Shown one piece after another: positions 1 to 64,000 of a stretch of DNA of 64,000 nt. Position 1 is the stretch's first letter. Every line of letters begins with the position of its first letter. The notes under the pieces are model-generated. The model was not told the DNA's origin. It did no database searches and saw only the letters and a program-made list of their open reading frames with translations. A program made the position numbers and the translations under genes. This stretch comes from Podarcis vaucheri (lineage: Eukaryota), in the NCBI GenBank assembly GCA_965113315.1, contig OZ220372.1, one strand, 5' to 3'.

Positions 1-1435
1 CTTTTTAGTGTATGAAAAGTTATGATCAAATAGACAAATGCATCAGGAGAAGTAACATGAGGGCTGGTAGAAAAGCAGTTGAATTATTTTTGCATGCTCT
101 GTAGTGTATTTGCCTTGAAGCCTTTACAAAGGTGTTGGCTCTGCTAAGAATTGTGCAAGCATCGGCTCAGTGTACCAATATCATGTTGCTGTTTTGCTAC
201 AAAAGTACTAGACAACTCATTTTGGGTTAGAAGGATTTTCTTTGTTCCTGTTATAAGCAGCATCCAGATATATCAACATTTTATTTTGCAAGTCCTAGCT
301 GTTGCAATAACAACTGGGACTTTATGTGAAGCTGGCCTGTAAACATTTTTGTCTGTTGATTAGTTGGAAGTACACAGTTGTTTCTGGGGGAAGTTCCTGG
401 CTCTCTAAAAGCTGAAAAGCAAATAAAGAGGAGTTTGGAGGGTCCTTTCTTGCACATATATTTTCCTGTATCTCGATACTAGTAAATTATTCCGTTCACT
501 TTTGGTTTCTGTTCTTCATGTTGAGACATATGATTTTAGTTGGCATGTTTATAAAATTTGTCAAATTCTAAAAAAATGTTCCATGATTCTCTGCTTGCTT
601 TGTGCCTTTTGTGAGCAAAGGGGTTTCAAACAGAACCCAGTGTAAAGGGACTCTTAACAGACTCCCCAGTGCCTCATGCTGACCTGTTCAGCATCTTTAA
701 TTTCAGTATTGACAACCATAGTAAAATGTGCAGCAACAATTGCATGCTGAATGACTGTTTTCCAAGTGACTTTCTTTATAATGGATTTGATAAGTTTTCG
801 GATACTTTTGAAGTGTTACAGCAGCTAATTGGGCTATTTCCGTTGCTGCCTCTGTAATTCCAATAGGCAGGAGTCTGGGTTCTGTATGCATGCTGGCTTG
901 CTTTGTGGGCAATGGCACTAGATGTAAACAAATTTAAGAGCAATCAGGTGTTTTGAATAGGTGTATTATAAGCAGAAAACTAATATAAAACTTGATCTTT
1001 TCAGTATAAACAGACATATTTGGCAAGCCGATTGGTGAATGTTATTCCTCTAGTGCAGAGAGAGTCTAAAAAACTTGTCAAGGATAGATTGATAGCAAAT
1101 AGAATACCATTAGTTGAAAATGTATTATTTCAGAACTAGGGTTAGCTCACCTTTCCCTTTCTTCACTGCCATCCTCATGTCTCATTTGTGGGCCTGCCAT
1201 TCAATTTTAAAACACTTCCAGTCAATTAACCATCAGTTTTACTTTATTTATTGATAAGTTAAGCTTGCACACGAATAAATTCTAGATTTAGAATGTTAAT
1301 GGACACTTTTAAATGTTCAGGCATACTCTCCAGGATTTTTTTTAAAACAGAAAGGAAAACACATACAACTCTGATACATTGGATAGATCAGAAGAAATAT
1401 TTGTTCTAGACCAAATAATTATATTGTTGCATCAG

Positions 1436-1437
<2 letters not shown>

Positions 1438-1467
<30 letters not shown>
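1438..1467. repeat. (GT)n microsatellite
   Basis: direct reading. Confidence 0.95.
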
Positions 1468-1469
<2 letters not shown>

Positions 1470-3964
1470 AAATGGAAGAGAGGGGATGTGGAAGAAAAGA
1501 AGTAGGTTTCAGTTCATAGTGTTTTAATAAGATATATCTAATTTTCATTTTAAATGTCAGTGTGCAGCTATTTTTTGTATATTGAAATTTGAGAGATGAA
1601 GGTGTCTGTGAGGAAGCAACTCCAAAGTGCTGGGGATTTCCCTTTCTAGCAGTGGGTGGAGCTGTTGGGGTCCCACAGCCTGCCTGCCTGCCCTTCCCCA
1701 GACTATTGTGCTTCAGTGAGAAGCAGCAAGAGGGGCTTCTAGGAACCCAGTACCCATCCTTTTCTGCCTCCCACCCCCAACCTGGTCTTCCCTACTGGTT
1801 GGCCAGGCTTTTGACTGGAGGAGCAGGCAGCAGTATCACCAGTGCCTTCCACTTTGATGACAGCAAGCAAAACCTTGGCTTTAGATCTCTGCCAGGAGTC
1901 CACACAACCCTTGTCATCCCTTCTTATGATATGTAGTCATTGCTAGATCAATGAAGTGCCATATCTATTCAAAATAATTATATTTTATCCCACCATTCCT
2001 TCAGTGAGCTCAAAGCAACGTACATAAATTTATCTTCACCACAACCCTTTGAGAGGTAGGATAGGCTGAGAAAGTGTAACTGGCTTACAGTCATGCAGTG
2101 AGCTTTATGGTTGAGTGGAGGTTGATTAAAAACTTTGATTGACTACTTGGGTTCATTAGTTAGTTCTTATTTCAGTCCTACTTATTTGCATTCTTTTGTG
2201 TTTATTGACTACACTTTATCAGGCACAGGTCTCTTGGCTGCTAGGGTTTACCTGTAGCATAGATGTTGGACTACTACTCCCATCATTCCCCATAATTTTT
2301 CTTTGGGTGTGTGTGTGTACATTTTTCCAATTATTGTCGTAGATACACAGAGTAAGCATTCTGTGTAGTATGCTGTGATTCAAACTATAAAACACTTCAT
2401 ACTGTACTTTTAATCTATTATTAGTTAAATGCCCATCACTCTGATAATACAGAGGGCCTTGTTAATGGAGGCCAGTCCTCCTGTTGTTATGGTTAGCAGG
2501 TTGGTTTAGGCCCCTGGTGCAGTGCTTTATTTTTGGAAACCATTTTGGGATAAAGTGTAGGGGCACAAGGAGGTAGTTGAGATGGAGGCCTGGCTTGTTC
2601 CAGTGTCACAGTGATTCCAGTGACAGGGATGAGGGTCAGGTTTTATCCCCTACCCCCCGTTATGTTCCAGAGTGAAACCAGATTAGAAACTTCAGTGATT
2701 AAGTGGTATATAAATAGCTTAAATATATGCATACATACTTTGTTCTAATGAAAGCATTGGAGAACTGAACTAGCCCATGTTTGCATAGTTCAGCCCTGAT
2801 TCTCCATCTTGGTGTGTTAAAACCGTAGAGATTGACTATTGCTAATCTTAATAGAAATTTAGAATCAAGGCACCTTTGCTGATTCTAGTATAGAATAGTG
2901 GCTGCCATAATAGTAGAAATGCATAAATTGTCCTCCATCCTTGCCTCTGTGCACGTTCAGTGTAAGTATATTCAGGTATGTTATAATGACACTCCTTGAC
3001 CTTGCTTTTGAGGGAAGCCATGCTTGATCCTTCTGGGTTTCTCTTCCAAAAATTGCTTACATAAAACAAGCACATGATAAACAAACAATAAAGGCTTTAA
3101 TCACAAGAGTGAGAAGAAAGAGGACTGAATTTACATTATGAGGTCTGGTATCTTGCCTTATTAATAGTATGGCCTGACCATAATGCCAGTGTGCAGTTCA
3201 GAGAGATTCTAGAAGTTGTTCATTTTAACTTGGCAGTGTTGCAAATTAGAGAAACCACAAAAGGCCAGACGCTTCTGCTTGTTGTGTCCTCCAATCCCAT
3301 TCATTCAGATTATATGAGTATTTTGTTAAACTTCCTTAATTTAAACAGTTCAGTATGTATAAGGCAAGGCTGAGGGCTGCATATTCTAGATATATAGTTC
3401 ATTTATGAACTTACTCAACTTGTGAAATGCCTAGGGAGGAGAGGGATTGCAGTCAAGGACCTTCTAGGTCCCATTTTACTCACTTAAATGGGTCCTATCT
3501 TTGCATTTTTGGGCATTCTTCCTAGAACAGATTTGAGGTCAGAGCAGTTTGTTCCAAAACAGATCTGCATTTGAGGTTGGAGCAGAAAAAAATAGGAAGC
3601 TTTTACATTTATTTTTCTCAAGTACACTTAAGCTTGCTTAAATACCCATTCAAAACAACCCATCTCCTTTTAGAATAATGCAAGCTGTTGGCTGTACTTT
3701 TACTTCTTATACTTTTTAAACTAGTGGAATTAAAACCACATTGTGTGCCTTCATTAACTTTCTTGGTATGCTAATAGTGAAATATTATTTTGCCCTGAGT
3801 AAACTTGTAAAATGTGATGGGCTTTGTCAAGACTGGGAGCTAGTAAACCTGCATATACTCTACAGTTGAGCATTTCCTAATGCATTGTGGCTATCTCAAG
3901 CCGCTAACTTAAAAGCACCATTTCTGGATGAAGTTAACATTTTCATTTCTTGAAGGCCAGCATA

Positions 3965-4206
3965 CAGTGGTACCTCGGGTTAAGAACGTAATTCGTTCTG
4001 AAGGTCCGTTCTTAACCTGAAACTGTTCTTAACCTGAGGTACCACTTTAGCTAGTAGAGCCTCCTGCTGCCACCGCACTGTGGCGGCGTGATTTCTCTTC
4101 CCATCCTGAAGCAAAGTTCTTAACCCGAGGTACTATTTCTGGGTTAGCGGAGTCTGTAACCTGAAGCGTCTGTGACCTGAAGCATCTGTAACCCGAGGTA
4201 CCACTG
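3965..4206. mobile_element. Tigger-like (TcMar/pogo) MITE, 242 bp
   Basis: TIR CAGTGGTACCTCGGGTTA / TAACCCGAGGTACCACTG; TA TSD. Confidence 0.9.
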
Positions 4207-6613
4207 TATATGCCACACACAACTCAACTAGAATATCAAGGATAAAACCATAGCTCAGTGGTACGTGTTTTATATGCAGGCACCCAGGCTTATTCCCAAT
4301 ATCTCCATGTAGGGCTTGGAAAAAGCTGTGTCTGAAATGCTGGAGAGCCTCTACCACCAGCCATTGTAGTTCAAGGATGGGAAACCCTTTTCAGCCCAAG
4401 GGCTGCACTGTTTTCATGGGCAAAATTGGGACTTTTCCATTTGTACAGCATGACAGTCTACATTCCAGCTACATGAAAATCAGAAGTGTCTACTGGGCTG
4501 GTAAGAGATGGGTCCTAGGGTGAGTCTCAAGCATTGGCTAGAGAGATCGGGGGGGGGGGGTTACAGTGGTCCCTTGGTTCTGATTCTCCTCCCCCCTTCC
4601 AATTGTAGACAGATACTGAATAGATTGATCAGTGTACGACAGATTTTTATATTTGTTGTATCTGCATTGAGGTTTACTGGCCAATTTCTGCTGGTGCTTG
4701 CTGCCAAGCTCCTCCTCTAAGTTATCTGGCATGCACAAGGAGGCTTGTGGGAGAGACAAGGGTTTCTCTAATTTGTGCTGCATTATGAAGAAAGTAAGAA
4801 ATGGGAGGGGCCTCTCCCACACTTCTATTATCCAAACACCTGGTCAAACTAGAGTAGACCTTGCCTTTCCCTTGAGTCTTTTGATACTTGAAGAGAGCTT
4901 GAGGGAAAGGCAGGATTCTCATCCTTTGTGGTATTTTGGGAACAATGAGGAACCATAGGAATCTTTCTCTACTCCTTCACAATCTCTGACTTAAAAGGAA
5001 GTGAAAGAAGATCAGCCTTTCCCTTGAGCCTTCTGGCAAGTGGAAAAGAGACTGGTCTTATTTGCACTGAAATTTGAATGTGAACAAGTGCAAGAGGGTA
5101 CAGCTGTTTTCTAGCTGCTCCCAATGACAGCAAAAAGGGAGGCTGAGAGAGAAATATTAGATACTGTTGGGCATCCTACTTTCATATTTTGAAATTTCCA
5201 CATGCATTTGGTAGAGAACTTGTGCCATGTAGTAGTTAATGAGACCAGACGAATCTGGGTTCAAATCCCCATTCAGCAATGTAGCTTACTGGACTAGTCA
5301 CTGTCTCTTAGCCCAACCCTACTTCATAGGGTTGTTGTGAGAATTAGCTGACAACTCACATTGAGAAGGGTTTGGGGTTGTTTTTTGAGGAATAAAAAAT
5401 AGTATAGCATATAGGCTACAAAACAGAAACTTTGCAACACCATTATTAGCCACTTCATGCTTTTAAATGTAGAATAAAGCAGATACCAGAATTTTTTTCC
5501 AGTGGGAACATTGTCTTGATACATTTTTCTTTTAAACACTAGCTCAGGAGTGGGAAATATATGTCCCTAAGGCCCAGTTAGGCCTTCCAGACCTTATCAT
5601 TTCGCCTGCAAGGCATATCCACTTGGCATCATATTAATTAGGCCTTTGGCTAATTAAACAGTCTTTGGCTTTTTATGTATTTTTGCGTTTTTATATTGTA
5701 AAACGCCTTGTGATCCTCTCTGATGAAGGGCCGCATAGAAAATGAATGAATGAATGACACCAGGCATGTCCCTAGACTTGAAAAAGGGGTTTGCACACAG
5801 ACACCATCTGGAAAGACGTTGCAATGTTTCAAAATGTTGTGTACCACATGGGTCACCTGGTACTATTGTGATGTTAGGGGATTGAGTGGTGTGTGTGGTC
5901 TTGCCCACCTGTTACATGGCGCACAAGGGTGGAGGGATATGAATCTGGCCTGCTGGCTGGATTCAGTTCCCCACCCCTGCCCTAGTTACCACTTCATGCA
6001 CTATGTTTTACCTTGATGCCCTAATTGTGAAGCTTACCTAAGTGTTGAGAAAAAGACACCCAGAACCCATACAGAGAAGAACCATCACTAGAATTGTACC
6101 ATACTTTAATTGTGTGTCCACGACTAGCACTGCCTCCTCTACAAAAAACATTAGGTGTAGTGGCCTCCACAACAGTTTTATATATAAGGCTAAAAAAAGA
6201 CTACTGCATGTTTCAAGTGCAGTTATCTTCCAAGACAGAAATGTCCATATTGTAGCGCATGTTTAATAAAATTATGTGGTGAAACCACAGGAGACATCTG
6301 CCCTGTGCCTTCCATTATGCATTTTGCAGGTTGTTGGATACTGTCAACACTTCCAAACCACCAAGCAGGAAGGAAATCCACAGAAATTGATTGTGAAAAT
6401 ATAGCCTTGCAAGCACAGTGGTCTTGTGGTTAGTGCTTTACATAGACCTCTGCCTCTCTCTCCTTGTTGTGAGACAAGCAGGATGGAGAGGGCATTGCTG
6501 CAGGAACCCGATCCTTGACTCCTTGTGCTGCTCTGTAGTGCCCCTTTGTGATCAGTGTAGGAATGACATTGATGGAACCCTGTCAACAAGAATTTGAAAA
6601 GACTATAAAGATT

Positions 6614-7194
6614 TGTTGTTGTTGTTTAGTCGTTTAGTCATGTCCGACTCTTCGTGACCCCATGGACCAGAGCATGCCAGGCACTCCTGTCTTCCACTAC
6701 CTCCCGCAGTTTGGTCAGACTAATGTTTGTAGCTTCGAGAACACTGTCCAACCATCTCGTCCTCTGTCGTCCCCTTCTTCTTGTGCCCTCCATCTTTCCC
6801 AGCATCAGGGTCTTTTCCAGGGAGTCTTCTCTTCTCATGAGGTGGCCAAAGTATTGGAGCCTCAGCTTCACGCTCTGTCCTTCCAGTGAGCACTCAGGGC
6901 TGATTTCCTTCAGAATGGAGAGGTTTGATCTTCTTTCAGTCCATGGGACTCTCAAGAGTCTCCTCCAGCACCATAATTCAAAAGCATCAATTCTTCGGCG
7001 ATCAGCCTTCCTTATGGTTCAGCTCTCACTTCCATACATCACTACTGGGAAAACCATGGCTTTAACTACATGGACCTTTGTTGATAAGGTGATGTCTCTG
7101 CTTTTAATGATCCTGTCTAGGCTTGCCATCACCTTTCTCCCAAGGAGCAGGTGTCTTTTAATTTCGTGACTGCTGTCACCTATTTGTAACCGAT
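6614..7194 (-). mobile_element. 5'-truncated RTE-BovB LINE
   Basis: (CAA)n tail. C-terminal ORF remnant LQYFGHLMRREDSLEKTLMLGKMEGTRRRGRQRTRWLD. 11-bp TSD CTATAAAGATT (6603-6613, 7195-7205). Confidence 0.93.
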
Positions 7195-8686
7195 CTATAA
7201 AGATTACCTATCTTTTAACTTTACTCACATTTGTCCCTGGCATCAAATGACAATATTTTTTCAAGTTACCAGCTTGGGGTATTGCAGAAATAATAGACTT
7301 GTCTTTCATACATGATCCTAAATCATGCTTCAGAGTTATAGCAATGAGCTGCAGTGAGTTCTCACCACTTCTCAGGAGCCGTGATGAAGAGTGTAGAAAG
7401 CTTTTGGTTCCCTTTAAATTAACCACAGATTGTTGCAATGTCCAAACCTAGATACACTGACCCAATTCACATGTAACACTAAACCAAACAATGATATACC
7501 ATTATGAGGATGAACTGCGGCAAACCTTGGCCTCATGTGTTCTCCCCTCCTTCCACAAGGAAGAGATCAGAAGCTTCCATGTTAGATTAACCACAGTTCA
7601 GCATTATGTCTGAACCCTTAACTATGGTTTGTTGAAAAAAACCCAGCTTCTTAAACTATGAAGATGTCTTGTTTTAAGAAACTGTAATTAAGATTTGTAA
7701 TTAAGAATTACGCATAAGTTTGTTGGGTCTGAAATGAAATGAAATGGCAAGCTGTGGTCAGTCTAAAATGGAAGCAAAAGTATTCTGCCTGAATGCAGCC
7801 AGTTTGTATTTTAATCATTAAGCTTGCTCAGTAGAATTCCTTCTGATTTGTGGGATTAGTAAGAAGTCTAACATAGAAAGGAATGTTTCTATTTTGGGAT
7901 TAGTTAATAACTATGAAAAACTATTGTACAAGTACTTAAAACATATTTTAAAGAGGATTACAACTAGTTAATGTTATCGACTGGTAGGTCAAGGGAGCTC
8001 AGAGTAAATATACTGGAGAGAGAGAGAGTAAATGGTACATTGCTGTAGTCTAGTTGAAGCTGACTTTCTGGTCCATGATGCTAGAATGATTGCAAATGAC
8101 TTCTTGTTTTTGCAACCAATATAGTGGTCAATAAGATGAACAATCTGAACCAGCAATATACAGCATTAAGTTGAATTAGTGTTCTGTGGTTGTATGAAGC
8201 TTTTTTAAAGTGGTGCTATGTTCAGAATGCAGTAGTCCGCTTTAACCAAATCCTTGCAGAACACAAAACAGAGCTATCAACAGCTTTAACTTTTTCTGGA
8301 AGTGCATTATCTACATTTCATGTATAAACTAATCCATTTGTTCCCATGGCTCCTGGTATTTAGTTGGTCATGCTTTCAGCTAAGTTCTGTGTGTGTTTCA
8401 AGAGCAGTTAATAAGTAGCAAAAATGAGGAAATGCTATCTAAATGGCTTCGCCTTTTCTCAAAATTTTAATCTGCTAAAAAGGAACATTTCTCTGCCCTG
8501 CTTCATTTCCTCACCATTTGAACTAGATGGGAAAGATACTGTAGTTTACTTTAAATGTGAACTACAAAGCTTCCCTGCATAACAAATTATGCCAGACTTA
8601 ATGAACTATGTGTTCCTGACATACAGGGAACTTCAGGATCTTTGGCAAAGAGAGACATTTGTTTTAATACAAGTTTGCTCTGGTGG

Positions 8687-8852
8687 AACAGGAAGCTGCC
8701 TTCTGTGGAGTCAGACCATTGGTCCATCTAGGTCCACATTGTTTACACCAACTGACAGCATCTTTCTAGTGTTTCCAACAGAAGACATTCCCAGCCCTAC
8801 CTAGAGATATTGGGGATTGAACCCTGGGACCTTCTGCATCCACTGAGCTATG
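8687..8852 (-). mobile_element. Squam3-like tRNA-derived SINE
   Basis: Reverse complement of CCATAGCTCAGTGG...GGTTCAATCCCC...GATGGACCAATGGTCTGACTC...GGCAGCTTCCT; related copy on + at about 4247-4362. Confidence 0.75.
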
Positions 8853-9807
8853 GTACTTCCAGGTTCAGTCACCATGTCTCAGGGTTGCATGTGCCAACAG
8901 TTGCAGGGAGTTAGTTTCATATTTGTGATGACTGAGAGTGCTGCAAGAACAAGGATACAGAGGAAGGAAGGGAAGTTATAAAGCATCATTAAGATAAATT
9001 GATCTACTCTCTTCTCTCACTCAGAGGTTGCAAATCTAAAGCACATTTGGGAGAGCTTCAAAAGTTGTTACTTCAATGTCATGCCCTTATGGTGCATCAC
9101 AAATAGAAGCTATGAGATATACTGTATACGCAAGCCTTTATTTTACTGACTCTCTGGATTGTAGCTAACACTCCTAATTTTAAAAACAGAGAAGGCAGAG
9201 GTCTCACTGTTTTGCTGGGGATACTGGCAAGCTACTATAATATCTACAGTGTTTAATATAATTTACTGTTCATTTTATGGTAAATACTTACTCTTCGAGC
9301 CTGTGCCATGCTCATGAACAGCCTCTTTGATTGGTTTCACTGTAGTGCAGATCTTCACCTACATCAAGGAGTCTCCAGAGGAATATTTCCCATGCTGCAT
9401 TTCCCATGCTTTGCTGCAAAACAGGTATATGCACACTGTTTTCAAAGCGCTGAGTAAAGTGATCTATGTTTATTTTCTCCTTGGAAGGCATTGATTGTTT
9501 GGGATCCAGTGTGCTGTCTGAGGACAGATTTGCATATGACACTAAAGCTAAACATGCTTTCAGAAATGGTGTATATTCCTCAAAGCAAAATGAAATGGAA
9601 CTCTTGATGACAAGAAAAAACAAACTCTTTTGCAGCTAAAGCTTTTCTATTGGAAAAATAAACAATGTTCTGAGTCTGTTATTCAGATACAGCCCAACTG
9701 CTTAGCAGTAAGAGTATTTTTGGATTTATGAGCATGTGCTTTTACCCTACCATAAATCAAGTGTAAACCCTCTCTGTCGCCTGGGGCCACAGGGCTATGG
9801 CAACCTT

Positions 9808-10077
9808 AATAATAATAATAATAAATTTTATTTATATCCCGCCCTCCCCAGCCGAAGCCGGGCTCAGGGCGGCTAACAACAATAAAACAGTACAAAAGTA
9901 CAACATAAACAACATTCTAAAATCATTCATTATAAAAATTAATTAATTCAAGCCACTAGCAACCATTGGGCCAGAGCTCTGCGAAGATTGCCGAGGGAGG
10001 GAGTTAGGCTGTGCCCTGGCCAAAGGCCTGGTGGAACAGCTCTGTCTTGCAGGCCCTGCGGAAGGATGTCAAGTCCT
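9808..10077 (-). mobile_element. 3' end of an L2-like LINE
   Basis: (ATT)n tail after GGGCGGGATATAAATAAA; ORF2 C-terminal remnant DLTSFRRACKTELFHQAF*. Confidence 0.75.
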
Positions 10078-10987
10078 TACAGCATTATCATATTGTATAC
10101 TTACAGTGATCTCAGTTCTGGCTACCAATCCTTTTGTAGACAAAATGACATCATCCATTGCACAAGAGGAAGGTTTCAGTAGACTTGGGAGAACCCAAAC
10201 ACTTGGGGGAAACCCCAAGGTTGAACAAAAAATCCCATCAGCTCCAGCCAGCATGGCCAATGGTTAGGGATGATGGGAGTTGAAGTCCAACAACATCTAC
10301 ATTGTAAGCTGTTGTAAGCTCCTATAGATGGGCTTTTATCTACATGAGTAGTGATACCATTAAGTTTCTTTAAAATATTCAACTTATGAGGTTAGTGTGT
10401 CTCATTCTTCTTGTTTTACCTAGAACAACACTTGAATATACTGACACCTGGATCTTTTAAGAAAAGAGAACATAATAGAAACATACAACTTGCTTCATGA
10501 CTTTGAATTGCTTCTCAGCTAGTGCTAAAATAATAATACTCGAGGAATGAAATCTCTTCTGATTTAGCTCCTAAAAAGAGTAGATAATTCTGATTATCTT
10601 TCCAGCATCTTCCTTTGTAAAAGCTAGTGGAACTGAGTTGGTTTACCTGTAGTGGCCCTGGTTGTGTTTCAGTTTCTAAATGAGAATAGTCTTAATTGCT
10701 GCTGTTAACACTGGGCTTAAATTAAGGTGTAGTTTAAAATCTTGGGTTTTCCCCCTATAGAATATCAGAAGAGCCCTGCTGGGTCAGATTAGTGGCCCAT
10801 CTAGTTCAGCATCCTGTTGTCACAGTGGCCAACCTATGGGAAGACCACCGTCAGGCTCAGAGGGCAGCAGTACTCTCCCCACTTGCAATTCCCAGCAGCT
10901 GATATTTGGAGGCAAACTGCCTCTGAAAACACAGCCTGGGCCATGAGCCTACCACTGAAATACTCAGAGAAAGTCCTGCTCCAAGTA

Positions 10988-11156
10988 CAGTGGTACCTCC
11001 GGTTGCGAATGGGATCTGTTCCAGAGGTCCAGTCGGATCCCAAGGTTTCCGCAACCTGAGGACCGCTTCTGCACATGCGTGCGGTGAAACCCGATCAAAT
11101 ACTTCCGGGTTTGCCGCTTTTGCACCCTGAAGTTTAGATAATCAGAGGTACTACTG
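10988..11156. mobile_element. Tigger-like MITE, 169 bp
   Basis: TIR CAGTGGTACCTC / GAGGTACTACTG; TA TSD. Confidence 0.85.
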
Positions 11157-12666
11157 TACCTCCTTCTCACTTCATCAGATCAAACAGGGATACATTGGTG
11201 GTGGCACCAATGTTCCTTGAAAGGGCCCCACTTTAAGTCCTACTGTTAGAATCTGTTCCTTTTCAAGTAAGTTTTTAATTATCTTGATTATCAATAAGTG
11301 TGATAGTATGGTTAGGTTTGGCAACTACTCTGGGTTAGAATCAATTTTCAGACTGTTTGCTTGCCAGCACCTTAATGGATGTCCTTTAAGGATCTTTGAA
11401 ATCTTCAAAATATAGCAAAGGTAGGGTATGGAAAGGAATATTGGCCTATGGCTACTTTTCTGTGTCATGTTGCTGATGCATAGAGGTTGGAGTGAGTGAG
11501 GTTCCCAGTGCCTGTGCAGTTACGCATCTAAGACTGGCTATATACAGATTGTTACATGGAACCTAGGGGTTTGCAGAGGTGGCTATGCAACCTCTTTAAA
11601 TGCTTTCTTTCTACATTGCAGTCCTTGAGGGACTGGGTGCTGTCTTGCTCCATTCCTCCTTGATAGTGGCTAGAAGAAGTGAACAGCTGGGTGCATACAC
11701 AGCACACATTTAATATGTATATTCTACATAATTGGCAGTACTATATCCCTTGCTCTTATTTTTATGAAGCTTTGATAATTTTCAGGCAGATTCTCTCCTC
11801 CATATTGGGAAATAAAGGGTTGTGTTCAATGTACTGTTTATGTAAACATTCTCTCAGCAATCTAGCATGGAATGTTCTCCTCTTCACCTTCCCTGTGCGC
11901 TCCCCCTACCAAAATATCTTTTTCATGAGTTCCTGCAACCCTCTGGAGCAGATTTGGGTGGGAGAGGGGGAAATTATGTTGTACAAGCAGAAATCCTTGC
12001 ACTGATGAGCTGTAGTAGTTGAATACCGCCCCAAAGCATTGAATTAGGGTGGAATGGAATAAGCCTGGAACAATGGTGGGCTTTGAATTGGATCTGCAAA
12101 GGCTGTCTTGTGGACCATATCTTGATATTAGTCTTACGGCTTTCAGCAATGATTTCTTTTATGTTTCAATGTTTTTCACAATCCTGAGGGATGGAAGTCT
12201 TTTAAAAATGAAAAGCTGAAAATGACAGTCTATTTCTCTAAAGTGTGGGTTACTGCAGTTCATAAACTTGGCTACTTATAGCTACACAATATATTAAGGC
12301 CATGCCTAGAAAAGGTCGATCTCCTAACTGACATGGTAGAGTTGTTTGACAGTTCTGGGCCATTTGTTATGTACTTTTTATGTAGCCAAGAAAAATGTAC
12401 ACTGTTTGGTTAGTTTGGATGGAGTCTGATAATACATACTATACCAGTGATCTTTGGTTTCTTCCAAGAGAATCTTGTGGGAGAAGTAGAGACTTGTTCC
12501 TTTCAGCATTTTCAGAGGTCAAGAATGGAATTATTTTCTTTGCATTACTGCCAGCATTGGGATGAAGCACAAGCCAAGTGTTTTTCATAGAATACCTGTG
12601 AGAAAGAGAATTTCCCTTTGGGGGGATTCAGTTGAAAGATAACAGGCTTCTTAGTTACTCCTTTTC

Positions 12667-12698
<32 letters not shown>

Positions 12699-12722
12699 TA
12701 ATAATAATAACAATAATAATAA
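12667..12722. repeat. (AAT)n microsatellite, imperfect
   Basis: direct reading. Confidence 0.9.
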
Positions 12723-12767
12723 ACAATAGAATTTCATCACTCAGAATACTAAAAAAGACTTTTGTTG

Positions 12768-13113
12768 GGGTGTTGCGCTGTGGGTTAAACCACAGAGCCT
12801 AGGACTTGCCGATCAGAAGGTCGGCAGTTTGAATCCCCGTGACGGGGTGAGCGCCCGTTGCTCGGTCCCTGCTCCTGCCCACCTAGCAGTTCGAAAGCAC
12901 GCCAAAGTGCAAGTAGATAAATAGGTACCGCTCTAGCGGGAAGGTAAACGGCGTTTCCGTGCGCTGTTCTGGTTCACCAGAAGCGGCTTAGTCATGCTGG
13001 TCACATGACCCGGAAGCTGTATGCCAGTTCCCTTGGCCAATAAAGCAAGATGAGCGCCACAACCCCAGAGTTGGCCACGACTGGACCTAATGGTCAGGGG
13101 TCCCTTTACCTTT
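12768..13113 (+). mobile_element. Sauria SINE, near full length
   Basis: tRNA-like head, core CTAGCAGTTCGAAAGCAC...AGTAGATAAATAGGTACC, (ACCTTT)n tail. Confidence 0.92.
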
Positions 13114-14497
13114 AACTACTTCTAGATAAATAGCAGGAAAGCTCCTCTCAGTTACTGGTTGTCTTGCTATGGATCACAAAGGTATCATAGGCATCTTGGC
13201 ACTGGTTACTACTCTACTGTAGGTGATCGGACTTTTCTTTAAACAGGTTGCTGTTGCCACCACCAAATTACCCTTATACCTTGTATTTCTGAATACCTTT
13301 GAGACTGAGGAAGCACATAGTGGAAAGCATTCTTTCAGGAGCTTTTCTCAGTTACACTATCCTTAGCTGCAGCACTATTAAGAAGCCTCTCAAAGATGTG
13401 TGTGCTGTAAAAAGCATCCTGCGTCTACATGTGCTGACAATGTTTTTACTAGAGGTCTGTTGTGCTCCACACAAAGTTAGTCTTCCATGTGTGTACACAC
13501 ACACAAAATCAGAATAGAGGGACCACCTTAAGAACAGAATTCAATTAACAAAAACCCTTTTGGTTTGACATGTTGTGTTAAGGACTTCCCATGTCCACTC
13601 AAGCTCCAAAATGCCAGGAAATTACAGCTATTAAGGACCACACCTTTAACAGATGCATTATTTAGGCAGTATTGATATGGTGTGGTATCATTTTCTGTGA
13701 TTGGTTCTTGCATGACCACTAACCTGGAGCTGAATGGCTTCTGGTGGTAGATTGGAGGACCTAAGTCCCAGATTTTTCTGCTCACTGTAATAGACCCATG
13801 GATTCTATGCAACTGAAGCTACCATTCCACATTACAAGTACTCAGCTGGCAACCAGCACTCTACCACAATGTGCTGAGAAAAGATTTGTTGGCAGACAGC
13901 AGTCCTATTAGTCCTAGCCAATGTGAGCTTACTGGAATCTGGCAGAGAAAAAGCCCTGCCAAAGGATTCTTCCAAGGCTTGTACAGTGCTCAGCAGCAGT
14001 TGATCAGTGTCCTAAAATAGGGTCTCTCTTGGCAGTTCTTCAGTGGTGAGAAAAGACAGGGAAGGTGTTCATTCTTTATGTTACTCCTTAGATTCTCTAC
14101 CACTTTTGTATTGGTAGACAAGTGTGCTTGACCTGTCTACCTTGCTCCTGTCTGCACGCGGACCTGCTGTAAATGATCAGATCCTAATGTATGTGGCTGT
14201 GTGTAATGTTGGTGTTGACATGTCAGACTTCATGCATCTTGCATGCTCAGTTCTACTTGTGCCGAAGTTTTCAGCTACACTGAGACTTCTTTGGTGAAGT
14301 CATATTATCCCTTCATCAAATCTTTCTTGTCCGTGTGCCTTCTGTGACGAACAGTGCGGGGTTGCATTTATTTAAGTGATTTATATAAACCTAGAGTGCC
14401 TCTAAGCAATTTGTAAAAATGGCTACATCCTCAGCTGGCTTAGCTTGACAGCATACCAACCAGGGTGTGAATTTAAAATGACAGAGGTAAAGTTTAA

Positions 14498-14768
14498 AAA
14501 GGTAAAGGACCCCTGAATGGTTAAGGCCAGTCAAAGGCTACTATGGGGTTTTTGGCACTCTTCTGGGTCATGTGGCCAGCATGACTAAACCACTTCTGGC
14601 GCAGCAGAACACCGTGACAGAAACCAGAGTGCACAGAAGCGCCATTAACCTTCCCGTCGCAGCAGTACCTATTTATCTACTCACACTGGGATGCTTTCGA
14701 ACTGCTAGGTTGGCAGAAGCTAGGACAGAGCAATGGGAGCTTACTCCATTGTGTGGATTCAAACCATC
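14498..14768 (-). mobile_element. Sauria SINE, 5'-truncated and older
   Basis: AAAGGTAAAGG tail and reverse complement of Sauria core (CCTATTTATCTACT, TTTCGAACTGCTAGG). Confidence 0.88.
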
Positions 14769-15135
14769 CTAAATTGATAGAAGATCTGGTCCATATGCTG
14801 AAAAAGTCCAGGAAGGAGATGCCTGCAGACAAAGTGTTTCTTCTTTGGGGGTTTGCTGTGTAGCCTTCTCTGAATTGGCACTGAGACAGAGCTGTCTTTA
14901 TATACAATGGAAAACCAAGTCTCATCGCACAGGAACCAGAATGTCATAAGGTTGCATTGCAACCCACATCCATTGCCAAAATCCTGGTTTGTCTCAATAT
15001 TGTCCTCTTCACATGCACAGGAATATTTATTACATAGCAAAAGTCCAGACTGCATGCATCATGATTCCAACTTGATCGTCACACCTCACATCTTCTAGTC
15101 TTAACCCTGCTTCTTTGTTCTTAGCCTCCATAAAC

Positions 15136-15138
<3 letters not shown>

Positions 15139-15172
<34 letters not shown>
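15139..15172. repeat. (AC)n microsatellite
   Basis: direct reading. Confidence 0.95.
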
Positions 15173-15174
<2 letters not shown>

Positions 15175-15594
15175 TTTTCTGGTATGTGGTTGCTAAGAAC
15201 ATGGCTAAGACTTGAACAGTTATCTCCAAGGTTAGTGCTAATGGAACTCCAAGGCTTTATTATGCTAAATTTTTAGACTCTTGACTTTATGAAAGGCTAG
15301 AACAGAATTAAGAAGTTTGATACCTGTTTTGAAATCATTATATATAATAAAGAATAAATATATCCTAAGCATATATTTCTCTAACAAGCATTGACTGAAT
15401 CGGTTGTCAAATTGGCCCTGATGCTTCTGATTTATTGCGGTTGCCAACACAGTAAAACCATGTTGAAACTGCATCTTGTATTATTTAATTGTAACACCTG
15501 TACTTTGAATTGGGTGACACTTAAGTAGCATGGTCATGTTTAGAAATGTGTGAGACCAACTCTTGTAATTCCTTCATTGTTATCTTTCCAACAG

Positions 15595-15650
15595 CTCTGA
15601 AAAGTCCAGCTGCATTTCATGAACAGAGAAGGAGCTTGGAACGGGCCAGG
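15595..15650 (+). CDS. MRTFA: MRTFA exon (LKSPAAFHEQRRSLERAR)
   Basis: ccaacag|CTCTG...GCCAGG|gtaagc; RPEL1-RPEL2 spacer. Confidence 0.95.
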
Positions 15651-18600
15651 GTAAGCCACAAGTTAGCTTCAAGAGAGTTACTGCGTTTGTGATGTATTTT
15701 CAAAACTGTTTGCATATTCTTCTAAGTGCTTCTCTGTTGAGCATCTTGCATGTTTCCATTCTGCACACCACCTGTGATAGTTTCTCTTAATTATAAACAT
15801 ATCTGCACCTTTCAGGTACCTTGGACTTTGCTTGATTTTCTCTCTAGCTGAGAGCTTGATAATACAGAAGCTAAGTGGGAAACTGAAAAATAAGGAAACT
15901 GAATGTCTCATTTTGGGAGTATTTCAGTTCATTCCCAAAAGAGCCTCTTGTTAGCTGGATGAGAAGTGAATGCACTGGCTGCTGAATTGTTATCTTCTCT
16001 TCCTCTTTCTCCTTTAACATTTGTTTAAAGTTAATAGAATTAGAGCCTGGGTAAAATCACTCCAGATTTGCTATACAGTTTGTAAGGTGACTGATGATTC
16101 AAGATAAGTAACTGACTTTCCCCAAGTTTCCTGATCAATAGATGTGTTTCTCCCTATACCCAAGCAACCTGAGAATTTAACATACCACAACATAAGACTC
16201 TCAAAGTGCTTAGTGCTTTAAGTTCTGTGACCCATTCTGCTTGAGGTTCTCTGATACTGCTTAAATGTTCTGGAATCATTAGCCTGCTGCAATGGCAGGG
16301 GTAGTAAAAACCTGTGGGAATGTTATAGCTCGTCATATGCTTAAAAATACAAGATAACTTCCCTGTTAAAAAATCATGTACGTTATTTGCCTCAGTCCTG
16401 TCTTCCTACTTGGGTTCAGCATGCTGTTTTCCATATATATTTTTTGCAGACAGAGGACTACCTGAAACGGAAGATCCGGTCCCGGCCAGAGAGATCAGAG
16501 TTAGTGAGGATGCACATTCTGGAAGGTATGATTCTTGGCATGCAGTCTTCTCTTGTAAATTTTCACCCTTTATAGATACAACTTTACATTCATGGCTCTT
16601 GTATGTTAATCTTATTCAGCTGGGGATGGCTGGCTGGCGGATTGGGCCAGTACTGTTGGTGTGGGTCAGTGCTTTAACGTTGAGCAAAGTACTTTGCTAT
16701 CAAGGTCCTCCAGGCACACTGTCTGTATTCTTGAATTGCTGTAGGTTTTTGAACAAGTGCTGTGGGTCCCAGCTTCCTCCTTGAGCCCCATGTACTTCTC
16801 CAGGAAGAAAAAGCTAACCATCCTCCTCACCTTGTGACTTGGGCAGGGGTGGGGCCTCAGATACATCATAGGCACCAGGGGAAGACTTCAAGGACACCAT
16901 TGCATCTATGAGCATGGTGCAACCCCTGCATATCATTTAAGATACCTTTTCTTTGGGGGGGGGGGAATCCTGAGTGAATGTGGATGTACAGAAATGGTTG
17001 TGAGTAAGGAAAAGTGATGGGTGGCAGGTTAGCAAATTCTCCAGAGAATTATTTCTAAATGTTTTAAGGGATGGCAGTAGAAGCTTAGTGTGCTGTTGGA
17101 ACAGGATTGGGCAGTTTGTTTGTTTGTTGTTGTCATCATCATCATTGCTACCTGCCCTTCACCAATGGGTCCCAGGGCAAGTCACAAAAATTCTAAATTC
17201 ATAATTAAGAACAGGTAATATATATCACAGGAACAGGATTATTAGAATGTACTTAGGTATTTTGTTTACACATCACTGACCGTTGTGCATCATTTGCCCA
17301 GTTTTCTTTTGGTGGGGGCTTGAGACTTGCAATAAATGGGGGCTAGATTTTTTACAGGCCAATTCGAGCTCTTTCTGAGAAGAAATTAGAGAATTTACTG
17401 TGAACTACTAACTTAAAAAAAATAAATCTCCTGACAGTAAAAGAGCAGACCAAACATAACTTCCATTGTATTCAGCTTGCTCTTGATGGAGGGGAGTGTG
17501 CTGCCAACAAATAGAACTGCTCTTAGTGGAGGGCATGTATCCATGCAGACGGTGAACTGCCAACTTTGTACTGAGGTCATGTACTTGAGAGGTGATCATA
17601 TTTTTTGCTGTTCCCCTGAGCAGAGACCTCTGCTGAACCTTCCCTTCAGGCCAAGCAGCTGAAGTTGAAGCGGGCCAGACTGGCCGATGACCTCAATGAG
17701 AAGATTGCCCAGCGGCCAGGTCCCATGGAATTGGTGGAGAAGAACATTCTGCCTGTAGAATCAAGCCTGAAGGAAGCTCTCATTGGTAAGGTTGGTGGGG
17801 TAGGTGGAGGCCTGCATGTATGTGTTGGGTCCTGTGGCAGTTTGCTAGCACCTCTCACTGTGCCACTGGACCAAGGAAAGTAGTGCATACATGTTACCTT
17901 ATCCAGTGCATGTGGCAGACTTGAAGCAGAACCCCAGTGTATTAAAAACACTAGTTGATCTCCATGCCTATAAAAGCTGCTGTAGGATGGTTGTCTTCTC
18001 TTAGCTTGCACATTCTGCTTTTCTTCCTAAAAAACTATCTACTTGTTTACAGCCATTCATTTGAGTGGTCCTGCTTTGGTAAGCGAGAGGGCTGAGAAGA
18101 GAAAAAGAGAAAGCTGGAAGGTTTGGTCTTCTTAAAAACAAGTATGAACAGCTGTGTGGTCTGCTAGTGCCATCCTCTGGCCAGAGGAATCACCATTGTA
18201 TGGTCTCTTCATCGTAGTCTTCATAGACTATTTTGCTGTAGCATCCTTCAGAGAAGAAAAGGGAAATAGTTTTGAATGAGAAAACGTTAATCTTCTGGGA
18301 AGTGTTAGGGAGTAGCAGAAATAAGCCTGACATAAAGCAACTCTAGAGGTTTGGATTGTCTTTCTCCTCCGTCATACAGTCTTATAACTCTCCTTTTTCT
18401 CATGTTCTACCCATAAAAATGGGCTTTTGGTTCTCTTCTCCCAACCTCCTTTCACAGAAAAAAATCTTGTTAAGAAATACAGGAATATTTTTTGTGAAGG
18501 ATATAAATCGTAAATAAACATAAGTGTCTATAGCAGTTAGGCCTCACAGATTATTCCTTCTAATGCTCTTAAAAAAAAAAAAAAGACAACTGGCAAAATA

Positions 18601-21600
18601 TCTATCTCCAGTGCTCCTTTTTGCTTTCATAATCTCAACTGTTCATTCCAACCTGCAGGCAGGATATGACACAAAGCTTGCTCCAGTTGTCCTTACACCT
18701 GTCTCTGCAGAGAGGCAGAAGACGATATTCTTGTTAATCCTGGTGTTAACTATTTCTTCTCAGGTTGTGACATTGATTTTTTAAAAAATTGTCTAAAGCT
18801 TGTTTGGTTTTTCACTGTCTCATATTTCTTGTGATGTCCAGAACCATCTTCTGCTAATCATTCTTGACCCCTTTCCATTTGTTTAGTGAATAAATGTAAA
18901 TTTATTATTTTCAGTAGGTCAAGTGAACTACCCAAAAGTAGCAGACAGCTCCTCCTTTGATGAGGACAGCAGTGATGCCCTGTCTCCAGAACAGCCAGCT
19001 AGCCATGAATCCCAGGGATCCGTGCCATCCCCAATGGAAGCTCGAGTTTGCGAGTCACTTCCCACCCCCACAACAGCATCCCCTGCTCAGGTGAGATTAT
19101 CATAGCCTTGGTGCCTGCACCAGTCACATAGGTGCCTTTTCCTGGAGGATACAAAAAAGTCCTCTGCAAGGTGTGGATTCCAAAGGAGTCATTTGTGGAT
19201 TAGAGCAGAAACACCTGAATACTGAAGTTATGCTAACGAAAGCTTCTATATTCCTTTACTTTGGGCTGAAAATAGTTGAATGTGAACCCAAAGGGGTATC
19301 CTGTTTGGGGGAGGAATAAGGCCCTGGCCTTGCTCTACAGTGGGGCTGATACTGGGAGCATAGGAAATTGCCTTACACTGAAGCTGACCAATGGTCCTTC
19401 TCATTCAGTATTGTCCAGACTGACTGGCAGTGGTTTCAGAAGAGACATTCCCAGCCCTACCTGGGAGATGCCAGGGATTGAACTTGGGACCTTCTGCGTG
19501 CAAAACAGATGCTATATTACTGAGCTATAGCTCTTCCTCTGAATTGAGCCCATTCACAGTACTGTTTCTTTGTATGCAGCTGCAAGTGAGAAGCAACAAA
19601 TCTGCAAAAATGGAATTTGTCTGCCTTTCCTCTGGGAGTGGCATGTAATCAACACATTTTGACTCCATAAGCTGCTTCCATATCTTGGAAAGGGAAGCGC
19701 TCAGGTGTAGATATGGGCATGTGCATCTCATACTTGGATTTACTGTTGCAGGTCGTGTGTCAGTTGAAAATCAGTGCAGATTCCAGTGAGACCCCTTTTC
19801 TGTCTGAGCAGCCACCAACTCCCCTGCCACCCCTGCCGCCTCCAGTGCCTCCTAATCTCACCAATGGTGTTGTTGCTCCTGCTGCCAAACCACTCCCAAC
19901 CCTTATAAAGGTACCTTTCTATAAAGGGGTTAAATTGATGGGATGTGGGCGTGCTTAAGATTGGGTGGGAATTGTTGGCCTTGTTCTTCTGTAATGCTAA
20001 ACTGCTAGCAGGGAACCTTTTTAAAGAAAAGTCCTTTCCAACTGCTGTGTCCATAAACGCACCCCTACCCTATCCCACATGTTGGGATTTAGCCTCCCAT
20101 TTGCTGTTGTATTGTTACATAATGGGCATGTATTCCGCCCCTGCCCCACCCCCCGAAGAATTTGTAGTTAATTCAGCAAAAGCTAACTGTGTGTCCCCTT
20201 CTGTGGCTTGTAGCTCTACATATTCTGGAAAGGGCCGGTAGCTTGAACCAGCCATATGGAACATGACAGCAAATACTAATAACTGTTTCTGTATTTGCAC
20301 TCTTTATTCTTACTGTCCTGCCCTTTGATTCACCTGTATTTTCACTCTGAATAGCAAAGCCAGTCCAAGTCCTCATGCGAAAAGTCTCAGCGCAGCAAAA
20401 AATCCAAGGAACCGAAACCGAAAGTCAAGAAGTTAAAATATCACCAATACATCCCGCCGGACCAAAAACAGGACAAAGGAGCTCCTCCCATGGATTCATC
20501 TTATGCCAAAATCCTGCAGCAACAACAGCTTTTCTTGCAGCTTCAGATCCTTAATCAACAGCAGCAGCAGCACTACAACTATCAAACCATTCTGCCAGCT
20601 CCACCAAAGTATGGGTTGCTTCATGCTATTATTCCCCCCCCCCCATATCATGGGCGGTCCTCTTTTAGCAGTATCCATCTGTCTCTCCATCCAACCAATC
20701 CCACCCTAGAACGGGAGTTGTACACCATCCACTGTCCCCTCATGCTCAGAGTAGCTTGCCTATGTAGGTATTGCAAACATGTTAGTGCTTGCAGCTTTCA
20801 GAACTAGCTTGCTGTGTGCATGTGGCAGAGGTGCTTGGGACAGTCAAGAAGCTGTGACGTTCTTCAAGAGTTTAGTGTGTTTAAAGTATTTAGATAAGCA
20901 TTCCAGGTGTGGTTGGCAGTATGACTTTGTAAGGTTCTTTTAAGTCCTGTCCATCACCTCTAACTTGAAATGGAAGCTTGTGCATAGAATTGACTCGGTA
21001 TCAGATCACCAGTATTTATTTGATATGAATTCAGTATACACCGTTGTTTCATTTTGCAAGTATATCTGGCTGTTTTCACAACAAGCAGAATATAGGCAAT
21101 GAAGCAAGATATCTGAAATGTCTGCTGTATTAGAATAAAAAGGGCAGTCAATAACAGTTGGCAAGCACACACGGAGGCTGCCAAAATAGAATTTCCAAGC
21201 AACCATGGAGCTAGGAAGGGTCATTTATGTAGCGCTGTATCTTGAGGGCAGACTATTGACCACCTTCTCAAGAGATCATATGGATGTCCATTGGGCTTCC
21301 CAGTAGTAGCAGCAAAGAACAGAGTGTTGTGATCAGTTCCGCTGCCCAGTGTTCAGCTCCTGCTTTCCTCTCCCTTCAGGCCTCCAGGAGAGCAGCAGAG
21401 CAGCAGTAGTGCCCCACCCATGCGTAATCTCTCCACTGCTGTCAGCAGCACCTCTTCTGTTTCTTCCAGTTCTAATGGATTGATGCGGCAAAACAGCAAC
21501 ACTCCAGTGGGCAAACCAGGAGCTCTCCCTGTTAATCTTGATGACATGAAGGTAAACAAAGCGTCTATTGGCCAGCTTGGTGTTTGATGAAGAAAGTGGG

Positions 21601-24600
21601 GGTATAAATGTTACAAGAAAGAGTGAGCACATATTTTCTTTTAGAAAGGTAGGATATAAATTTGTTTAAATAAGTGCTGTTGCTGCTATTAGCACTGAAC
21701 TTGATGGTCAGTATTGGTATTCAGACCAGATGGTTGAATAAGTAAGTGGCCTTCCTGCTTTTGTGATGAAACTCTTGGACTGATAGTTGTGGACCTGGCA
21801 GCAAGTGATAAATGAAAGATTGAGAACCTGTAACCCTCAAGATATCCTTGAACTCCTCCTTGTGTTAACCCTGAGCATTGGTCACCTTAGTCATGAATGA
21901 TGGCAGCTGGAATTCAACATCTGGAGGGCCAGAGGTTCACCATCTTTGTGCTAAATATAGGATGATTATGCCTATTCAGGCCTGTTCAGTTATTTAAATT
22001 TTTAAAAGATGAGCTAGTTATTTTAATTACTATTTTGTATTGTTCTTACAGTATTTTAGATTCTTTTGGAACTGTATACATTGCTGCATACGAATTGAAG
22101 TAGGTGTTGTAAACGAGATTGTTCTAGCCGATACGGCTTTTGATTGACTGCAAACTGTTTTATGTTAGGTGGCAGAGCTGAAGCAAGAGTTGAAGCTAAG
22201 AGCGCTGCCTGTGTCAGGCACCAAGATGGATCTAATTGAGCGGCTCAAGGCTTACCAGGAGCAGAACGGTGCAGCTGGCCGAGCAGCTGCCGCTCCAAAG
22301 CCCAGTACAGCAATTCTCCCCAAGGCTGCGGATGTGGTGGTGGCCTTCCCAGCTGCCAGGCTGAGCACAGGGCCTGCCCTGGTCAGCGCTGGCATCACTT
22401 CAGCCGAAGTTGTTGTGGCCACAGTCGCTGGCAATGGTGTGATGAAGTTTGGTAGCACAGGCTCGACTCCTCCTGTGTCGCCCACCCCCTCAGAGCGCTC
22501 CCTGATGAGTGCCGGGGATGAGAATTCGACCAGTGGGGATGCCTTTGGGGAGATGGTGACCTCTCCCCTGACTCAGCTTACCTTGCAAGCATCTCCTGTG
22601 CAATTTCTGGTGAAGGAAGAGAGCTCCAAAGGCACCACTTGCAGCTTTAATTCATCATCCAAGGCAGAGCTCTGCTGCAACAACAGTCAGCAAGACATGG
22701 AGGTCCAGGATAAAGACCAGATGTTGCAGGAGAAAGATAAGCAGATTGAGGAGCTCACCCGCATGTTGAAACAGAAGCAGCAGCTGGTGGAGATGCTGAA
22801 GCTGCAGCTGGAGAAAGAAAAGCGGTCTCAGCAGCTCCTGCCTGCCACCTCTGTTGGAGAAGAGGGCACAGCCACAGTCCCCGAGCCGCTGACTTTTGGC
22901 ACCCGTGTCAAGAGTGAAAAGGGCTTTCTGAGTTGCCAGTCTTCAGGGCAGCCCAACTGCCAAACCGACCAATCAAAACCCACACAGACCACTAGCCAAA
23001 TGGACACCTCAGATGAAAGTTCAGTGCCAAAGAAAGCAGTGATGGTGAAGCAAGAGGTGCCAGCTGCCGAAACTGAGCCACCAAGCCAGACCTCAAGCTT
23101 CTTCATTGGCCAGCAAGGTGCAGGCTTCAGTAACCTCATCAAAGGAGCTCCTCCCCCCACCCTCATCACAGATTCCACTGGCACTCACATAGTTCTCACC
23201 GTGACCAATCAGAATGCTGAGAGGCAGGGCCTCTCGCCTCAGGAAAAAGCGGGGAGCTGTCCCTTGCCATTGAGGGTAGGTATACATACAGTGATGATTC
23301 TTGAATGAAGGCTGTCTATCTAACCAGAGGAGGGCTTTCAAACAATGAACAGACTCAAATCACATTGCTTTAGAATTGAATAGTTTTAATTCCTGTAGTT
23401 GTGCTTGTAATTATGGAAGTGGCATGTCAGCACAAAATGATCTCTACAAAGAATGGCTGGGAATTCTCTTTGGGAGTAGCATCAATGTATTGATTGGTTG
23501 ATTACAATTACTGAGTTGCCTGAAGGAAGCCCCCCGCCACTGCCATCCCTCTTCTGGCCACAGGCTAGAGCCAGGTTTTTCCCCTCCGGCCCTCCCTGCA
23601 GGNNNNNNNNNNNNNNNNNNNNNNNNNNNNNNNNNNNNNNNNNNNNNNNNNNNNNNNNNNNNNNNNNNNNNNNNNNNNNNNNNNNNNNNNNNNNNNNNNN
23701 NNNNNNNNNNNNNNNNNNNNNNNNNNNNNNNNNNNNNNNNNNNTGACTTCTGTCAATGTCATTTCATATTTAATTTGCGTCTGCAGCAACTAGATCTAAA
23801 GATTGACTTTTCAGGTGTGGGGTGTGTTAAAAACCTCTAAAATGTTGTGTATCCTTCTCTCTCAGAGAGTGTCCTCACCACCTGTGAAAACATCTATCCA
23901 ACAACCTGTAAGCAGCTCCCAGTCGCCTCTGCAGCCACCGCCAGTGGAGCCCATTAAGAAGGTAGGGAACAAAACAGGTGGTCAGCTAACATCTTGCATT
24001 TTAGGGCAAGTAGCACTTTGAATTGTGCCTGGAAACTAATTAGTATCCAGCGCAGTTGTGCCAGAAGTGGTGTTATATATTAGAGTGCTGGACTAGGACC
24101 TGGGAGAACAGGGTTTGAATCCCCACTCAGCCATGAATTTTGTTCTGTGAGCTGCCCTGAGACCTCCATGTATAGGGCGGTATATAATTTCTGTAAATAA
24201 TATAATAAATAATGAAGCTCATTGAGTATTTTGGGCCAGTCACCATCTCTTAGTCTAGCCTCCCTTGCAGAGTTGTTGTGAGGATGAAATGGGGAGGAGG
24301 AGAACCATGTACACCTCTTTGACCTGATTGAAAGATCAGGATGGTATATCAATGTCGTAAACAAACACCATCCCACCTTGGTAAATAACCTAAGCTGTCT
24401 TCAAAGGCAGCTCCCCTTATAGTGCACTGCAGTAGTCCAGCCAGAGGCTACCAGAGCATAGACAATACAAGTCAGGGACACAGCTGAGCCTCCAGTTGAA
24501 GCTGATAGAGGACACTCAGTACCCCTGATGCCAGTTGAGCCTCAAATGACAGTAATGGGTCCAGACATACCCCCAAGCTATGTACCTTCTCCTTCAGAGG

Positions 24601-26939
24601 GACTCTTATTGCCATGCTTCTCATCTAGAATGTTTCTTTTAGCATAGAATCTTTTTTCTTCATGTTTGCTGAGGATGATGCCCAGCTTTGCCTGGGTGCT
24701 TTGGGAATACACTTGGCATGTGGTGCTACTCTTTGGACCAGCCTGAGTCTGACTTTTCCCTTGTGCCTCTCCATAGGTTCAGAAGCCAGGCCTGCAGATG
24801 GTCACAGGGCAGCTGCCTCAAACAGTCTTGTCTTTTTCTTCGCCCCCCAACTTGCAGCCCTTCTTCGTGAATGGCTTTCACAAAGGACCCATGAAAACAA
24901 GTGGTAAAACTGGCCAGTCCAGCATGCCCAAAAAGGTACCCTGCCAACAAGCCCCACTCCAATTCAGATGAATATGTTGGGGAACATTAGGCAATAGATG
25001 TCATAGGCCAGGCCTCTAGAAATGTGTGTCCTACTGAAATGATGCTGCTTCCAACATTCCAACATTCTCTTTTTGTTTAGGGGAGGTATTTGGAAATGTA
25101 TACATGTACTTGCTTGTCCTGGGCACTGGGACCTGACCTCTCCTGCTCCCATAACCGATAAATAATGGCAGAACTGAAGCAGGGGTGGATTGGTGGGGAA
25201 CGTTTCATGAGAAACTTTGTGCTCTGCAAAATGTAGGACTTGGATCTGGCCTGCAGGAAAATTGCTGTGTTGCAGAAATGCAGTACTTCCTGAGCCAGGC
25301 AAGTCAATGTTGAATCAGACGAGGTCATGCATTGTATACCCTTGACCGTGGTGCAAGTAGCTATGATGCCTATATGAAGAGGGAAGCAGGAAAGGTAACA
25401 TCAGAGGCTCCACTGTGAATTATCTGAGAAGGGAGGCTTGTATGCTGAGGATGCGTGCAAATGGCCCATCTGGGAATATTGTTCATTGCTTTTCTTCTTC
25501 TTTCTTCACAGCTTCTCTCGCAACCAGGATCTCCATCTCCTCCATCTCCACCCCAAATGGATCTTGAGCAGCAGAACTCATCCTTCTTTGGTACTCCACC
25601 ACCTTTGCCTCTCCCTGCCTCTTCCGTGTTGATGAAAGAACCACCAGGTTATGAAGAGGCCGTGAAGCAGCAGCCAAAGCCCCTTGAGGTGAGAGTAGCT
25701 CCTTTGTGTTGACAAATCAGAAGCATGTTGGTGTTGGTGCTGTTTTGCAAAAATAGTGCACACTTTGTCTGTCAGTCCTGAAATTCTCAGGAATCAAATA
25801 TGCAACAGCCTCCCTAGGGTTAGAGCCATCTTCCATTTATTTGAGGTAGGACACAGATTGCAAGTGTCCACCCTTCATACCAAGGCTGTGGTTGTGCCAT
25901 TTTTGCTAAGTGACACCGACAATCTGGTGAATGTGCAGTTTGGCCAGAAGATCATTGGAAGATAAGTGTTGCTGCATGGCTGGTGAATGCAATGTCTAAA
26001 TAAGCACCCGTTCCTTCTTTTTCAGGAAAATGGGTGTTCCAGTCAGCAAATGGATGACCTGTTTGACATCTTAATTGAGCATGGAGGTAAGTAGACAATC
26101 TGGATTTATGTTAGGGACTTCTGTGGCTTCTGCAGCAGTGAGGCTGGCCATCTGAAAGAGAACACTAATGAGCCTTTGTTTGAAGCCAGTTTAAGGGGCA
26201 AATTTCCTTTGTAGGTTTGTGTGTACACTTGGTCCTGAAAGAGACATTTGTGCCACTTAGCAGATTTCAAAAGGATGTAGCAGCTTAATCTGCAGCAGTG
26301 CTCATGGGTTCTTTGAGCGGTTGGTGCGTGCAGCACTTGCACAGCCCTAAGACTTGTGGCCATGTTTAGGAGCAGCAAAAATATTGCAAGCATCCATGGA
26401 TTTAAGTGCTTTTTTTCTCTCTCTCAGAGATTTCAGCTCAGTTCAAGGAGCAATCTTCCCCAGGAAGGAAAGGCGCCACTATTTCCCCAGGATGCCCTTC
26501 TCCGTCCAACAGCCACCATTCCTCAGAGCTCCCCCTGCAGGTGCCCATGAGCCACACCAGCTCTATTAATCCCACCCCAGCAGGCAGGCTGGAAGACTTC
26601 TTGGTAAGCAGCACTGGCCTCCCCTTGCTGACAGCTGGCCCTGATGGACCTGAGCCTCTGTCCCTAATTGACCTCTACAGCGAGATGCTAAGCAGTTCAG
26701 CTATCCTGGACCACCCATCTTCACCTATGGACACATCAGAATTGCACTTTGCCCCTGAGTCTACTGGGGAACCAAGCTTGGACCTGGGAGAGGCTAACTT
26801 GGACAGTATGGATTGGTTGGAGCTGTCAGGAGGGCCAGTGATGAGCCTCACCCCCCTCAGTACTGCAACACCTAGCCTCTTCTCCACAGATTTCCTTGAT
26901 GGACATGATTTACAGCTGCACTGGGATTCTTGCTTATAG
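15595..26939 (+). CDS. MRTFA: Myocardin-related transcription factor A (MKL1/MAL), 5'-partial spliced CDS, 13 exons in window
   Basis: join(15595-15650,16450-16525,17624-17785,18915-19090,19752-19910,20355-20608,21380-21551,22169-23275,23866-23961,24777-24935,25512-25688,26026-26086,26428-26939). All introns GT-AG and frame continuous. Contains RPEL motifs (RPERSELVRMHIL, RPGPMELVEKNIL), B1 box KPKVKKLKYHQYIPPDQK, Q-box, SAP domain, leucine zipper and C-terminal DLQLHWDSCL*. Lies tail-to-tail with SGSM3 as in human. RPEL1 and start exons were not found and are presumably upstream of the window. Confidence 0.96.
16450..16525 (+). CDS. MRTFA: MRTFA exon, RPEL2
   Basis: tttgcag|ACAGAG...GAAG|gtatga; TEDYLKRKIRSRPERSELVRMHILE. 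Confidence 0.96.
17624..17785 (+). CDS. MRTFA: MRTFA exon, RPEL3
   Basis: gagcag|AGACC...CATTG|gtaagg; QLKLKRARLADDLNEKIAQRPGPMELVEKNILP. Confidence 0.96.
18915..19090 (+). CDS. MRTFA: MRTFA exon (NAGNAG acceptor)
   Basis: ttttcag|TAG|GTC...CTCAG|gtgaga; VGQVNYPKVADSSSFDEDSSDALSPEQPASHES. Confidence 0.94.
19358..19530 (-). mobile_element. Squam3-like tRNA-derived SINE
   Basis: Same family as 8687-8852 (GAGACATTCCCAGCCCTACCTGGGAGATGCCAGGGATTGAAC...ACTGAGCTAT). Confidence 0.75.
19752..19910 (+). CDS. MRTFA: MRTFA exon (Pro-rich)
   Basis: ttgcag|GTCGTG...ATAAAG|gtacct; PPLPPPVPPNLTNG...KPLPTLIK. Confidence 0.92.
20355..20608 (+). CDS. MRTFA: MRTFA exon, basic B1 box and Q-rich domain (SRF binding)
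   Basis: gaatag|CAAAGC...CCAAA|gtatgg; KPKVKKLKYHQYIPPDQK...LFLQLQILNQQQQQHYNYQ. Confidence 0.96.
21380..21551 (+). CDS. MRTFA: MRTFA exon preceding SAP domain
   Basis: cttcag|GCCTCC...ATGAAG|gtaaac; RQNSNTPVGKPGALPVNLDDMK. Confidence 0.94.
22169..23275 (+). CDS. MRTFA: MRTFA large exon, SAP domain and leucine zipper
   Basis: tgttag|GTGGCA...TTGAGG|gtaggt; VAELKQELKLRALPVSGTKMDLIERL, STGSTPPVSPTPSERS, DKDQMLQEKDKQIEELTRML; SUMO-consensus VKEE, VKSE, VKQE. Confidence 0.96.
23603..23743. other. Assembly gap (141 N) in an MRTFA intron
   Basis: run of n. Confidence 0.99.
23866..23961 (+). CDS. MRTFA: MRTFA phase 0-0 exon (32 aa)
   Basis: ctctctcag|AGAGTG...AAGAAG|gtaggg; open, 96 nt, keeps frame. 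Confidence 0.72.
24080..24362 (+). mobile_element. MIR/CORE-like SINE with a nested LINE 3'-tail fragment (about 24147-24213)
   Basis: GGTTTGAATCCCCACTCAGCCATGAA...GGGCCAGTCAC...GTTGTTGTGAGGAT; related decayed copies at about 1983-2121 (-) and 5235-5345 (+). Confidence 0.65.
24777..24935 (+). CDS. MRTFA: MRTFA phase 0-0 exon (53 aa)
   Basis: ctccatag|GTTCAG...AAAAAG|gtaccc; open, 159 nt; SPPNLQPFFVNG. Confidence 0.75.
25512..25688 (+). CDS. MRTFA: MRTFA exon with PPxY motif
   Basis: ttcacag|CTTCTC...CTTGAG|gtgaga; SQPGSP...QMDLEQ...KEPPGYEEAVKQQP. Confidence 0.94.
26026..26086 (+). CDS. MRTFA: MRTFA exon (ENGCSSQQMDDLFDILIEHG)
   Basis: tttcag|GAAAAT...TGGAG|gtaagt. Confidence 0.95.
26428..26939 (+). 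CDS. MRTFA: MRTFA last coding exon, transactivation domain
   Basis: tctcag|AGATTT...TGCTTATAG; GRLEDFL, LDSMDWLEL, FSTDFLDGHDLQLHWDSCL*. Confidence 0.96.
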
Positions 26940-29466
26940 CTCTCTGAGCATGCAGACTTCAGGGGAGCAGTACAGCTGGGTTGTAGGACATGGATGGGCT
27001 CTTAAGTAAAGTCGCCTCTTTCTTAAGAGCCCTGCATTTTGACCAGCTTTCATGAAGCTAGAGCCAAGGGCACGTACCAGTGATGTCTTCTGATTCAACC
27101 TCAGGCAAGCTACCACACTTCTCATAGCTATTGGTGGACTAAGGCATGGTCCTTTCCTCAAATGTTCAGTGGTCGTACCAGTTGTATGACTTGTTGGAGG
27201 TTTTCAGGATGGAATGCTGCCTCTGGGTGGGGTTGAGGATTTAGTTCGAAGCCAAGAATCAAAAGCAGTTTGGAAGAACTTACTGGAGAAACCAGGCTTC
27301 CTTCCTGACCTTCAGTCTGCCTTGTTAGAAAGCAATTGTGCTTTTTTTTAACTTGGCAAAAGTTAATTTGGCCATCTTTGGAGATGAGGAGGTGGGAGGA
27401 TGAGTATAGGACTAATGAGGTTTTTGCTTATATGGATGAGGATCCTGTTCCAAGAGCATTTCCCTAACAATGCCATAGTATAGGTGCTTTCTGCCTGGCA
27501 AGAAAGCCAAGCCCAAGTTACGTGCCACAGCTTAGATAATAGCCATCTTCCTTTGGCCTGCTAATTCCTGCATGTAGCCCTTGTTCCACTAAAACTTAAG
27601 AGGCGGCTGTATGCCCTAGCTGTTGTATCTCACCTGACATTGTTGTCTCCGGTACTCATTTGGTTATAAATCAAGACAGCTGCATCGGGGATGATACTCC
27701 TAGCCCCCTTTAATAGCTCTGCTACCTCCTCTTAATAACCCTGCCTAGGAAACCTAGTTGGCTAGAACTTACTTGTTCAAAGTGGTGGCGCTCTGTGAAG
27801 TTTGGGCCTTTGGGAAACAGAAGCACTGGAGCAGATGAGCTGCACTATGCTCCTGTTCTTAGTGCTTATGCTGTTCATGGGTTTCAGTTCAGCTACTCAT
27901 CCCAAGGGTTTTCCTGCACATGAAGTGTAGCTTTCTCTGATCTGGAGGTTGGTGTCATGGGGATGTCTGGTCTTGGCTGTAGGTTAAGGGTTGTGGCTCC
28001 ACTTCCGTTTGGAGAGTTCAGCTGATCTCCGAGAGCATGAGCACTAACCTCCTCTCTGAGGCAAGTGTTTTTGGTGCTGCTTGCCTAAGGAGTTGCATGT
28101 CTTTCATTGCACAGAGGAACTTTCCTGTAGCCATAGTCCCTGCTGCTGTGTGGTTAAGAGAATGGTTAGAAACCACAGTCTTGCCTCTTGATACCTGGTT
28201 TCATTTATAGCTGGTAAAATTTCTGTATATAGCAGTTATAAAACTTGTTTTGTTTTTGGAAAGCAGATGAAGTTATCTACCTGGTTAGGGGGTAGTTACT
28301 TCCCTTTAGCTCCTACTGTGTGGTAAACTGTTGGGGAGCTGGTATTTTAGCCTGTGGTTTGGTGGGAAAGAGGATTTGGTCCTTAGACTACCAGCTTTAG
28401 CCTTATTGCACATGTCACTCAAAGGAAATTGTATTTCTATTAGTCTCTTTCCCTCCCATAGAAAATACGTAGTTAAATGTGTCTGCTGGCACTGCCTTTC
28501 ACCCCAAAGCAGAAGGAAGGAGGGTCCTGTCATTTGACAGGATCCAGGAGCCCCTTCTGTTTCTCTTATATTTTATCAAGTCTACATAACATATCCTAAA
28601 CACCCCCTTTTATGATGAATGGAATTGAAGAGAATATTAGTTATGTGATTAGCCATTATCCTGAAATGGCCAACTGCACGTGAGTCTTATTTCATTCAGT
28701 AAAATATGACTGTTTTGGAAATTAGATTAATGGCTGCTGAAGGTGGCGTATCTCTTGTATACTCTTCAAGACGTACTACTAATATTGTCACTCAGTCTAT
28801 CACTGATTGGGAAGGTTGGATCTAGACCTGGGATTGTTCACAGTATAGAAAAGCAGAATAAGCCAACTTATTGTGGGGAGAGGATCTGGTTCAGTGGTAT
28901 CATCTTACCTGTTTTCAGACTAAGAGCAGTTAATGAGTTTAGACTGGAAAGTACTTGTTGGCCAGATCAGGGCTGCTTTAGCAGCAGCAGTGGGTTTGTG
29001 CTGAAAGTGCTATCCACAACAGCTGCCTGGTTTTGAAAGGGTAAACATGTCTAGTGTAAAATTATGAAGAAAAGTGCTATGGGTTAAGCCCATTTTAGGA
29101 ATACTACTCTTTTGTGGAACGAGAAAGTGACTGGTATTAAGATGGGTTTTTTGCCAGTGTCTAAAAACACATGGCTTATAAAATAAGTTCCCTAAATTCT
29201 CCTTTTATATCCCCAAAGTAAAACAAGAGTCTAAGGGTCTTCCTTTGGTTTGAATGTACGCACTCTTCTGCTGATAACCACTGCTTGTATTTGATTAGCA
29301 CGCACACTTATTCCACTATGCATCAATGAAAGGGGTTATCAGCACCCGCAAGAGGCTTACGCAGTGCTATAGTATTGGACCTGGAGTGAACATGCAACTG
29401 GAAAAGGGTATGGAATGAATATTATGGATAAATCAAATTATTTTTTCAGTTATTTGAAAAATCCAT

Positions 29467-29475
29467 TTTATTAAA
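29467..29475. terminator. Overlapping poly(A) signals: AATAAA on - (SGSM3) and ATTAAA on + (MRTFA)
   Basis: TTTATTAAA between the two convergent stop codons; GT-rich tract follows on +. Confidence 0.6.
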
Positions 29476-30853
29476 AAAAAATTGTGTTGTAACATCTTTG
29501 TACATCTCATCTTTGGTCATGGCATAATGGATACTGATACGTGCCATGGTGAAAAGATAGCAAAGGCATTCAACATTTGTGGAGGGATGAAGAGCCATTT
29601 CACACTATTGTGACAGTTTCTCCTTCCTAGAAACAGCACCTTGAAAGAAGTGTGGCAAATTATCCAGTAGTAGAACAGAATGCAACTATGGGGAAAGGGG
29701 CTTGCAATCTATTTTCATCCAGGTCACAGTCAGTATATTCTAGCTGACCAGACTGTAACAGTACTATTCACTGAATAAGAAACACAATATTTCAAGGCTG
29801 ATTTACTTAACATTCAAATCCTAGAATCATTCGCAGAAGTGTCAATTTTTCCTTCCAACTACTAATACTTCCACATAACTCAGGAGAACAGAAATAAGGC
29901 TAAAGGCATCTGAAAAGCAGTCCTACTTCCCTATTACTGTCTTAGTCACAAGATGTGCAATTTACTTAGAAACCAAAATGACAAGTGATTGTGCTCCTGT
30001 CTTGCAGCCTCTACCATCATCATCAGTGTAGGTTGCAGTTGACTCCCTGAGCCATCTCGGTCCTGAATCCATTTCCTGCTAAGCTACATCAAAATATACA
30101 GAGATTTCTGGATACATTTTACATCTTTTGGTAATCTCTCTCTTTTTTACAAAGTTCCAGGCTAAAATGAACCGATGCTGTTCAGCTAAGAGCCAGAATT
30201 AAAGGCTAGGCTCCTGCTGCTCCACCCAAGGCAGTTTTAAACCAGCTAGCCATTTTAGGCACTTTGGGAAAACTAGTCATGAATCACAGTTTCTCTTTCA
30301 GACACACACTAATAAGGGGTGTTTCACATGTTAGCGTATGTAAGAACCATCATGAATAAAGTGAGCCTTGGAGGAACTTGGAATCTGTTGGTCTCCTCTC
30401 CCTGCCATAAATGAATCTTAACAGCTAGACTGGTTAACCTTGGGGGAATCCACTCTTGCTGTACACCACACCTAGACAACTTTCTGTCTAACATTACTGT
30501 CTTCCCTCTTGCCCAGACCAGCAGGCCTTGAACAGGCTTGCTATCCAAGGGGCACAGACTCCTGAGTGGTACATTACTTCCATAATAAGCACATGCTCTG
30601 CACAATCAAGTTAGTGACACCATGGGAGAGGGAAGCTAGACAGCCACAGTTTCAAACAATGCAGCACAACCCCTGCTCTCTTCAATATGCTACTGCCCAC
30701 CTGTTAAGCAAACTGATACCAGTCCACAAGAGAACTCTTGACAAGCAAAGACTGTTGGTGAGAGGGACAGACTGAAGGGGGAACAGGCTGCGAGGGAGGA
30801 GAATATGCCAATGGTTTGATGTCATCCAAGAAGTCCAAACTGAGGCCAAAGAA

Positions 30854-30934
30854 TCATCCATCTATGTCCCAGCTAAAGAGATGGTGCTTCACAAGCATGT
30901 CCTGGACTCCTTCCTTCAGTGGTTTCTTCTTCTC
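30854..30934 (-). CDS. SGSM3: SGSM3 last coding exon
   Basis: ttttag|GAGAAG...GGATGA; [26 protein letters not shown]. Confidence 0.95.
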   Translation of the reverse strand, partial: EKKKPLKEGVQDMLVKHHLFSWDIDG

Positions 30935-33900
30935 CTAAAAAAGGAAGGCAAAGGGGTTTTTTCCACATACATTGTCGCTAATATGTATGTACCGTGTGTG
31001 TGTGCTTCAGGGCCCACCACCATACCATCCCGGAAAACAAAAGGGTCCAGGCTGGGGCAAAGATTAGCCTGCTGTACCTCAGCCCCCTATGGAAATATAA
31101 GAGAGAACACCGTCTAACCCTAAACTGGGGTTGATGCAAATGCATGGGCTGTTGATTGACTAAAGGGACACATGCTTACCTCTCTTTTTACAGGGAGTTC
31201 CCAATCCTGAGAAAGGCTGAATGCAAATTTACTGAGGACTCTGCAACAGAACATAATCAACCATTAAGAGAGCTTAAAAGGAGGGCTATGCAAACACTAT
31301 AGGCAAAGTAATCAAACTGAAACCCACATTAAGTTCTGACACATTTATTTCATTCTGTTCTTACAGTTAAAAATTGTGCTTGTTCCATAAACAAGAACTG
31401 CAAAACATTGTATCTGTCTACTGCCACAAATCAAGTCTTCAAGTCATTTGACATTGTAAAGAAGTGAAGAAGCAAGAAAGAAAACAGGCGTGGGAGCTGG
31501 GTGGTGTTTTTTAAAAGTGGCTCTTTAAAAAACACTTGAGGAAAATCTAGACCTGAATTGTTTAGTCACCTCACATTTAACACAGCTGATGTGAAATATA
31601 TACTGCCACATCTATTTAAGAGACAATACTTCATTTTAAAAAGAGGATTCCCAGCATCCTTACTTAGAGCACTTAGCAGTGCCACGGTCACAATTGACGG
31701 CTGTGTAAGAACATAGGAGACAAGTTGTATGATTTACCTAACAGAATAAGCATGCTTCCAGGTCTAACTGTCCTTATGAAATACAAAACTCAGGTACTTC
31801 AGTAATCAATACATTTTCTCCTAGTTTTGCTGCACACAGACTAACTCCTTTGTAGTTTGCTTTCTACTCGGCTCTACTACAGCTGAAGCGCAAGTGTACC
31901 CGTTCCCCTGTGTTTATGTCTTCTCATTCATGATCATCTAAGGCAAAAAGCCTTCCCAATGTAGAAACTCTGAGCAGTTCCCTCTTAGTAGTTGTCCACA
32001 CTTCTGCTTGCCCCACTAGTTTCCCCTGGGAAAATCGCATTTGCCGCTGCAGATTGACCCAATCCAGCAGCAAACAGGGATTGGGAAAGTGTCGGGGCAA
32101 GCAGAAGGGTGGATGAGCCCTTATTTTACTCTTCCATGAGCCAGCCTGGCTGATGCATCTTCATGTGAGCTGTGACAACTGGTTATTTTCTATTTTTCTG
32201 GAGATGCTGGCTGTGGCAACCAAGGAGGTTTGGTGGTGTATGATGGCAAGGGCGGGGGGGAATCAAATCCTATTCTGCTAGGATAATGACTGATGAGCTT
32301 ATCACAATGTACTGCCATTAGCCTTGCTCAGACCTATTCCTCCCAAGGAGGCTAAGATTGGGCAATGAAAGCAATTAGCATACCCTCTCTACCTGTATGA
32401 CATAGCCAAGTATGATTTCATTCACTTACATAAGGCTGCAGCTACCAGGAGATGGAGTTGGGCAGTAAAATAAAGTGGGGAAAAGGAGGTTCCACCCACC
32501 TGAGCTCACACTTGATCTGCACCCAGCCAGGACTGCGCAAGAATGACCAGAGATGGAACCATTTCTCCACAGTCTGCAGGCTAGAGCACAACACCTCAAG
32601 CCACAAATGCAGCACCTGCTCACTGGAAAACAAGGCACAGGGAAAGTTACTAGCACACACACATGTTCCATTGCCACTGCATAAGGAAACTCAGGGAAAA
32701 TAAAAGGTGGAAGACCTTGTGGCTCGGAAGCAGTAGAGCAGATCACACCCTAGGCTGACAGCTCACAGCCCCTGCTGATGAAGCCCAATCTAAGCCACCC
32801 ATTAGGCTCCTGTTCTCTGCTAGCAAAAGCAGCCTTGTATGAAAAAGAACTGGAAGACTCACTTCAGTCCAATGCAGATAAGAGAACGAAGCTTCACATC
32901 CATCTGGGCATGTACTGCATCATGGGACATGTTGACAGACTGCACCGCCTGCAAAGGGGGAAAAGGGAGTTATATGGATTCTTACTCAGCAGCCTTTCTC
33001 TCCTGGGAGCCAAAAAGCTCAAACTGCATGCAGAACGTATTCTAACCAAAGCATTTGGGCTTTAGAGGCAATGAGAGTGAAAGGACTCTAGATTGCCACC
33101 TGCTGGAAGACACAGCCCTCTGGTCTCATCACAGGTCCCCATCATTAGACCCTGAAAACAGACTGTCCCATCATAAAGACACCTTCGTGACATCACCACA
33201 TACAATTAAAACACTAGAACATCTTACCCGATAAAGCAGCTCCTCTGGAGTTAGCACTTTCCCATCTTCATCCAACCTAGAACAGTAAATTAACAGATCC
33301 AGCTGATACCAAACAAGCGAGGGTCAGACGTTTGCCCTACCCAGTGCCACACACAGGATAGAAGCAACAGTTCCTTTCAAAGAAGATTCTCAGTAGTCCT
33401 TGCAAATTTCAACACAGGCCACTTGGCTAGGAACTTACACCACTAAAAGCTTGTAGCCCTCTGAAGAAAGCCTCATTTGGCAAGTAATCCCTGCAGCAGA
33501 CACTGGCTAGCCCATCCTACATCAATAACCTGGCCTATAACCACCACCACTGAATTATTTATATGCCACCCATCTGACTGGGATGCCTCAGTCACTCTGG
33601 GTGGCTCCCAACAAAATAATAAAAACACAATAAAACATTGACTGTGGAAAACTTCCCTGAACCTTAGGTCTTCTAAATGTCAAACAGTTGTTTATCTGTT
33701 TGACAAGGCAGTATGTGAAAACATTACAAGAAAAGTAAGTATCAGAAGGAAGGGTACATGACGGACAGGGAACATCTAATTCACTAGACTGATGAGAGAA
33801 ACATTTACCTGTAGGTCTTGCAGAGCACAAGACGAGAATACACAGAGTCAAAGTCACGCTCCACTTCTCGCCCAGCAGCCTAGATAGAGAAGAGCACACA

Positions 33901-36900
33901 AGCACAGTTATTGATATGGCTGTCTCTTATTGTGTCCGTCCCCGTCCCCCCCGCAATTACTACACTCTCCCAGAAGCCTCTGTACTTGCCAGCTGCACAG
34001 AGGTCTCATGTACTTGCCATACTATTTCTAAAGACCCTGCAGACACCAAGTGCCTCTCTTACCTCTTCAATGAAGAGCCAGGGGTGGCAGGGCCCCCCCA
34101 GCAGAGATGGCCTCTTCAGCCCATGTTCAAATATGGCTTTGAGGGCTGGGCAGAGTGTCCCTCGAACCAAGTCCGTCACACCTTCAGTGACAGAGTCATC
34201 TCCAGCAATGGAATACTTGGAGAAACAAGAGCACAGCCTCCATTAATGGATGAGAAGCCACAGCAAACAGAAAGGCACATATGGTAGATCTTTACGATAC
34301 TATTTGTGAATGCTGTTTCATATGCCCGTCCCGCTATTTCATAGGAGGATGCCCAGGCAACCGCAAAGTCCATATGACAAAATAGTTTAATAAGCTCACA
34401 GTTGGCATTACCAAGCTCCTCCAGTCACCTGGCTAGCAAGTATATGAATGAAGCTGTTAGACTATCCCCATTGCTAAACTTTTCACTGCCCCTCCCAACT
34501 GGTTGCTGGCAAATCTGGTTTTATCTTCAGTCGTCCCAAATATAAATTATTGGCTTTGCCACGGATTTATTGAGTCAGCTTGGATTTGTCACCTTATTCC
34601 TATATGGTCTACCTCTCCCACTGGGGTAGGGGAATAACGGTATCTCCTATTTCCCAAATCTGAAACATACAGTGCACAAAGCTTGCACAGAATGAGATTA
34701 TATTCAATGGTTTTGTGTTCCGGTAACCCAGACTGTCATTGGGTGACTAAGAGATATGCCCTTTTCCAGCATGTGATTCCCACTCACCCAGACCCAAACT
34801 CTGCTTCTCAGCGTCTGTTTCCCCACCATGTCCTTTACAAGGATCCAGAGAACAGTAGACACTAATGGCAGGAAGCAGGACCATAAATTTAATATGGAAA
34901 CTTTACCTCTTTGCTCCGTTCATCCAGAACTTCCACAAACTTTGCAGGAAACCAACCTATAAAGAGCAGGGAAATATCAGGATAGCAATCTAGTCTTGGT
35001 ATCAGCCTGTATATAAGCAAACAGTATTTGTGGCACAGGCTGTGAAGGTAGCTTCCCCCCCCCCAATAGATTTAATATTATTGTTTGGGGGTGGGCAGAG
35101 ATTCCCGCCTCACAAATCCCATTTGCACTTACCTCTCAGGCCATTCAGCTCTCCCACCCAACAGTGCTCATCCTTCTGAGAGATGATCTGCAGCAATTGA
35201 AAGGAGGGAAAGAGATTTGATCATACGGAGGAAAAAGAGGAGCAGCAAGCAATGTATGGGAGCAAATGTGGAATCTGAGCTGAGATGCCCACGTAGTGGA
35301 AGTTGCCCCCAATTATTTTTAGTGTGTACTGCAGAAAAAACCAAACTTCACTCTGTTTGTTGTTCCTTATTCATATAATGTCTGATTTCTCCACCCCCCT
35401 ACATGATGCTACCATTCTGTTGGTCCCGACCATCGTACCGTGATGATATCATTCTTACGGAAGCCCAGTTCATCATCATCATGGCGCTCAAAATCCAGCA
35501 ATGCCTTGGCCCGTCGCCGATGGTTCCGGCAACAAGCCACATAGCTTTCATGGTCCCGCTGGTGGCTTTCCATGGTGTAATCAGGAGTCAAATCCTGGTT
35601 GGGGGACAAACAAGAGTAATCTGAATTCATGCCAAGCAGAAGGCAGAGACTAACAAGGGATGAGGACATTCTTCCAGTTTTGTATCTTCCCATATCCCCT
35701 CATGAGACAAGTTCTCACCCAACACTGCACAAGCCCCCTTCTTCAGTAAATTGGGTACAGTGGTAACCATCTCAGTAGCAGGAAGCATCGGTTTTCTTGT
35801 GGGAGATCCCCTACTCACTATGCTGCAGCTCTTGGGATCCACACACTGAAAATGCCGTGCCACTTGCAGGATGGCCTCGCGCAACTCTGCAACCAGCTCC
35901 GTCTGCTTAATGTTCTTGGCCTTCAGTGCCTCCATGTCATCTTCCCCTGGAAGGAAGGCAGAAACAAAGGAAGGATAAGGAAATCACTCAAACAGAGCAA
36001 GGCGGCAACCCAGTCAGATGGGTGGGGTATAAGAAGTAAAGCATCATCATCATCCTCTTAGTCTTCCCCTCTTCATCTGAAGCATCTGCTATTTGGAAAC
36101 ATGCTGCTTCTGCTGAGTTTCCATTTTGTTCTCATAGCAAAAAGACAGACTTCCCTTCTTCTATTTAATTGTCTAAAGTTGGCCAACCTGTGGCCAATGC
36201 TGATGTCTGGACTACAAAGCCCATACTCCTTAGCCACTGGTCATGCTACCACAGGTTAGAAATCCTTGGTCTAAACAAAGGAGCAAATAAGACCATTGCT
36301 ATTGCCCTTCTAATATAACGAGAGAGGATGAATTTTCTTCCATCATTTTATGTCTCAATCACATCCACTTTCCCACTAGTCATATTTCCCCCCTAAAGTC
36401 TTATACTTTTAGTTGCCTTTCTGCACGATATTTCTTTTAAGACAGGGCAACAGAACTCTACACACTATTCTACATAAGGGTGTTCCAAGGAGTTATGGGC
36501 AATGTAATACTTGCTGCTTTATTTTCACCCATACCTAGTTCCTAACAATTGTGTTTTTCCTCTTACTTTTTAGTGCCGCTCTATTCCTGAACTGATGTTA
36601 ACTACAACAGCTCTTTTAAAAAATCCATTCTGTGTTCCACATGAAGACATGAAACGAGAAAGACTGGAGACGTGCCTTATGCCCCATCTCAAAGCCCCAT
36701 AAATATGTTTTATAACCAGCCTCTTGGCAGAAAAGAGAGAGACTGAAGCCTAGTTCAGTTTCTCAGGCCTCCTCAAAAGCTACATAAAAAAAACCTAAGA
36801 GTGTGCTTAAGCTAGAATAAAATAAGGGCACACCTACAGTGTAAACTTAAAACTAAGTTAACTGCCTTGAGCTCCCTACAAAGCAACTTCATTGAGGGAT

Positions 36901-39900
36901 TTAAAGGCTTATAAACCTCATGGCACAGTTACACAGATTAAAAAACAGGTTTGTTTCTGCAGAGCGGATTGCCCAGGGACAGACCTTTATTAGTGAATAG
37001 TTTCTAAAGTAGTGCAGCCTTTCAGAAGTGATCAATAAGTAAGGAGGACAGTTATCTCCTCGTAAATACTACTTGTGTGTCTCATATTACTTTCTTTCTC
37101 TGGACCTTTAAAGAGGACAAAGAGCACGGGCTTCACCTGGGGTTCCAACACAGCCACTGAAGAGGAACCCTCCTGCGTACAGCAGAATAAACAGCTTGTG
37201 CACGACTCCCAAGAGGTTAATTTTTAAAAAGATGAATCTAGGCAGCAGACAGAAGTGTCTCCTTACTTACCCTGAAGGCAAACAGAGTGCTTAGTACAGT
37301 GTACAATAGCGCAAGGACAATCTATGGCCATGTTTGCACTAAATCATAATTTAGCACAATGTGCACAAGCTGGAACAAACCTGAATGTGCCTCAGACTCC
37401 TGTGCTCCTTTTCCCACCCTCAGCCACTTATTCTGCATCAGGGTGGGGGGGTGGGGAGGAAGGAAGCTTGAGGATTTATTTGGCTCATTCCATTACACAT
37501 CCAAGTACACTATAAATAAATAAAATATGGTTGAGTGTGAAGTGCCAACACACAGCCAATCTTGCAGACACCCACTATGTTTTGCCCTCTACATTTACCA
37601 TGTTTGCTCTTTCAACTGTTCCAACCTGTGCAGGGCAACAATAATATGCTCATGCATTTCTCCTTACCAAAAAGCAGAGAGGTGATGCCAGACTTCCTGC
37701 GCTGCGTCCTGCGTCGCACAATCTGAGAGAGACAGAAGACCAAGACTTATTAAAGAGAGAATATAATAAAAACGCTATAGTGACATTACGTTCAGTATGG
37801 TAAAACAGATCTTGTGGGTCACATCAAACATACATACATATATACATACATACGTACGTACGTACGTACATATTTTTATTTCTATGCCACCTTCCCACAG
37901 TTCAAATCATGCTCAAGGCAGCTTACAACACAAAAATAATACATGACTGCAACATAATGAAAGTAGTCATAAACAATAAATAAAACATCAAAGAATATGC
38001 AACCAAACGGAACAATTTCTACATAAATAACAAGATCTAAAATAAAGATACAAAAAGCCAACAGCAACAACCTCCCCCTCAAACAACATGCCAGCCCAAG
38101 GAGGATAGAAAAAGAGAAGTATGGGGGATCAGAAAAGCTATACTGGGCGTAGCAGGAAGTCTGGCAGCACGTCTTCAATAATACATCCAAGACTGACTCA
38201 ACATCACTACCATTACCTATGAACAACAAAGGCAACAGAAGCCAAGCCTGAGAAAGGAAATATTTTTTAACTTGTGATTCCTAAGAGCTTTAGAAACAAA
38301 CCTTTGATAAGTTGACAGAAGCCCCTGCATTGAGCAGCTGCCCTTGGTCCGCAATGAGGTAAGCCAGGTGCTTGCACCGCTGAGTCTCCACGGCCACGTC
38401 CGTCAGGGAACCAGCGACACGCATGGCTTCCTGCAGGAGCACGTCTGGATCTTCAATTTGAGAGGGGATGTCCGAGAGTGTGTTGAAAATGGAGGCAGAG
38501 TTCTCTGACTGAATCAACTCATCTTCCTGCGTTAACGGGAACAAGGCATTCTGCATGTCATGCTCTGGAATACCCTTGCAATTCTCACTGCCCCATTATC
38601 TGCATCTAACTCTATTCCCATGATGAAAGTTTGCACGGTGAATGCAGGACAACAATCAGTGCATGCTTCCGTTAATCTCCCTTTGCACCCAATTATTTTC
38701 CTATAAAGGAATTCCTTAATGCTACACTGAATTTCAGCCACACATCAATTTGCCCAACACAGAACCAGAAGAGCAGAGGTTATTTCTCAAAGTGTTTCTT
38801 GAAACAGATCATTGTCAACAATCCCAGTCTATATAGTAGTTTGCTGACATTATTCAGTAGACAAAAACGCAGCAAAGGCAACAGCGAGTGGCAAAAGGAG
38901 TTACTGCACACCCAGATTTCGAAAGAACGATATATGGCATTTTTTTGTTTTTCTTTCCTTACACACACCTCTCATAAAGGATTCCCCAAATACCTAAGAT
39001 GGGGGTGGGGAATCGGGAGAGCAGTCCCTGTATATAAAAACTCATTCCATGAGGGGAAAGCGGAGGAGTGTTGGTTACCTTCATGCTGAGCATGCCCAGT
39101 GTGACCTGGAAGAGAACTATGGAGCCCTGGTAGAAAAAGAGGTCCCAAATTCGTAGCAACAGCTTGATATGCACAACACTAGCAAATGATGTGAGGAACC
39201 AGTGCAGGGTGATCAAGGAGAGCTCTGTGAATGGAGACAGTAAAGAAGGTGTATCATTCTAGCTTACCAGTCACCCACACGAGGAAGAATCCACCCTACT
39301 CCTGCCCTCCATAGAATCACTTTCCACTTCCAACATAAAACAGAGAACACTCACATCTATTCCAAATAATCTACCCATGTCAGTGCAGGCAATTACAGCT
39401 CCCTTCTCAGTCCTTTTCACTATGTCAAGCCAGAGCCAAATAAACAATGATCAGTAAACCAAGGACGAAACTTGCCTACAGATTGTGGTTTGCTTGGAGC
39501 AAAACAACCTAGTTCCTAGTTCAGACAGAATACTAAGCAAAGGACTGTGGTTTGCTTGCTACTAGTATGCAGGAAAAGTGGCCCAAATAGGCACATTTAC
39601 AGCAAGCCATTAACTATAGCTTACCATAACAAGCAAATAACAAGCAAATGAGGCCACTGATAGTATTTCTGCTTGAAACAAGAATTTTCAAATAGCACAA
39701 GAGATTATGTGCACACAAGCATATATTTCCTTCCATTTCAACCCAAATACCAAGCTAAATTGACTCATGCTCAAAAGCATGTTTGACTCATTTGCACTAC
39801 TAAATTCCCTTAGCAGCCACACGCACAGTGTGTTAACAATATGGCTCACAGAAGAGAGTTGGACCCTGAAGCTCAAAACCTTCAGCTGCCCAAGGGAGGC

Positions 39901-42900
39901 TCTCACCAATGTCATGCTCCTGGAGTAGTTTGTCCAGCTGTGGCAAGTACTGCACAATGAGATGCCGCAAGACGCGCTGGTCAGTCTGGACGCCCATCAG
40001 AGTAGTGTTGAAGTAGGAGGCCGGCACCAGGTCCTCAATGATAGCACACATCATCCAGAAGGCATCTTCCTCTTCTAAGAAAAGAAGTAAGGAAGCGACT
40101 ACCTAGCAGGAGAGGAAAACATGGAGATAAGCTGAAAAGCATCTGTAACAGCCCACTGGTGCCCTCCCTCACAGCAGCAGAATTTTAGGGATAGAAAGTA
40201 ATTAGCCATGGTGAGAACAGGATATTAGATGAGGAGGAGGATGCAAAGCAGCCTCATAGCTTCAGTAAAAGGATAATAATGGGATAATAGAAACCTCTGT
40301 GACTCCAGGAAAACTTATTTATTTGAGCTATTAATATACTGCTTAATTGCCAAAGTTCTTCTATAGGAGGGAGAAGGATCCTTGGGCTCAGGGTCAACTG
40401 TGGCCCTCCAATCCCCAGACCACATCCCTACCAGCCCTGCTTTGCACCCTCCTCAAGTCCCTTTGCTTGGTTGGAATGTGTCCTTGAACTATGATACTTG
40501 CCTGCCTGGGTAGAGAGGGGTGTGTCTAGGAAGCAGCTTACCACACAAAGGAACAGTGCACATTCGTTGCTCTGCACTGTTGGTTGTCCACTATTGACAT
40601 TTCACCCCTGGAAGGTTGATCAGAAGGAAATGCTGCCCTTATCATTTCTTTTTCCAAGTTTGTGCTTATTTTGTTCTCATTTATATGAAACTTCCATTTT
40701 CTGAAGGAAGTCTTATATTCCCCGCCCCCAAGTTTTCTCTACGAAATCAAACATGACTGTGCTAAACTTTTTTGGCGATTGTCCATCCGAATATATATGC
40801 TGAATTTTATAGTGCAGTTTAACGACACTTATATGTCACAAGAGGCCCTGAATACTACTTAAAATTAAGTGCAGGGTCATCTCCATGACCATCAGCTCTA
40901 GGGGACAGTCATTTAGTCTATCTAGTAATTGTACTTTTTTGTTGTTACGGGAACACACACTGATTCAACCTACGCGAGGATAACTGAAGTCACTCGTAAC
41001 TACATTTCCTCATTGGATGCAGCTTTTGATTTAATTCTCCATCTCCTAAACAACCAGAGCATTTTTGTCAGGCAGGCAATCACGCATCCCCAGAATTAAA
41101 TTACCCTTGGGCCTGGTAATTCTGTAGAGCAGTCTGCTGCTTTTGATATTTCTAGCTTGTTGGAATGGATGTCCTCGGGTGTACAGAGTGATACCGCCTC
41201 CAGTTCACCCTTACTTGCACTTCCTAAAGGGTTAGTATCTGTAGACTGACTTGTCCGCCAGTTTTCCACTGCATAACTGTGGGCCACTCTCTCAATGTGA
41301 GCCAAGTTGGGAGCTTGTGCTGCAGGCTGGCTTACATATGATTTAAATAAATTCTAAACAGAGTTATGAATAGGGAGCAATGTAGCACAAGTTCATAGAG
41401 TAACTTTGATTCTAACCTATGGTGCTAGTAACTTGGCTCGTCAGAGGTAGCTCAAGAGCCTTTGGTGATCCCTGCCACTCAAACGGCCTTCATTTCTCCC
41501 CATCACAAAGACCTCGATCGAGCTGCAGTGAATATTACATGGGCAAAGGGGGGGGGGGTGTTGCTGAAAATGGCACATTCCCCCTGCTGAAACATATAGG
41601 ACATCCAACTGCGCAGATGACTGTAGGAATCTCCATTTCCCTACTTCCAATTCTTGGTGGCTGTTTCTGAGGATGTGGAGGTTCTCCAAGTTACAGTGGC
41701 TATACCTGAAACAGGCTACTTTATGGCTTACAGCTGGGTGTTAGCAAAAACTCACCATGGTCATCCTACTCCTGGCTGGAGTAATATATTATGTTTAGTG
41801 GTGTCATCACCTCTGCAGTAAACTTATTTTATTATTTCTACTGGATAAAAAAAAGTATGTTGCTGCCTGTACAGGTACCTGTGAATTCCTCTCACCTGCT
41901 GTGAGCAGATTCCCAAGGGAAACAATAACAGCTCACATATAATAACAATAGGAGAGGTTTATTTACCATGCCAGTGCCTTGACAATAGCCTATTTCGGGA
42001 TACAGCCAGGCCAGGCCCCGGAGAATTCTGCGTAGTCGCGGCACTCCAATACTATTCATGTTGGAAAAGCAGGCATTGCTGGGCATGGTGCGGAGCAAGT
42101 CTTTCTCAATCTAACAGAAATCAAGTATCACAGATTAGCATTCTAGACTCAGTTAGCAATTATCTTCCCCATCTTCTTTTTTCTTTCTCTAGTCCCCTGG
42201 GCTGTCCTTACATTCTTTGCACCCCCCCCCCAAAGTAGGCCTGTAGTCTGAGGCTGCCACTTCACCTCAGAATGGAAGCCTCACAAAGAGCATGCAAACT
42301 TCCATCCGTTCAGTATAAGGCCTCATCTGCAACCTGAAGTGAACTGCTCAAAGTGAGTGAGTAAGCAGCACATCTCTTACTGCACGCTCAAGATAAAAAT
42401 GTACCAAATAGTACTGGGTTTTATGTGCCAATGCACATTCTAGCAGTCCCCCCGCCAAAGCAGCCTGGATGAGACCCTGACTTCCACAAACAGTATCAAT
42501 GGTGCCATTGTGAGAGGGCCTATTAGCATCTCCTGATGTTATCGGACTTCGGCTCCCAGCAGAATGGCTAGAGATGATAGGAGCTGCAGTCCAAAACATC
42601 TGGACGATGCCAGGCTACCAAAGCCTTAAGGGTTGACATTTGCTTCAGAAGCCTTACCCAGTTCCAAAGTCTGTCTTGGATGCCTCTACTCTATGCTTCT
42701 CTTTCTTCCTGTCTACTTGAAGCAAAAAAATATTTACCTTCCAACGACTGGGGACAGAATTAGTTACAATGGGGGGGGGAGGAAGGCTCAACTTTAGTGG
42801 CCTATATGCACCTTGCAAAAGGTATGATGAGATCTGAAGGAGGCACTCACAGCGCTATAAATGGCACCTCCCCTTTTGCTTTCTTTATAAAGTTGCCTCG

Positions 42901-45900
42901 TCTTCCCCACCAGTTTTACAAAGTCCTGTCCCCTTCATTAGGTTGTTGGTGTTTGTCCTTAATGGGCTGAGAATCACTCATTAATCTAAGGGCAGGTGTA
43001 CCTCATATCTTTAAAGCACATCTAATGCATGTTTAAAACACATGGCTTTTCCCAAACATTCATGGGAACTATAGTTTGTCAGGGATGCTGGAAATTGTGC
43101 CTCTACGAGGGGGAAACTACACTTTGCAGGATTCTTTGGGGAAAGTCATGTGCATTAAATGCGTGTTGGATGTACTTTAAAGGTATGGTGTGAATCTGCC
43201 CTAAGAGTCTGAGGATTAAAAGTTAGGACTCAGTGGTGCTATTTGGAGCTTAAGACACACAACCTTGTATAGTGATCTCCAGACTACTTCTTCACATTTT
43301 GTTCAGTGTTTATATCCAATAGCAAGAGTCTGAGCAAAGCGCCTCATGAATACATGTTAGTGCATCAACAGAATAATATTTTATGCAAACTCTATACCTA
43401 AAGGGTAATTAGCTGCTGCTGAGTGGCAAGAAGATTTGTGCTGGCTGAGAGAGATGTTTACAAAGTTCTGTACCTAGACCTCAAAACTTCCTACTTTCTA
43501 ACGATTGAAGATTTTATTCTTTTCCTTTTAGCATGATGGCAGCAAGTGTGCAACACCCCCACCCCTCTTTGTTCTACATAAACTTTAAATCCACAGAGGT
43601 GATGTGTGGTAGTAAATCCCTTCTTGGCCAATATCAGGAGGAACGTTGTGTGCCAATCCCTCTAAGCTCATTTTCAGCACTAGAAGAGAACTACCAACTC
43701 CGAGAAACTGAGTGGGTAACCCCCTCCTTCTCTCAATCGCTGCTCTTAATCTTCCCTTTCTTCCACCCACCTGATACAGTGCCCTTTCTTGAGCCCCAAG
43801 AACTAACCAAAGTACCCACTTGTTTGGCAGCAATGGTTTCATCATTTGAGCTGTTCTTCACAATTTCCCGATATGACATTTCAGAATTTCGCTTCTTCTG
43901 CAGAGCACCTGACAGTCTCATCCACAGCTGGGTGAAATGAAGGAAGGAAAGAAAGAAAGGGTTTTATAATTAAGACAGGAAACCTCACCAGCAAGCTCTC
44001 CTCCCCTTCATGATTAACCAGGAATGCTTCACCTGTGGCCTCATGCTATGAGGAATGCCAGCCAACACCAATGATCGCAGCTTGTCGGAACGTGGAAGTG
44101 TGACTTCTATCTTGTCCCAGGTGAGGTCCCCCACGTCATGGTTGTGTGTGAATTCCAAGTGGGCCTGCCATTTCAGCCTGTGCTGCGGCTCTTCAACCAG
44201 TGGGATCCCCAAGAGCTTGCTAGAGTTTGGCTCCGCGCCATCTGTAGCAAAGAACACCAGCTTTAGGTGTGGGGAAGAAAGTAGCAAGTAGCCTTCTACA
44301 TCTGAAAAATAATAATTCCTTGAAAAGCTGGACTTTACAATCTAGAGTGTCAAGAATTCAGTTGTGCATGCTTGGGCAAGTGTATAACCAAGTTCCAATT
44401 CTGATCCCAAAGCATGCACAGACCACCACCGTTGGTGATGTTGAAAAATCCACTCTGACAGTCCCTTATGAGGTATATGGGCACCAGCCAGTTGAAATTC
44501 AAACAGGGAAATGAAGGTGTTTACTTTTCCATTTGAACATTTGTATTCTGGCTCATATGAAATGCCTAAGGTGGCTAGCTGTCCTAATATTTATTATTTG
44601 CATATAGATTTCTATACCACTAAATCTTCTGAAAACAATGTATACAAATAATAATTTTATTATTGATACCCCGCCCATCTGGCTGTGCTTCCCCAGTTAC
44701 TCTAGGCGGCTTCCAGCAGCTGTCCAGGGTTTCCGACTCTGCTGGTTTCAAGAACTTGAGCCCAGACAAACATGTAGATGGATTACAGCTTTAAAATACA
44801 TATGAGCAATACCCTGATCCTATCCTGGTTGTCACCTCCATGTCTTTTCAAGAAGGAAAAGCTGCTGTTTACATACATGTGCACTGTTCCTAAATGACAC
44901 ATTACCAAGAATGTTATCATGTTAGTAAAGCCTGAAGTTAATTTCTTTAGAGGTCAACTGCTTTCAAAGCACCACCAGAATCAAGAGTTGGAAAGGGACT
45001 GCTGGGAATAAGTGACTTCTGAAGCAGAGCCCCAGGAAGATCTTGTCACAAGTTACACCACAGAAATAAAAGGCCTTGCCTTCTTTGTCTACTCGGAAAC
45101 CAAATTCATCATACCGGAACTCTGGCTGTTCAACAGATTCTTCTTTCTGGAAAACCGAAGAAAAGAATTGCTTTCCATTCTTTGCCACTAGGTGGTACAA
45201 CACTTTTACACACTGCAGGCATCCAAAATAAAAATGGGAGCACTCTATGCATTTGTGCTGTACTCTTATAGCCTATATAAATAACTTCCACAGTAAATCT
45301 AGGAAGAACGTGTTGGGAAGATATTTCCACTGGAGATTTTTTGCCTTGCTTCTCCCAACCTTAACCCCTTCTCATTATTTAAAAGGCATCAAAATCCTAG
45401 AGACTGATGATTTGGTCACTCATTGGCTCAGTCTACATATTATTCTATGTGTACATATACTGTATGCACAGGAAATACCGCTCCCATTTATGTTTCTCCA
45501 TGTGTGTGCATCCTTAGCAATGCTTCTCACAACTACTCTTATAGTCTAGACACAATTAATACTTCGAATTCTGTACTGTTTAAACCACTTAAGCACAATA
45601 TTGTCCCAAAGTCTAACATGCTAAGATTAGTACCAAAGCTGTCCCAGTTTCTTTTGGATGTAAAGATCTACCACAGAATTCCTGATTCAACCTGGGGATT
45701 GCTGTTAATCCAGATGGCCCCAGAAAGCATTTGTCAGCCTAACCCTGTTGCCTTTGAATGTGAGTTTTGAGCATCACCAAGCAGTTGTACATATAACAGT
45801 GCCTATCATACAAGCAGCTGCTCAGCTGGAATCTTATTTATTTTATCAGTGTAAGGGTTCCTTCCTGGCAGCCTTTATCCCAATGGACTCTATGTTTCAC

Positions 45901-47526
45901 AGCTGATTTTTCATTTTATATGTTGTGCCAGGCACATGCACTTCTAATTAAATTTATAGGCTATTCATGTGTGAAACCTTTGGCAAGGTCTCAAGAGCGT
46001 GGCTTCCACTACCCAGTCTTTTTAAAGGGGTATACACAGCCACCAGAAGTATTTTATACCCTGGCTTCTTTACCCAAATGTAAGACATAATGCAAGATCA
46101 GACATAACTTGTGTTTAGGTTACCAGCTAATAAACTATTAGAGTCAGGCTCTATATCAGATTTTGCCAGCAGTGCCAATTTACCTGGGAGCTCCATTCAT
46201 GCTAGAATGAATGCAGCTGCTGAACCAGCAATTAATTGCCACAAATGCCTAGAAGGGTACTTGAAGACACATACAAACATTCATAATGTACACTACTGTT
46301 TACTATTCAACAATGAAAGAGAAATTAGGTGCAATACTTATTATTTCACTTTGTCTTATAGTAGTACCTGGGCATATTTTGCCAAGATCTCCTGAGGCCA
46401 TATGCTGGGTGTGAGAGCAGAGAAGGACCCACCAGCAGTAGGGGTACAGCTTCCTATATGTAAAAACATTGCAAACATACGCAACAATGGAACACAAGGG
46501 ACAGGAAAGTCACACTAACACTTCTGTGATTAGCCAGTCCTAAAACACTTCACGAGACTCTGTCCCCAGTTTTGTGCTATTAAAAGTCCAGAAATCACCA
46601 TAAGCAAACTGTGGACACATGGAAACATGGAAAAGCAACTGAATTATGCAGGATAGCCCAAGTAACTCAGATATGTATGTAGGATTAAATTCATTTTTCA
46701 CAAGCATGGGAATAACTATTGTTCTAGAAGGGGTGGGGGGAACAGATGGAAAATTCCTCTGAATATACCATGTGAACCCCAATTATTCTCAAACCTTTGG
46801 AGTGCTAAAATTTAAATACACTTCTTTCAGCACAGCTTCTTACTGTCTTCTTTTATTGGCAACCAGGAAAGTATTCCTAATGTATTGTAAACCAGTCATG
46901 GCCTTGCTAGAGATCTTTACTCAGACCCAGACTTTCTGCAAGCAGAAAAGCTACTCATACTATGGGGCCTTTGTTCCCCTTTCTTTTCTGACCCATCCCA
47001 AAAAGCTGCTTGTGAGGGTTAGGGATACCTTCAGAATGGCACAGGAGGGAGTACAGAACACAGCGGGAGGGGAGAAACTGCAAGAATCCAACCACTGACA
47101 CATTCAAGCTTCTTCCTCATTGTGCATTCCCCCATCTACTGCAATCTCCCATACTCCATCCCTCCTGAGCAGCTTTGGGGGGCAAAAGGGACTGCAATAG
47201 GGAGGGAAAGGTGGGAACAAATGGCCTTCCACTCAAAAATCTGGATCAAGTCAGTGATTTACATATTCTGTTCTTGTAAATATGGTAGTGTTAACTGAGT
47301 TTTCTGCCTGAGAGCTAGAGAAAAGTAAGTGAAAAGATGCCTGTGATTCTATGTGTCCAATCTGATGAGCTGCCTCTCTGAAGTTTCAAAACACTACATG
47401 ACACATGTAGCTAACTGGAATAAAGTTAACAACACTGGTATGGTTGGCTTGGTCTTTTCTTAAAATTGGAAGGATTTTGATAAAGTATCAAAATTACTAA
47501 TAATTGATTAAGGGCTTACCTGACAT
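30854..47526 (-). CDS. SGSM3: Small G protein signaling modulator 3 (RUTBC3; TBC-SH3-RUN), complete spliced CDS, 21 coding exons, 751 aa
   Basis: complement join(47520-47526,46368-46453,45080-45146,44033-44241,43820-43927,41967-42110,39907-40102,39079-39224,38302-38526,37668-37722,35819-35946,35439-35594,35133-35187,34907-34956,34063-34215,33809-33879,33228-33276,32863-32948,32500-32622,31180-31240,30854-30934) = 2256 nt. Kozak gccaccATG. TBC motifs IEKDLLRT and GYCQG, SH3 ALLDF...[11 protein letters not shown] domain, ends [10 protein letters not shown]. Confidence 0.96.
31180..31240 (-). CDS. SGSM3: SGSM3 penultimate exon
   Basis: ttgcag|AGTCC...GAGAG|gtaagc; [20 protein letters not shown]. 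Confidence 0.93.
32500..32622 (-). CDS. SGSM3: SGSM3 exon, RUN domain
   Basis: ttccag|TGAGC...CTCAG|gtgggt; [14 protein letters not shown]...[17 protein letters not shown]. Confidence 0.94.
32863..32948 (-). CDS. SGSM3: SGSM3 exon, RUN domain
   Basis: ttgcag|GCGGTG...CTGAA|gtgagt; [17 protein letters not shown]. Confidence 0.94.
33228..33276 (-). CDS. SGSM3: SGSM3 exon, RUN domain
   Basis: ttctag|GTTGG...ATCGG|gtaaga; [16 protein letters not shown]. Confidence 0.94.
33809..33879 (-). CDS. SGSM3: SGSM3 exon, RUN domain
   Basis: atctag|GCTGCT...TACAG|gtaaat; [20 protein letters not shown]. Confidence 0.94.
34063..34215 (-). CDS. SGSM3: SGSM3 exon, RUN domain
   Basis: tccaag|TATTCC...AAGAG|gtaaga; [14 protein letters not shown]...CHPWLFIEE. 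Confidence 0.94.
34907..34956 (-). CDS. SGSM3: SGSM3 exon, SH3 end
   Basis: ttatag|GTTGG...AAGAG|gtaaag; [17 protein letters not shown]. Confidence 0.94.
35133..35187 (-). CDS. SGSM3: SGSM3 exon, SH3
   Basis: ctgcag|ATCATC...GAGAG|gtaagt; [18 protein letters not shown]. Confidence 0.94.
35439..35594 (-). CDS. SGSM3: SGSM3 exon, start of SH3
   Basis: aaccag|GATTTG...TCACG|gtacga; [25 protein letters not shown]. Confidence 0.95.
35819..35946 (-). CDS. SGSM3: SGSM3 exon (coiled coil)
   Basis: ttccag|GGGAAG...GCATA|gtgagt; [20 protein letters not shown]. Confidence 0.95.
37668..37722 (-). CDS. SGSM3: SGSM3 exon ([19 protein letters not shown])
   Basis: tctcag|ATTGTG...TTTTG|gtaagg. Confidence 0.93.
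37829..37870. repeat. Compound (CATA)n(CGTA)n microsatellite, probably the tail of a decayed minus-strand LINE end
   Basis: direct reading. Confidence 0.7.
38302..38526 (-). CDS. SGSM3: SGSM3 exon
   Basis: acgcag|GAAGAT...CAAAG|gtttgt; [14 protein letters not shown]. Confidence 0.95.
39079..39224 (-). CDS. SGSM3: SGSM3 exon, TBC
   Basis: tcacag|AGCTC...TGAAG|gtaacc; [27 protein letters not shown]. Confidence 0.95.
39907..40102 (-). CDS. SGSM3: SGSM3 exon, TBC
   Basis: tgctag|GTAGTC...CATTG|gtgaga; [16 protein letters not shown]. Confidence 0.95.
41967..42110 (-). CDS. SGSM3: SGSM3 exon, TBC catalytic motifs
   Basis: tgttag|ATTGAG...GCATG|gtaaat; [10 protein letters not shown]...GYCQGTGM. 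Confidence 0.96.
42990..43201. mobile_element. Palindromic PIF/Harbinger-like MITE
   Basis: About 85-bp imperfect inverted arms starting GGGCAG; TAA on both sides. Confidence 0.75.
43820..43927 (-). CDS. SGSM3: SGSM3 exon ([12 protein letters not shown]...)
   Basis: acccag|CTGTGG...AACAA|gtgggt. Confidence 0.95.
44033..44241 (-). CDS. SGSM3: SGSM3 exon (start of TBC region)
   Basis: ctacag|ATGGC...CACAG|gtgaag; [23 protein letters not shown]...GIPHSMRPQ. Confidence 0.95.
45080..45146 (-). CDS. SGSM3: SGSM3 exon ([22 protein letters not shown]), GC donor
   Basis: ttccag|AAAGAA...AGAAG|gcaagg. Confidence 0.9.
46368..46453 (-). CDS. SGSM3: SGSM3 exon ([29 protein letters not shown])
   Basis: atatag|GAAGC...CCCAG|gtacta. 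Confidence 0.93.
47520..47526 (-). CDS. SGSM3: SGSM3 start exon coding part (ATGTCAG); exon probably spans 47520-47582
   Basis: ctgccaccATGTCAG|gtaagc; upstream acceptor gtaacag|GGCAG at 47582. Confidence 0.88.
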
Positions 47527-49728
47527 GGTGGCAGTGGAACGTGGGCAATGGTGGCTATTTTACTCTTCAGAAGGTCACTGCCCTGTTACAACATAGATGC
47601 AGGCATAACACAGAAAGAATAAAGCAATTAATCTTGGGACCAACAAACTATGCATAACAAGTATAGTTTATTCACAGTTAGCTGCTCTCTAATCAGAACC
47701 AACACTAGTTAAAGCAATCCCTACCAAATAAACTTATTTCTATGTTCCAAGAGTAACTCTATGTCAGGAGTCAACACATAAAGGAATCCATTCAAGTGCA
47801 GGAGATGAAGTATTGGACTTCAAATGTCTGCCCAGCTATCTTTACAGAATAACCATGGGTATGTTTACATCTTGGTTAGTGTAATGTATACATGCAGGCC
47901 CTACTTATCAAAGGCAATGTGTTCCCGGGAAACCGTTTGTTAGACGAGAGTTCACATAACAAGTCCACGATTTACATTATTTCTTTTGGAAATATTTCTA
48001 ATGCAGGATGTGTCTGATCTCCTTTCCCCATTTCTCCATGGTTTCTTCCTGAAATGGCTGCAGTCCATCAGCAAAAGAGAGACAAATAAAAACAAACAAA
48101 TTTATCCAATCTCTCCTGCTCCCATCTCCCTCTGTCCATTGTTTCTGTCTGAAAACGGCTGCCTCCAGACAGCAAAGCACAAACAAGGAAATAAGGAAAC
48201 CAAATGTTCGGATATCTGAATCTGCAGTGCATATAATGAAGTTTGGGCATAATTCTTTATATGTAGATAAGTGAATTTTAAGATAGCAAGTGTACAGATA
48301 GCAAGGCCTGCATGTATATGTTTGTCCTAGCACACATTATGTCTGATCTTGCATTATGTTTGTCCTAGCACTTAAACTGCCGCTGGTGTAGTTTTCCAGC
48401 ATTATGGGGCAGGTCTAAATGTTATGCTTTAAATTAAAAGTAACAGAATGCGTATAGCTTCCTATAATTAAAGCATGAAGATGGAAGTATTGACAAGCAG
48501 GATATGGTAGCATTTAATTTAACGATTCAGTTACACAAGTCTAGCTAAGGGAGTCACCATGACACTTTATGTCCATTTCATCATCATCATCATCATCATT
48601 ATACCCCGCCCATCTGTCTGGGTCTCCCCAGCCATTCTGGGCAGCTTACAGCACACAAACAATGTAAAACATTAGACTTCAGATTTTCAACTCCAACCTT
48701 TCCAGAGAAATGTTAACACCATTGACTGTCTCTGTAAAAATAATATATGGTGTTCCCTACACAGGTTTCCCTTGACAGCTAGTAGTTGGTATATGCCAGG
48801 GGTGGAAACCTGTGGCCCTCCATACACTGCTGGACTTCAGCGCCCAACAGTTGCAACCAATGGCTAGGAATTATGGGAGGTGCAGTCCTACATCACCTGG
48901 GGGGCCAACAGTTCCCCATTACTGGTGTTTACTATCAAATATAAATACAAACCTGACACAGTAGCCCTCAGAGGTTCACTGCCTGTTGCTTTTCCCAAGC
49001 AAAAGCAGACATTGCCGGGACTGAAATGGTTCAGAATCTCCACGTTGGCGGCTACTGCAAGAAACAAGTCAAACAGACCTTCACAAAGATGAGCAGTGAC
49101 AAATTCTTTTGTTTCTAAATTTGAAAACCTGTTCAAGTTTCTCGATATTTGAACACACTTTCTCGATACAGTTTTCTCACCTGTCACTTTCACTCTGAGT
49201 AGCAGCAAGAAGTGAAAACAACTTTCTTGAAAAGTTGCATTTCCTCACAACTTGAATACATTATCAAAATGTTGTTACACTGGAAGACCTCTTGGTCACT
49301 AAGGGATTTGTATGGTGGCCTAGTTACTCTTGGGCTTGATTTCCATTTTTCAGACCAGGAAATCTCAAGGAACTATTCCAAGGAAAGAATGAGAAAAAAA
49401 TTCTAGAGAACCCTATATGTTCAAAGAACTACATAAATTATTATAAATAATATGGTAGTCCAAGGCTGCCTAGACTATCATGTTCATAAATCAATTTTGC
49501 AGCATTCTACTAATCCCTGGCTCTGCTGCATTTTGGGGCTGCCTGCATGGCTCCTGAGCAGTATCTACAACATGGAAGAAAACTATCTAAAGTTTTGAGG
49601 TGACTGTCGGAAACATCATTTGAAAAGTTTTTTTTAAAACCTGCGGAAAATTAAACCAATGTTGGATGGACATTTTTGGCTCAGTCCTAATTCATATACA
49701 GAGACACTTTTTCACTCCTATGAAGATC

Positions 49729-50360
49729 TATTATCATCATTATTACTAAAATTTGTTTACTGCCTTTCATCTGAAGATCATAGCATAGAAATACAAAATG
49801 AGAGCGCAAAATACATAATAAAACAAAAACCAAACAACAAATCCATAATCCCCATCCCACACACACATTTAAAAGGCCATGGAATGTTAATCAGCCAACG
49901 GCCTGGTTATAGAGAAATGTTTTCGCCTGGCACCTAAAGATATGTAATGAGGGCACCAGGCAAGCTCTAAACAGCTTGGGACACAGATATCTGCAAGAAT
50001 GCCTTCTTGAATAATAGCTTGCCCATGTTTCAAGATCAGCAGATGAGTCCTCGTGGTGCCCTCTTCTCAGGATGAGGTATGTGGAAAAAGGCATTTGCAG
50101 TGGCAGCTCCTTTTATGTTGAGCTCCCTCCCTATCAAGGTGCATTTGGCCTCACCTTTGGCAGATAGTTCAGCTGCACCTTTTTTAGCAGGTGCCTGAAG
50201 AGGGAAGGACCTGATTGCTGCTGCTATTAGCAATTGCACTACAGTGATTTGTTATGTGCTTATATGGATTGTGTTATTTTATGGATTTTATGCATTGCGT
50301 TATCAATTTGCCTGTTATAAACTGCCCTGTGACTTTTGCAAAGGATAGTGTATCTAAATA
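49729..50360. mobile_element. Two decayed L2-like 3' fragments back to back
   Basis: Minus-strand tail at about 49729-49980 and plus-strand 3' region at about 49985-50360; recognised by family-typical tails only. Confidence 0.45.
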
Positions 50361-51222
50361 GATACAATACTCAGATGTCTACTCAGAAGTAAGTCTTACA
50401 GAATTCAATGAGGCTTACTCCCAGGTTTGTGGGGTTAGGATTGCAGACTAACAAATCCATTGTCACAGACAAGAGTACTCCAATATGGAATGTGAAAGAC
50501 AATATGTATCGGAGAAAGTCATATTGCCAAGGTCCTTTTCAGACTAAAGTAATAAAGGCAGTTATGTGAGAATTTCTTTCTCCTCTCAAATAATAGGCAG
50601 CCATGTCTAATGTGTTGCGTGATCACCAGCCCACTCCTCCTACCTATTCCCTCCCACCCCTGCACAGCTCACTAAACTTATTCATAAATAGCTGAATATT
50701 AAATAAACTGAACTAGGTGGGCAGGTTTTTCCTGCCTTTGGTTGCTATGGAGCATTCCTTAGCAACTGCTTTCAAGACCTGACAAAGAGGAAGAGATGCA
50801 GACAAACACAGCACTGCTAAAGGAAAGTTGCAAAAGAGGGTGGATGAATCACACCTGGTGACCAGAAAGGGGCCATAAATTGGGATGCAAGGAAGGAGGA
50901 CACTAAGTTATGGGAAGCCAGACATCTAGGGTTTATAGAATAAAGGTGTCAGTCTTATACTAAACTCCTTTCTCAAGCAGAGCTGTTCTATTAAGCTTCT
51001 ACCTGTAAAAAAAATATTGATGGTTTTCATAAGTCTATTAAATATTTAGTGCTGCTTTTGAGAGCTGAAAAAACAAGGGAACAACATTAATGCTATCTCA
51101 ACTCTCTACAAAGATAAATATCAGTTCACTCCATTAAAAATCCTTCACATAGCTGGACATTAATGTCAACAGGTGATATCCAATGTTAGTGATAATCACT
51201 CAGTTTAGGTCTACCTAAATAT

Positions 51223-51587
51223 GACGCGGGTGGCGCTGTGGGTAAAAGCCTCAGTGCCTAGGGCTTGCCGATCGAAAGGTCGGCGGTTCGAATCCCCGCG
51301 GCGAGGTGCGCTCCCGCTGCTCGGTCCCAGCGCCTGCCAACCTAGCAGTTCGAAAGCACCCCCGGGTGCAAGTAGATAAATAGGGACCGCTTACTGGCGG
51401 GAAAGTAAACGGCGTTTCCGTGTGCTGCGCTGGCTCGCCAGATGCAGCTTTGTCACGCTGACCACGTGACCCGGAAGTGTCTCCGGACAGCGCTGGTCCC
51501 CAGCCTCTTAAGTGAGATGGGCGCACAACCCTAGAGTCTGTCAAGACTGGCCTGTACGGGCAGGGGTACCTTTACCTTTACCTTACC
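51223..51587 (+). mobile_element. Sauria SINE, full length, young (CpG retained)
   Basis: Head GACGCGGGTGGCGCTGTGG, B box GGTTCGAATCCC, (ACCTTT)n tail, short flanking duplication AAATAT. Confidence 0.93.
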
Positions 51588-54500
51588 AAATATTAAGTTC
51601 TTTCATTCTTGCTACACTTTCAGAATGCGGGAGGGGAGATCCTAGAAGGCAACAAAATTAGTGCTGCATACTAGCAATGCAGAATTCTTATATATTTGGT
51701 GACAAAGTAATACAATATATTGGAAATATCTTCCAGGAGTTATCAAGGAATGTATAAGATGTTTTGGAGTTCACTATAGAGGTTATTTTGCTGAAGAATT
51801 GAAGAAATTTTATTTTTTTTAAAGAGCAACGCTTGACAATTTATTAGCAGAATCCAAAATTCTTGCAAACATTTGTAAATGTAACCAAAAAATGTTAGTG
51901 AAAGAATGGCCAAGACAAACAACTAAAACACATTAGTAATAGAGGAATAAATACAGAAATACAGTCACAGCTGATTTGCCTGATGCCAGGGATACCAAAA
52001 CACGAACAATGCTTGTGAAAGCAGAAACTATTGATGTTATAAAGCTGGTGGTTGTTTAAATTTTGTAGCCATTTTATGTAATTTTCCAGTTAGTTTTTTA
52101 GAAGATGAGTTAAGGATAGTAAGTTTTTTTAAAAAAAGAAATATGAAATATTTCCTTAAAAATAGATATTAAAAAGGTATTAAAATATAGACATGAGAGG
52201 CAAGCAACTAATTCACTATAGATTAACATTTTAATAGCCCTCAGTCTTTAGGTGTTTCCTAGAGTGAGCTAGGCCCATGCAAACAATAAAAGTTGTTCAA
52301 CATGACACGTGGAATTTGTAAAAACTCAAGCTACGTAGCATGGTGAAAAAGGGAAGGTTATGTCAACTGAAGGAAGTGTTAAGGCCACTCCTTACACCTA
52401 TTCTTATCCCATCTGTCATGAATGTCTACTTCTCTATTGTTTAGTAGAAGCTAAGAAGAGCTCCTCCCCATTCAGAAATCAAATATTAACTTGAAGAATT
52501 AATGCCAATTCTAGGTAAAGCATACACACCTGCAACAGGGCAGTAACAGACAAGAGAGGCAAGGGTAGGATCAGGAGAATATCTGTTGTGGTTTGATTTG
52601 TTAAATGAATATTTTTTCCTGAGGGTTTATTAAAGCAATATGCTACTTACAGCGCATAAGGGATTTTGTATGAAGTTTTAAAGGGACACAACCAATGTGG
52701 ATTGCTGAACATGTTTTCATATTTAACTCTACAGAATCCCACGTGTAACATGTCCCCAAGTGAGAAATGCTTAAAGTCAAACATCCCTAACTCCTGCAGA
52801 GAGACTTTTGGCACCTTCAATGACTCACGGTTCAGTCCCAAACATTACATTACTTTTTGCCTTGTTACCTGGACAATAATATATTGCCTCACACATCACT
52901 ACAATAGACAGTTGCAAAGCAAAACATGGGATAATTAAACAGAAAGCTGTAATTCTGTAATCAAAATAAACTACAGCAATTGCTGAAAATCAACTACCCT
53001 TGGTATTTTGGAAATACCAAAAATACACCACTTCAGAAGAACTTTCTCACATAAACTCAGATGTTTGTGTCTCTCGGAGTCCAATGCATTTTCACTTCTC
53101 TAGTTTTCTTACTTAAGGACCTTTATAAAAGCCTTTGTTTATTCTAATTCTAGGAACCCCTGAAATTGACCCTTATCCAAGGCACAGAGTTGAGCCCAAT
53201 GCTGTGCATTTCCAAGTGGAACAAACTTCACTTGTGCCAAGAGACACCTCCCCTTCCTCCCATTGCCCCTGCAGTCCAATATGAGTTCCAAATCTGCTTA
53301 AGAGCATCCCCTAACCCTCCAGAGCAGTTTAGTGTAGGGGGCGCAGTGGAGAAAAGAAGACGGGCAAGTTGCCTTGTGAGGGTGCACAACACTAGATTCT
53401 ATCGTAAGCAGCTCTTAAGGCAAGGAATACATCAATACAGAACACTTCCATGCATGGTTACTCAAAAATAAATCCTATTGGGTTCTATGAGCTTAGTCCC
53501 AAACCTAACCAAGTCTACTCAGAAGTAAGTACAATTGAATTTAGTAGGGCATACTCCCATTTAAGTGGGATTAGGACTGCAGCCTAACTGCATGTAGCAT
53601 AGCAAGTCTACATTTACTTGGAAGTAAGTCACACAGAATAAAGAACAGCTGTTATGATACAGTTAATTTAACAGCAAGTCCAGCTGAACTCACTAGGACT
53701 TATTACTGGATAAACAGGCATAGGGTCGGTCTGTTAGAACTGAAAGATCACATGATTTGGTCACTTGCAAGCAATCAGCTACTTCAAAGGAGAAAACAGA
53801 TCACATTACAGGACTGAGAACTAGAAAAGTTGAAAGAAAGGGAAACAAAAAATGAACAGGAAACATGCAAGGAAACAAACAAATCTAATCATGAATGCTT
53901 TGGGGGGAAAATGAGTCAGAAAACTGCAGTGTGGTCCTGTGAGTCATCAAAGCACAACAATTAATCTTTCAATGAAATATTTAAAAATACTGGTATCACT
54001 CCAGATGTAGCATGCCCTTTTTTATAAAATGAAACTGCCATCTACAACAGCACCTGGCATTAGTTTAGGTAATCAGTGTAACTTAAGATAATGAAACTCA
54101 GATGAAGCAATAGCTTCTGAGATTCAATATCCTTGATCTGGATTATTTTTCTTCCAGTAGACTGATTAGAATTCATAATGTGGGTACAATTCTGGCAAGT
54201 TCTAAACCTCAAGCTACATACTTGTAATAGGATTAGCGATATCCCAGAGTGTCATTATAGTGAATGGAGGGCACAAAAAGGGAGGAAAGCCTAGGCAAGC
54301 AAAGTGGTTATGTACAAACAGGAATTTGGTTGGGAGAGGGGCAGACAAAACCAAACCTGCCTCACAGCACCAGTACACACTGACCCGCATATGCATTTGC
54401 GACAGTCCTGTGCACAGTACAGTGCTAAAGGAATAGAAGATTTTGCTTTATGGACTGTTGGATTCATTGAAACCTTGTTTCTCCATACACCCTTCTAGAA

Positions 54501-55915
54501 AAATTGGATAGGATATAAATATGTTAGAAGAGGAAAGTATTAATAGATGGACACAAAAGCTTCAGAAACAGGGGAGAGATAATTAGAGGAAAGAGAAAAG
54601 CATTGCACAGGATGTTCTATGTCAAGTGACACCTGACAGTGCCATCAAGTGGGACATGTGTGAATGCAATAGAATTATTCTAGGTTACACGTGCCCTTCT
54701 TACAACAGCAGATATTTCCCTTATGAAATGCTAAAAATCCATTTCTGTTTAAAGGTATCCCATACAAAATATCACTCTAGTCTCCTCTACATAATATTCT
54801 TAATAATACAAACTAGTTAGCACACACTTATTTAAAGGAGCAAGGCAAAAGAGAAGCATGTATAATACACTGATAACATAAGAAGTCAATAGTAGGAAAA
54901 TTGGGTTACCTATTTATAGCTGGTCATACATTCAACTGTCTTTCCACCCCACCCCTTACCTATGGATTGCTCTGTTGATCTGTGGAGGGGGAATCCAAAA
55001 TCCATTGTAGTTTAATAACATTATTCAGACTTTAATTAGATTAGAAAGTACTAGCTGAAAAACACATTCTAATCTAATTAAACATACATAACCCTTCCTG
55101 ACCCTCCATCTTACAAACTGCAGATTTGGGGGCTTTTAAAATAATATGTCTCTCCCCCCCCTACACACACCGTTTTCCTTGTCCACTTTGGGTAAAAGCT
55201 AGCCTGAAGAACACTTTTTTCTCGAGAATGCAAAAGCTTGCTGGCTACTTTGTGAATTTTAGTTGGCCATCGCAAGGGCATGACAAGACATGTGAGCCTC
55301 ATCAATAAAGGATAAACTAGTCCAGACCTTGGTGACCACCTTCTTAGCCTGTTGAGTTTTGGGAGAGGAAGAAGCAGATACAACGCTGACACCCTCTCTG
55401 CCGGTTTCCATTTAGACCAGATGGTCTGCTATCAGGCATAACAGCTTTGCTTCACCGAAACAGTGCCTCTCCTACTACTGTGGCAGCGTTTGCCTCACGG
55501 CCAGCCCGAGAACAAGACCTTAATTTCGCAGGGGGGGGGGAGGAAAGGCGAAAGGTGCGGGGATTCCTAACCGTCTCCCCAAACCAGATCTACGTCATGT
55601 GACCCCCACCCACCTGATTTATGGCCACCTCTCTTCCACCTGCCTTCACCTGGGCGTGGGGGGGAATTTTATAAGGCTCCGGCCCTCAGTCGGCCACCCA
55701 CATCGGGGGGGGGGTGACCCTCAGCCACTCCGTCCATCCACACACGCAAACAGGACGCCTGTTCTTGGGGGTCCCCGCCTGCTGCTTCTTCCTCCTCCTC
55801 CTCCTCTCTCCACACAAACCCCCTTGCCTGCTCCCCTCTTGTCTCCACCCACCAGCAACCCGTCCCTCTTGCCTGCCCGCCCGCCCGCCCATCCATACGG
55901 ACTCCAGGCTCTCAC

Positions 55916-56065
55916 CTTCGTCCACGGCTTCAGCCTTCCTCCACTTCTTCCCCGCATCTAGTTCCCGTCAGCGCCTACCGAACCCACGACGCATGCGCAG
56001 CAACCAAAGCCCCACCACGACCGTGACGCCAACGCCGCAGAGCATCACGGGAACCGTAGTCGCTA
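55916..56065 (-). promoter_or_regulatory. SGSM3: Putative SGSM3 CpG promoter and first exon
   Basis: CpG-rich. Donor GAAG|gtgaga at 55916/55915. NRF1 motif CGCATGCGCA at 55990-55999. ZNF143/THAP11-type ACTAYRnnnCCCR motif (GACTACGGTTCCCG on -) at 56048-56061. Confidence 0.7.
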
Positions 56066-56910
56066 GAATCTTCGACTCTATAAGCATCGGTATTCAAAGG
56101 GGACGAAGGCTGCTGCTGCCGCCTGCAATCCTGACCCTGGCCCCGCTTGCCTGGGAGCAACTCCTTGGATTTAGCAGGATTAGTTGAGAGAAGAGGCGGT
56201 TAGGATTGCAGCCGAGTTTATTGTTTTAAAAACGGGACTAATTGTCAGCGGGGTAAAAGTGACGACTGCCCTTAAAGAACTATGGAAAAATCCAGGATTT
56301 CAGTGTTTAAACTGTGACTGTGCAGCTCACTCTGTCCGGTGCCCTCCACCCAAAGGGAGAAAATATATAATCAAGAATGGCGTTCATTTTGTTTTCCAAT
56401 TCTGTTCTTATTTTGTCCGAAATTAATATGATAAAATACAGCAGCTATTGCTTCTCCCTGGATTTCCTAAATTATAAGCCTGCTCCATTGCACCCCAAAG
56501 CAGGGCTTTTGAGTGCGGCTGCCCATCTTGTTGAAACAGCATCCCTAAGTAGAAGCATGCCTGCTACTTTTCGTTTTCTGAAACAACGGAAGACATCCTT
56601 GTTTGGACAAGCTTTCCCAGCTGGGTTAATTTTTCTTTAGGTTGATATTTGTATTGTTATTAAACCTATTTTAGTTGTTTTACTTTATGGTTGTAAAATG
56701 CACATGTATGAAAGGCGTTTCAAAAATAAATAGCAACAACAGTGTTAAACTTTTTATTATGATTAAAAAAAGACTGGGCTGAAAATGCAAATCCCTATAT
56801 TGCAAGTGGGTTGCTGAGAGAGGGTGGCTCTCCACATCCCTTGCAATGTGATCTACTATTGTTTATCCTCATGCTGCAAATTGGGGCAGCTCAGCAACTG
56901 AGGCATAGCA

Positions 56911-58325
56911 CAGTGTTTCCCAACCACTGTTCCGCGGCACACTAGTGTGCCGCGAGCTGTTGCCTGGTGTGCCGCGGGAAAAATTAAAAAAAATGAAAGA
57001 TTTTTTTTTTTTAAGTCAAATTTTCGATTGGGGCGCTGTCACTAGATGACCCCTGGGGTTCCCTCCGTCCCTCCCGCTCTGCGCCTCCCTCCTCCTCCTC
57101 CGGGGAGGCCCTTCCTGGCTCTCGGCCAAGGCTTGGCGGCTGCCACTCACTCACTTGCTCGCCCACCCGTCCCTCCATCCCTGCACCCGGCCTCTCCCCC
57201 TCCGTCCCCGGCGCGGGGGCTGCCGGGATCCGTAGTCCCCTCGCCCTTGGGCTCCGCGCCCGCGCAGGGTGCGCGAACTACGTTTCCCAGCATGGCCTGG
57301 TGGGCCGGGCGTTTTGTTTGAAGCGCTCTTCTCCCGGCCATGGAATGAGCGCAGCGGCGGCGGCCGGGCGGGCAGGGGCTCTTCCGCGCAGACCCCGCGC
57401 AGCCTGCCTGCGCCCCCGCGGAGATCGGGCGGCAGGATGGAGCCCGGGGATCCCCGCGGAGGCGGAGGCTGCCCCCCAGGTAGGGCTGTGTCGGGGGTTT
57501 TTATTTTTGCAATGCTGCATCCGCGCCGGAGGGGACGCATCGGACCGCGGGGAGACCCCTTGGCAGGCGTGCAAGGAAATGCATGCGTGCAGGCATTGCA
57601 TGGAGTGCAGTGCAATGCAATGGCAACGCGGCGCCCTGCATGCATGCATGCAACTTCCACCGGCGCTCCGGACTTGGCAGGTGAGGGGGGTCCCCAGTGG
57701 GTGGCAGAGAGAGCCGGGAGGGCGAAGGGGAGCCGGGGGGGGGGAGCAGCGCTGCTCCTCGAGCTGAGCCAGGGGGAAAACTTCGGCGTCGTTGCGCTGG
57801 GTGTTGGAAGCGGAGGCTGGCGGGGGCCCCTCACCTGCAAAATCTGGTCGCCTCTCATATATTTCGTGCATTGCATTCATCGCCCACTTTCTCCTCCAAG
57901 GAGCTTCCGGGGGCGCGTGTGGTTCTCCCTGTGTTATCCTCGCAACAACAGCCCTGCGAGGTGGGTCAGGCGAGTGGCCCAAGGGAGCACCCAGGGATTG
58001 TCCTGGCCAGGTGGGGTGATTTGAACCCTGCTCTCTGCCCGGTCTTCGTCCTCATTTAGCCCCCACATGTGCATGACTGTGCATGACTGAGGTTTCCCCC
58101 CCTCGTCTTGGCTATGGTGTGAGTCTGTGCTGTTAATTAATGGGGTTCTGCCTTCGGAGAAGATGAGCCAGCCCTCAAGGAGGTGATTATGTAATTTGCT
58201 AGCAATTCATGTCCCTCCCAGCGTGACGCTGCGCGCTGACGTCACGGGGCTGTAATGGTGGTGTGCCTCGAGATTTTTTTCATGAAACAAGTGTGCCTTT
58301 GCCCAAAAAAGGTTGGGAAACACTG
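56911..58325. mobile_element. Non-autonomous hAT (Charlie/Buster-like) DNA transposon, 1415 bp, with CpG-island-like cargo
   Basis: Perfect 15-bp TIRs CAGTGTTTCCCAACC / GGTTGGGAAACACTG. 8-bp TSD GCATAGCA (56903-56910, 58326-58333) with central TA. Subterminal GTGTGCC repeats at both ends. No transposase ORF. Confidence 0.93.
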
Positions 58326-59716
58326 GCATAGCACACCCTGTTATACAGCATGCTCTTAAAACAGCAAGTTGGAGGTGGAGCTGAGGCTGACCTGCTGATT
58401 TACAACAGCCCTGCAATGTAGCCACACCCTGTATAGTCCAAGATTGCATACTAGTGTTTCCCACAACTTTAGTTCTCGTGTCATGTGATGGGATCTGAAG
58501 ATGAGGGGATCTGTTTACAATGCAGGAATCTAGTCTGCCTGCCAATTGCTGGGGCTTATGAGCAGGAAAGAGGACTACTGTGCGCATGTCCTGCTTGTGG
58601 GCTTCCCAGGGGCAACTACTCAGCCAGTGAGGGAAGCATGATGCTGTTCCAAAGAAGTCTTTGGTCTGAACCAGCAGGGCTCTCTTTATGTTCTTAAATC
58701 TGGTTAAACTGAGCCCTCGGCCCCACCTCGTTCCAAGCCCAGTGCCGGAGCTCAAATGAATACAGACACCTTGTGACTGTCCGGAAAATGTGACATACTT
58801 TTATTCCTCCAAAAGCGTAAAATGAAGGAGAAAGAGGGAAATAAACAAGACCAGCTGTGCAGTGCGACTAGTTTCTTTCTCTAAGCTTCCTATAAGTCTC
58901 TTGTGTTACTATCATACTTTGCTGACAAAGAATGTTACGGACTATTTACTTTTCTGCACCTCCATTCTTCTATGTTCCTTTCCCTACAGCAGTTCCCAGC
59001 GCCCCTTGCAGGCCCTTATAAAACGAACAGTAAAATACATAATTGTGTGACTTTTAACTGATCAATTGATTAAATCTGTGTAAAATCCTATATGAATAAC
59101 AGTTCTCATGGGGAAATGAATTATTTCTTGCCTTGAGAGATGGGAACCATATAGCACATCCCAGCAGGAATTCCCTTCTATCTGAGAGAGAAGAGGCATT
59201 CATTCCTCTTCTACTAAACAATGCAACCCTAGGAGTAAAATGCCCCCTTGCTTTCTGATTCCAACCCTGTGCTTAAAACAATTTCTAACATTCCTGCCTC
59301 AGGAACAATGTAACAACCATGAATGAAATGAGTGATTTATAACAAGAGTCCAATATTTGTTTGTGTGCATGAACTCTTTGAAGTTGCACCAACCTCTATA
59401 ATTTCAGAGCAGCTCGGTCTAACCATAAAATAGCTTCATCTCTTTGTATGTCAGCCACTCCCGTTTTATAGCCAGGAAACTGAAGACACTGTACACCAAG
59501 AAACACTACACTTTATCCTACAGATCTCCCACTTCAACCAACAATTGCTTTTGCAAATTCTAACTCCACGCCCCATGACAATTGCAATACAAGTTTTAGC
59601 TTTAATTCAACTGCATATCCTTCTCCCAGAAAAGTTACGTGTCCTTAAGATTTCCTAGACTTGCCACAAAAACCTCTAAGACTCAGTTCACATATCACAT
59701 CTGTTTTGAAATATAT

Positions 59717-59722
59717 TTTATT
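59717..59722 (-). terminator. ADSL polyadenylation signal AATAAA
   Basis: tttatt on + strand, 45 nt past the ADSL stop. Confidence 0.7.
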
Positions 59723-59767
59723 ATCTTCCCCACAAATACCCTAATGAAATACTAATTGAATACTAAT

Positions 59768-59854
59768 TCAAAGAGACAGCTCCATTGTCACATCCATCTT
59801 GCTCTTATAAGGGGTAAGCACGGGGTGGACCTCTTCTTTTAGGAATCTTGCTAC
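59768..59854 (-). CDS. ADSL: ADSL last coding exon
   Basis: taacag|GTAGCA...CTTTGA. Confidence 0.94.
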   Translation of the reverse strand, partial: VARFLKEEVHPVLTPYKSKMDVTMELSL

Positions 59855-62800
59855 CTGTTATGGAAGAAGGGAGGAAAAAGGCATTAAAAGAATAACTACT
59901 CGTTTAGCCTTAGCATATTAACCAATTACTCTATTCTGCACACTTCCCTGTAACTCAGAACACGCAGGAACTGGATAAGGCAAAGACTAGATTTGTCCCC
60001 ACCCAAAGCACACCATTAACAACGAAAAGGAAATGTTAGAAGTACAGAAAGTGAATTCTTCCAGATATGGGAGATATGCCAAGAATCTTTCTCAAACCGC
60101 TCCTGTTAAAGCCTAGCTTTGCTTAACTGGTAAATGAAGAACTGGCTGATACAGGCTAGTGGACTACAATCTGCACTGAACCAGTAAGACAGGGTGGGCA
60201 GTGGCATAGCGTGGGGGGTGCAGGGGGGGCGGCCGCACCGGGCGCAACATCTGGGGGTTAGGGTTAGGGGGCACAAATCCACGGGTTCGGGGGCGCAAAT
60301 TACTTGCCTTGCCCCAGGTGCTGACAACCCACGCTACGCCACTGAGGGTGGGACAGGCAATTAAATAAAAAGGCAGGAATATGTAGTTAGAGGAAGGTTG
60401 GGTAGCAATGGATGAAGGGAATGTCTAAATAGAATAAGGAGGGGGAAAGTGGTTCATTCACAGGGGAGCTTATGGCAGAAGAAACAAAAACAAGGGGTAA
60501 TAGATGAATTTTTTTCAAATGGAGTGAGAAAGGTTGCAAAGAAAGACAAAGAAAGAAACAGTCACAGGTAGAGAACATAAAGCTTTAGGTGGACTAGAGT
60601 CCACGGCAACCTCATAAGAACTTTCTTGTTCTTACCTGCTGGGAAGCACGTCCAGTAAAGGACTTGGGCTCCAAAAGAGATTCCAGTTCTCCATGAATAG
60701 GGCTGAAATAAGGATCTGCACGAATACGTTCAATGAGGTCATTATCACCCCCTTCTTGCTTCACAACAGCAGCTGCCTGCTGGGACAGAACCCTTATCTT
60801 CTCATGACAATCCTATGAAAAAGAAGTCAACATCACATTACAAACCATCAGCAAACACGGTAAACATCCTAAGTATCATATACAGGATTTACAAAAAGCT
60901 AATGTAGTTGTGGCTCATGATAAAAAAATCCAAAATCCATTGTAGAGCTGTATCTATTAGGCCAACCAAAATGCCAGAATATAGTCAGGGAGGAAGAGGG
61001 AAAAGAGCGTAGTGGGGGAAGTGGCTTAGTATTTAAGCCATAGTAAATCTGAATTGGTCTTGGTCCTAAGATGGAGTGCAGGAACTCATCAAAAAGAGGC
61101 TGAGCTAGGCTACCTGGAAATGAACAACATTTGAACTGTGTGTGACAGAATTGTTGCAATGCCTGAATTCTCTCTTCAGTGGGTCTTTTTATCATTCAGT
61201 CCATTCATAATACCGTATTTTTCGCTCTATAACACGCAGATTTTTTCTCCAAAAAAGGAAGGGGAAATGTCTGTGCGTGTTATGCAGCGAATGTGTGGTC
61301 GCTGGAGCCGAAAAATAAGGCAAAAATCAAACCGCGCTTCAGGGAGAAGGGAGCTCCGTGAGACAGGAAGCTGTTGCTTTCCTGCATTCTGCCTCAGGGT
61401 CTTACTGCGCTCCCTGCTCTGTTTCGTTACTGTGTTTGCTCAAACGGAACAAAGAGCAGGGGAAGCCCCTCCCCTCCAGGCAAGTAGAGGGGAAAGCAGA
61501 GCGTCCGTCCTTCTATCCTCTCCCTGCTCCGGAGGAACAATGTTTGTGAAGGGAAGAGAGATTACAGGTTCGGCTTAAAATTCTGATTTGACTTCCTGCT
61601 TTTTGTTTTTGGAGACACACAGCATTCAAATATGCTTTCTTCCATTTAAAAGGATGAAATCCTTAAACAGTGGCTGGCTTGTGTGGGTGGGTGGGGGGAA
61701 ACTTTTGCCTTCCTTTCCTCACGTTATAGCCCTCTCCTGCATTCTTAGCCTTCTGTGTTTTTCCTTCCCTCCCCACTTAAAATGTGGTTACAAAGCATGG
61801 ATCCACATGGATCCTCAGGATCTTTGCATTGGGTCACCCCAAATTCACCATCAGAGCACACAGCATGTCCATGGCTACAGCCTGCCCCCCCCCCAAAAAA
61901 ATCACGCACCCACTGTTGCCTGGGGCTGCAATGGTGCAAAAACGTGGTTACAAAGCATGGATCCACATGGATCCTCAGGATCTTTGCATTGGGTCAGCCA
62001 AAATTCACCATCAGAGCACATAGCATGTCCATGACTACAGCCTGTCCCCCCCCCAAAAAAAAATCACGCACCCACTGTTGCCTGGGGCTGCAATGGTGCA
62101 AAAACGTGGTTAAAAAGTATGGGTCCACATGGATCCTCAGGATCTTTGCATTGGGTCAGCCAAAATTCACCATCAGAGCACATAGCATGTCCATGGCTAC
62201 AGCCTGCCCCCCCAAAAAAATCACGCACCCACTGTTGCCTGGGGCTGCAATGGTGCAAAAACGTGGTTACAAAGCATGGATCCACAGGGATTCTCAGGAT
62301 TTTTGCATTGGGTCACCCCAAATTCACCATCAGATCACATGTCTGTGGCCACAGCATGAAGCACAAAAATGATACCTCCACTGTTTCATTCAGAATATTT
62401 TTTCCCTTGTTTTCCTCCTCTAAAAACGATGTGCGTGTTATGGTCAGGTGCGTGTTATAGAGCGAAAAATACGGTAGTTCTTTTTAATTACACACAAACT
62501 GCAATAAGAAATAGCAAAATTCCATCCTCTTCTGAAACTTTCAGTATTTTGTGTAGCCAATCACTGCAGAATATTGTCTCAATAACCTCTCAGTTCTAAA
62601 TGCATCAAGGGAGCATAACAAGTACAGAAATAAGATAAAAGTAGCAGCAAACAATGCAACAAAAAAAAATTATTTCAGACTTCTCTTAAAAAAAAATGTG
62701 TAGGGTGACAATTTGTCTAATTGCTAACATTCATACGATACGAAGAAAACAAATCTAGAGGCAGCAGGGATCTTGGGTAAAGAAGTGAACGAGTTAGTGC

Positions 62801-63269
62801 TGAACCACAGTTTAAACAACCTTAGTCAGTGCTGAATTTTATAAGCTATTTCCAAAAGCATCCTCATTCAGTATTATAATAATTAATTTGAAAAAGATAG
62901 GCACATTGCAATGTTCCATCTCTGCTTTCTAAATACTAATATAGTGACACTAAAACTGGTGATAAAACAAAACTAATGCCTTCCCTGGTAGCTGAACTTG
63001 TAAAATTTAGAAATATGCAACATGATGAAAGAAAGAGGATGTGCATAACAACAGGGCTAGATTGTGAAACAGCAAAGAGTTCAAGATACTGGTGTCACAA
63101 CTTTCTTCTAACCCCTCTACTTCCTGGCATGAAAAGTCCCCTTAAGGGCCTGTAAATGAGAGCCTAGTTAGGTACATACCTGGCGATTGCCCCCAGCTTT
63201 CACCATAGCCATGATAATATTTTCTGTACACATGAAAGGCAACTCTTGCTGAATACGTCTCGCAATAAC
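59768..63269 (-). CDS. ADSL: Adenylosuccinate lyase, last three coding exons (5'-partial)
   Basis: complement join(63180-63269,60636-60812,59768-59854); [30 protein letters not shown] / [30 protein letters not shown]...FTGRASQQ / [16 protein letters not shown]...ELSL*. Lies upstream of SGSM3 in the same orientation, as in human. Confidence 0.96.
60199..60344. mobile_element. hAT-type MITE, 146 bp, in ADSL last intron
   Basis: TIRs CAGTGGC(A/G)TAGCGTGGG; 8-bp TSD AGGGTGGG (60191-60198, 60345-60352). Confidence 0.9.
60636..60812 (-). CDS. ADSL: ADSL penultimate exon (59 aa)
   Basis: tcatag|GATTGT...AGCAG|gtaaga; 177 nt, phase 0-0. Confidence 0.96.
61213..62474. mobile_element. Tc1/mariner superfamily (Tc2/Kanga-like) non-autonomous element, 1262 bp, in ADSL intron
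   Basis: Perfect 26-bp TIR CCGTATTTTTCGCTCTATAACACGCA; TA TSD on both sides. Confidence 0.9.
61784..62353. repeat. Tandem array, about 160-bp unit x about 3.5, inside the Tc2-like element
   Basis: Units start at 61784, 61944, 62106, 62263 (GTGGTTACAAAGCATGGATCCACATGGATCC...). Confidence 0.92.
63180..63269 (-). CDS. ADSL: ADSL third-last exon
   Basis: attcag|GTTATT...GCCAG|gtatgt; 90 nt, phase 0-0. Confidence 0.95.
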
Positions 63270-64000
63270 CTGAATCAAACATCAAATATAAGTATAGTGT
63301 TTACAAAATGGACTGGAAAATCCAGTTTCTATGTTATCTTCATTATTTTAGTTATTCAGGGGAGAGATAACAGCTCGGCAATAAAAGTACATGCTTTGAA
63401 TAGAGAAGGCCCCAGATTAGTAGAACGTTAGAAGGACCTCTGCCCAAGTCCCTGAAGAACTGTTTGTTGCCAGTCAGAATAGATAAGACTGGGATACAAG
63501 GATAAATAGATTCATCATTTAGAAAGCAGTTTCTACTGCTAGATGGCATGTCCTTCATTAGCCTCAAATTTTATATCATTCCAGACTCTGCTACACCTCA
63601 TGAATAATAATAGCTCATTCCTAATTAAAACTGAAGAAGAAAAAATACTGCCTCCTTACACAGATTTAATGTTAAAACAGGAAGTCTAAACAACTTCGCC
63701 GCACTCCTGTGGAGCAAGCCAGCTACCTCTCTTGTTCACAGTAAAAATAACATAGTAATGAATGAATTTAAAAAATGCTTCAAGTTGTCAGTTTTGTCTC
63801 ACCACCATACTTCAGGGAGTTGTATGCCTGCTCTTACTTTTTAAAATGCCACGCATGCATTTATTAATTTAAACAGTTATGTGTTAAATGATTTTTTCTT
63901 CAATATTACAAGAGAAGTAAAAACTATTCAGGGGATGGGTTCTTCTTATATAAGCTAGTCCACTGGAACTGTGCACAGTTGAAACCTGCTGCAGACTCCT

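Follow-up and report, generated by a model that had tools for sequence, protein, structure and literature searches.

The element at positions 56911-58325 of the window, by which is meant the whole 64-kb stretch of lizard DNA analysed here, very probably belongs to a non-autonomous hAT family of great abundance and recent activity, whose members share a CpG-rich interior. To our knowledge, no description of this family exists. The sequence-only reading of the same DNA had taken the element for a 'Pack-hAT', a transposon whose promoter cassette had been copied from elsewhere in the genome; what looked like a 'captured promoter' is in fact repetitive sequence and no one-time event.

The element is 1415 bp long and is bounded by perfect inverted ends and a perfect 8-bp duplication, GCATAGCA, as had been claimed from the letters alone. 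The terminal pattern CAGTGTTTCCCAACC, with up to two mismatches allowed, is matched twice in the 64-kb window, at the two element ends, against 0.21 matches expected. The 8-mer by itself is common (three matches in the window against 2.8 expected); it is its position flush against both ends that makes it a hAT insertion signature. The ends begin CAGTG and fit the YARNG-type short terminal inverted repeats that are the rule for hAT elements. The GCATAGCA of this copy departs from the nTnnnnAn target consensus, and the flank consensus of other family copies, read beside their ends from contig loose ends, is CTCTAGAG/CTCTAGAC, which fits nTCTAGAn, the target preference of Charlie-type hAT elements. 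None of the six interior open reading frames of 91-251 aa matches a Pfam family at E up to 1, a word search for relatives of the 251-aa frame (57269-58021, the longest on the + strand) is blank, and Rfam at E up to 1 gives only two sub-threshold chance matches on the element. The element is a non-autonomous hAT transposon with no transposase of its own. Within the 64-kb window it has no second copy: a blastn search of the element and seven of its sub-pieces against the masked window returns short chance matches only. Nor does the window hold an autonomous partner with these ends that encodes a hAT transposase (BED finger, DDE, hAT dimerisation domain).

Inside the ends lie two arms (Table 1) in which the heptamer GTGTGCC recurs, five of its ten matches in the window falling within ∼65 bases of the two ends. 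These repeats fit, as expected, the predicted subterminal transposase-binding repeats of hAT elements. The right arm also holds a perfect TGACGTCA palindrome, a CRE/ATF-type site, at 58237-58244, which is kept by one sister family (break at 58211). At 58453-58463, 128 bases to the right of the element, there is a third exact AGTGTTTCCCA (context CTAGTGTTTCCCACAAC); no partner end was found for it, and it may be what is left of the terminus of an older, related hAT element.

Table 1. Coordinates of the hAT element's parts and of neighbouring features in the window
Feature	Positions	Strand	Remarks
Native CpG island with composite M4/SBS site (56036-56060, -)	55800-56200	-	∼0.7-0.9 kb left of the element; present in the relatives' empty-site contig
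Left target site duplication copy, GCATAGCA	56903-56910		Single in the empty allele (joint 56901->58325)
Left terminal inverted repeat, CAGTGTTTCCCAACC	56911-56925	+	15/15 complementary to the right end
Left subterminal arm	56926-57045	+	Three GTGTGCC/GGCACAC motifs (56936-56973), A/T-rich run; sister families diverge after 56979
CpG-rich interior	57050-57960		GC 0.687, 81 CpG, observed/expected 0.75 against 0.25 in the whole window; family-wide
Predicted composite M4 (57224-57236) and Staf/ZNF143-type site (57212-57229)	57212-57236	-	Two mismatches to the SBS consensus; in register
Predicted composite M4 (57277-57289) and Staf/ZNF143-type site (57284-57301)	57277-57301	+	Three mismatches; divergent from the 57212-57236 site
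Short tandem array	57563-57619		Period 18, 3.2 copies, GCATGC-rich
Decayed MIR-like SINE remnant, in the family interior	57915-58060	+	Alignment to the SINE copy at 5170-5400 (-)
Right subterminal arm	58190-58310	+	Two GTGTGCC (58261, 58291), TGACGTCA palindrome; sister families join at 58211 and 58253
Right terminal inverted repeat	58311-58325	-	15/15 match to CAGTGTTTCCCAACC
Right target site duplication copy, GCATAGCA	58326-58333		Single in the empty allele
ADSL (adenylosuccinate lyase) C-terminal-domain exon	60615-60764	-	Pfam ADSL_C, E 1.1e-8, above cut-off

The abundance of the family is evident from the locus 56000-59200, to which contigs from DNA runs of three organisms (A, B and C) and reads from one RNA run (organism C) were aligned. 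Summed contig depth, a rough proxy for copy number, reaches 0.51-1.33 million in every bin of 56856-58353 in X1 and X2, two related genomes, against 83 and 62 in the flanks. Flank depths of this size indicate single-copy DNA, and a ratio near 10^4, to be read as an order of magnitude only, therefore means that the element is highly repeated. Loose ends of low agreement (0.42-0.65, that is, many different flanks) fall exactly at 56911 and 58325/58326, so the repeat unit ends at the inverted repeats. In X1 and X2, depth is 0.5-1.1 million over the interior and 1.3 million at the ends. An interior as abundant as the ends, in a unit that stops at the inverted repeats, must be a core held in common by a large family. 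One criterion of plant Pack-TYPE elements is an interior less repetitive than the ends (PMC8903248), which these two depths do not show.

The family is also coherent. At 11 listed sites, nearly all of the family depth differs from the letter in the 56911-58325 copy, and such uniform majority differences indicate one family and not miscellaneous GC-rich DNA; these sites, like the loose ends given here, are the best supported, with 51 further differences and 600 further loose ends beyond them. The contigs over the element are ∼90 bases long, and the linkage of ends to interior is inferred from tiling, break positions and deletion joints, not read from whole copies. Internal-deletion derivatives, which are usual for cut-and-paste elements, occur in the family, with joints 57075->58145 (depth 1848) and 56963->58250. 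High-agreement breaks in the interior, among those listed, lie at 57088, 57456 and 57467 and are consistent with short tandem units that vary in copy number. At 57456-57467, family copies have different numbers of GGAGGC units, as seen in loose ends and back-joints in all three DNA runs; this variable tandem falls inside the + strand exon that had been proposed. The CpG-rich interior belongs to a family of ∼10^4 copies and was not acquired by the 56911-58325 copy itself.

A different class of break marks the arms. Among those listed, high-agreement loose ends lie at 56979, 58211 and 58253-58255, with an agreement of 0.95-0.98 behind 56979 and of 0.77-0.98 before 58211 and 58253, so that other abundant families must share the terminal 70-115 bp and then continue into other interiors. 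Sister elements with the same ends and different cargo, for which the sequence-only reading had suggested a search with the termini, thus exist. The right-end bin in organism C is ∼10 times deeper than the interior, which indicates that sister families dominate there. In metagenome contigs, the exact 23-base pattern of the left end finds two near-identical contigs that share ∼36 terminal bases without the interior: Ga0136643_10330030 (L001:1098-1133, -) and Ga0123354_10206628 (L002:1043-1078, +). Both carry a hAT-like end that is identical to the family's first 26 bases and is preceded by CTCTAGAA, and the surrounding DNA is AT-rich and, by eye, arthropod-like. The same transposon lineage may be present in a very different host, which raises the question of horizontal transfer. 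In viral contigs, neither the 23-base left-end pattern nor an interior 24-mer has a match.

The age of the insertion is bounded by relatives that lack it. In X1, a 6252-bp contig (record 1) runs through 56000-56901 and then 58325-59200 unbroken, with three differences in 1778 bases (0.17%), and in X2, whose genome is ∼2% diverged in the flanks, an 833-bp contig (record 10) shows the same empty site. The skip of 1423 bases is accounted for by the element (1415 bp) and a single 8-bp duplication copy. The orthologous empty site with a single GCATAGCA, which had been named as a check, is thereby found in two related genomes, and the converse arrangement, an orthologous CpG island that lacks the inverted ends, is excluded by the emptiness of the site in X1 and X2. 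Excision of hAT elements normally leaves footprints, so a clean empty site represents the ancestral unoccupied state; as the site is empty in a genome only 0.17% diverged, the insertion is younger than that split. The insertion is very recent or still polymorphic. Mobility is documented by the precise empty site in two related genomes together with a family depth thousands-fold above single copy.

The element lies between the 3' end of ADSL and the next CpG-island promoter, ∼0.85 kb from the M4 site of that promoter. The native island at 55800-56200 probably provides the promoter and first exon for the neighbour of ADSL, which by human synteny would presumably be SGSM3. Within this island, CGCATGCGCA occupies 55990-55999, and the minus strand has a GTGAGA donor near 55913. 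A landing site close to an open promoter would be in keeping with known hAT habits. Several other features of the window stand apart from the element. Contig depth in X1 and X2 rises from 83 and 62 in the surrounding DNA to 2244-3154 at 58568-58674, marking another moderately repeated element. Within the ADSL region, at 61745-62460, identical peptide strings recur two or three times in open reading frames of both strands, the mark of a tandem repeat of ∼160 bp. The only above-threshold Rfam match in the window is a tRNA at 19463-19534 (-, 36 bits), which could be a tRNA gene or the head of a SINE, and a run of 141 N occupies 23603-23743.

By composition, the interior has the grade of a CpG island. 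With thresholds of GC above 0.55, observed/expected CpG above 0.6 and a length of more than 500 bp, the 911 bp at 57050-57960 qualify, and every 200-bp window over 57001-58000 passes both compositional limits. The whole island falls between the inverted repeats at 56911 and 58325, inside the transposon, as the earlier reading had it. The differences from the family majority are informative about its methylation: 7 of the 11 listed are CpGs lost in the 56911-58325 copy, six of them by transition. On the sites listed, ∼7% of CpGs have changed against roughly 0.35% of other sites, a roughly 20-fold higher rate of CpG loss, these counts being minimal ones drawn from the best-supported differences. 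Such a pattern is the signature of methylated DNA and suggests, indirectly, germ-line methylation, pointing away from a protected island; as the insertion itself is very recent, the losses arose in the source lineage. Protection as the cause of the CpG richness was rejected on this pattern, and the richness is best explained, with part of the case demonstrated, by the youth of the family more than by protection.

The interior contains promoter-like motifs. The core-promoter motif M4, ACTAYRNNNCCCR, binds THAP11/HCF-1 and overlaps ZNF143 sites (PMC5006282), and the M4 and SBS definitions used here are taken from that work. Exact ACTAYRNNNCCCR has five matches in the 64-kb window against 0.57 expected. 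Two of them lie in the element on opposite strands, 40 bp apart, and the native CpG island contains a third, at 56048-56060; all three run in register into an SBS-like half with two to three mismatches. The SBS consensus alone, at up to three mismatches, was discarded as evidence since it is too loose (50 matches against 28 expected), and only its register with M4 is used. The two divergent ZNF143-type motifs of the sequence-only reading hold up, with an exact M4 in each. The predicted motif pair of the element is real and non-random, and of the kind that the native promoter next door appears to use.

The two first exons proposed beside these motifs fare less well. The candidate exons encode 8-45 residues, of low complexity. 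On the + strand, an ATG at 57437 opens a short frame that reaches a GT donor at 57479/57480 with a score of 7/9. On the minus strand, an ATG at 57178 is followed by eight codons and, after 57155, by a GTGAGT donor with a score of 8/9. The signals are present as described (ATG 57437, GT 57480, minus-strand GTGAGT at 57155), but their frequency is not above chance: the + strand of the element has six RNNATGG, and rival donors at 57680/81 (+) and 57835 (-) score above the 7/9 donor of the + strand and equal the 8/9 donor of the minus strand. The minus-strand series of ATG, eight codons and GTGAGT mirrors the + strand layout and recalls the six-codon NUBPL fragment of HelibatN3, a likeness for which more than chance cannot be claimed.

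RNA from organism C gives these exons no help. Of 774 reads, 711 fit only partly, and 89% of the placed sequence continues into unlike sequence, with breaks at the element ends or at the join points of sister families; on either strand, a few reads fall in each bin of the interior. In this one run of one tissue, from what may be a different species and with a library that does not map starts, read starts formed no clusters, and the reads showed none of the joints listed, including those at 57479/57480 and 57155/57154, so that the first exons find neither spliced reads nor read starts there. As a weak negative, the RNA resembles other transcripts reading through many embedded copies and does not resemble initiation within the element.

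At the right of the interior lies the MIR-like SINE remnant that had been noticed in the letters and is borne out by alignment. It has 69% column identity to the copy at 5170-5400 (-), and its two signature blocks (57938-57965 and 58016-58028) match 5342-5318 and 5269-5257 in the same order, at comparable spacings of 78 and 73 nt, respectively. On the interior's left edge, ACTAGATGACCCCTGGGGTTCCCTCC (57041-57066) recalls what we take to be the tail of another common squamate SINE; a second copy of it was sought in the 64-kb window and none was found.

The events that would lead to such an element can be set out as follows: (i) the founder of the family would have acquired host genomic DNA once, for example by template switching in gap repair after excision, (ii) transposase supplied in trans would move the element by cut and paste, as hAT elements work, recognising the 15-bp inverted ends and the repeated subterminal GTGTGCC, (iii) in the spacer that separates the ADSL 3' end from the next promoter, the element entered GCATAGCA and duplicated its eight bases, the step that the empty allele records. 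Host DNA taken up once by the founder is the most likely origin of the interior, at a probability just short of even, because a SINE fragment and housekeeping-promoter motifs are unexpected in transposon-native sequence.

The reading that survives best beside this account extends it without contradicting it. The founder may have captured a bidirectional CpG-island promoter, perhaps with two mini first exons, and then amplified, so that each copy would be a portable promoter and splice-donor cassette able to drive or trap its neighbours. The real divergent M4/ZNF143-type pair, in a motif that is in excess in the window and marks one native promoter, and the MIR-like remnant make a founder origin from a host promoter plausible. 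A Kozak-type ATG, a short frame and a GT donor come after each site (57437-57479, +; 57178-57155, -), sister families carry other interiors between the same ends, and there is a vertebrate precedent in which a captured promoter with six codons and a donor was amplified by a DNA transposon (PMC4778049). Against this stand the chance density of the ATG and donor signals, with two other donors equal or better, the blank results of the word search and of Pfam for any protein or domain similarity, the organism C reads that run off into unrelated sequence with neither starts nor listed joints, and the CpG decay, which suggests methylated copies. On balance, a family-level promoter capture is a tentative proposal, somewhat more doubtful than an even bet. 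Its fullest form is unlikely: a mobile lizard hAT family founded by capture of a bidirectional housekeeping promoter with paired THAP11/ZNF143 sites and two mini exons with donors, dispersed as ∼10^4 cassettes of which some would have become new promoters or exon traps, and forming one of several sibling families with different gene starts.

Improbable, too, is an interior native to the transposon, in which an autonomous hAT lost its transposase gene by internal deletion and kept its 5' part (promoter and leader) and its 3' part, as in Ds-del. Internal deletion is the commonest route to a non-autonomous hAT and further deletions are seen in this family, and the M4/SBS sites would serve as the germ-line or housekeeping promoter that a transposase gene requires. 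The MIR-like SINE fragment is nevertheless unexpected in a transposon's own sequence, no trace of transposase coding is found by Pfam in any long interior open reading frame, and the sister families keep only 70-115 terminal bases. A host origin of the interior is preferred to this deletion reading.

An assembly artefact, in which a repeat was wrongly placed at 56911-58325, would account for the filled allele being seen only in the window's own assembly: it is absent from all four runs, and both informative runs show the empty site. The artefact is nonetheless very improbable, as a perfect 8-bp duplication that is single in the empty allele and surrounds intact ends is what a real hAT integration leaves, and an assembler would not produce it. 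Least credible of all is a private capture, in which this particular element took a host promoter as unique or low-copy cargo: only the gene-like look of the interior speaks for it, and it is refuted by depth, since in two genomes the interior stands ∼10^4 times above single-copy flanking DNA, matches the ends in abundance and has one coherent majority consensus.

The clean pair of filled and empty alleles suggests that a large hAT family is active, or was very recently so, in this lizard lineage. Because the family carries CpG-island-grade sequence with housekeeping promoter motifs, thousands of repeat copies could be miscalled 'CpG islands' or 'promoters' in annotation and in epigenomic analyses. 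Any copies that escape methylation would readily supply new promoters.

Among known systems, the nearest in structure are the non-autonomous hAT elements of the maize Ds1 type, the mammalian Charlie-derived MER1 type and Myotis nhAT, with which this family shares short ends in CAGTG, an 8-bp duplication, subterminal repeats and the lack of a transposase. It is also like them in an interior unrelated to a transposase gene, in internal-deletion derivatives and in the nTCTAGAn-like flanks of other copies. Unlike typical members of that class, the 56911-58325 element has a long interior (0.9 kb) of CpG-island grade with paired housekeeping-promoter motifs, a very high abundance, and an insertion that is absent from a genome only 0.17% diverged. 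Active cut-and-paste elements are uncommon in amniotes.

The promoter motifs have their counterparts in the M4/SBS2-type elements bound by THAP11-HCF1 and ZNF143 (PMC5006282, PMC3627581): both sites in the element are exact ACTAYRNNNCCCR joined to an SBS-like half, as is the native site at 56036-56060, and are predicted sites of this type. Plant Pack-TYPE elements, which include Pack-hAT, are defined by proven host-gene similarity and have interiors less repeated than ordinary transposons (PMC8903248). The lizard family resembles them in an interior that is not transposon-like and may be host-derived, and in different interiors between the same ends. In contrast with Pack-TYPE elements, its interior is as repeated as its ends, its host is an animal and the host source is putative.

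If a capture by the founder is true, the closest functional analogue would be HelibatN3, a Myotis Helitron family that carries the NUBPL promoter, six codons and a splice donor; Helitrons have captured the promoters of 15 genes and amplified them to 4,690 copies in all (PMC4778049). The two would then have in common a promoter, a mini first exon and a donor in thousands of vertebrate copies. HelibatN3 is a rolling-circle Helitron with a demonstrated parental gene and demonstrated promoter activity, whereas the 56911-58325 element is a cut-and-paste hAT with a putative promoter. A capture at the level of the family would make it the cut-and-paste counterpart of the bat Helitron, with the copy described here placed less than 1 kb upstream of a native promoter.
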